Source of the DNA: Escherichia coli O127:H6 str. E2348/69
GTDB taxonomy: Bacteria; Pseudomonadota; Gammaproteobacteria; Enterobacterales; Enterobacteriaceae
DNA: 64,000 bases
Strand: one strand, 5' to 3'
NCBI RefSeq assembly: GCF_000026545.1
Contig: NC_011601.1
Position 1 is the stretch's first letter. Every line of letters starts with the position of its first letter. The notes below the pieces were generated by a model, which was given only the letters and a program-made list of their open reading frames with translations, made no database searches and had not been told where the DNA came from. Below, in pieces: positions 1 through 64,000 of the stretch. The translations under genes and the position numbers were made by a program.

Positions 1-53
1 GCCCCTGAAAAGGGTGCGTGAGTATACCCTTTTTCTCTTTTTCGTGGGCGGTT

Positions 54-557
54 ATGAGCAATCTTACTTATCTTCAGGGTTATCCCGAGCAGCTACTTTC
101 CCAGGTGCGAACGCTGATTAACGAACAGCGTCTGGGCGATGTGCTGGCAAAACGTTATCCGGGAACACACGACTACGCCACCGATAAAGCCCTCTGGCAA
201 TATACCCAGGATCTTAAAAATCAGTTTCTGCGCAATGCCCCGCCGATCAATAAAGTGATGTATGACAATAAGATCCACGTGCTGAAAAACGCGCTCGGAT
301 TACATAATGCTGTCTCGCGTGTGCAGGGCGGCAAGCTGAAAGCAAAAGCAGAGATCCGCGTCGCTACCGTGTTTCGCAACGCGCCGGAACCGTTTTTGCG
401 CATGATCGTGGTGCACGAGCTGGCGCACCTGAAGGAGAAAGAGCATAACAAAGCGTTTTACCAGTTGTGCTGTCATATGGAACCGCAGTACCACCAGCTT
501 GAGTTCGACACCCGGCTGTGGCTAACGCAGTTGTCGCTTGGGCAGGACAAAATCTGA
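54..557 (+). CDS. ygjP: Metal-dependent hydrolase YgjP (UTP pyrophosphatase family)
   Basis: ORF 18..557; internal Met gives 167 aa; HExxH motif (VVHELAHL); synteny with ygjQ-ygjR-alx. Confidence 0.8.
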   Translation: MSNLTYLQGYPEQLLSQVRTLINEQRLGDVLAKRYPGTHDYATDKALWQYTQDLKNQFLRNAPPINKVMYDNKIHVLKNALGLHNAVSRVQGGKLKAKAEIRVATVFRNAPEPFLRMIVVHELAHLKEKEHNKAFYQLCCHMEPQYHQLEFDTRLWLTQLSLGQDKI

Positions 558-633
558 AAATGATGTCAGGCGTTATTTTTTCCTCCTTTAGCGCCTAAAA
601 TCGACCTCCCCCCTTTCGTTAAGGATAACGACC

Positions 634-1326
634 ATGCTGCGCTTATTTGCCCACCTTCTTCTCCGTATTTGTTTTTCTCGCCGGACTCTTAAAATTGGCT
701 GTTTATTGTTGCTTATAGCAGGAGCGACCATTTTTATTGCCGATCGCGTTATGGTCAACGCCAGCAAGCAGCTGACCTGGAGTGATGTCAACGCCGTTCC
801 GGCGCGGAACGTGGGTTTATTGCTGGGGGCGAGGCCGGGTAATCGCTACTTTACCCGACGTATTGATAGCGCCGCAGAGTTGTACCACGCCGGAAAAGTG
901 AAATGGCTATTGGTGAGCGGCGATAATGGACGTAAAAATTACGATGAAGCGTCAGGAATGCAGCAAGCCTTGATCGCTAAAGGCGTACCGGCGAAAGTGA
1001 TCTTCTGCGACTATGCCGGATTCTCAACGCTTGATTCGGTGGTGCGTGCCAAAAAGGTGTTTGGGGAAAACCATATCACCATTATTTCGCAAGAATTTCA
1101 TAACCAACGCGCCATCTGGCTGGCAAAACAGTACGGCATCGACGCTATCGGCTTTAACGCGCCAGACCTCAATATGAAGCACGGTTTTTATACTCAGTTA
1201 CGGGAGAAACTCGCCAGAGTCAGCGCGGTGATTGACGCAAAAATCCTCCATCGCCAGCCGAAATATCTCGGGCCATCGGTCATGATTGGGCCGTTTAGTG
1301 AGCATGGCTGTCCGGCAAAAGAATAA
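634..1326 (+). CDS. ygjQ: DUF218 (SanA/YdcF-like) membrane-anchored protein
   Basis: 230-aa ORF, N-terminal hydrophobic segment; synteny. Confidence 0.8.
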
Positions 1327-1404
1327 TGCGTATCTGCGCACGTCGAAGATAAAAAAGGCGTGCTACAGTGACGAGAGAATCCCTTTATGGAGTATCCACG
1401 CGTT

Positions 1405-2391
1405 ATGATACGTTTCGCTGTGATTGGTACGAACTGGATCACTCGCCAGTTCGTCGAGGCCGCCCATGAGAGCGGTAAATACAAGTTAACCGCCGTTTAT
1501 TCCCGCAGTCTTGAACAGGCCCAGCACTTCGCCAATGATTTTTCTGTCGAGCATCTGTTTACGTCGCTGGAAGCGATGGCAGAAAGCGATGCCATTGACG
1601 CGGTGTATATTGCCAGCCCGAATTCCCTGCACTTTTCCCAGACACAACTTTTCCTTAGTCACAAAATTCATGTGATTTGCGAGAAACCGCTGGCGTCGAA
1701 TCTGGCGGAAGTGGATGCCGCCATTGCCTGTGCGCGGGAAAATCAGGTGGTGCTGTTTGAGGCATTTAAAACGGCCTACCTGCCGAACTTTCATCTGTTA
1801 CGCCAGGCGCTGCCGAAAGTCGGCAAACTGCGTAAAGTCTTTTTCAACTATTGCCAGTATTCCTCGCGGTATCAGCGTTACCTGGACGGAGAGAATCCCA
1901 ACACCTTCAATCCGGCATTCTCCAACGGTTCGATTATGGATATCGGCTTTTACTGCCTGGCGTCGGCGGTGGCATTATTCGGTGAACCGAAAAGCGTGCA
2001 GGCAACCGCCAGTTTGCTGGCAAGTGGTGTGGATGCCCACGGCGTGGTGGTGATGGATTACGGTGATTTCAGCGTTACGTTGCAGCACTCAAAAGTGAGC
2101 GATTCTGTCCTGGCAAGCGAGATTCAGGGCGAAGCGGGATCGCTGGTGATTGAAAAACTGTCTGAATGCCAGAAAGTCTGCTTTGTATCGCGTGGCAGCC
2201 AGATGCAGGATCTCACCCAGCCACAGCATATTAATACCATGCTCTACGAAGCAGAGCTGTTCGCTACCCTAGTGGATGAGCATCTGGTGAATCATCCAGG
2301 GCTGGCGGTCAGTCACATCACCGCCAAACTGCTGACTGAGATCCGCCGCCAGACTGGGGTGATTTTTCCGGCAGATAACGTAAAACTATAA
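1405..2391 (+). CDS. ygjR: Gfo/Idh/MocA-family NAD(P)-dependent oxidoreductase
   Basis: ORF 1387..2391; start at MIRFAVIGTNW gives 328 aa; Rossmann N-terminus. Confidence 0.8.
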   Translation: MIRFAVIGTNWITRQFVEAAHESGKYKLTAVYSRSLEQAQHFANDFSVEHLFTSLEAMAESDAIDAVYIASPNSLHFSQTQLFLSHKIHVICEKPLASNLAEVDAAIACARENQVVLFEAFKTAYLPNFHLLRQALPKVGKLRKVFFNYCQYSSRYQRYLDGENPNTFNPAFSNGSIMDIGFYCLASAVALFGEPKSVQATASLLASGVDAHGVVVMDYGDFSVTLQHSKVSDSVLASEIQGEAGSLVIEKLSECQKVCFVSRGSQMQDLTQPQHINTMLYEAELFATLVDEHLVNHPGLAVSHITAKLLTEIRRQTGVIFPADNVKL

Positions 2392-2423
2392 TTGCCAAAG
2401 TAAAACAGTGTAAAAGGCATGTA

Positions 2424-2673
2424 ACAGACCATTGACTGACTGAATGGTCTGTCATACTTTGTTACCTGCAAAGGGGAGTAACTTCATTGTCGGTCGATCG
2501 TCATTACGATGTGTGAAAAACCACATCCGGTCACCGGGCAACCCGAAAGGAATACGCAGACGTATTCCTTTTTTGTTGTAAGTGAGACCTTGCCGGAAGG
2601 CGAGGTCTATGCATAAAAAGCAGCGGCTGACGTCTTCCGACGTTGGCCGTTTTTTTATGTGTAAGGAACTTCT
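2424..2673 (+). promoter_or_regulatory. alx 5' leader (pH/Mn2+-responsive riboswitch-type element) with two hairpin + U-tract structures
   Basis: Hairpin aaaggaatacg..cgtattcc + T6 at 2546-2575; hairpin ggctgacgtc..gacgttggcc + T7 at 2625-2657 immediately 5' of the alx SD (gtaaggaa) and ATG at 2674. Confidence 0.55.
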
Positions 2674-3639
2674 ATGAATACTGTCGGCACGCCGTTGCTA
2701 TGGGGCGGATTCGCTGTTGTTGTCACCATTATGCTGGCTATCGACCTGTTGTTGCAGGGGCGTCGTGGGGCACATGCCATGACCATGAAACAGGCTGCGG
2801 CCTGGTCGCTGGTCTGGGTGACGCTGTCGTTACTGTTTAACGCCGCTTTCTGGTGGTATCTGGTGCAAACCGAAGGTCGCGCCGTTGCCGATCCACAAGC
2901 ACTGGCCTTTCTCACGGGTTATCTGATTGAGAAATCGCTGGCGGTCGATAACGTCTTTGTCTGGCTGATGTTGTTCAGCTATTTCTCTGTTCCGGCGGCA
3001 TTACAACGCCGCGTGCTGGTGTATGGCGTGCTTGGGGCGATTGTTCTGCGTACCATCATGATCTTCACCGGTAGCTGGCTGATTTCACAGTTCGACTGGA
3101 TCTTGTATATCTTCGGCGCATTCCTGCTGTTTACCGGCGTGAAGATGGCGCTCGCTCATGAAGATGAATCAGGCATTGGCGACAAGCCGCTGGTGCGCTG
3201 GCTACGCGGTCATTTGCGCATGACCGACACCATCGACAACGAGCATTTCTTTGTGCGTAAAAATGGTTTGTTGTATGCCACGCCGCTGATGCTGGTGCTG
3301 ATTCTGGTGGAGTTGAGCGACGTGATTTTCGCCGTGGATAGTATTCCGGCTATCTTCGCCGTGACCACCGATCCGTTTATTGTGCTGACCTCAAACCTGT
3401 TTGCGATCCTCGGCCTGCGTGCGATGTATTTCCTGCTGGCAGGTGTGGCAGAGCGTTTCTCGATGCTCAAATATGGTCTGGCGGTGATTCTGGTGTTTAT
3501 CGGTATCAAGATGCTGATTGTCGACTTCTACCATATTCCGATCGCCGTCTCGCTGGGCGTGGTGTTTGGCATTCTGGTGATGACGTTTATTATCAACGCC
3601 TGGGTGAATTATCGGCATGATAAGCAGCGGGTAGAATAA
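2674..3639 (+). CDS. alx: TerC-family inner membrane protein Alx (putative Mn2+ exporter)
   Basis: 321-aa ORF, multi-pass membrane protein; synteny. Confidence 0.9.
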
Positions 3640-3710
3640 TTTTTAATCTGCCTAAGCCGTGTACTCTGTCATCAACATGAGCACCGTTTTCTCCCTCTCC
3701 CCAAAAGGGG

Positions 3711-5260
3711 CTGTCTCTTATACACAAATCCCCACCCGGGGATTTGTGATGTCTGTCAGTCTGCTTTAGGGGGACTCTTTCCATCCGGTAGTTTCCTTCC
3801 TCCCCGGCAGCGATTTTTTGAACTTTTTCCTCACCCGTTGATCTTCTCTTATATTTCATTTTCTTCGGGTCTGTTATGGTACTTTCTGATTGTTATTCAT
3901 GGGCTAACGAGCAGTTTGGACATGCCCGTCTCGGTGATCCGCGTCGTACACGACGCCTTGTGTCACTGGCCTCTTCTCTCGCTCAGCATGCAGGTCTTTC
4001 TATTGTGAAATCATCCCAGTCCACTGCTCAGGTTGAAGGTGCGTACCGCCTGATACGTAACCCGTCTGTGTCCCCGCAAGCCATTGCCGAAGCCGGATTT
4101 ACCGCCACTGTAAGGGCATGTGAGGCTCATCCGCTGCTCCTCGCGCTGGAAGACACCACCACCATTAACTTCAGTCACAGTACGGCATCTGATGACCTGG
4201 GGAATACCACCACTAACCCGAAGACGCGCGGGCTGCTGGCTCACTCTGTCCTGATGTACGCCCCCGACAGCGCCCTGCCAGTCGGTCTTATCGAACAGCA
4301 GCGCTGGAGTCGTGCCACGGACACCTACGGTGTTAAGCACCAGCGAAAAGAACGTCCCTATGAAGAAAAAGAAAGTTACCGCTGGCAGCAGGCTTCGGAG
4401 CGCATGGCCGAACGGCTGGGGGAGATACAGAAACGGGTAATCACTGTCTGTGACCGGGAAGCGGATATCTGGCATTACCTGCATTATAAAGTCAGCCACG
4501 GGCAGCGCTTCGTGGTGCGTGCAGCACAGAATCGCCGGCTGGAAGAAGCACCCGGCAAGCTCTTCGAACTGCCGGAAGTCCTGGCAACCGCGGGAAGCCA
4601 CACGCTGAATGTGATGCAAAAAGGCGGGCGGGCAGCCCGCCAGGCCCGGATGTTCATCAGTTACAGCGAAGTCAGCATAAAAAACCCCGACAACAGCGGC
4701 CAGGCGCTCCCGCTCACGTATGTCTGTTGCCGGGAGCAGGCAGAGGACGGCGCCTGCTGGCATCTGCTGACGTCAGAAAAAGTGGCGAGTGCCGCCGATG
4801 CGCGACGTATCGTCAGCCATTACGAGCGACGCTGGCTGATAGAGGAATACCACAAGGCGTGGAAAAGTGGTGGTACATGTGTGGAATCGCTGCGAATGCA
4901 GACCCGGGATAACCTCGAGCGCATGGTGGTTATCAAGGCGTTTATCGCGGTGCGGGTGCTGGGCCTGCGGCAGGGCGGTATCAGTGAAGAAACACAAAAT
5001 GACAGCTGTGAGAAAATACTGACGCCGACAGAGTGGAAACTGCTGTGGGTTAAGCTGGAAGGAAAACCGCTTCCGTCACAGATGCCGACACTGAAATGGG
5101 CCTGTCTGAAACTGGCGAAACTGGGGCGATGGCATGACAGCAAACGCACCGGTCGCCCCGGTTGGGTAGTCATGTGGGATGGCTGGTTCAGACTTCAGGA
5201 TATGGTTGAGGGTTACCTGGTGATGAAGTCTCTTGATCAGGAGATCTGATCAAGAGACAG
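3711..5260 (+). mobile_element. IS4-family insertion sequence, IS50/Tn5-like (about 1550 bp)
   Basis: Left end ctgtctcttatacacaaat (3711-3729) and right end agatctgatcaagagacag (5242-5260), inverted; one transposase ORF; flanked by identical ccaaaagggg at 3701-3710 and 5261-5270. Confidence 0.85.
3876..5249 (+). CDS. DDE transposase, IS4 family (Tn5 Tnp-like)
   Basis: 457-aa ORF; LGDPRRT N-terminal motif, catalytic-region motifs ALEDTT, VCDREADI, YERRWLIEEYHKAW; stop codon lies inside the right terminal repeat as in IS50. Confidence 0.9.
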   Translation: MVLSDCYSWANEQFGHARLGDPRRTRRLVSLASSLAQHAGLSIVKSSQSTAQVEGAYRLIRNPSVSPQAIAEAGFTATVRACEAHPLLLALEDTTTINFSHSTASDDLGNTTTNPKTRGLLAHSVLMYAPDSALPVGLIEQQRWSRATDTYGVKHQRKERPYEEKESYRWQQASERMAERLGEIQKRVITVCDREADIWHYLHYKVSHGQRFVVRAAQNRRLEEAPGKLFELPEVLATAGSHTLNVMQKGGRAARQARMFISYSEVSIKNPDNSGQALPLTYVCCREQAEDGACWHLLTSEKVASAADARRIVSHYERRWLIEEYHKAWKSGGTCVESLRMQTRDNLERMVVIKAFIAVRVLGLRQGGISEETQNDSCEKILTPTEWKLLWVKLEGKPLPSQMPTLKWACLKLAKLGRWHDSKRTGRPGWVVMWDGWFRLQDMVEGYLVMKSLDQEI

Positions 5261-5522
5261 CCAAAAGGGGCGAGGGGACTGACCGAGTACTTTTTTGACG
5301 TTGTCATCAGTCTGGAAGCCGCACGTTGGGCTTTATTTTCATGTCAAACAAATGTAACCATTAAGTTGCGAAATATGACTTCTCTTTAAAATCCAGCATA
5401 TTTCGCTTCCCGAAGCTGTAACTTTCCTTATACTCGACCTTGCAAACACTTTGTTACATCCTGAAAGATGCGTCGACAGAACGCACCAGGGATGTGCGAC
5501 AACACAATGAAAGGATCGAAAA

Positions 5523-6767
5523 ATGACTACGCAACATTCACCGGGGCTATTCCGGCGTCTGGCTCATGGCAGCCTGGTAAAACAAATCCTGGTCGGCCTT
5601 ATTCTGGGGATTCTTCTGGCATGGATCTCAAAACCCGCGGCGGAAGCTGTTGGTCTATTAGGTACTTTGTTCGTCGGCGCACTGAAAGCCGTTGCCCCCA
5701 TCCTGGTGTTGATGCTGGTAATGGCATCTATTGCTAACCACCAGCACGGGCAGAAAACCAATATCCGCCCTATTTTGTTCCTCTATCTGCTGGGCACCTT
5801 CTCTGCTGCTCTGGCCGCAGTGATCTTCAGTTTTGCCTTCCCTTCTACCCTGCACTTGTCCAGTAGCGCGGGTGATATTTCGCCGCCGTCAGGCATTGTA
5901 GAAGTGATGCGCGGGCTGGTAATGAGCATGGTTTCCAACCCCATTGACGCGCTGCTGAAAGGTAACTACATCGGGATCCTGGTGTGGGCAATTGGCCTCG
6001 GTTTCTCACTGCGTCACGGTAACGAGACCACCAAAAACCTGGTCAACGATATGTCGAATGCCGTCACCTTTATGGTGAAACTGGTGATTCGCTTCGCACC
6101 GATCGGTATTTTTGGTCTGGTTTCTTCTACCCTGGCAACCACCGGTTTCTCCACGCTGTGGGGCTACGCGCAACTGCTGGTGGTACTGGTTGGCTGTATG
6201 CTGCTGGTGGCGCTGGTGGTTAACCCACTGCTGGTATGGTGGAAAATTCGTCGTAACCCGTTCCCGCTGGTGCTGCTGTGCCTGCGCGAAAGCGGCGTGT
6301 ATGCCTTCTTCACCCGCAGCTCTGCGGCGAACATTCCGGTGAATATGGCGCTGTGTGAAAAGCTGAATCTGGATCGCGATACCTATTCCGTTTCTATTCC
6401 GCTGGGAGCCACCATCAATATGGCGGGCGCAGCAATCACCATTACCGTGTTGACGCTGGCTGCGGTTAATACGCTGGGTATTCCGGTTGATCTGCCCACA
6501 GCGCTGCTGTTGAGCGTAGTGGCTTCTCTGTGTGCCTGTGGCGCATCCGGCGTGGCGGGGGGGTCTCTGTTGCTGATCCCACTGGCCTGTAATATGTTCG
6601 GTATTTCGAACGATATCGCCATGCAGGTGGTTGCTGTCGGCTTTATTATCGGCGTATTGCAGGACTCCTGTGAAACCGCGCTGAACTCGTCAACTGACGT
6701 GCTATTCACTGCGGCAGCTTGCCAGGCGGAAGACGATCGTCTGGCAAATAGCGCCCTGCGTAACTAA
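5523..6767 (+). CDS. sstT: Serine/threonine:Na+ symporter
   Basis: 414-aa ORF, polytopic membrane protein, recognised sequence. Confidence 0.95.
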
Positions 6768-6770
6768 TAC

Positions 6771-7322
6771 TTAGCCCCTTTCGTCTACGGCGGAAGGGGT
6801 TTTCTCCACTTTAAACGGATCAATTCCCCTTCTCTGCATACGCCAGAAACGAATGATATTCAGGCCATTCATCAGCAGAAAACTGCCTTCAATCATCGTG
6901 CCGCCTATCGACCCCGCCCAGAAGTTGTGAATCACCCAGCAACACGTTGAAAACCACATTACGCAGCGCATGGTCAGCCCTTTACAGCGGAACAGCGCCC
7001 AGGTACTGACAATCGTGCCGATTACCGGCAATAGTTCGACAGGATGATGGAACTTCGCGAGGCCAATTCCGCCAGTCAGCACAATAAAAATCGCCATTAC
7101 CCATAAGCTGCGCGTGCGTAAGGTAATCAATGTACGAATGGCATTAAGGATGGCACTGGCACCGGCAGGATAGGTGCCCAGAAGAAAAAAATGTACGCCA
7201 ATAACGGCGCTATAGACCGAAAGTTGCTTTTTGAAGCGACGTTCGTCACGATTGAAAAATGTTGTGATACCAATCAGAAAGGCGATGACACCCACGCCCT
7301 GGGCCAGCCAATACGCGGTCAT
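6771..7322 (-). CDS. ygjV: Inner membrane protein YgjV
   Basis: 183-aa hydrophobic ORF; synteny between sstT and uxaA. Confidence 0.85.
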   Translation of the reverse strand: MTAYWLAQGVGVIAFLIGITTFFNRDERRFKKQLSVYSAVIGVHFFLLGTYPAGASAILNAIRTLITLRTRSLWVMAIFIVLTGGIGLAKFHHPVELLPVIGTIVSTWALFRCKGLTMRCVMWFSTCCWVIHNFWAGSIGGTMIEGSFLLMNGLNIIRFWRMQRRGIDPFKVEKTPSAVDERG

Positions 7323-7404
7323 GATAAATCCTTAGCAGGTATGGAAAAGCAAACGGCGCTTCACATTATGAAACGCCGTTTTTTATTAACAACTCATTTC
7401 GACT

Positions 7405-8892
7405 TTATAGCGTTACGCCGCTTTTGAAGATCGCCAGTTCGCGGAAGTCGTTACGCTCGTTACAGGTTTGCTTACCGTTGGCAAACTCAACGATGGTGTC
7501 GATAAATTCTTCCAGCAACTGCGGCATCGCTTTACCGTGGATCAGCTGACCCGCGTCAAAGTCGATCCAGTGTTTTTTCTTCGCCGCCAGTTCGCTGTTG
7601 GTGGCGATTTTCACCGTCGGTACAAATCCGCCGTACGGCGTGCCGCGACCGGTACTGAACAGCACCATATGGCAGCCCGCACCCGCCAGGGCGCTGGTCG
7701 CTACGGCATCGTTACCCGGCGCACTTAACAAGTTCAGCCCCGGCGTTTTCAGACGCTCGCCGTAACGCAGCACGTCAACCACGACGCTGGAACCCGCTTT
7801 CTGGGTACAGCCAAGTGATTTGTCTTCCAGCGTGGTGATACCGCCCGCTTTGTTCCCCGGCGATGGGTTTTCATAGATCGGCTGGTCATGGGCAATAAAG
7901 TACTGCTTGAAGTCATTGACCATGGTGACCAGTTTTTCAAACGTTGCTTCGTCGCGACAATGGTCCATCAGCAACTGCTCTGCGCCAAACATCTCCGGCA
8001 CTTCGGTCAGTACGGTAGTACCGCCGTTAGCAATCACGTAGTCAGAGAAACGCCCCAGCATCGGGTTAGCAGTAATACCAGAAAGACCGTCAGAACCACC
8101 GCACTCCAGACCAAACTTCAGTTCGCTGAGTTTGCCCGGCTCGCGTTTATCGTTGCGCATCACGCTATACAGCTGATGCAAATGCGCGATCCCGGCCTCG
8201 ATTTCATCATCCTGCTGTTGGCAGATCATGAAATGAACGCGTTCAGGATCGATATCGCCCAACGTTTCACGGAATGCGGCAACCTGGTTATTTTCGCAAC
8301 CCAGACCAATCACCAGCACTGCGCCCGCGTTCGGGTGGCGCACCATGTTTTGCAGCATGGTGCGAGTATTGATGTGATCGTCGCCCAGTTGTGAGCAGCC
8401 GTAGGTGTGGCTGAAGAGGAACACGCCGTCGGTACCTTCAGCGTTGTTGGTCTCTTTCAGGAAACGATTTTGGATCTGCCGCGCGATGCCGTTGACACAG
8501 CCCACGGTTGGCAGGATCCACAGCTCATTACGCACCCCGACATCGCCGTTAGCGCGACGATAGATCTGCACTTCACGATCTGCCGCTTGCGCAGGCAGAT
8601 TCTGAAAATCAGGTTGATAGCGATACTGATCCAGATCGCTCAGATTCGTGCGCGTATTGTGGGCGTGAACGTGTTCCCCCGCCGCAATATCCGCCAATGC
8701 ATAACCAATCGGCAGGCCATATTTAATGACGTTGGCCCCTTTTGCGATATCCGTTAACGCAAATTTATGTCCACGAGCAACATCCTGGCGCAGCGTAACA
8801 GTCTGGTTATCGACACTGACTTCTGTGCCTTCAGCCAAATCCGCTAAAGCAACCGCGACGTTATCCAGCGCATGGATCTTGATGTATTGCAT
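7405..8892 (-). CDS. uxaA: Altronate dehydratase
   Basis: 495-aa ORF; recognised sequence; operon with uxaC. Confidence 0.95.
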   Translation of the reverse strand: MQYIKIHALDNVAVALADLAEGTEVSVDNQTVTLRQDVARGHKFALTDIAKGANVIKYGLPIGYALADIAAGEHVHAHNTRTNLSDLDQYRYQPDFQNLPAQAADREVQIYRRANGDVGVRNELWILPTVGCVNGIARQIQNRFLKETNNAEGTDGVFLFSHTYGCSQLGDDHINTRTMLQNMVRHPNAGAVLVIGLGCENNQVAAFRETLGDIDPERVHFMICQQQDDEIEAGIAHLHQLYSVMRNDKREPGKLSELKFGLECGGSDGLSGITANPMLGRFSDYVIANGGTTVLTEVPEMFGAEQLLMDHCRDEATFEKLVTMVNDFKQYFIAHDQPIYENPSPGNKAGGITTLEDKSLGCTQKAGSSVVVDVLRYGERLKTPGLNLLSAPGNDAVATSALAGAGCHMVLFSTGRGTPYGGFVPTVKIATNSELAAKKKHWIDFDAGQLIHGKAMPQLLEEFIDTIVEFANGKQTCNERNDFRELAIFKSGVTL

Positions 8893-8906
8893 ATCAACCC
8901 CAGACC

Positions 8907-10421
<1,515 letters not shown>

Positions 10422-10797
10422 TCAATAAACGTAGTTAAAAAAATTACTCTCAAAGTGGTAAATCTCGCTGCAAGCCGCGCCAGTACTGGCCTCGCCGTCG
10501 TCAGGTAATGTCCCTACAAATATTCGCACATTTGTGATGGCTCTCACCTTTTAAAGTTGTATGACAAGTTATCTTTCTGCCGTCGCAAATCATAAGTCGA
10601 CGGAATGCAAATTGCCGATTCATTTGTTAGATGAATCGGGTTAACCGGTACGGAAGCCGAATTAGCACGAAACTTTCATGGCAACGTTCGGGGCGTGCCG
10701 GTTTTTTTTCGGTTACCCGGTCGTAACTAACATCTTCAGCCTCTGGCGGGATGATGGCCGCGCTTCCTGCGGATATAACAAAACGATGAGGTTTTAC

Positions 10798-12096
10798 ATG
10801 CGTAAAATTAAAGGGTTACGTTGGTATATGATCGCACTGGTGACGCTCGGCACCGTGCTTGGTTACCTGACGCGTAACACTGTGGCGGCAGCTGCGCCAA
10901 CTCTGATGGAAGAGTTAAACATCTCCACCCAACAGTATTCCTATATCATCGCAGCGTATTCTGCTGCTTATACGGTCATGCAACCGGTAGCGGGTTATGT
11001 ACTGGATGTGCTGGGTACGAAAATCGGTTATGCAATGTTTGCTGTACTGTGGGCCGTGTTCTGTGGTGCAACTGCGCTGGCAGGTAGTTGGGGTGGCCTG
11101 GCGGTTGCTCGTGGTGCGGTCGGTGCCGCGGAAGCCGCGATGATTCCGGCGGGTCTGAAAGCCAGCTCCGAATGGTTCCCGGCGAAAGAGCGTTCCATCG
11201 CGGTAGGTTACTTTAACGTAGGTTCTTCGATTGGTGCGATGATTGCGCCGCCGCTGGTGGTATGGGCAATCGTGATGCACAGCTGGCAGATGGCATTTAT
11301 CATCTCCGGTGCGTTGAGCTTTATCTGGGCGATGGCATGGCTGATTTTCTACAAGCATCCGCGCGACCAGAAACATCTGACCGATGAAGAACGCGACTAC
11401 ATTATTAATGGTCAGGAAGCCCAGCACCAGGTTGACACAGCGAAGAAAATGTCAGTTGGTCAGATCCTGCGTAACCGTCAGTTCTGGGGTATCGCGCTGC
11501 CGCGATTCCTGGCAGAACCGGCATGGGGTACTTTTAACGCGTGGATCCCGCTGTTCATGTTTAAAGTTTACGGCTTTAACCTGAAAGAGATCGCGATGTT
11601 TGCCTGGATGCCGATGCTGTTTGCTGACCTCGGTTGTATCCTCGGTGGTTACCTGCCGCCGCTGTTCCAGCGTTGGTTTGGTGTGAACCTGATCGTTTCC
11701 CGTAAGATGGTCGTAACGCTGGGCGCTGTGCTGATGATTGGCCCGGGTATGATCGGTCTGTTCACCAACCCGTATGTCGCGATTATGCTGCTGTGTATCG
11801 GTGGTTTTGCTCACCAGGCACTGTCTGGCGCACTGATTACGCTCTCTTCTGACGTGTTCGGTCGTAACGAAGTGGCGACGGCGAACGGTTTAACCGGGAT
11901 GTCCGCATGGCTGGCAAGTACGCTGTTTGCACTGGTAGTCGGTGCACTGGCTGACACCATCGGCTTCAGCCCGCTGTTCGCAGTTCTGGCAGTGTTCGAC
12001 CTGGTAGGTGCGCTGGTTATCTGGACCGTGTTGCAGAACAAACCGGCGATTGAGGTGGCGCAGGAATCACATAACGATCCCGCACCGCAACATTAA
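10798..12096 (+). CDS. exuT: Hexuronate MFS transporter
   Basis: ORF 10678..12096; start at MRKIKGLRWY gives 432 aa. Confidence 0.9.
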   Translation: MRKIKGLRWYMIALVTLGTVLGYLTRNTVAAAAPTLMEELNISTQQYSYIIAAYSAAYTVMQPVAGYVLDVLGTKIGYAMFAVLWAVFCGATALAGSWGGLAVARGAVGAAEAAMIPAGLKASSEWFPAKERSIAVGYFNVGSSIGAMIAPPLVVWAIVMHSWQMAFIISGALSFIWAMAWLIFYKHPRDQKHLTDEERDYIINGQEAQHQVDTAKKMSVGQILRNRQFWGIALPRFLAEPAWGTFNAWIPLFMFKVYGFNLKEIAMFAWMPMLFADLGCILGGYLPPLFQRWFGVNLIVSRKMVVTLGAVLMIGPGMIGLFTNPYVAIMLLCIGGFAHQALSGALITLSSDVFGRNEVATANGLTGMSAWLASTLFALVVGALADTIGFSPLFAVLAVFDLVGALVIWTVLQNKPAIEVAQESHNDPAPQH

Positions 12097-12125
12097 GGCT
12101 TCGTGTAAGTTTTAGTTTCCCTTCA

Positions 12126-12150
12126 AAGCCGCCTTCTCAGGCGGCTTTTT
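12126..12150 (+). terminator. Rho-independent terminator after exuT
   Basis: aaagccgcc-ttctca-ggcggc followed by ttttt. Confidence 0.7.
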
Positions 12151-12225
12151 CATCACTGCGAGTAGAGCTAAACTCGCAAAAGTGGTATAACAAATATAGT
12201 CTGCCGTATCATGCCTGGAGCGCAT

Positions 12226-13002
12226 ATGGAAATCACTGAACCACGCCGTTTGTATCAACAACTTGCCGCTGACCTGAAAGAGCGCATCGAACAGGGCGTC
12301 TATCTGGTGGGTGATAAACTGCCTGCTGAGCGCTTTATTGCCGATGAAAAAAACGTCAGCCGCACCGTGGTTCGTGAAGCCATCATCATGCTGGAAGTTG
12401 AAGGCTATGTCGAAGTGCGTAAAGGTTCAGGTATTCATGTGGTTTCCAACCAGCCGCGCCATCAGCAGGCGGCTGACAATAATATGGAATTCGCCAATTA
12501 CGGTCCGTTTGAGTTGCTCCAGGCTCGCCAGCTCATCGAAAGTAATATTGCCGAGTTCGCGGCAACTCAGGTGACGAAACAGGACATCATGAAACTGATG
12601 GCCATCCAGGAGCAGGCGCGCGGCGAACAATGCTTCCGTGATTCCGAGTGGGATTTGCAGTTCCACATTCAGGTAGCCCTGGCGACGCAGAACTCCGCCC
12701 TGGCGGCTATCGTTGAAAAAATGTGGACCCAGCGTAGCCATAACCCGTACTGGAAAAAACTACACGAACACATTGATGCCCGTACTGTCGATAACTGGTG
12801 CGATGACCACGATCAGATCCTCAAGGCGTTAATTCGCAAAGATCCTCATGCTGCTAAGCTGGCAATGTGGCAGCATCTGGAAAACACCAAAATCATGTTA
12901 TTTAACGAAACCAGCGACGATTTCGAGTTCAATGCCGACCGCTATCTGTTCGCAGAAAACCCGGTAGTGCATCTCGATACGGCCACCAGCGGCATCAAAT
13001 GA
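12226..13002 (+). CDS. exuR: GntR-family repressor of hexuronate genes
   Basis: ORF 12211..13002; start at [13 protein letters not shown] gives 258 aa; HTH N-terminus. Confidence 0.9.
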
Positions 13003-13346
13003 AATTTCCATCCGACAGGCGCTGCAATGCGCCTGTTTGCTTCGTCGGTAAGCGAAAAGTATAAAGTGTCAGCCTGTGTAAATCCTCTCGCCACCCTCCC
13101 CTGCAATCAGCAAAATCAGACTCTACGGACATGTAATTTTGATAACGAACAACGTTGACCTTTGTTACAATTAGATTCAATTTGAATTTATGCTTTTGAA
13201 TGCTTTCTTATCTCACGATTTAACAGGGAATAGTTCAGGCTGTGTTGATGTATCAAACCCGCAGAACATACCAAGACAGCAATAACATTGCGGTAGTGCA
13301 TCATTTAAAACCAGCGTGGCGTTAACCGATTCACCAGGAATAATGA

Positions 13347-14009
13347 ATGGAACTTTTGACCCAATTGCTGCAAGCCCTGTGGGCGCAGGATTTTGAAACC
13401 CTGGCCAATCCGTCGATGATTGGCATGTTGTATTTTGTCTTGTTTGTCATTTTGTTCCTTGAAAACGGCTTGCTTCCGGCGGCCTTTTTACCGGGCGACA
13501 GTTTACTGGTACTGGTCGGCGTATTGATTGCGAAAGGCGCGATGGGCTATCCGCAAACGATTCTGCTGCTGACCGTTGCCGCCAGCCTCGGTTGCTGGGT
13601 CAGCTATATTCAGGGGCGATGGCTGGGCAATACCCGCACCGTACAAAACTGGCTATCTCATTTACCCGCGCATTATCATCAACGCGCACACCATCTTTTT
13701 CATAAACACGGTTTATCGGCGCTGTTAATTGGTCGCTTTATTGCATTTGTCAGAACACTGCTGCCGACGATTGCCGGATTATCAGGGCTGAATAACGCGC
13801 GCTTTCAGTTCTTCAACTGGATGAGCGGTCTGCTGTGGGTATTGATCCTGACAACTCTGGGTTACATGCTCGGCAAAACGCCGGTATTTTTAAAGTACGA
13901 GGACCAGCTGATGTCATGCCTGATGCTGCTCCCGGTGGTGCTGCTGGTGTTTGGCCTGGCAGGTTCTCTGGTCGTGTTATGGAAAAAGAAATATGGAAAT
14001 CGGGGGTAA
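13347..14009 (+). CDS. yqjA: DedA-family inner membrane protein
   Basis: 220-aa polytopic ORF; synteny with mzrA. Confidence 0.9.
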
Positions 14010-14012
14010 GGG

Positions 14013-14396
14013 ATGCAAATACCTCGCATGTCACTTCGCCAGCTAGCCTGGTCCGGCGCTGTTATACTTCTGGTCAGCACACTATTGCTGGCCTGGTCCG
14101 CGGTTCGCCAGCAAGAGTCTACGCTGGCGATTCGTGCCGTTCATCAAGGGACAACGATGCCAGACGGTTTTTCAATCTGGCATCACCTTGACGCTCACGG
14201 CATTCCTTTCAAAAGTATCACCCCCAAAAACGACACTCTGTTAATTACCTTTGACTCCAGCGACCAGAGCGCCGCCGCAAAAGCGGTCCTCGACAGAACA
14301 TTGCCCCATGGCTACATCATTGCGCAGCAGGACAATAACAGTCAGGCTATGCAGTGGCTGACCCGGTTGCGGGATAACTCTCATCGCTTCGGATAA
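14013..14396 (+). CDS. mzrA: Modulator of EnvZ/OmpR
   Basis: 127-aa ORF with N-terminal transmembrane segment, immediately after yqjA. Confidence 0.85.
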
Positions 14397-14542
14397 CTTC
14401 CTGTTATCCGAAACAGATCACTCACTTTGGTGATTTCACCGTAACTGTCTATGATTAATGAGGCGGTGGTTAACACTACCGCTTCGTTGTCTGGACAATC
14501 GTTCCTTTGTAATAGGTCCGAATCACAATGGAAGGTTCAAGA

Positions 14543-14911
14543 ATGAAATACCGCATCGCTTTAGCTGTTTCTCTCTTTGCTCTTAGTGCCGGTAGTTATG
14601 CCACTACCCTGTGTCAGGAAAAGGAGCAAAATATCCTTAAGGAGATCAGCTATGCCGAAAAACACCAAAACCAGAATCGTATTGACGGTCTGAATAAAGC
14701 CCTGAGTGAAGTCCGGGCCAACTGTTCAGATAGCCAGCTGCGTGCCGATCATCAGAAGAAAATCGCAAAGCAGAAAGATGAGGTGGCGGAACGCCAGCAA
14801 GATTTAGCCGAGGCGAAGCAAAAAGGCGATGCAGATAAGATTGCCAAACGCGAACGGAAACTGGCAGAAGCGCAGGAAGAGCTGAAAAAGCTGAAAGCGC
14901 GCGACTACTAA
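14543..14911 (+). CDS. yqjC: Periplasmic coiled-coil protein (DUF1090)
   Basis: Signal peptide MKYRIALAVSLFALSAGSYA; Lys/Glu-rich coiled coil. Confidence 0.8.
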   Translation: MKYRIALAVSLFALSAGSYATTLCQEKEQNILKEISYAEKHQNQNRIDGLNKALSEVRANCSDSQLRADHQKKIAKQKDEVAERQQDLAEAKQKGDADKIAKRERKLAEAQEELKKLKARDY

Positions 14912-14948
14912 CTCACAATAGTCACTACTTACTCACCTGGAGAAAACT

Positions 14949-15254
14949 ATGTCGAAAGAACACACTACGGAACATCTGCGTGCTGAGTTGAAATCCCTTT
15001 CCGATACGCTGGAAGAGGTGCTTAGCTCATCTGGCGAGAAGTCAAAAGAAGAGTTGAGTAAGATTCGTAACAAAGCGGAGCAGGCACTGAAACAGAGCCG
15101 TTATCGCCTGGGTGAAACCGGTGATGCCATTGCCAAACAAACCCGTGTCGCGGCGGCGCGTGCCGATGAGTATGTGCGTGAAAATCCGTGGACGGGCGTG
15201 GGCATTGGCGCAGCAATCGGTGTAGTGCTCGGCGTTCTGCTGTCGCGTCGTTAA
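14949..15254 (+). CDS. yqjD: Ribosome-associated membrane protein (ElaB/YgaM/YqjD family)
   Basis: 101-aa ORF with C-terminal transmembrane segment. Confidence 0.85.
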   Translation: MSKEHTTEHLRAELKSLSDTLEEVLSSSGEKSKEELSKIRNKAEQALKQSRYRLGETGDAIAKQTRVAAARADEYVRENPWTGVGIGAAIGVVLGVLLSRR

Positions 15255-15256
15255 TT

Positions 15257-15661
15257 ATGGCGGACACTCATCACGCGCAAGGGCCCGGTAAAAGCGTTCT
15301 GGGCATCGGGCAGCGAATTGTTTCCATCATGGTTGAAATGGTGGAGACACGTCTGCGGCTGGCGGTGGTGGAGCTGGAAGAGGAAAAAGCGAATCTCTTT
15401 CAACTTTTACTGATGCTGGGCCTGACGATGCTTTTCGCTGCATTTGGTCTTATGAGCCTGATGGTGCTAATTATCTGGGCGGTTGATCCGCAATATCGCC
15501 TGAATGCGATGATTGCCACCACCGTGGTGTTGCTGCTACTGGCACTGATTGGCGGCATCTGGACGTTACGTAAATCGCGTAAGTCTACGTTGCTGCGCCA
15601 CACGCGCCATGAGCTGGCAAACGATCGGCAGCTGCTCGAGGAGGAGTCCCGTGAGCAGTAA
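15257..15661 (+). CDS. yqjE: Inner membrane protein YqjE
   Basis: ATG 3 nt after yqjD stop; 134 aa. Confidence 0.8.
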   Translation: MADTHHAQGPGKSVLGIGQRIVSIMVEMVETRLRLAVVELEEEKANLFQLLLMLGLTMLFAAFGLMSLMVLIIWAVDPQYRLNAMIATTVVLLLLALIGGIWTLRKSRKSTLLRHTRHELANDRQLLEEESREQ

Positions 15662-15950
15662 AGTCGAACGTGAACGACGTAAGGCGCAACTGCTTAGCCA
15701 GATCCAGCAACAACGGCTGGATCTTTCCGCCAGTCGTCGTGAATGGCTGGAGGCAACAGGCGCTTACGATCGTCGCTGGAATATGCTGTTGAGTCTGCGC
15801 TCCTGGGCGCTGGTTGGCAGTAGCGTGATGGCTATCTGGACGATTCGCCATCCTAATATGCTGGTCCGCTGGGCCAGACGCGGTTTTGGTGTATGGAGCG
15901 CCTGGCGTCTGGTGAAAACAACCCTCAAGCAACAACAGCTTCGCGGTTAA
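15651..15950 (+). CDS. yqjK: Small protein YqjK
   Basis: GTG start overlapping yqjE stop; 99 aa. Confidence 0.75.
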   Translation: MSSKVERERRKAQLLSQIQQQRLDLSASRREWLEATGAYDRRWNMLLSLRSWALVGSSVMAIWTIRHPNMLVRWARRGFGVWSAWRLVKTTLKQQQLRG

Positions 15951-16136
15951 CTTCCTCTCTGGCCGGAGAAATCCCGGCCTTATCCCTCAAATTTTTTGAA
16001 AATATTTGACAGTTTTCCTTGCTAACAATCACGCTTCGTCACGTTTATGATTCTCTCCATCGACAGCAACGACGCTAATAGCGCGCCCTTGCACAAAAAA
16101 ACAATCAGCAGCCTGAGCGGCGCAGTGGAGAGTATG

Positions 16137-16529
16137 ATGAAAAAATTAGAAGATGTTGGTGTACTGGTAGCGCGTATTTTAATGCCGATTCTGTTTATTA
16201 CGGCAGGCTGGGGAAAAATTACTGGCTACGCGGGTACCCAACAATATATGGAAGCAATGGGCGTCCCCGGCTTTATGCTGCCGCTGGTGATTCTGCTTGA
16301 GTTTGGTGGTGGTCTGGCAATCCTGTTCGGTTTCCTGACACGTACCACAGCCCTGTTTACTGCGGGCTTTACGCTGCTGACGGCATTTTTATTTCACAGC
16401 AACTTTGCAGAAGGCATGAACTCGCTGATGTTTATGAAAAACCTGACTATTTCTGGCGGATTCCTGCTGCTGGCAATTACCGGTCCAGGCGCATTCAGCA
16501 TCGACCGCCTGCTGAATAAAAAGTGGTAA
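16137..16529 (+). CDS. yqjF: DoxX-family membrane protein
   Basis: ORF 16047..16529; internal Met gives 130 aa. Confidence 0.85.
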   Translation: MKKLEDVGVLVARILMPILFITAGWGKITGYAGTQQYMEAMGVPGFMLPLVILLEFGGGLAILFGFLTRTTALFTAGFTLLTAFLFHSNFAEGMNSLMFMKNLTISGGFLLLAITGPGAFSIDRLLNKKW

Positions 16530-16554
16530 GCACGCGCTATACTTAACGATAAAA

Positions 16555-16579
16555 AACGAGGGGGAAGCTCCTCGTTTTT
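16555..16579 (+). terminator. Rho-independent terminator after yqjF
   Basis: aacgaggggg-aagc-tcctcgtt followed by ttttt. Confidence 0.7.
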
Positions 16580-16598
16580 GCTATTGGAGGATAGAAAA

Positions 16599-17585
16599 AT
16601 GGGTCAACTGATTGACGGCGTCTGGCATGACACCTGGTACGATACCAAATCCACCGGCGGTAAATTTCAACGTTCAGCTTCCGCATTTCGTAACTGGCTC
16701 ACTGCCGATGGCGCGCCAGGCCCCACTGGCAAAGGCGGTTTTGCCGCAGAGAAAGATCGTTATCATCTCTATGTTTCACTCGCCTGCCCGTGGGCACACC
16801 GCACGCTGATCATGCGTAAGCTCAAAGGACTGGAACCGTTTATTTCCGTTTCCGTAGTGAACCCGCTGATGCTGGAAAACGGCTGGACCTTTGATGACAG
16901 TTTTCCGGGAGCAACCGGCGACACGCTCTATCAACATGAATTTCTGTATCAGCTTTATCTCCACGCCGATCCACACTACAGCGGACGAGTGACTGTTCCC
17001 GTGCTGTGGGACAAAAAAAACCACACCATCGTCAGCAACGAATCAGCAGAAATCATACGCATGTTCAATACCGCGTTTGATGCGCTGGGTGCGAAAGCTG
17101 GAGATTACTACCCACCAGCCCTGCAACTGAAAATTGACGAACTTAACGGCTGGATTTACGACACCGTTAACAATGGCGTGTATAAAGCCGGTTTTGCCAC
17201 CAGCCAGCAAGCCTACGACGAGGCGGTGGCGAAAGTGTTTAAATCGCTGGCGCGACTGGAACAGATTTTAGGTCAGCACCGTTACCTGACCGGCAACCAG
17301 CTAACCGAAGCCGATATTCGCCTGTGGACCACGCTGGTGCGTTTTGATCCAGTGTATGTGACCCACTTCAAGTGTGATAAGCACCGCATCAGCGATTACC
17401 TGAATCTGTATGGCTTCCTGCGCGATATCTACCAGATGCCGGGAATTGCCGAAACAGTCAATTTCGATCACATCCGTAATCATTACTTCCGCAGCCATAA
17501 GACCATCAACCCTACGGGGATTATTTCAATTGGTCCGTGGCAGGATCTCGATGAACCGCATGGACGAGATGTTCGCTTCGGTTAA
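16599..17585 (+). CDS. yqjG: Glutathionyl-hydroquinone reductase (Xi-class GST)
   Basis: ORF 16578..17585; start at MGQLIDGVWHD gives 328 aa. Confidence 0.9.
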   Translation: MGQLIDGVWHDTWYDTKSTGGKFQRSASAFRNWLTADGAPGPTGKGGFAAEKDRYHLYVSLACPWAHRTLIMRKLKGLEPFISVSVVNPLMLENGWTFDDSFPGATGDTLYQHEFLYQLYLHADPHYSGRVTVPVLWDKKNHTIVSNESAEIIRMFNTAFDALGAKAGDYYPPALQLKIDELNGWIYDTVNNGVYKAGFATSQQAYDEAVAKVFKSLARLEQILGQHRYLTGNQLTEADIRLWTTLVRFDPVYVTHFKCDKHRISDYLNLYGFLRDIYQMPGIAETVNFDHIRNHYFRSHKTINPTGIISIGPWQDLDEPHGRDVRFG

Positions 17586-17635
17586 AAAAAGGCACCTTAC
17601 GAGGTGCCTCTGATAATTAGCTAAGTACGTGTTGT

Positions 17636-17745
17636 TCATGTCGGATGCGGCGTAAACGCCTTATCAAACCTACAAAACATTTATATTCAATATGTTGCAA
17701 TGACCGCGCAGGCCAGATAAGCGTAGCGCATCTGGCAATTTTGCG
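17636..17745. repeat. REP (repetitive extragenic palindrome) elements
   Basis: gtcggatgcggcgtaaacgccttatc and gcaggccagataagcgtagcgcatctggc motifs. Confidence 0.75.
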
Positions 17746-17867
17746 CTTGCCCTTATCCTTCACAGCGCCTTATTAATTCATCGCGATAATATTTACTGCC
17801 ATTTCATTCACGTCTATTCTTAATTTGCTGCTTTAAAAACAAGTGATTGAGCAAAATTGAGGCAAAA

Positions 17868-18236
17868 ATGGACTGGTATCTGAAAGTACTAAAAAATTAT
17901 GTCGGTTTCCGGGGGCGTGCGCGGCGCAAAGAGTACTGGATGTTTATTCTGGTCAACATCATCTTTACGTTCGTGCTGGGGCTACTGGATAAAATGTTAG
18001 GCTGGCAACGTGCCGGTGGCGAAGGCATCCTGACGACAATCTACGGTATTCTGGTGTTTTTACCATGGTGGGCAGTTCAGTTCCGCCGCCTGCACGACAC
18101 CGACCGCTCGGCGTGGTGGGCACTGCTATTCTTAATCCCGTTCATCGGCTGGCTTATTATCATCGTCTTTAACTGCCAGGCGGGTACGCCAGGCGAAAAC
18201 CGCTTTGGACCAGATCCGAAACTGGAACAAGAATAA
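17868..18236 (+). CDS. yhaH: DUF805 inner membrane protein (YhaH/YhaI family)
   Basis: ORF 17847..18236; hydrophobic; only one DUF805 gene present, so assignment to yhaH rather than its paralog yhaI is uncertain. Confidence 0.6.
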   Translation: MDWYLKVLKNYVGFRGRARRKEYWMFILVNIIFTFVLGLLDKMLGWQRAGGEGILTTIYGILVFLPWWAVQFRRLHDTDRSAWWALLFLIPFIGWLIIIVFNCQAGTPGENRFGPDPKLEQE

Positions 18237-18269
18237 TAATTAAGCACCTTGTAAAAGGTGCTTAATCGA

Positions 18270-19166
18270 TTATTTTCCGCTAAAAAGTTTGGGAATTTCC
18301 CGCAGACACCAGGATTTCGCCTCCCCCATACTGTCACGACGCCAGGCCATAATAATATCGATCTCGCTGGTCGATTCCGGGCTGACGACACGCAACCGCC
18401 CTTCCGCAATATCTTTTTCGACCATCGGATACGGCATCGTCGCCACGCCAAGCCCCGCCAGTAATGCCTGACGTTTATCTTCAATCGTGCTCACCGTTAA
18501 GCGCGGCTGTTTGTCCAGCAACTGTACGGTCAACACCGGGCGCTCACGAGCGGTATCCGCCACCGCAATTCCACGATATTTCACGCGCGTCACTTCAGAT
18601 AACGGTTCCGGCTCCTGATGAATCGGGTGATCCGGCGCGGCAACATAGACGTTCATTAAGGTATAGAGTTTGCGCGAGTTGATCTCCGACGAGGAACGAA
18701 AATGCATATCCGGCGCGATAACGATATCCGCCCGCCCCTGCTCCAGCCGTTCCCACGCCCCCGCCAGCACTTCGGTGATAATTGCCAGTTGGGTATTGGC
18801 TTTTGCCGCCAGTTTGTCGATTAACGGGAAAAAGGCAGGTGTCGGTACCAGCGCCTCGGTCACAATGGTGAGATGCGTTTCCCAACCGCGCGCGAGGGCT
18901 TCCGCATCGGTAGTCAGTTTATCTGCGGCTTCCAGCAAAACGCGCCCTCGTTCCAGCAACATCCTCCCGACATTGGTGAATTTGGTGCGATGGCCCGAGC
19001 GGTCAAACAGCACCACATCCAGCTCTTCTTCCAGTTTTTGCATGGTGTAGCTAAGTGCGGAAGGCACGCGTCCCAGCTCATCCGCCGCCGCCGCAAAACT
19101 GCCCCGGCGATCGATCGCATCCATAACCCGTAGTGCTTCCAGCGTTAATGCCCTTTCTTTGGCCAT
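18270..19166 (-). CDS. yhaJ: LysR-family transcriptional regulator
   Basis: 298-aa ORF, N-terminal HTH; divergent from yhaK. Confidence 0.9.
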   Translation of the reverse strand: MAKERALTLEALRVMDAIDRRGSFAAAADELGRVPSALSYTMQKLEEELDVVLFDRSGHRTKFTNVGRMLLERGRVLLEAADKLTTDAEALARGWETHLTIVTEALVPTPAFFPLIDKLAAKANTQLAIITEVLAGAWERLEQGRADIVIAPDMHFRSSSEINSRKLYTLMNVYVAAPDHPIHQEPEPLSEVTRVKYRGIAVADTARERPVLTVQLLDKQPRLTVSTIEDKRQALLAGLGVATMPYPMVEKDIAEGRLRVVSPESTSEIDIIMAWRRDSMGEAKSWCLREIPKLFSGK

Positions 19167-19270
19167 TTCGTTCTCATTCAGGAAATTTGAACATACCGGG
19201 CAGAATATCTGGCTAACAATGTAGCGTCCAGCCCCTTACCATAAAAGGAAGTAAAGAGAGGTCAAGAATT

Positions 19271-19972
19271 ATGATTACTACCCGAACTGCCAGGCAGTGT
19301 GGACAAGCAGACTACGGATGGTTGCAGGCCCGGTATACTTTTTCCTTTGGACACTACTTCGACCCGAAATTGTTAGGCTATGCCTCCCTGCGCGTGCTTA
19401 ACCAGGAAGTGCTGGCCCCAGGTGCCGCCTTTCAGCCGCGAACCTATCCCAAAGTCGATATTTTAAATGTGATTCTGGATGGAGAAGCTGAGTATCGCGA
19501 CAGCGAAGGCAATCATGTTCAGGCCAGCGCTGGTGAGGTGTTACTGCTCTCTACCCAGCCGGGTGTCAGCTATAGCGAACACAATCTCAGCAAAGACAAA
19601 TCGTTAACGCGAATGCAACTTTGGCTGGATGCCTGCCCACAACGAGAGAATCCGCTGATTCAAAAACTGGCGCTTAATATGAGCAAGCAGCAATTAATCG
19701 CCTCGCCAGAAGGTGGGATGGGAAGCCTGCAATTGCGCCAGCAAGTGCGGCTGCACCATATCGTGCTCGACAAAGGCGAAAGTGCGAATTTCCAGTTGCA
19801 TGGGCCACGCGCGTATTTGCAATCGATTCACGGGAAATTTCATGCGCTTACGCATCATGAAGAGAAAGCGGCGCTAACCTGCGGTGATGGGGCGTTTATT
19901 CGTGACGAGGCTAACATTACGCTGGTTGCCGATTCCCCACTGCGCGCTTTGCTGATAGATTTGCCTGTCTAG
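19271..19972 (+). CDS. yhaK: Pirin-like bicupin protein
   Basis: 233-aa ORF; synteny. Confidence 0.9.
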   Translation: MITTRTARQCGQADYGWLQARYTFSFGHYFDPKLLGYASLRVLNQEVLAPGAAFQPRTYPKVDILNVILDGEAEYRDSEGNHVQASAGEVLLLSTQPGVSYSEHNLSKDKSLTRMQLWLDACPQRENPLIQKLALNMSKQQLIASPEGGMGSLQLRQQVRLHHIVLDKGESANFQLHGPRAYLQSIHGKFHALTHHEEKAALTCGDGAFIRDEANITLVADSPLRALLIDLPV

Positions 19973-19994
19973 TTGTTTTTACAGGGAGATGATG

Positions 19995-20159
19995 ATGAGT
20001 AAAAAATCGGCCAAAAAGCGCCAGCCAGTGAAGCCCGTGGTGGCGAAAGAACCTGCTCGTACCGCCAAAAATTTTGGCTATGAAGAGATGTTGAGCGAGC
20101 TGGAAGCCATCGTCGCGGATGCTGAAACGCGTTTAGCCGAGGATGAAGCTACCGCGTAA
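19995..20159 (+). CDS. yhaL: Small protein YhaL (54 aa)
   Basis: atgagtaaaaaatcggcc...gctaccgcgtaa read by hand (below the track size cut-off); SD gggaga upstream. Confidence 0.7.
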   Translation: MSKKSAKKRQPVKPVVAKEPARTAKNFGYEEMLSELEAIVADAETRLAEDEATA

Positions 20160-20165
20160 AGACAG

Positions 20166-20272
<107 letters not shown>

Positions 20273-20290
20273 GATACCCAAAACTGGCGT

Positions 20291-21601
20291 TTATCTGGCC
20301 TTGCTCGCCATAATCTCGATAATCTGCCGATCCGTTTGCTGCATCGAATGGCTTGCTAACGCACACAGGTTGGCAATCGACTGCTCAACATCATGCGCCA
20401 CAATCCCTTCATTGCCGGTCACGGCGGTATCATCCAGTGCCATTAACACCGCTTTCCACGCAGCCGAAGCACTGGTCGAAACCTTCATCGCGCAGCTGTT
20501 CGACGCTCCATCGCAAATCATGCCGCTGACATCGCCGATCATACTGCTGATCGCCATCGAAATGGTTTCATAACGCCCATCCACCAGCCATGCCATCCCA
20601 GCGGCGGCCCCCATTGCTGCGGTCGTTGCGGCACAAAGCGCAGACAAACGCGGTAACTGGTTATGGATGTAAATCGCGCTCAAATGCGAAAGCATCAGCG
20701 CACGCGCCAGCCGTTCATCATCCGCTCCGAAGTGTTCTGCTACCACCACCACAGGCATTGTTGCGGTGATCCCCTGGTTACCCGAGCCGGAGTTACTCAT
20801 TGCCGGAAGCGTAGCGCCGCCCATACGCGCATCGGATGCCGCGCTGGTACGAATCACAATGGATGAAGAGAGATCTTTCGCCAGCAAACCGCGCTCGCAC
20901 TGTTTTTCCAGCGTCGCACCAATATGCAGCCCCCAGTTACCACTCAAACCTTCCTGCGATAACGCGCAATTTAGCTTCGCGGAATCGAGAATAAAGCGGA
21001 TCGCCGCAAACGGGACTTCATTGACGAACTTCAGGATCTCAGCCAGCGTCGTTCTGGAAAGCACCGTCAGCGGAGACTCTTGCTCGCCCTCTGTCACACA
21101 CGCCTGCTGGGTAAACACCACACCATTGTGCGTCTCAATATGCACAATGTTGGTATGCCCGCCGACAATGGTGACACACGCCCACTTCTCACCGTTCCAG
21201 ACTTTGGCGCGTGAGAAGAGGATTTCATCGCAAGGTTCCTGGATCTTAACTGAGACTTTCCCCGCCGCCAGCAGTGCTTTGGCATCGGCAATTGCCTGCG
21301 CAGTTGCGTCTTTCAGCACTTCCAGCCCGGCGTTAGCATTTCCACCTAACGCTCCCAGCGCCGCCGCAATTGGCAGCCCCACCATTCCCGTGCCGGGAAC
21401 GGTGACGCCCAGACCGTTCTTCATCAGATTTGGCGAAACCCAGGCTTCTACACGTTCAACCGGACCTTCCAGTTCTGCCGCAGCAACCGCCGCCGCCAGC
21501 GCCAGTGAAATCGGTTCAGTACATCCCAGCGCCGGTTTTACTTCCTCCTGAACGGCGAGGATGTAACGCTGCCATAACGGATTTAAAGTCGAATCAAACA
21601 T
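20291..21601 (-). CDS. cyuA: L-cysteine desulfidase
   Basis: 436-aa ORF (formerly yhaM); operon with cyuP. Confidence 0.9.
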
Positions 21602-21628
21602 ATTAAAAACCTTAAAATTTCAGGTAAA

Positions 21629-22960
21629 TCAAGAAAATGCCAGGAACGGAGAAACACAAAGCAACAAACCAGTGACGATAATCAGGTACAGAGACATCCC
21701 TTTGTATTTGTGCAATGCCGGTACTTTGTAAACCAGCCACGCCGGGATCAGGCACCCTACCATGCCGAAAATCGGGCTACAGATAGAGGTGAAGCTCAAC
21801 ACCGGGGCGTTCAGTACGATGGCGCTCCAGGCCAGCAAAATGGCGAAAATCATGATGCCGCGCTGAACGAGATTTTCGTTAATCTTCTCGGCAGGTATCT
21901 TGCGACGCAGGATGTTCATTACGATCCCTTGCGTTGCTTCGCGAAAGCCTAAATAGACGCCAAAGAATGCCGTCATTACAGCAAAGATATTGAGAATGAC
22001 GCTGACTACTTTCACCCACGCTGCGCCATCACCGCTAATAAACTGTGCGGCAATCGCCAGCGCGGAAATATTCTGCTCGTAGGCTTTTACCGCTTCGTCA
22101 TGTCCCATCGCCAGCGTGAACGACACGGCGTAGAAAAAGACGGTAACAAACAAAATGCCAAACGCGATATTCATTGCCCGCAATGCTTTATGCCGCGCCA
22201 CTTCAATTGATTTTTCCCGCGAACGATAAGAGATCACCATCGGGCTTAACGTCTGGATAAACAGAATCGACGTCAGGGTAAACGGCAGCGTAATAATGGC
22301 GTTTTTCATCAGCAGTCCCAGCGGCGGTAGCGAACCGACGTTATACAGATGCCACATTCCCACCATCGACACGCCCAGCGCCGCGACCACCAGCAGCTTG
22401 GTCAGCACCATGCCGGTCGAAATTTTGAATAACAATTTCTCGCCGCGTGAGGAGATCGCCACCAGAATGCAAATCAGTACCAGACCATAAAAGGGACTGT
22501 CTGACAGCAACCCTTCCGTCACGCCGAAGGTATGCAGGTAGGAAGCACTATCGTTGGTGATGGCGGTGGAATAGACGAACATCCAAATCACCAGCATTAC
22601 GAAATAGAGTGCACCTAACAGGATGCCCCAGTTTTTACCTAAATAACCGCTGATGACGCTCGGGTAATCTTTACACTCCGGTGATTCTGCCAGCGTATTA
22701 ATAAACAACCGCTGAAACAGATACATTGCCGGGTAACCAATCACCGATGAGAGCAAAAATACCCACAATCCCATCAAACCGACCTGCACCGGGAGAAAAA
22801 CAATCCCCGCGCCAATCGCCATCCCGATACTCATAATCACCCAGCCGGTGTCAGTACTGTCGAATTTGATCGCTTCTCGCCACTCGCTCTCACTCATTCC
22901 AGCACGACCCGCCGGGGTCGAAGCGTCTGCAATGACGCCTTTATTCGATGCAATTTCCAT
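21629..22960 (-). CDS. cyuP: Cysteine/serine transporter (HAAAP family)
   Basis: 443-aa polytopic ORF (formerly yhaO). Confidence 0.9.
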   Translation of the reverse strand: MEIASNKGVIADASTPAGRAGMSESEWREAIKFDSTDTGWVIMSIGMAIGAGIVFLPVQVGLMGLWVFLLSSVIGYPAMYLFQRLFINTLAESPECKDYPSVISGYLGKNWGILLGALYFVMLVIWMFVYSTAITNDSASYLHTFGVTEGLLSDSPFYGLVLICILVAISSRGEKLLFKISTGMVLTKLLVVAALGVSMVGMWHLYNVGSLPPLGLLMKNAIITLPFTLTSILFIQTLSPMVISYRSREKSIEVARHKALRAMNIAFGILFVTVFFYAVSFTLAMGHDEAVKAYEQNISALAIAAQFISGDGAAWVKVVSVILNIFAVMTAFFGVYLGFREATQGIVMNILRRKIPAEKINENLVQRGIMIFAILLAWSAIVLNAPVLSFTSICSPIFGMVGCLIPAWLVYKVPALHKYKGMSLYLIIVTGLLLCVSPFLAFS

Positions 22961-23186
22961 AATTTCTCGCTCAATATTTTGTAGGGCTTATTATTTTTTT
23001 CCGAGCCGCATCAAGGCGATATGCGGTCTACGTTTTTGCAGGCGAGTTATTAGAATAAAGAAATGATACGCGTGAGATCAGAGAAAATCTTCACAATCAA
23101 GACTTTTAAATAGCAATTGTGGGTAATAATTTTCTATTAAATTGAGTTAATAGAAATAATTATTCTCTATTTGCGGCAGACCACAA

Positions 23187-23214
23187 TAAAAAAGGGTGCA
23201 CATTTTGTGCACCC
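23187..23214 (-). terminator. Rho-independent terminator after tdcG
   Basis: gggtgcac-aaaat-gtgcaccc followed by T-run on the minus strand. Confidence 0.7.
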
Positions 23215-23237
23215 AAGGATGATAGCTGACAGCAATG

Positions 23238-24602
23238 TCAGCCGCAGACCACTTTAATAGCCAGTCCTCCGCGTGATGTTTCGCGGTATTTATCGTTCAT
23301 ATCTTTGCCGGTTTCATACATCGTCTCGATCACTTTATCGAGTGAAACACGCGGTGCCGAGGTGCGGCGCATCGCCATCCGCGCGGCGTTTACTGCTTTC
23401 ACGGCATTAATGGCATTACGTTCAATGCACGGGATTTGTACCTGTCCGGCAACCGGATCGCAGGTCAGCCCAAGGTTATGCTCCATCGCGATTTCTGCCG
23501 CATTGCATACCTGCGCCGGACTGCCACCCAGTAGTTCAGTTAACCCTGCCGCTGCCATTGAACAGGCCACGCCAATCTCCCCCTGACAGCCGACTTCCGC
23601 GCCAGAGATGGAGGCGTTCATTTTATACAGCGCGCCAATTGCCCCCGCTGCCAGAAAATAGCGGGCAATTGACCGCTCGTTTACCGGACGACGGAACTTA
23701 TCGTAATAAGCCAGCACTGCCGGAATAATGCCGCACGCACCGTTAGTCGGTGCCGTTACCACGCGCCCGCCAGCTGCGTTTTCTTCACTAACCGCCAGCG
23801 CGTACATGTTGATCCAGTCGATGACATTCATCGGATCGTTAGAGATGTTATCGCTGGAAACCAGTTGACGACGCAGCGCTACGGCACGGCGCGGCACATT
23901 GAGCGGACCAGGCAGCACGCCTTCAGTATTCATTCCACGTTCAATACCGTCATGCATCACTTGCCAGATACGGGCAAACCCTGCGTCAATTTCCGCTTTA
24001 CTGCGCAGCGCCAGCTCGTTGTGCATCATCAGGCCAGATATAGACAGGCCGTTGTAATCACACATTTTCAGCAGTTCACCTGCTGAGTGGAAATCGTAAG
24101 GTACGGGTGTTTCGACATCGTGCGACAGGCCGAAGTGTTCTTCTTCGACAATAAACCCGCCGCCGACAGAGTAATAGGTTTTGCTTAATAGCTCTTCCTG
24201 TCCCTTCCAGGCAGTGATCCGCATTCCGTTCTCATGGCGAGGCAACATTTCGGGATGGAAGATAATGTTCTTTGCTACAGGAAAATCAACAACATGCGCG
24301 CCAGAAGCCACCGGCAACCGCCCGCTGCGCGTCACTAACTCTATAAATGCAGGGATCTCATCAATGACAACATCCTGCGGACTGTTTCCTGCCAGTCCCA
24401 TGATGATGGCGACATCCGTGGCATGGCCTTTGCCCGTCAGTGACAACGACCCGTACAGATCGACCACAATATGGCTCGTCGCGGTTAATAAGCCGCTACT
24501 TTCCAGCCGATCAATAAAACTTTTTCCGGCATTCATTGGCCCCACAGTATGCGAACTGGAGGGACCAATCCCAATTTTGAAAATATCGAATGCACTAATC
24601 AT
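23238..24602 (-). CDS. tdcG: L-serine dehydratase (Fe-S)
   Basis: ORF 23238..24608; start [19 protein letters not shown] gives 454 aa. Confidence 0.9.
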
Positions 24603-24673
24603 ATCCACACCCTCGGATTGCCGTTCAGTAAAGTGGAGCGGAACGACCTTGCGACCGTCCCGCTCACGAGGCC

Positions 24674-25063
24674 TTACGCACTACGTACTGCGATGGCTTC
24701 AATTTCCAACTTCACATCTTTCGGCAAACGCGCGACCTGCACACAGCTCCGGGTCGGGTAGGTCGCCTGATGTTCATCGAAGAACTGCTTATAGACTTCA
24801 TTGATGGTGGCAAAATCATTCAGATCGGTGATGAACACGGTCATCTTGATGATATCGCCCACACTCAGCCCGGCAGCAACCACGATCGCTTTGACGTTTT
24901 CGAGGCTTAAACGCGCCTGATCTTGCACATCAGCCGGGATCTCACCGGTCTGTGGGCAAACCGGAATTTGCCCGGAGGTGAAGACCATGCTGCCTAAATC
25001 AACGCCCTGAACATAAGGGCCGATTGCGCCTGGGGCACGTTGCGTTTCGATAATCTTTTTCAT
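24674..25063 (-). CDS. tdcF: RidA-family enamine/imine deaminase
   Basis: ORF 24674..25126; start MKKIIETQRAPGAIGPY gives 129 aa. Confidence 0.9.
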   Translation of the reverse strand: MKKIIETQRAPGAIGPYVQGVDLGSMVFTSGQIPVCPQTGEIPADVQDQARLSLENVKAIVVAAGLSVGDIIKMTVFITDLNDFATINEVYKQFFDEHQATYPTRSCVQVARLPKDVKLEIEAIAVRSA

Positions 25064-25076
25064 ACATCCTCCGGCG

Positions 25077-27371
25077 TCAGAGCGCCTGGGTAAAGGTACG
25101 TGAAATAACATCCTGTTGCTGTTCACGGGTCAGTGCGTTAAAGCGCACGGCGTAGCCAGAGACACGGATTGTCAGGTTAGGATATTTTTCCGGGTGCTCG
25201 ATGGCATCCAGCAGCATTTCCCGATTCATTACGTTGACGTTGAGGTGTTGACCGCCTTCGACATCCGCTTCGTGGTGGAAATACCCATCCAGCAGGCCGA
25301 CAAGGTTCGTTTTACGTATCGGATCTTCTTTGCCCAGCGCCGCAGGGACGATGGAGAAGGTGTACGAGATCCCATCTTTGGCGTAGGTGAACGGCAGTTT
25401 CGCCACCGACGTCAATGAGGCCACGGCGCCTTTGCGATCACGACCGTGCATCGGGTTAGCGCCCGGCGCGAACGGTGTTCCGGCGCGGCGACCGTCCGGC
25501 GTGTTCCCGGTTTTCTGACCGTACACCACGTTAGAGGTGATAGTCAGAATCGATTGGGTCGGCACAGCATTGCGATAGGTTGGCAAAGCTTTAATTTTCT
25601 TCATAAAGCGTTCAACCAGATCGCAGGCAATGCTGTCTACGCGCTCGTCGTTGTTGCCATACTGCGGATATTCGCCGTCAATCTCGAAATCCACCGCCAG
25701 GCCGTTTTCATCACGGATTGGTTTCACACGAGCATATTTGATGGCAGACAGGGAGTCCGTTGCCACCGACAGGCCCGCGATGCCGCACGCCATGGTGCGA
25801 TAGACATCACGATCATGTAGCGCCATCAGCGAAGCTTCGTAGCTGTACTTGTCGTGCATGTAGTGAATGATATTCAGCGCGCTGATGTACTGTACCGCCA
25901 GCCAGTCCATGAAGTGGTCGAGGCTATCCATCACTTTGTCGTAGTCCAGCACGTCATCCATCAACGGAGCCGTTTTCGGGCCAACCTGAATCTTCAGCTT
26001 CTCGTCCATTCCGCCGTTGATTGCGTACAGCAGTGTTTTCGCCAGGTTAGCGCGTGCTCCAAAGAACTGCATTTGCTTACCAATCACCATTGGGCTGACG
26101 CAACAGGCAATCGCGTAATCGTCGCTATTGAAGTCAGTACGCATCAGATCGTCGTTTTCATACTGCAAAGAAGATGTGACGATAGACACCTGCGCGGCAT
26201 ATTTTTTGAAGGCAATCGGCAAGGCTTCCGACCACAGAATAGTCAGGTTAGGTTCCGGTGCAGGCCCCATAGTGTGCAGGGTGTGCAAATAGCGGAAGGA
26301 GTTTTTGGTCACCAGGGTTCGACCGTCCAGCCCCATCCCGCCGATCACTTCCGTCGCCCAGATCGGGTCGCCGGAGAACAGCGAATCAAATTCCGGCGTA
26401 CGCAAGAAGCGCACCATACGGATCTTCATGATGAAGTGGTCGATCAGTTCCTGTGCCTGCTGCTCATTGAGTACGCCTGCTTTAAAGTCGCGCTCAATGT
26501 AGATATCGAGGAACGATGCCGTGCGCCCCAGCGACATCGCGCCGCCATTTTGCGATTTCACTGCCGCCAGGTAAGCGAAGTAGATCCACTGCACGGCTTC
26601 TTGTGCATTCTGCGCCGGACGAGAGATATCAAAGCCATATTTCGCCGCCATTTCCTGAATCTGTAACAGCGCACGGCGATGTTCTGCCAGTTCCTCACGC
26701 AGACGGATCGTGGCTTCGAGATCTTCGCCTTTTTCCAGACGGGACTGGAGATCGGCAAACTGCAGTTCGCGTTCACGTACCAGATAACTGATGCCGTACA
26801 GTGCCACACGGCGATAGTCACCGATGATACGCCCACGACCATAACCATCTGGTAAACCGGTCAGTACACCAGATTTACGGCAGCGCAGCATATCCGGTGA
26901 GTAAACATCAAATACGCCCTGGTTATGGGTTTTACGCAGATCGGTAAAGATGTATTCAAATTCGCTATCCATTTCACGACCATACGCGTGGAATGAACTT
27001 CTAATCATATTAATGCCGCCGAACGGATGCAGTGCACGCTTTAATGGCGCATCCGTTTGCAGACCCACTATTTTTTCCAGCGGCTGGTCAATATATCCTG
27101 CATCATGAGCGGTAATTGTGGTGGCAATATTGGTATCGAAATCCAATGGCGCGTGAGTCGCATTTTCGATACGGATGCCTTCCATGACTTTTTCCCACAA
27201 TTCCGTGGTGGCAGGCGTCGCTTCGGCGAGAAAAGATTCATCGCCTTCATAAGGTGTATAGTTATGTTGAATAAAATCGCGGACATTAATTTCGTTTTTC
27301 CAGTCCGTACCTTTAAAGCCAAGCCATGCGTCGGCGTACAGCTTATCGCTGGTATCAATATCTACCTTCAT
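25077..27371 (-). CDS. tdcE: 2-ketobutyrate/pyruvate formate-lyase
   Basis: 764-aa ORF; glycyl-radical C-terminal region (RVSGYAV). Confidence 0.95.
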
Positions 27372-27404
27372 GAAAAATAATCTCTCTACAATACTTCAAC
27401 TAAA

Positions 27405-28613
27405 TTATGCAAATTCTGCGGGCGCGTTCACTTTGCCTAAATGAATGGCATCCAAAGCAATCATTTTTTCTTCGTTAGTCGGAATTACGGCGCAAATGAC
27501 ACGCGCATTTTCACTGGAAACAATTCGCTCTCCAAAAGAGTTAGAGCGATTATTCATTTCTGTATCAATCTCTACGCCTAATACAGCTAAATGTTCCATG
27601 ACCAGACGACGAATTAAACTTGAATTCTCTCCTATTCCGCCGGTGAATATAATTCCATCCAGGCGATGTAATGAAGCAGCGTGTCCGGCAATATGACGGG
27701 CAATTCGGTGAACAAAGGTTTTAATTGCCAGTTGCGCGCGTTCGTGACCTTCATGCCAGGCTTTTTCCAGAACACGTAAATCCGAAGAAAGGCCGGAAAT
27801 ACCTAATAATCCCGACTCTTTATTCACTACGCGTTCCAGGTCCCCCAGGCTCTGGTTGGTTTGGCTGGCAATCCAGGACATCGCCCCGAAGTCGACATCA
27901 CCACTGCGGGTACCCATCATCAAGCCTTCCAGCGGCGTCATTCCCATGGAAGTATCAACGCTCTGGCCGTTGCGAACCGCACAGATTGACGCGCCATTGC
28001 CAAGATGCGCCACAACCAGGCCGGAGTCATCTTCCGCCAGATTCAGCAGAGAATGTGCGCGCTGGGAAACATAGCGGTGCGACGTGCCGTGGAAACCATA
28101 ACGGCGTACACCTAACTCTTCATAATATTTCCACGGCAGGCCGTATAAATAAGCTTCCGGAGCCATCGTCTGGTGGAAACTGGTATCAAATACCGCCACC
28201 TGAGTTACGCCCGGGAATAATTGCTGCGCCGATTCAATGCCACTTAAATTGGCGTAATTATGCAGGGGTGCCAGTGGAGAAACGCGACGGATATTATCAA
28301 TGACTTCATCGGTAATAATGGCGGACTCGGTAAAAATACTGCCGCCGTGAGCGATGCGGTGGCCAATTAAGGCCACATTGTCATTTAAATTCCGTTTTTC
28401 CAGTTCAAATGCAATTGCCTTCAATGCACCTTCGTAGCTGTGGTGAGCCAGCGGTGCTGGCTCTCCCCCATTTACGGATAAGAATGCATTTTCCGAGTTA
28501 ATACCGTCGGCAATACCTGACATTAATACTTCACAGTCGCTGGCATTGAGTACGGAAAACTTAATCGAAGACGAACCACAGTTAATAACCAAAACAACCG
28601 GAAATTCATTCAT
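27405..28613 (-). CDS. tdcD: Propionate/acetate kinase
   Basis: ORF 27405..28625; start [16 protein letters not shown] gives 402 aa. Confidence 0.95.
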
Positions 28614-28638
28614 CTCTTTTCTCATCCTGAGTTACGGA

Positions 28639-29973
<1,335 letters not shown>

Positions 29974-29991
29974 CTATCCTCAACGAATTAA

Positions 29992-30981
29992 TTAAGCGTC
30001 AACGAAACCGGTGATTTGAGAGACGCGAGAAAGATCGATATTGCCGCCGGAAATAATACTGACGGTTTTTCTGTTTTGAATATATTGGTCTAATTTACCG
30101 CTTAATAATGCAGCACATGCCAGAGCGCCTGCGCCTTCGGTGACGACTTTATTGCGCTGAATTAAGGCAATCATACTGTTTCTGATTTCGTCTTCGCTGA
30201 CCAGCACGATGTCATCGACTAATTCACGAACGATTTCGTAAGTTAAATTACCCGGGCGGGAGACATCACAACCATCCGCCAGGGTGCCGGTAGTTCGGTG
30301 CGTAGTTATTTCTCCGGAGTGGAAAGAAGCCGCCATGCCGTGAACGTTTTCAGACTGTACGCCAATAACACGGATGGTCGGGTTGATAGATTTAATTGCC
30401 ACCGCAATACCAGCAATTAAACCGCCGCCGCCAATTGGCACAATCACGTTATCGACATCATAGAGATCTTCCATAATTTCCAGACCAATCGTTCCCTGGC
30501 CAGCAATCACTTTCGGATCATCGTAAGGTGGGATAAAAATACGGCCTTCCATTTCGACAATTTCGCTCACTTTAGCAATAGTGTCGTTGAAGTTATCACC
30601 ATGCAAAACGACTTCTGCGGAGTAGTCGCACGTTGCCGCGACTTTGGATTTCGGCGCACCTTTTGGCATCACCACTTTACCGTCAATACCCAGCATCGCA
30701 CAGGAGAGCGAAACCCCTTGCGCATGGTTGCCCGCAGAGCAGGCCACTACACCTTTACGTTTTTCCGCATCAGTCAGTGAACTTAATTTATTAAATGCGC
30801 CACGAATTTTAAATGAACCGGTACGCTGCATGTTTTCGAATTTGAGGAATATTTCACCTTTGCAACGTTCACTAAAATAGTTGGAGCGAGGCATACCTGT
30901 TTTATAAATTCGCCCAGCCAGTCGTTGTTTTGCTTCAATGATGTCATCAATAGCAACCGGGAGATCGTATGTAATATGCAT
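29992..30981 (-). CDS. tdcB: Catabolic threonine dehydratase (PLP)
   Basis: 329-aa ORF; PLP-lysine motif SFKIRGA. Confidence 0.95.
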
Positions 30982-31079
30982 TATAAAACCTCTTAGCCTG
31001 AATTAAATATGTAGGTAACCGTAACCGACACCTGCAAAACAGACAGGTGGATTATTTATGTTTAAATTAAAACAAATAA

Positions 31080-32018
31080 CTAATCAACTTCAATTAATTG
31101 CCTTCGTCTACACCCATTATAAGATGAATACTCTTTGGCTAATTCCACCAAAACCGATGCTGCTTTTTTAATACGATAATTTTTCGACCATACCGCGGCA
31201 TATTGTGCCACAGGTAATGTTTCTTCAACCGGAATAGTAATAAATTGATTAGAACCAAAAGGTGATGTCATATCACAAGGAATTACAGTTAAGAAATCAG
31301 CATTGAGAACAAGATTATAAATTGTCACGACTGAGTCGGTTTTAACGATGTTTTCAATACTGATGCCATTTCTTTGTAACGTAGTAAGTAGTTCGCTGTA
31401 GTACCCCATATTGGTTTGTGGCAACACCCACTGTTCGTTCTTCAACGACTCCAGCGTGGTGGTGCCGGTGCATGTTCGGGACTTACTGGCTACCAGCACA
31501 AACTCGGACTCGAACAGCGGCTCAACATGTAAATCCTGAAGCTTCATTTCTGCGCTTAACGTACCAATCGCAAAATCCAGTCGACCGTCGCGGATTGCCG
31601 GTAAGAACGAAGACAGTTGCGCTTCATACATAGAAACCTGCGCTTTCGGGAACACCTCTTTGAACTTGTTGATCATCCCTGACATAAAAGTAAAACCAAT
31701 CAATGAAGGAAAACCAAATGAGACTTCCACCACCGCCTCAGAAGACATACCGCTTATCTCATTAACCATATTTTTCATTTCACGGGTAATGGATTCGGAA
31801 CGGGAGAGTAACAATTGACCGGCAGGTGTTAATGTTACACCGGTATTTTTCCGCACCACTAACTCCACCCCAAAATAATCTTCAATATCGTTAATGATTT
31901 TACTGACGGCCGGTTGAGTTAACCCTAACTCTTTTGCAGCCGAGCCGATAGAACCACTTCTAATAACTTCCTGAAAGACTACCAGGTGCTGCGTTTTCGG
32001 AAGAAGAATAGTGCTCAT
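31080..32018 (-). CDS. tdcA: LysR-family activator of the tdc operon
   Basis: 312-aa ORF with N-terminal HTH. Confidence 0.95.
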   Translation of the reverse strand: MSTILLPKTQHLVVFQEVIRSGSIGSAAKELGLTQPAVSKIINDIEDYFGVELVVRKNTGVTLTPAGQLLLSRSESITREMKNMVNEISGMSSEAVVEVSFGFPSLIGFTFMSGMINKFKEVFPKAQVSMYEAQLSSFLPAIRDGRLDFAIGTLSAEMKLQDLHVEPLFESEFVLVASKSRTCTGTTTLESLKNEQWVLPQTNMGYYSELLTTLQRNGISIENIVKTDSVVTIYNLVLNADFLTVIPCDMTSPFGSNQFITIPVEETLPVAQYAAVWSKNYRIKKAASVLVELAKEYSSYNGCRRRQLIEVD

Positions 32019-32082
32019 AACGACCTACGTTAATTACCTCATTGACGGCATGAAGTGTATCAAAATGAAATGAACAGGATAT

Positions 32083-32098
32083 GTGCGACCACTCACAA
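32083..32098. promoter_or_regulatory. Candidate CRP site in the tdc promoter region
   Basis: tgtgcgaccactcaca resembles TGTGA-N6-TCACA; lies 65-80 bp upstream of the tdcA start. Confidence 0.4.
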
Positions 32099-32332
32099 AT
32101 TAACTTTCAATACTTTCCATGGCATCGTCACCACAATTAAATACCTTTAAGTATCAACAAGTTAAAGTATGAAAATCAGCATAAACCCTGATTTTTGTCA
32201 AAAAAAATGACGGGGATAACCATATTTTATGGCGATAACATCATTCGTTATGTGGTTAATACAAAAAAGGGGCTGAGACTATATTTCAAGCAATTACCGG
32301 ATAATTACCAGGCAAAATTTGAGTTAAATTTA

Positions 32333-32551
32333 ATGAGTAAGTTCTCAAATTTTATTATAAACAAACCATTTTCAGCGATAAATAATGCGGCACGTCACAT
32401 TTTTTCACGCTATTTGTTGGAGAACAAACATTTATTTTATCAATATCTTAAAATTTCGAATACAGGTATTGATCATCTCGAACAATTGATTAACGTCAAC
32501 CTTTTCTCTTCTGACAGAATGTCATTTTGTGAATGCAATCGTTTTCCATAA
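32333..32551 (+). CDS. tdcR: Small regulator TdcR
   Basis: ORF 32195..32551; internal start MSKFSNFIINKPF gives 72 aa; divergent from tdcA. Confidence 0.75.
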   Translation: MSKFSNFIINKPFSAINNAARHIFSRYLLENKHLFYQYLKISNTGIDHLEQLINVNLFSSDRMSFCECNRFP

Positions 32552-33074
32552 ATTCTTCTCCCCTCATAGGCAACGAATAGCATTTTGTGTTGAGGATCAC
32601 AAAACGAATAATTGCTGGTCGCCGCGATAAGGTCAGACGAAGTCAACAAGGAGGATTTTCGCTGTGCTTTACATCAGCGTAGGCCATAGAATGTTGCTTC
32701 GTTGACTGTAATGCCGGGTAAATGAGCATTTTTTGATAGTGCGAAAGAACCCTGCGAGGAAAATAAGCATCTATTATTGTTTGTCATGATGACAAGGCAG
32801 GCATCAATGAAAGGCTTCTCAATTGCACATATTTTTCACTCTTCAATGCACGCAGTGGTTAACAATCACAATAGAAATATTGATTATTGGACGGTAAAAA
32901 TTTAGGTTATAACGCCCAAATGATTCAACGATCGGACAATACCTGCGAACTTACAATTAATGAGAGAAATATATGTATAATTACGACCTTTTAAATGCAA
33001 TATAGACTTAATAACTTCTTACAAAGTCTGTTATTAATACCGTAGATATTCATCTTACCCTGGGCACCAAAAGC

Positions 33075-33098
33075 AAAAACCCGCCGAAGCGGGTTTTT
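33075..33098 (-). terminator. Rho-independent terminator of rnpB
   Basis: On the minus strand: aaaaacccgcttcggcgggttttt, directly 3' of rnpB. Confidence 0.8.
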
Positions 33099-33107
33099 AC
33101 GTAAATC

Positions 33108-33484
<377 letters not shown>

Positions 33485-33516
33485 GGCGCGCAGTATAGAG
33501 GGTTTGCGCGCCCTTG

Positions 33517-34662
33517 TCACCCCGCGTTGCGCATTCCAATCGCCAGTGTCGCGGCGATATTACGTGAAGCACGGCAGATATTGTCATAAGCTCCGCGGAG
33601 TGCTTCGTCTAACGTACCAATGCTGGTCAGTACGCTGAAGACCGCATCAATGCCATGCTGATGTACAACGCCAACATCATTGGTCAGGCTACCCGCAATG
33701 CCAATCACCGGTTTATGGTACTTCTTCGCCACGTTTGCGACACCAATCGGTACCTTGCCGTGAATACTCTGGCTATCAATACGCCCTTCACCAGTGATCA
33801 CCAGCGTACAATCGTGAATATGTTCCTCCAGATTCAGCGCCGTAGTGACGATTTCAATACCACTTTTCAGTTCTGCACCAAGAAACGCCATCAGCGCCGC
33901 GCCCATACCGCCCGCAGCTCCTGCGCCGGGGACATCTTTCACATCAACATGCAGCGCTTTTTTAATGACATCGGCATAGTGAGAGAGGTTATTATCCAGC
34001 TCGACAATCATCGCCTCACAGGCTCCCTTTTGTGGGCCAAAGATGCGCGAAGCACCACTGTCGCCGACTAATGGGTTGGTGACATCACAAGCGACGCGGA
34101 TGACACAATCTTTTAAGCGCGGATCGAGACCGGAAATATCAATATCATTCAGAGTATTAAGACTACCGCCGCCAAAACCAATTTCATTGCCGTTGGCATC
34201 GCATAATTTCGCCCCCAGCGCCTGTACCATGCCTGCGCCGCCGTCGTTGGTGGCGCTGCCGCCAATGCCGATAATAATGTTTGTCGCACCGCTCTCCAGC
34301 GCCTGCAGGATTAACTCACCAGTACCGCGTGAAGTGGTCACGAGTGGATCGCGTTTTTTCGCAGGTACCAGTTCCAGCCCACTGGCCGCCGCCATTTCGA
34401 TAAACGCGGTTTTGCCATCGCCGGAGATCCCCCAACTGGCATTCACTTTCTCGCCCAGCGGCCCTGTAACCCAGGCGTGACGTTCAGCCCCCTGGGTGGC
34501 TGCAATCATCGCTTCCACCGTTCCTTCACCACCGTCGGCAACCGGAACAGAAACATACTGTGCATCAGGAAAAATTTCCCGAAATCCTTTTTCTATCGCC
34601 TGCGCAACCTCGCTGGCAGATAAACTTTCTTTATAAGAGTCTGGGGCGATTACGATTTTCAT
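33517..34662 (-). CDS. garK: Glycerate 2-kinase
   Basis: ORF 33517..34743; start MKIVIAPDSYKESL gives 381 aa. Confidence 0.9.
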   Translation of the reverse strand: MKIVIAPDSYKESLSASEVAQAIEKGFREIFPDAQYVSVPVADGGEGTVEAMIAATQGAERHAWVTGPLGEKVNASWGISGDGKTAFIEMAAASGLELVPAKKRDPLVTTSRGTGELILQALESGATNIIIGIGGSATNDGGAGMVQALGAKLCDANGNEIGFGGGSLNTLNDIDISGLDPRLKDCVIRVACDVTNPLVGDSGASRIFGPQKGACEAMIVELDNNLSHYADVIKKALHVDVKDVPGAGAAGGMGAALMAFLGAELKSGIEIVTTALNLEEHIHDCTLVITGEGRIDSQSIHGKVPIGVANVAKKYHKPVIGIAGSLTNDVGVVHQHGIDAVFSVLTSIGTLDEALRGAYDNICRASRNIAATLAIGMRNAG

Positions 34663-34758
34663 ACCTATGCCTGTTACCACATGACGCCGGAGGGCGTTTC
34701 TCTTATTCGGCCTGGATTCCAGGCCCGGATTGCAATACGCCATCCGGGCACGACGTCA

Positions 34759-35643
34759 TTAGCGAGTAACTTCGACTTTCGCCAGTTTTTCGTAGTAGCA
34801 CGCCAGGGCGCTATGATCCGCCGTTCCTAAACCATCTGCACGCAGTGCCTGCATCATCTCCATAACCGCAGCTGTGAGCGGCAGTTGCGCGCCGACGCCG
34901 TGAGAAGTATCCAGCGCATTCGCCAGATCCTTAATATGCAGATCAATACGGAAGCCCGGTTTGAAGTTGCGGTCCATCACCATCGGCGCTTTGGCATCCA
35001 GCACGGTACTGCCCGCCAGCCCACCGCGAATTGCCTGATACACCAGATCCGGGTTAACGCCCGCTTTGGTTGCCAACGTTAACGCTTCTGACATCGCAGC
35101 AATATTCAGCGCCACAATGACCTGATTTGCCAGTTTGGTGACGTTACCTGCACCGATTTCCCCGGTATGCACCACGGAACCCGCCATCGCTTTCATCAAA
35201 TCATAGTATTTGTCGAAAATAGCCTTGTCGCCGCCCACCATCACTGACAGCGTACCGTCGATGGCTTTCGGTTCACCGCCGCTCACCGGGGCGTCCAGCA
35301 TATCAATGCCTTTCGCTTTCAGCGCTTCGCTGATTTCACGGCTTGCCAGCGGTGCGATAGAACTCATATCAATCAATACCGTACCTGGCTTCGCGCCTTC
35401 AATAATGCCATTCTCACCCAGCGCCACCTCTTTCACATGAGGGGAGTTTGGCAGCATGGTTATGATGACGTCGCACTGTTCAGCGATCGCTTTAGCCGTA
35501 GAGGCTGTTTCTGCACCTGCAGCAATCACGTCAGCGATAGCTTCTGGGTTACGGTCAGCAACCACCAGCGAGTAACCTGCTTTCAAAAGGTTTTTACTCA
35601 TTGGTTTACCCATAATCCCAAGGCCAATAAAACCAACTTTCAT
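34759..35643 (-). CDS. garR: Tartronate semialdehyde reductase
   Basis: ORF 34759..35658; start MKVGFIGLGIMG gives 294 aa; NAD-binding GxGxxG. Confidence 0.9.
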   Translation of the reverse strand: MKVGFIGLGIMGKPMSKNLLKAGYSLVVADRNPEAIADVIAAGAETASTAKAIAEQCDVIITMLPNSPHVKEVALGENGIIEGAKPGTVLIDMSSIAPLASREISEALKAKGIDMLDAPVSGGEPKAIDGTLSVMVGGDKAIFDKYYDLMKAMAGSVVHTGEIGAGNVTKLANQVIVALNIAAMSEALTLATKAGVNPDLVYQAIRGGLAGSTVLDAKAPMVMDRNFKPGFRIDLHIKDLANALDTSHGVGAQLPLTAAVMEMMQALRADGLGTADHSALACYYEKLAKVEVTR

Positions 35644-35678
35644 AGTCATATCAATCATCTCTCTTATTGCGGTGGTGG

Positions 35679-36449
35679 TTATTTTTTAAAGGTATCAGCC
35701 AGTTTCTGAGTGGCAGAGCGGAAGACGCCGAGATCGCTGCCGACGGCCACAAACGTCGCGCCCCATTCCAGATAACGACGCGCATCAGCCTCGACTGGTG
35801 CGAGGATGCCGCTGGGTTTGCCGTGCGCGCTGGCACGGTTAAAAATGTGCTGAATTGCTTTTTGTACATCCGGGTGCGAGGCATTGCCGAGATGGCCTAA
35901 TGCCGCAGCCAGATCGCTGGGGCCGACGAAGATGCCGTCTACACCTTCGGTAGCGGCAATAGCATCGACGTTATCTACGCCCTGCTGACTTTCTATCTGG
36001 ACCAGAATAGTGATGTTCTTGTTCGACTGAGCGAAATAATCCGCCACGGTGCCAAACATATTGGCGCGGTGAGAAACGGAGACGCCGCGAATGCCTTCCG
36101 GTGGGTAACGAGTTGATGCCACCGCCTGCTCTGCTTCCTCTTTTGTTTCTACAAAAGGAATCAGGAAGTTATAGAAACCGATATCCAGAAGACGCTTAAT
36201 AATTACCGGCTCGTTGGTCGGCACTCGCACTACTGGCGCGCTGGCGCTGCCTTTCAGGGCCATTAACTGCGGAATAAACGTGGAGATATCGTTTGGCGCA
36301 TGTTCACCATCCAGCACCAGCCAGTCAAACCCAGCCAAACCAAGAACTTCAGTGCTAATCGGGTTAGAGAGAGCTGACCAGCAACCAATTTGTACCTGTT
36401 TCGCAGCCAGTGCGGCTTTGAATTTATTCGGGAAAACATCGTTATTCAT
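35679..36449 (-). CDS. garL: 5-keto-4-deoxy-D-glucarate aldolase
   Basis: 256-aa ORF. Confidence 0.95.
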
Positions 36450-36464
36450 CGCTTATACCTTTGC

Positions 36465-37799
36465 TTATTTCTGCAATTCCATACGTTTAATGTCGCCGAC
36501 TACGAAGAGGTAGCAGACCATCGCCATCAGCGCTGAACATCCCACAAAAACCAGTGCTGCATTGAAGGAGTGCAGTTCACTTACCAGGTAGCCAATCACC
36601 AGTGGAGTGACAATGGAGGCAACATTGCCAAAGACGTTAAAGACGCCGCCGCAGAGGCCAACAATCTCTTTCGGCGCGGTGTCAGAAATCACTGGCCAGC
36701 CCAGCGCACCAAATCCTTTGCCAAAGAAAGCCAGCGCCATCAGCATGACCACCAGCGTGGTGTTGTTGGTGTAGTTACATAAGATGATGGTGGAAGCCAG
36801 CAACATTCCCAGCACAATCGGTAGCTTACGTGCCAGGGTCAGGGACAAACCGCGTTTGATCAGATAATCCGAGAAGACACCTCCCAGCACGCCGCCCGCA
36901 AAGCCACACAGTGCCGGAATCGAGGCGACCAGACCCACTTTCAGAATCGACATGCCTTTTTCCTGCACCAGATAAATTGGGAACCAGGTGAGGAAGAACC
37001 AGGTGATGGTGTTGATAAAATATTGTCCGAAAAATACGCCCAGCATCATGCGGTTAGAGAGCAATTGCTTGATGTAATGCAGTTTGGGACCGCTTGCTGC
37101 CGCACTGCCCGGCTTTTTGTGGTCCATATCGACCACCGCGCCATTTTCTGAGATAAACTTCAGCTCTTCCGCAGACATACGTGGGTGATCTGTCGGGTTA
37201 TGAATCAACTTGATCCACAGCGCCGTCAGCACAAAACCAATCACCCCCATAACGGTGAAGACGTGCTCCCAGCCCCAGGCGAAAGTCAGCCAGCCAAGCA
37301 GCGGCGAAAAGAGCGCCAGCGAGAAATATTGCGCCGAGTTAAAGATGGCGGAGGCAGTACCACGTTCTTTCGTCGGGAACCAGGCGGCGACAATACGGGC
37401 GTTCGCCGGGAATGATGGCGCTTCCGAGAATCCCAGCATAAAGCGCATAAAGAACATGGAGATCCCTGCCCAGGCCAGCGGGAACATATCAACAAAGCCT
37501 TGCAGGAAGGTGAACAGCGACCAGAAAAAGAGGCTGTAGGTGTAAACTTTTTTCGAGCCAAACTTATCAAGCAGCCAGCCGCCGGGAATTTGCATCAGCA
37601 GGTAGGCCCAGCCAAAAGCGGAGAAGATGTAACCCATCGAAACCGCACTTAACTGCAACTCTTTTGCCACTTCGGTACCAGCAATAGACAGCGTTGCACG
37701 ATCGGCGTAGTTAACGGCGGTAACAATAAAAATAATCAGTAATATTAAATAGCGGGTATGCACGCCTTTCTTTTTTTCGTCAACGGTGTCCAACATCAT
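36465..37799 (-). CDS. garP: Galactarate/glucarate MFS transporter
   Basis: 444-aa polytopic ORF. Confidence 0.95.
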   Translation of the reverse strand: MMLDTVDEKKKGVHTRYLILLIIFIVTAVNYADRATLSIAGTEVAKELQLSAVSMGYIFSAFGWAYLLMQIPGGWLLDKFGSKKVYTYSLFFWSLFTFLQGFVDMFPLAWAGISMFFMRFMLGFSEAPSFPANARIVAAWFPTKERGTASAIFNSAQYFSLALFSPLLGWLTFAWGWEHVFTVMGVIGFVLTALWIKLIHNPTDHPRMSAEELKFISENGAVVDMDHKKPGSAAASGPKLHYIKQLLSNRMMLGVFFGQYFINTITWFFLTWFPIYLVQEKGMSILKVGLVASIPALCGFAGGVLGGVFSDYLIKRGLSLTLARKLPIVLGMLLASTIILCNYTNNTTLVVMLMALAFFGKGFGALGWPVISDTAPKEIVGLCGGVFNVFGNVASIVTPLVIGYLVSELHSFNAALVFVGCSALMAMVCYLFVVGDIKRMELQK

Positions 37800-38173
37800 T
37801 TTATTTACCTCGGGTACTTATGCTGATTTTTATTATTATGGGGAAGGTGTTATTTATGAGTTTCATTTATGCCGTTACGACAATGAACTCGGGAATTAGT
37901 ATAAGCAGCGCGATAATAATAATCATTGTGCAAATGCTAATTTAATTAGTACTATTTAAATATTATTTTGAGCATATGCACATAAGGTTGCGCGCTAAAG
38001 CACAGATTTGCGCTTTACCTTGCCGGGCGGCACTGTAATCCCTGAAATGATTGACATTGATCACATTTCTTCATTTAAACTCCTGACATTCTTATTTCAC
38101 CCAATGAAGTTATTTATTTTTAAATGAGACCAGGTCCTCATTTTAATAGTCCCTGGCTGGAGAATATTGCACA

Positions 38174-39745
38174 ATGGCCAACATCGAAATCAGACAAGAA
38201 ACGCCAACTGCGTTTTATATAAAAGTTCACGACACAGATAATGTGGCAATTATTGTTAATGATAATGGCCTGAAAGCAGGAACGCGTTTTCCGGATGGGC
38301 TGGAATTAATTGAACATATTCCCCAGGGGCATAAAGTCGCATTGCTGGACATTCCGGCTAATGGTGAAATTATTCGTTATGGCGAGGTGATTGGTTACGC
38401 CGTGCGCGCAATCTCACGCGGAAGCTGGATCGACGAATCAATGGTTGTACTACCGGAAGCGCCGCCGTTACATACGCTGCCACTGGCAACCAAAGTCCCG
38501 GAACCCTTACCGCCGCTGGAAGGATACACCTTTGAGGGCTATCGCAATGCCGATGGCAGCGTGGGCACCAAAAACCTGCTCGGCATCACCACCAGCGTCC
38601 ACTGTGTGGCAGGCGTGGTGGACTACGTAGTAAAAATCATTGAACGCGATCTGCTACCGAAATACCCGAACGTCGATGGCGTGGTGGGGCTGAATCATTT
38701 GTACGGTTGTGGCGTGGCGATTAACGCACCCGCGGCAGTTGTACCTATTCGTACCATTCACAATATTTCGCTGAACCCTAACTTTGGCGGCGAAGTAATG
38801 GTGATTGGTCTGGGTTGTGAAAAGTTGCAGCCTGAACGCCTACTGACTGGAACGGATGATGTGCAAGCTATTCCAGTAGAAAGCGCCAGCATTGTCAGTT
38901 TGCAGGATGAAAAGCATGTCGGTTTTCAGTCCATGGTCGAGGATATTTTGCAGGTCGCCGAACGCCATTTGCACAAGCTGAATCAACGGCAGCGAGAAAC
39001 CTGTCCGGCTTCAGAACTGGTTGTCGGCATGCAGTGCGGTGGCAGCGATGCGTTTTCTGGCGTAACGGCAAACCCGGCGGTTGGGTATGCGTCTGATCTA
39101 TTGGTGCGCTGCGGCGCAACGGTGATGTTCTCAGAAGTCACAGAAGTGCGTGACGCGATCCATCTGCTGACACCACGCGCAGTGAACGAAGAGGTCGGCA
39201 AACGGCTGCTGGAGGAGATGGAGTGGTACGATAACTATCTCAATATGGGAAAAACCGACCGCAGCGCCAACCCTTCGCCGGGGAACAAGAAAGGCGGTCT
39301 GGCAAATGTGGTGGAGAAGGCACTCGGCTCCATTGCTAAATCGGGTAAAAGTGCAATTGTTGAAGTGCTGTCGCCCGGCCAACGCCCGACTAAACGCGGA
39401 TTAATTTACGCCGCGACGCCAGCCAGCGATTTTGTCTGTGGCACGCAACAGGTGGCTTCGGGTATCACCGTGCAAGTGTTTACGACCGGTCGTGGTACGC
39501 CGTACGGCCTGATGGCGGTACCCGTCATTAAAATGGCGACCCGCACCGAGCTGGCGAACCGCTGGTTTGATTTAATGGATATTAACGCGGGCACTATCGC
39601 TACCGGCGAAGAAACCATTGAAGAAGTGGGCTGGAAGTTGTTCCACTTTATTCTCGACGTCGCCAGCGGGAAGAAGAAAACCTTCTCGGATCAATGGGGA
39701 CTGCATAACCAGCTGGCGGTGTTTAACCCGGCACCGGTGACCTGA
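38174..39745 (+). CDS. garD: Galactarate dehydratase
   Basis: 523-aa ORF, divergent from garPLRK. Confidence 0.95.
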
Positions 39746-39761
39746 TAATTCAATTCGTATT

Positions 39762-39790
39762 ATGCCCGATAGCACACGTTTATCGGGCAT
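39762..39790. terminator. Hairpin between convergent garD and agaR (possible bidirectional terminator)
   Basis: atgcccgat-agcacacgtt-tatcgggcat. Confidence 0.5.
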
Positions 39791-39796
39791 ATTGAG

Positions 39797-40621
39797 TCAC
39801 AGCGAAGACGCGTGATCCCCGACCAGAATCACTTCAACTCCAGCCTTTCGCAGTCCTTCCAGACTATCCGCAGGAATGCCTTCATCAACAATGATCATGT
39901 CGATACGTTGAGTATCAATGATCTTATGTAAACTGGAACGATTGAACTTACTGGAATCGGTGACCACGATGATCCGTTCCGCAACTTCGCACATCCGACG
40001 GTTTAAACGGGCTTCATCTTCATTATGCGTGCTGACGCCGCGCTCCAGATCGATCGCATCTACACCAAGAAACAGCATATCGAAGTGGTAATTTTGCAGC
40101 GATTGCTCAGCCTGATCACCGTAAAAAGATTGCGACTGACGGCGCAAATGCCCCCCGGTCATCAGCAGCTCAACGCCTTCCGCTTCCAGCAACGCATTAG
40201 CCACGTTCATACCGTTGGTCATCGCAATTACGTCAGTGTGCTTGCGCATCAGACAAGCAATCTCAAAAGTGGTGGTCCCGGAGTCGAGGATCACCCGATG
40301 ACCAGGCTGAATCAACTCAACGGCAGCTTTCGCAACGCTGCGTTTCATCGCGGTGTTCAGCGCGCTTTTATCTTCCACTGATGGCTCGACTGACGGCGTT
40401 GTGCTATCGCAGATCAACGCGCCACCATAGGCACGCACAGCGATCCCCTGCTTTTCCAGAAACGCCAGATCGTTGCGGATCGTCACAGTAGATACACCAT
40501 ACAACGCCGATAGATCATTAACTTGCACACTTCCTTGCTGGCGCAGGCGTTGAATGATCTGCTCTCGTCGCTCACTGGTGCCTGTCACTCGCTTCTCGCC
40601 TGAAGCGTCGGTATTACTCAT
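39797..40621 (-). CDS. agaR: DeoR-family repressor of the aga/kba regulon
   Basis: 274-aa ORF with N-terminal HTH; divergent from kbaZ. Confidence 0.9.
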
Positions 40622-40869
40622 AGTAAGTCCTTTCGTAAAACTTTCGTTTCATTTCGTTTTGCCTATTAACGCCTTTCTATTAAGCAAATGCAAGCCCACC
40701 TTACCCATTGGCGCAAGCTACTCTCGTTTCAGTGGCTTTCATTATGTTTCTTTTGTGAATCAGATCAGAAAACTATTATCTTTCGTTTTATTTTTATCTC
40801 ACCATGACGCAGTATCAACTGAAACAAAACGAAAGATTAATATCGCAGTAATCTGAACTGGAGAGGAAA
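40622..40869. promoter_or_regulatory. agaR/kbaZ divergent promoter region with repeated CTTTCGTTT-type motifs (AgaR operator-like)
   Basis: cctttcgtaaaactttcgtttcatttcgtttt, tctcgtttcag, tctttcgtttta, aaacgaaag. Confidence 0.5.
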
Positions 40870-42150
40870 GTGAAACATCTGACAGAAATGGTGAGACAGC
40901 ACAAAGCGGGCAAAACAAATGGGATTTATGCCGTTTGTTCCGCACATCCGCTGGTGCTGGAAGCTGCAATCCGCTACGCCAGTGCAAACCAAACGCCGTT
41001 ACTGATTGAAGCAACCTCCAATCAGGTGGACCAGTTCGGCGGTTATACCGGAATGACGCCCGCCGATTTTCGCGGCTTTGTTTGTCAGCTCGCCGACTCG
41101 TTGAATTTCCCGCAGGATGCGCTGATTCTGGGTGGTGACCATCTGGGGCCAAACCGCTGGCAAAACCTGCCTGCCGCTCAGGCAATGGCCAATGCCGATG
41201 ATTTGATTAAAAGCTACGTGGCGGCAGGATTCAAAAAAATTCACCTTGATTGCAGCATGTCCTGTCAGGACGATCCGATTCCCTTAACTGATGACATCGT
41301 GGCTGAACGCGCCGCCCGTCTGGCGAAAGTGGCGGAAGAAACCTGTCTTGAACACTTTGGCGAAGCCGATCTGGAGTATGTCATTGGTACCGAAGTGCCG
41401 GTGCCTGGCGGCGCGCATGAAACCTTAAGCGAGCTGGCGGTCACCACGCCGGATGCCGCCCGCGCCACGCTGGAAGCCCATCGTCACGCTTTTGAAAAGC
41501 AGGGTCTGAATGCCATCTGGCCACGCATTATTGCCCTGGTGGTTCAACCCGGCGTCGAATTCGATCACACCAACGTTATTGATTATCAGCCCGCCAAAGC
41601 GACCGCCTTAAGCCAGATGGTCGAAAACTACGAAACGCTGATTTTCGAAGCGCACTCTACCGATTATCAAACACCGCAATCGCTGCGCCAGCTGGTGATT
41701 GACCACTTTGCCATTCTGAAAGTTGGCCCGGCGCTGACCTTTGCTCTGCGTGAAGCTCTGTTCTCTCTGGCGGCGATTGAAGAAGAACTGGTGCCAGCAA
41801 AAGCCTGTTCTGGTCTGCGTCAGGTGCTGGAAAACGTGATGCTCGACCGCCCGGAATACTGGCAAAGCCACTACCACGGTGACGGCAACGCGCGTCGTCT
41901 GGCGCGTGGTTATAGCTACTCGGATCGCGTGCGCTATTACTGGCCGGACAGCCAGATTGATGACGCTTTCGCTCATCTGGTTCGTAATCTGGCGGATTCA
42001 CCAATTCCGCTGCCGCTGATCAGTCAGTATCTGCCGCTGCAGTACGTGAAAGTTCGCTCCGGCGAGCTGCAGCCAACGCCACGGGAACTCATTATCAACC
42101 ATATTCAGGACATCCTGGCGCAGTACCACACAGCCTGTGAAGGCCAATAA
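40870..42150 (+). CDS. kbaZ: Tagatose-bisphosphate aldolase non-catalytic subunit
   Basis: 426-aa ORF with GTG start. Confidence 0.9.
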
Positions 42151-42172
42151 GCAAAACAAAGAGGAACACGCT

Positions 42173-42646
42173 ATGCCAAATATTGTTTTAAGTCGGATTG
42201 ATGAACGCTTGATTCACGGTCAGGTCGGCGTTCAGTGGGTCGGATTTGCGGGGGCAAATCTGGTGCTGGTAGCCAACGATGAGGTTGCCGAAGATCCGGT
42301 ACAACAAAACCTGATGGAAATGGTACTGGCAGAAGGGATCGCCGTACGTTTCTGGACGCTGCAAAAAGTCATCGACAACATTCATCGCGCCGCCGATCGA
42401 CAGAAAATCCTGCTGGTTTGTAAAACACCGGCCGATTTCCTGACGCTGGTGAAAGGTGGCGTTCCGGTGAATCGCATTAACGTTGGCAATATGCACTACG
42501 CCAATGGCAAGCAACAAATCGCCAAAACGGTTTCTGTGGATGCGGGTGATATCGCAGCATTTAACGACCTGAAAGCCGCTGGGGTGGAATGCTTCGTTCA
42601 GGGCGTCCCGACAGAGCCTGCTGTGGACCTCTTTAAATTACTTTGA
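42173..42646 (+). CDS. agaV: PTS N-acetylgalactosamine-specific EIIB
   Basis: ORF 42137..42646; start MPNIVLSRIDERLIHGQ gives 157 aa. Confidence 0.9.
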   Translation: MPNIVLSRIDERLIHGQVGVQWVGFAGANLVLVANDEVAEDPVQQNLMEMVLAEGIAVRFWTLQKVIDNIHRAADRQKILLVCKTPADFLTLVKGGVPVNRINVGNMHYANGKQQIAKTVSVDAGDIAAFNDLKAAGVECFVQGVPTEPAVDLFKLL

Positions 42647-42656
42647 GGGATTCATC

Positions 42657-43442
42657 ATGGAAATCAGTCTGTTGCAGGCATTTGCGTTGGGCATTATCGC
42701 CTTTATCGCTGGCCTGGATATGTTTAACGGCTTAACCCATATGCACCGCCCGGTGGTCCTCGGCCCGTTGGTCGGACTGGTACTTGGCGATCTGCATACC
42801 GGTATTTTAACCGGCGGTACGCTGGAACTGGTGTGGATGGGGCTGGCCCCGCTGGCAGGCGCACAACCGCCTAACGTGATTATCGGTACTATCGTCGGCA
42901 CGGCGTTTGCCATTACTACTGGCGTGAAACCCGATGTCGCGGTCGGTGTCGCCGTACCTTTCGCTGTCGCAGTACAGATGGGGATTACCTTCCTGTTCTC
43001 GGTGATGTCCGGCGTGATGTCCCGATGCGACCGGATGGCGGAGAACGCCGATACTCGCGGCATTGAACGCGTGAACTATCTGGCACTGCTGGCACTCGGC
43101 ACTTTCTATTTTCTCTGCGCTTTCCTGCCTATCTACTTCGGCGCGGAACATGCAAAAACCATCATTGATGTCCTGCCGCAACGATTAATCGACGGCCTCG
43201 GCGTCGCGGGCGGCATCATGCCAGCAATCGGTTTTGCCGTGCTGCTGAAAATCATGATGAAAAACGTCTACATCCCCTACTTCATCCTGGGCTTTGTTGC
43301 CGCAGCCTGGCTCAAGTTACCGGTGCTGGCTATTGCTGCCGCTGCGCTGGCGATGGCGATGGCGCTCATCGACCTGCTGCGTAAATCTCCTGAACCGACT
43401 CAACCTGCGGCACAGAAAGAGGAATTTGAAGATGGCATCTAA
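42657..43442 (+). CDS. agaW: PTS N-acetylgalactosamine-specific EIIC (full length)
   Basis: 261-aa polytopic ORF. Confidence 0.85.
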   Translation: MEISLLQAFALGIIAFIAGLDMFNGLTHMHRPVVLGPLVGLVLGDLHTGILTGGTLELVWMGLAPLAGAQPPNVIIGTIVGTAFAITTGVKPDVAVGVAVPFAVAVQMGITFLFSVMSGVMSRCDRMAENADTRGIERVNYLALLALGTFYFLCAFLPIYFGAEHAKTIIDVLPQRLIDGLGVAGGIMPAIGFAVLLKIMMKNVYIPYFILGFVAAAWLKLPVLAIAAAALAMAMALIDLLRKSPEPTQPAAQKEEFEDGI

Positions 43443-44310
43443 TCAAACCACCCTGCCGAACGTCAGCGAAAATGAAGAAACACTGCTGACTGGCGTCAAT
43501 GAAAACGTGTATGAAGATCAGAGCATTGGCGCGGAGCTGACGAAAAAAGATATCAACCGCGTCGCCTGGCGTTCCATGTTGTTACAGGCTTCTTTCAACT
43601 ACGAACGTATGCAGGCTTCCGGCTGGCTGTACGGCCTGCTGCCAGCACTGAAAAAGATCCACACTAATAAACGCGACCTGGCGCGCGCTATGAAGGGGCA
43701 TATGGGTTTCTTCAATACCCATCCGTTTCTGGTGACGTTTGTTATCGGCATTATCCTTGCGATGGAGCGTTCTAAGCAGGACGTTAACAGTATTCAGAGC
43801 ACCAAAATTGCCGTCGGTGCGCCGCTCGGCGGGATTGGCGATGCGATGTTCTGGCTAACGCTACTGCCGATTTGTGGCGGGATTGGTGCAAGCCTCGCGC
43901 TACAAGGCTCTATTCTTGGCGCTGTCGTCTTTATTGTGCTGTTCAACGTGGTACACCTGGGGCTGCGTTTTGGTCTGGCGCATTATGCTTACCGCATGGG
44001 CGTGGCGGCGATTCCACTCATTAAAGCGAATACCAAAAAAGTCGGCCATGCTGCGTCTATCGTTGGGATGACGGTAATCGGCGCGCTGGTGGCAACCTAT
44101 GTTCGTTTAAGCACCACGCTGGAAATCACAGCGGGCGACGCAGTGGTTAAGTTACAGGCTGATGTTATCGACAAACTGATGCCTGCCTTCTTACCGCTGG
44201 TCTACACCCTGACCATGTTCTGGCTGGTACGCCGCGGCTGGAGTCCGCTGCGCCTGATTGCAGTGACCGTGGTTCTCGGCATCGTCGGTAAATTCTGCCA
44301 TTTCCTTTAA
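43432..44310 (+). CDS. agaE: PTS N-acetylgalactosamine-specific EIID
   Basis: ORF 43294..44310; start MASNQTTLPN gives 292 aa, overlapping the agaW stop. Confidence 0.85.
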   Translation: MASNQTTLPNVSENEETLLTGVNENVYEDQSIGAELTKKDINRVAWRSMLLQASFNYERMQASGWLYGLLPALKKIHTNKRDLARAMKGHMGFFNTHPFLVTFVIGIILAMERSKQDVNSIQSTKIAVGAPLGGIGDAMFWLTLLPICGGIGASLALQGSILGAVVFIVLFNVVHLGLRFGLAHYAYRMGVAAIPLIKANTKKVGHAASIVGMTVIGALVATYVRLSTTLEITAGDAVVKLQADVIDKLMPAFLPLVYTLTMFWLVRRGWSPLRLIAVTVVLGIVGKFCHFL

Positions 44311-44327
44311 ATACAATGAGGTATTAG

Positions 44328-44762
44328 ATGTTAAGTATTATTTTGACAGGGCATGGCGGATTTGCCAGCGGCATGGAAAAAGCAATGAAGCAAATTCTCG
44401 GTGAGCAATCGCAGTTTATCGCCATCGATTTTCCGGAAACCTCAAGCACCGCGCTGCTTACATCGCAGCTTGAAGAGGCCATCGTCCAACTGGATTGTGA
44501 AGACGGCATTGTTTTTCTGACGGATTTGCTGGGCGGCACGCCGTTTCGCGTAGCTTCAACGCTGGCGATGCAAAAACCGGGCTGTGAAGTGATCACAGGG
44601 ACCAATTTACAACTGCTACTGGAGATGGTGCTGGAACGCGAAGGGTTAAGCGGTGAAGAGTTTCGTGTGCAGGCGCTGGAGTGTGGACACCGTGGGCTAA
44701 CCAGTCTGGTGGACGAACTTGGTCGCTGCCATGAGGAATGTCCGGTCGAGGAAGGAATATGA
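44328..44762 (+). CDS. agaF: PTS EIIA (mannose family)
   Basis: 144-aa ORF. Confidence 0.85.
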   Translation: MLSIILTGHGGFASGMEKAMKQILGEQSQFIAIDFPETSSTALLTSQLEEAIVQLDCEDGIVFLTDLLGGTPFRVASTLAMQKPGCEVITGTNLQLLLEMVLEREGLSGEEFRVQALECGHRGLTSLVDELGRCHEECPVEEGI

Positions 44763-45892
44763 CACACGTTCTGCGCGCCAGAAGGCTGCTGACTGAAGAG
44801 GGATGGTTCGATAACCATCAGTTGCGTATTGCTGACGGTGTAATCGCAGCAATCGAACCGATTCCAGTGGGCGTGACTGAACGCGATGCGGAACTGCTCT
44901 GCCCCGCTTACATCGACACCCATGTACACGGTGGTGCGGGCGTTGATGTAATGGATGACGCGCCGGATGCGCTCGACAAGCTGGCAATGCACAAAGCACG
45001 CGAAGGTGTCGGCAGTTGGTTACCGACCACCGTAACCGCGCCGCTTAATACCATTCATGCGGCGCTGGAACGTATTGCTCAACGTTGCCAACGCGGCGGA
45101 CCTGGTGCTCAAATACTGGGGAGTTATCTCGAAGGACCGTACTTCACGCCGCAGAATAAAGGCGCGCATCCGCCGGAGCTGTTTCGCGAGCTGGAAATTG
45201 CCGAGCTGGATCAATTGATTGCCGTTTCTCAGCACACCTTGCGCGTGGTGGCGCTGGCACCGGAAAAAGAAGGGGCATTGCAGGCCATCCGCCATCTTAA
45301 ACAGCAAAACGTAAGGGTGATGCTGGGGCATAGCGCGGCGACCTGGCAACAAACCCGCGCCGCGTTTGATGCTGGTGCCGACGGCCTGGTGCATTGCTAT
45401 AACGGGATGACAGGTTTACATCACCGCGAACCGGGAATGGTTGGCGCGGGATTAACGGACAAGCGCGCCTGGCTGGAACTGATAGCCGATGGTCATCATG
45501 TGCATCCGGCGGCGATGTCGCTGTGTTGTTGCTGTGCGAAAGAGAGAATCGTGCTGATCACCGACGCGATGCAGGCAGCCGGGATGCCGGATGGTCGCTA
45601 TACGTTATGTGGCGAAGAAGTGCAGATGCACGGTGGCGTTGTCCGTACCGCGTCCGGTGGGCTGGCGGGCAGTACGCTGTCTGTCGATGCGGCAGTGCGC
45701 AACATGGTCGAGTTGACGGGCGTAACGCCTGCGGAAGCCATCCATATGGCGTCGCTGCATCCGGCGCGTATGCTGGGTGTTGATGATGTTCTGGGATCGC
45801 TTAAACCGGGCAAACGCGCCAGCGTCGTTGCGCTGGATAGCGGGCTGCATGTGCAACAAATCTGGATTCAGGGTCAATTAGCTTCGTTTTGA
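44759..45892 (+). CDS. agaA: N-acetylgalactosamine-6-phosphate deacetylase (full length)
   Basis: ORF 44738..45892; start MTHVLRARRLL gives 377 aa; ATGA overlap with agaF. Confidence 0.85.
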   Translation: MTHVLRARRLLTEEGWFDNHQLRIADGVIAAIEPIPVGVTERDAELLCPAYIDTHVHGGAGVDVMDDAPDALDKLAMHKAREGVGSWLPTTVTAPLNTIHAALERIAQRCQRGGPGAQILGSYLEGPYFTPQNKGAHPPELFRELEIAELDQLIAVSQHTLRVVALAPEKEGALQAIRHLKQQNVRVMLGHSAATWQQTRAAFDAGADGLVHCYNGMTGLHHREPGMVGAGLTDKRAWLELIADGHHVHPAAMSLCCCCAKERIVLITDAMQAAGMPDGRYTLCGEEVQMHGGVVRTASGGLAGSTLSVDAAVRNMVELTGVTPAEAIHMASLHPARMLGVDDVLGSLKPGKRASVVALDSGLHVQQIWIQGQLASF

Positions 45893-45969
45893 TGGTTTGC
45901 TCCTTTATTGGGCCTTCACTTCCCCCGTAAGACCTTTCTTTTTCTTTCGTTGTGCTCTGTGCAGGGTAT

Positions 45970-46022
45970 CGGATGCGACGCTGACGCGTCTTCTTTGACC
46001 TACGGTACGCCGCATCCGGCAA
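45970..46022. repeat. REP-like palindromic element
   Basis: cggatgcgacgctgacgcgtc...acgccgcatccggc. Confidence 0.6.
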
Positions 46023-46059
46023 TCGGTGCACATAGCGACGTCATCACGCAATCCTTTAA

Positions 46060-46240
46060 TCTTCCCTTGTCTTTTCTTTCAATGATCACAAATTTCGGTT
46101 TATTTCTTTTTTCTCCGTTGAACTTTCAGTTTCTTTTCTATAGATTTTAATCAACGAAAGAAATCACCAAGTGAAATGAAACGAAAGGCAAGCGAAAGCG
46201 ACAACGCCGACGTCAAGTTCATCAGACTAAGGATTGAGTT
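46060..46240 (+). promoter_or_regulatory. agaS promoter region with CTTTC/GAAAG operator-like repeats
   Basis: tcttttctttc, tttcagtttcttttc, aacgaaagaaatc, gaaatgaaacgaaagg. Confidence 0.45.
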
Positions 46241-59038: not shown

Positions 59039-59556
59039 GGTTCACCTACCGATGTCTGTTTGGTTTCAGGCGCGGTTTTCATTCCCGCCTCAACAAAATC
59101 CGCCAGTTGCAGCAGCATCATGCGTAAGGCTTTCGGCATTTGCTCCAGTTCAATGGCGTCCATCAGGTTTTTCACATACAGCCCCAGCTCCGTATCGCCT
59201 TCAATCACCAGCCGACGCTGGAAGAAGAGCGTATCCGGATCTTGTTTACGCGCCGCAATCATCAGCAGATCGCTGGCGTCGGCACTAAAACTCACATCAG
59301 CTTGCGCGTTCTGGCTAACGACCAGTTTGCCATTCACCACCGAGGTAAACCATTGCAGGTCAATATCACGCACATGAATACTTAACCAGCGGCCTTCGAG
59401 AAACTCCAGCTCGCCATCATCCAGCGCCTGACGGAATTGCCAGCTTAAGACCTGCTCTAGAACCTGGCGTTTTAGCGCAAATGGCGTCAGTTTTACCGGT
59501 ACACTCAACAGAGATGGCCCCAAATGCACAATACGGGAACGCAGTTTATCCAACAC
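59032..59556 (-). CDS. ubiT: SCP2-domain ubiquinone biosynthesis accessory factor
   Basis: ORF 59032..59580; probable GTG start (LDKLRSRIVHLG) gives 174 aa (formerly yhbT). Confidence 0.8.
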   Translation of the reverse strand: MLDKLRSRIVHLGPSLLSVPVKLTPFALKRQVLEQVLSWQFRQALDDGELEFLEGRWLSIHVRDIDLQWFTSVVNGKLVVSQNAQADVSFSADASDLLMIAARKQDPDTLFFQRRLVIEGDTELGLYVKNLMDAIELEQMPKALRMMLLQLADFVEAGMKTAPETKQTSVGEPC

Positions 59557-59764
59557 GAGTTTTACTCCCTGTTTCAACAATCATCCTATTTTGCCATATC
59601 AGAAAAATAACATAGCGGTATAAATCAACAATTCCATATGAAATTGCTGCTACCACCAATACAACTTTAACTGCCTTAAATCAAAAATTGTCGCTGCAAG
59701 GTTAACTAAAATCCCAGTTCGTTAACATTTTTGCGTTTTGATAGCGCACCCTTCAGGAAAAATT

Positions 59765-60760
59765 ATGGAGCTGCTCTGCCCTGCCGGAAATCTCCCGGCG
59801 CTTAAGGCGGCCATCGAAAACGGCGCAGATGCTGTTTATATCGGGCTAAAAGATGATACCAATGCCCGTCACTTCGCCGGCCTTAACTTTACCGAGAAAA
59901 AATTGCAGGAAGCGGTGAGTTTTGTCCATCAACATCGCCGCAAACTTCACATCGCGATTAACACTTTTGCGCATCCGGACGGTTACGCCCGCTGGCAGCG
60001 CGCCGTGGATATGGCGGCGCAGCTGGGTGCCGACGCGCTGATCCTCGCCGACCTCGCCATGCTGGAGTACGCCGCCGAGCGTTACCCGCATATTGAACGT
60101 CACGTATCGGTGCAGGCTTCGGCGACCAATGAAGAGGCGATTAACTTTTATCATCGCCATTTTGACGTTGCCCGCGTGGTGCTGCCGCGCGTGTTGTCGA
60201 TTCATCAGGTGAAACAACTGGCACGGGTCACACCTGTACCACTGGAAGTCTTTGCTTTCGGCAGCCTGTGCATTATGTCGGAAGGTCGTTGCTATCTGTC
60301 GTCGTATTTGACGGGTGAGTCGCCCAACACTGTGGGCGCGTGTTCTCCGGCCCGTTTCGTGCGCTGGCAGCAAACGCCGCAGGGGCTGGAATCCCGCCTG
60401 AACGAAGTGCTGATCGACCGTTATCAGGACGGCGAAAACGCAGGTTATCCGACGCTATGTAAAGGGCGTTATCTGGTGGACGGCGAGCGCTATCACGCGC
60501 TGGAAGAACCAACCAGTCTCAATACCCTGGAACTGCTGCCGGAGTTAATGGCGGCGAATATTGCTTCGGTGAAAATTGAAGGCCGCCAGCGTAGCCCGGC
60601 GTATGTCAGCCAGGTGGCGAAAGTCTGGCGTCAGGCTATCGACCGTTGTAAGGCCGATCCGCAAAACTTCGTACCGCAAAGCGCGTGGATGGAGACGCTC
60701 GGGTCGATGTCCGAAGGCACGCAAACTACCCTTGGCGCGTATCACCGTAAATGGCAGTGA
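59765..60760 (+). CDS. ubiU: U32-peptidase-family protein, O2-independent ubiquinone hydroxylation
   Basis: ORF 59738..60760; start MELLCPAGNLPALKAA gives 331 aa (formerly yhbU). Confidence 0.9.
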   Translation: MELLCPAGNLPALKAAIENGADAVYIGLKDDTNARHFAGLNFTEKKLQEAVSFVHQHRRKLHIAINTFAHPDGYARWQRAVDMAAQLGADALILADLAMLEYAAERYPHIERHVSVQASATNEEAINFYHRHFDVARVVLPRVLSIHQVKQLARVTPVPLEVFAFGSLCIMSEGRCYLSSYLTGESPNTVGACSPARFVRWQQTPQGLESRLNEVLIDRYQDGENAGYPTLCKGRYLVDGERYHALEEPTSLNTLELLPELMAANIASVKIEGRQRSPAYVSQVAKVWRQAIDRCKADPQNFVPQSAWMETLGSMSEGTQTTLGAYHRKWQ

Positions 60761-60768
60761 GAAAAGCA

Positions 60769-61647
60769 ATGAAATATTCTTTAGGGCCGGTGCTATGGTA
60801 CTGGCCAAAAGAGACGCTGGAAGACTTTTATCAGCAGGCCGCCGCCAGCAGCGCAGACGTGATTTATCTTGGTGAAGCGGTCTGTAGCAAACGCCGGGCA
60901 ACCAAAGTTGGCGACTGGCTGGAGATGGCAAAATCGCTCGCCGGAAGTGGCAAGCAGATTGTGCTCTCCACGCTGGCGCTGGTGCAGGCATCCTCCGAAC
61001 TGGGCGAACTGAAACGCTATGTTGAGAACGGTGAGTTTCTGATTGAAGCCAGCGATCTCGGCGTGGTGAATATGTGCGCTGAACGCAAACTGCCGTTCGT
61101 CGCCGGGCACGCGCTGAACTGCTACAACGCGGTGACGCTGAAAATATTGCTCAAACAGGGCATGATGCGCTGGTGTATGCCGGTGGAGCTTTCCCGCGAC
61201 TGGCTGGTGAATCTGCTTAATCAGTGCGATGAGTTGGGCATTCGCAACCAGTTTGAAGTGGAAGTCCTGAGCTACGGTCATCTACCTCTGGCCTACTCCG
61301 CCCGCTGCTTTACCGCGCGTTCGGAAGACCGCCCGAAAGATGAGTGTGAAACCTGCTGCATTAAATATCCGAACGGGCGCAACGTACTGTCGCAGGAAAA
61401 CCAACAAGTGTTTGTACTCAACGGCATTCAGACCATGAGCGGCTACGTTTACAACCTCGGTAACGAGCTGGCATCCATGCAGGGGCTGGTCGATGTGGTC
61501 CGCCTGTCACCGCAGGGTACTGACACTTTCGCAATGCTCGATGCCTTCCGCGCTAATGAAAATGGCGCTGCGCCACTACCGTTAACGGCAAACAGCGATT
61601 GTAACGGCTACTGGCGGCGACTGGCCGGGCTGGAGCTGCAAGCGTAA
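60769..61647 (+). CDS. ubiV: U32-peptidase-family protein, partner of UbiU
   Basis: ORF 60751..61647; start MKYSLGPVLWYW gives 292 aa (formerly yhbV). Confidence 0.9.
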   Translation: MKYSLGPVLWYWPKETLEDFYQQAAASSADVIYLGEAVCSKRRATKVGDWLEMAKSLAGSGKQIVLSTLALVQASSELGELKRYVENGEFLIEASDLGVVNMCAERKLPFVAGHALNCYNAVTLKILLKQGMMRWCMPVELSRDWLVNLLNQCDELGIRNQFEVEVLSYGHLPLAYSARCFTARSEDRPKDECETCCIKYPNGRNVLSQENQQVFVLNGIQTMSGYVYNLGNELASMQGLVDVVRLSPQGTDTFAMLDAFRANENGAAPLPLTANSDCNGYWRRLAGLELQA

Positions 61648-61727
61648 GTATATAGCTCACTTTGTTAACAACTTTAACTACTCTTTAATGCAGTATTAAA
61701 GATTAATCGGTAACAAAGTGAGCTGTT

Positions 61728-62735
61728 ATGACTGATAAAACCATTGCGTTTTCGCTACTCGATCTGGCCCCCATCCCCGAAGGTTCTTCAGCGCGGGAAG
61801 CGTTCTCCCACTCTCTCGACCTCGCCCGTCTGGCTGAAAAGCGCGGCTATCATCGCTACTGGCTGGCAGAACACCACAATATGACCGGCATTGCCAGTGC
61901 TGCAACGTCGGTGTTAATTGGCTATCTGGCGGCGAATACCACCACGCTGCATCTGGGGTCTGGCGGCGTGATGTTGCCTAACCACTCACCGTTGGTGATC
62001 GCCGAACAATTCGGCACGCTCAATACGCTCTATCCGGGGCGAATCGATTTGGGGCTGGGCCGCGCGCCGGGTAGCGATCAGCGAACCATGATGGCGCTGC
62101 GTCGTCATATGAGCGGCGATATTGATAATTTCCCCCGCGATGTCGCGGAACTGGTGGACTGGTTTGACGCCCGCGATCCCAATCCGCATGTGCGCCCAGT
62201 ACCAGGCTATGGCGAGAAAATCCCCGTGTGGTTGTTAGGATCCAGCCTTTACAGCGCGCAACTGGCGGCGCAGCTTGGTCTGCCGTTTGCGTTTGCCTCA
62301 CACTTCGCGCCGGATATGTTGTTCCAGGCGCTGCATCTTTATCGCAGCAACTTCAAACCGTCGGCACGGTTGGAGAAACCGTATGCGATGGTGTGCATCA
62401 ATATTATCGCCGCCGACAGCAACCGCGATGCTGAATTCCTGTTTACCTCAATGCAGCAAGCCTTTGTGAAGCTGCGCCGCGGCGAAACCGGGCAACTGCC
62501 GCCACCGATTCAAAATATGGATCAGTTCTGGTCGCCGTCCGAACAGTATGGTGTGCAGCAGGCGCTGAGTATGTCGCTGGTGGGCGATAAAGCGAAAGTG
62601 CGTCATGGCTTGCAGTCGATCCTGCGCGAAACCGACGCCGATGAGATTATGGTTAACGGGCAGATTTTCGACCACCAGGCACGCCTGCATTCGTTTGAGC
62701 TGGCGATGGATGTGAAGGAAGAGTTGTTGGGGTAG
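61728..62735 (+). CDS. yhbW: Luciferase-like (LLM-class) flavin monooxygenase
   Basis: 335-aa ORF. Confidence 0.9.
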
Positions 62736-62745
62736 TGTGTTTTAA

Positions 62746-62852
62746 CGTAGGAAGCCTTATCCGAGATGGCAACGCTGTCCTACGTAGGCCTGATAAGCGA
62801 AGCGCATCAGGCATTGTGTAGGCAGCAGAAATGTCGGATAAGGCACCGCTGA
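62746..62852. repeat. REP/BIME elements
   Basis: cgtaggaagccttatccgagatgg...ctacgtaggcctgataagcgaagcgcatcaggc...gtcggataaggcaccgc. Confidence 0.8.
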
Positions 62853-64000
62853 TTACTGATACACCGGCAGCACATTAAAGCTCGATAAGATATGGACCAG
62901 TGCGTTGCCAACGCCAAATACCAGAATCAGCATAATCATCGGCTTGCCGCCCCATACACGGAATTTCGGGCTACCAAAGCGTTTACGCGATGCGCGGGCC
63001 AACAGCGCCGGAACAATTGCCGCCCAGATGGTAGCCGCTAAGCCAGCATAACCAATGGCGTACAGGAATCCGTTAGGAAACAGCAGGCCACCCACAACAG
63101 GCGGGGCAAAGGTCAGCAACGCTGTTTTCAAACGGCCCATAGCCGAGTCGTCAAAACCAAACAGGTCTGCCAGATAGTCAAACAGGCCCAGCGTTACGCC
63201 GAGGAACGAACTCGCTACCGCAAAGTTTGAGAACACGACCAGTAGAAGATCCAGACTACGGCTGTTCAGTACGCCGCTTAACGCCTGTACCAGCACATCA
63301 ATATTACCGCCCTTCTCGGCGATACCGATAAACTCCGGACGCGGGATGTTACCCATCGTCGCCAGCAACCAGATGGTATACAGCGCCAGCGCCATCAGCG
63401 TACCATACACCAGGCATTTCACGATGGTTTTCGGATCTTTGCCGTAATACTTCATCAGGCTCGGTACGTTACCGTGATAACCAAACGATGCCAGACAGAA
63501 CGGCAGCGTCATCAACAGATACGGTGCATAAGACGCATTGCTTTCGGCGACGTTGAACAATGTCGCAGGCTGCACATGCCCCAGCAGGCTACCGAAGGTG
63601 AGGAAGAAGGTAATGACTTTCGCCCCCAGCACAATCGCTGTCATGCGACTGACGGCTTTGGTGCTCAACCACACCACAAACGCCACCAACAGTGCAAAAC
63701 CAAAACCCGCTGCCCGTGCCGGGACGTTCAATGACATCTCTGCGAAGGTATGATGCAGAATCGAACCGCTGGCAGAAATATAGGCGTAAGTCAGGATGTA
63801 GAGCACAAAGGCAATGGAAATGCCGTTGACCACGTTCCAGCCTTTGCCCAGCAAATCTTTGGTGATGGTGTCAAAGCTCGAACCGATTCGGTAATTCAGG
63901 TTAGCTTCCAGAATCATCAAGCCGGAATGCAGCATACAGAACCAGGTGAAAATCAGCGCCGCCATTGACCAGAAGAACCACGCCCCGGACATGACCACTG
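62853..64000 (-). CDS. mtr: Tryptophan-specific permease, 3' part (5' end lies beyond the window)
   Basis: ORF 62853..63998 on the minus strand, stop at 62853, reading frame continues to the window edge; polytopic membrane protein. Confidence 0.9.

Follow-up and report, generated by a model that had tools for sequence, protein, structure and literature searches.

Escherichia coli E2348/69 carries an ordinary complete agaVWEFA operon with a rare two-residue insertion in AgaW

Escherichia coli K-12 is Aga- Gam-, and the cause is a 2.3-kb deletion (PMC3668189) that extends from agaW to agaA and has been published (PMC3668189, PMC2808357). Is the corresponding locus of E. coli O127:H6 strain E2348/69 complete, as an initial annotation made from the sequence proposed, and would it allow the strain to use N-acetylgalactosamine (GalNAc)? 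GalNAc occurs as a sugar of mucin, which gives a complete aga operon some relevance to how a pathogen colonizes the gut. We analyzed a window of 64,000 nucleotides, the whole stretch of DNA around the locus, and recorded its observed gene content, integrity, family assignment, deletion ends, population frequency and constraint. The locus is best read as an ordinary complete GalNAc operon whose permease and pathway very probably work and from which K-12 has lost 2311 bp. The genes of the first operon are as follows.

40870..42150, + strand: kbaZ (agaZ), 426 aa, intact; NCBIfam NF012002, 898.8 bits (cut-off 707)
42173..42646, + strand: agaV, GalNAc-specific PTS IIB, 157 aa; NF008508, 319.9 bits (cut-off 180)
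42657..43442, + strand: agaW, GalNAc-specific PTS IIC, 261 aa; NF040757, 405.5 bits (cut-off 300)
43432..44310, + strand: agaE, GalNAc-specific PTS IID, 292 aa; NF040760, 617.6 bits (cut-off 500)
44328..44762, + strand: agaF, PTS IIA common to the GalNAc and galactosamine (GalN) transporters, 144 aa; NF040761, 217.5 bits (cut-off 130)
44759..45892, + strand: agaA, GalNAc-6-phosphate deacetylase of the NagA family, 377 aa; TIGR00221, 290.6 bits (cut-off 225.65)

The initial annotation had described agaW, agaE, agaF and agaA as full-length frames of 261, 292, 144 and 377 aa with overlapping or coupled starts, and translation bore out both statements. Neither a frameshift nor a premature stop was found in 42657-45892, and three independent assemblies exclude either across 42173-45892. 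From agaV to agaA, each gene begins with ATG behind a purine-rich, Shine-Dalgarno-like run, has a length that is a multiple of three and contains zero internal stops. The genes are tightly packed, with overlaps of 11 nt between agaW and agaE and of 4 nt (ATGA) between agaF and agaA, and spacers of 10 nt between agaV and agaW and 17 nt between agaE and agaF. The chromosome record NZ_CP059840.2 of E2348/69, an enteropathogenic strain, is 100% identical to the window, and its RefSeq annotation places agaV, agaW, agaE, agaF and agaA at coordinates matching our frames. Antisense frames within the operon, such as that of 222 aa at 44324-44992 on the minus strand, were counted as chance because the opposite strand holds well-supported genes. 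The gene heading the kbaZ-agaVWEFA operon encodes the non-catalytic subunit of tagatose-1,6-bisphosphate aldolase.

All eight proteins tested passed the curated NCBIfam cut-offs. AgaV, AgaW, AgaE and AgaF each matched their own equivalog model, so that all four subunits (IIA, IIB, IIC and IID) of a mannose/fructose/sorbose-family PTS are present above the family cut-offs. The match of AgaA to the NagA equivalog TIGR00221 spans residues 3-372, and the protein retains the N-terminal HxH metal motif (DTHVHGG); its substrate preference is predicted. Candidate phosphorylatable histidines lie near the N-termini of AgaF (ILTGH(9)GGFA) and AgaV (DERLIH(15)GQVG), and we take His9 and His15 to be the equivalents of ManX His10 and His175.

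Outside agaVWEFA, the window contains the regulator, two control regions and a second operon.

39797..40621, - strand: agaR, DeoR-type repressor of the aga/gam regulon, 274 aa
40622..40869, unstranded: divergent agaR/kbaZ promoter-operator region (Pr, Pz) with repeated CTTTC-type boxes, from sequence comparison
45893..46240, unstranded: agaA-agaS spacer, Ps promoter-operator region, variable in the middle with conserved flanks
46241..51302, + strand: second operon, agaS-kbaY-agaBCDI, six genes, all intact

The gene order, agaR / kbaZ-agaV-agaW-agaE-agaF-agaA / agaS-kbaY-agaB-agaC-agaD-agaI, is that of ATCC 8739, and 13 of the 13 aga/gam genes are undisrupted by both translation and RefSeq gene calls. 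The second operon encodes a GalN-6-P deaminase/isomerase, an aldolase catalytic subunit, the GalN-specific IIB, IIC and IID, and AgaI. Intact frames do not by themselves prove GalNAc use, given the precedent of AgaF Gly91Ser in E. coli O157:H7: in isolates from the 2006 spinach outbreak this substitution alone abolishes GalNAc use, and O157:H7 further carries amber codons at agaC codon 8 and agaI codon 72 (PMC3668189). None of these Aga-/Gam- alleles (AgaF Gly91Ser, TAG at agaC codon 8, TAG at agaI codon 72) occurs in the window, where AgaF has Gly at position 91, agaC reads CAG (Gln) at codon 8 with no amber codon, and agaI has zero internal stops.

By sequence comparison, the AgaR-controlled promoter-operator regions are conserved. 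The agaR-kbaZ spacer, for which AgaR binding at Pr/Pz is documented (PMC3668189, citing Ray and Larson 2004), is identical to K-12 at 244 of 248 positions and to ATCC 8739 at 245 of 248. The agaA-agaS spacer matches K-12 at 310 of 357 positions and ATCC 8739 at 328 of 350, with the agaS-proximal part conserved. A consensus promoter and terminator search of 40500-46400 gave three promoter-like sites where chance alone predicts 4.5, none of them at the expected Pz position, and an Rfam scan of 38000-52500 returned no RNA family at threshold. AgaR itself differs from the 269-aa protein of K-12 and ATCC 8739 by R123C, E269D and a C-terminal HASSL extension, and the 3' end of its gene lies within a 69-bp spacer lacking prlF-yhaV. 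The exact 274-aa form was found on 445 contigs and is a minority allele.

The deletion in K-12 from agaW to agaA that the initial annotation cited, and took to be absent here, was confirmed by aligning the two aga regions. BLAST blocks and a base-by-base comparison of the junction place it as follows.

43033..45343, unstranded: segment absent from K-12, 2311 bp, from BLAST blocks and junction comparison
43027..43032, unstranded: left copy of the GCGACC direct repeat, K-12 deletion end point, from junction comparison
45338..45343, unstranded: right copy of the GCGACC direct repeat, K-12 deletion end point, from junction comparison

The extra 2311 bp in the window agree with the published 2.3 kb. 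K-12 has lost AgaW from codon 126, the whole of agaE and agaF, and AgaA through codon 195; the resulting allele, in which agaW codon 125 is joined to agaA codon 196 over one GCGACC, is absent from the window, which retains both copies of the hexamer and the intervening 2305 bp. The 6-bp GCGACC is the only microhomology at the deletion ends; no long direct repeats accounting for the deletion were found, and other short repeats look like chance. An illegitimate deletion between the two hexamers removed the 2311 bp in K-12: the remnants of agaW and agaA were fused, and agaE and agaF were lost.

Among 5426 complete E. coli genomes, the 2311-bp segment is present in 4930 and the K-12 junction in 371, and the junction-bearing genomes that we sampled were mostly laboratory derivatives. 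An intact agaVWEFA is the norm of the species, found in about nine in ten E. coli, and K-12 is the exception and an atypical reference at this locus. Framing the operon as unlike that of K-12 therefore overstates its interest. The operon of E2348/69 is indeed intact, but this is unremarkable and not new: the deletion in K-12, like the complete operon of other E. coli, has been in print since 2000, and the E2348/69 genome annotation already lists the agaVWEFA genes.

The pathway that these genes would serve was reportedly outlined by Brinkkoetter in 2000. In the scheme of Hu 2013 (PMC3668189), AgaF (IIA), AgaV (IIB), AgaW (IIC) and AgaE (IID) would form a mannose-family PTS permease that brings in GalNAc as GalNAc-6-phosphate. 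AgaA would deacetylate this to GalN-6-P, and AgaS would deaminate and isomerize the product to tagatose-6-P, which would be phosphorylated and then, as tagatose-1,6-bisphosphate, split by KbaY/KbaZ; AgaR would hold Pr, Pz and Ps repressed until the inducer arrives. E. coli C, which has all 13 genes, is Aga+ Gam+ (PMC3668189), and enteroaggregative strain 042, whose locus is intact, outperforms MG1655 in GalNAc use (PMC2808357). E2348/69 grows with mucin as sole carbon source and K-12 controls do not (PMC11656320), which offers weak and indirect support for GalNAc use.

Compared with ATCC 8739, of the E. coli C lineage that is Aga+ Gam+, agaVWEFA shows strong purifying selection, with a pooled pN/pS of 0.044; AgaE differs only by I224V, AgaF only by A53V, and AgaA by eight substitutions. 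Given the 13 intact genes, Gly91 in AgaF, CAG in agaC, the conserved control regions and this low pN/pS, growth of E2348/69 on GalNAc can be reasonably predicted from the sequence. We infer a working permease and pathway, and with them probable growth on galactosamine as well, by way of AgaBCD plus AgaF.

One feature of the operon is unusual and was concealed by the label of a full-length frame.

43348..43364, + strand: hexanucleotide tract TGGCGATGGCGATGGCG in agaW, with one additional GCGATG unit at 43350-43355

The extra unit forms codons 232-233 and adds Ala-Met to the last of the membrane helices predicted for AgaW. The canonical protein has 259 aa, in ATCC 8739 and in all other complete genomes checked, against 261 aa in E2348/69; the duplication was seen in 3 of 4942 complete genomes, all three of them E2348/69 stocks. 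The identical 6 bp also occur on at least four further agaW haplotypes; there agaV, agaE and agaF are intact, as is all that can be seen of kbaZ and agaA. Rare as it is, the duplication has originated in several lineages and, since it recurs beside intact neighbors, does not go along with operon decay. Orthologues from E. coli, Morganella and Aeromonas (87-90% identity) are invariant in length at the insertion point. AgaW resembles the ManY chains 7dyr_Y and 6k1h_Y (E ~1e-28), and an AlphaFold2 model of the 261-aa protein, built on a 10-sequence alignment, has a mean pLDDT of 68.7 that falls below 50 at residues 203-261; the insertion lies in this low-confidence region, within a predicted helix at 223-242. 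The main text of the ManYZ-microcin structure paper does not give domain boundaries for the last ManY helix, and assigning the helix to the Vmotif scaffold domain would be tentative.

Could the frames be intact and the pathway nevertheless fail? The Ala-Met in AgaW, the variant AgaR or some other substitution might render E2348/69 Aga-. The insertion falls in LPVLAIAAAALAMALID, a stretch of constant length across three genera, and is rare among complete genomes; phenotype loss without disruption of a frame has a precedent (PMC3668189), and literature searches found no published GalNAc growth, transport or Biolog phenotype of E2348/69. However, the insertion is in frame and brings small hydrophobic residues into a helix already rich in Ala, Leu and Met, the NCBIfam score of AgaW stays far over its cut-off (405 vs. 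300), at least four other haplotypes with intact neighbors also have the duplication, and constraint is not relaxed elsewhere in the cluster. A defective AgaR, for its part, would yield constitutive expression rather than loss of the pathway. We consider a non-working pathway unlikely. A more specific idea, that the tract TGGCGATGGCG is a slippage hot spot gaining one unit again and again in unrelated E. coli lineages, and that the added Ala-Met inactivates or retunes the GalNAc permease, strikes us as rather improbable. Were it true, E2348/69 and the other carriers would be GalNAc-negative or shifted in sugar range although annotated as intact, and the agaW tract would be a cryptic reversible switch with an effect comparable to that of AgaF Gly91Ser in O157:H7. 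The hidden insertion calls for caution over the phenotype assigned to E2348/69 in metabolic models.

Short tandem repeats are prone to miscalling, and the three complete genomes with the duplication all trace to one strain, as might be expected if it, or the intactness of agaVWEFA, were an artefact of sequencing or assembly. Yet the identical 261-aa AgaW comes from three separately made assemblies and from the original FM180568 annotation (CAS10966.1), it is encoded on at least 24 additional contigs from other isolates, and the operon aligns end to end with thousands of genomes with the 6-bp duplication as the sole gap. An artefact is thus extremely improbable, and an ordinary, complete and very probably working operon remains our reading of the locus.

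The closest known system is that of E. coli C, whose aga/gam regulon was reportedly described by Brinkkoetter et al. in 2000 and serves as the experimentally established Aga+ Gam+ reference. ATCC 8739 (NC_010468.1) shares with the window the 13 genes, their order and orientation, identical AgaV, AgaC and AgaD proteins, and conserved intergenic control regions; substitutions number 1-8 in each of the remaining enzymes and PTS subunits. It differs in that AgaW of the window is longer by the two residues Ala-Met 232-233, AgaR has 269 aa there but 274 aa with R123C here, the C-terminus of AgaI diverges from residue 243, and the flanking prlF-yhaV and yraHIJK are missing from the window. The K-12 locus has collinear flanks of ~97-98% identity and also contains agaR, kbaZ, agaV, agaS, kbaY and agaBCDI, but lacks agaE and agaF altogether, along with the distal half of agaW and codons 1-195 of agaA. 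In O157:H7 (EDL933, Sakai and the spinach-outbreak isolates) agaVWEFA is likewise full-length, and the difference lies in its agaC and agaI ambers and the outbreak Gly91Ser, in place of the CAG, uninterrupted agaI and Gly of the window. The mannose system ManXYZ of E. coli (6K1H, 7DYR) belongs to the same family and follows the same IIA, IIB, IIC and IID plan, with AgaW residues 1-243 aligning to ManY, but it has another sugar specificity, and its ManX fuses the IIA and IIB that AgaF and AgaV provide as separate proteins. By homology with this family, elevator-type transport would be expected for the Aga permease (PMC8021565).

Independent translation of the window reproduced the lengths that the initial annotation had given for agaW, agaE, agaF and agaA, and found no frameshift or internal stop in any of the five agaVWEFA genes:

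42173–42646, agaV, 157 aa
42657–43442, agaW, 261 aa
43432–44310, agaE, 292 aa
44328–44762, agaF, 144 aa
44759–45892, agaA, 377 aa

All five genes have an ATG start and an upstream purine-rich ribosome-binding stretch. The starts are overlapping or coupled, as had been proposed: there is an 11-nt overlap between agaW and agaE and a 4-nt one (ATGA) between agaF and agaA, while 10 nt separate agaV from agaW and 17 nt separate agaE from agaF. A mechanical ORF list offered longer forms of agaV (169 aa, GTG), agaE (338 aa, TTG) and agaA (384 aa); it is the shorter ATG starts that fit the RefSeq annotation and the full-length family-model matches. On NZ_CP059840.2, the E2348/69 chromosome (EPEC O127:H6), which is 100% identical over a 12-kb query around the operon, RefSeq gives the order garD, agaR, kbaZ, agaV, agaW, agaE, agaF, agaA, agaS, kbaY, agaB, agaC, agaD, agaI, rsmI; the pipeline labels agaA as nagA. 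The eight proteins tested all passed the curated NCBIfam cut-offs. For AgaV, AgaW, AgaE, AgaF, KbaZ and KbaY the match is to the equivalog model of the protein itself, for AgaA to the NagA equivalog, and for AgaS to the AgaS subfamily model. By translation, all 13 aga/gam genes of the window are intact.

The deletion from agaW to agaA, which the initial annotation had attributed to K-12, was confirmed by alignment. A BLAST comparison of window 37001–52000 with the K-12 aga locus (L002) gave two blocks around the operon, 39816–43032 and 45334–51000, with a 10-base overlap on the K-12 side. Across the junction, the K-12 sequence is ...CGCTGCGACC joined to TGGCAAC, and the hexamer GCGACC is found at both 43027–43032 and 45338–45343 of the window; from the blocks and this junction, K-12 lacks 2311 bp (43033–45343). 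It retains AgaW codons 1–125 and AgaA codons 196–377, mutually out of frame and both pseudogene fragments in RefSeq. A search for flanking repeats longer than 6 bp found none. The loss resembles an illegitimate deletion mediated by microhomology, though a 6-bp match by itself is weak evidence for any particular mechanism. It is the 2.3-kb deletion known from earlier work (PMC3668189; PMC2808357, citing Brinkkoetter et al. 2000).

The intact agaVWEFA is the ordinary state of E. coli, and K-12 is the deviant. The 12-kb query had 95–99% matches in 5411 of the 5426 complete E. coli genomes, and the 2311-bp segment was present (coverage 80% or more) in 4930 of the 5426 and absent in 482; the intact form is carried by BL21, BLR(DE3), O157:H7, ST131 and ATCC 8739, a representative of the E. 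coli C lineage. A 126-bp probe spanning the K-12 junction matched at full length in 371 genomes; the ones sampled were for the most part laboratory strains derived from K-12, ER1709 and JM83 among them. About 111 genomes have therefore lost the segment in another way. AST46 (NZ_AP043639.1, H70) retains only its first 456 bp, and together these genomes indicate that independent deletions of the aga operon exist. The complete operon of E2348/69 is already annotated and its type long published.

The canonical AgaW has 259 aa versus 261 aa in the window. In the tract TGGCGATGGCGATGGCG (43348–43364), GCGATG occurs twice in tandem; the extra unit (43350–43355, codons 232–233) converts LAMAL to LAMAMAL, adding Ala-Met to the last predicted membrane helix. 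The length of this helix is constant across E. coli, Morganella and Aeromonas (alignment, 87–90% identity), and AlphaFold2 places the insertion within the last predicted helix (223–242), with confidence there below 50, so that the model says nothing further. Residues 1–243 are similar to ManY, the solved mannose-permease IIC subunit (E about 1e-28). Among complete genomes, a 106-bp probe found the duplicated form in 3 of 4942, each of them E2348/69 itself or a derived construct. At least 24 contigs of public draft assemblies also encode an identical 261-aa protein. Of six such loci fetched, five are 58–90 SNPs away from the window over 3.8 kb and two have an agaW just two SNPs from the ATCC 8739 allele; in the drafts, at least four agaW haplotypes besides that of the window carry the duplication. 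It has therefore either arisen more than once or spread by recombination, at a slippage-prone near-repeat; its presence on several haplotypes suggests recurrent slippage. All six loci have full-length agaV, agaE and agaF, with no break in as much of kbaZ and agaA as they contain. This argues that the duplication is not tied to operon decay, but it is no proof that the variant permease works.

Growth on GalNAc, the phenotype predicted initially, appears quite likely for E2348/69, judging from its sequence, with the AgaW insertion as the main remaining doubt. The E. coli C lineage is experimentally Aga+ Gam+ (PMC3668189). Compared with ATCC 8739, no residue differs in AgaV, AgaC or AgaD; AgaE and AgaF have a single substitution each, and AgaA and AgaS eight each. 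Pooled over agaVWEFA, 86.5 synonymous versus 11.5 non-synonymous changes (pN/pS 0.044) show that these genes have been kept under purifying selection from the time the lineages diverged. The natural loss-of-function alleles listed in PMC3668189 are absent from the window, which has Gly at position 91 of AgaF, CAG as the eighth codon of agaC, and an uninterrupted agaI. The agaR–kbaZ control region is identical to K-12 at 244 of 248 positions, and the part of the agaA–agaS spacer near agaS is also conserved. The flanks of this spacer are CTTTC-rich and conserved; its GC-rich middle (about 45960–46040) is poorly conserved, has small indels relative to K-12 and is possibly a REP-type element. Hu et al. 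found agaS essential, agaI dispensable and agaA replaceable by nagA (PMC3668189). A literature search found no published GalNAc growth phenotype of E2348/69; the sole pointer, an indirect hint, is that it grows on mucin as sole carbon source and K-12 controls do not (PMC11656320).

The surroundings of the cluster differ from those of the comparison genomes. Between agaI and rsmI, 93 bp (51260–51352) stand in place of 5476 bp of ATCC 8739 with the yraHIJK fimbrial operon, and the replacement has altered the last ~13 codons of agaI (255 versus 251 aa), a change that should not matter given its dispensability. The yhaB and yhaC genes of ATCC 8739 are missing from about 32800–33000, between rnpB and tdcR, an interval with just two tiny annotated pseudogene fragments left. 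Between sstT and alx, RefSeq annotates ISEc13 (IS4-like transposase gene; about 3876–5249, identical record). The prlF-yhaV toxin-antitoxin pair, located between garD and agaR in K-12 and ATCC 8739, is not in the window, where a hairpin-bearing spacer of 69 bp (ATGCCCGATA...TATCGGGCAT; 39747–39815) replaces 1005 bp; this junction is common to 189 of the 5426 complete genomes. The agaR stop codon lies inside the spacer, giving an AgaR (39797–40621) of 274 aa (E269D plus HASSL) versus 269 aa. The exact 274-aa protein is found on 445 contigs and is thus a natural lineage allele, differing from both K-12 and ATCC 8739 also by R123C.
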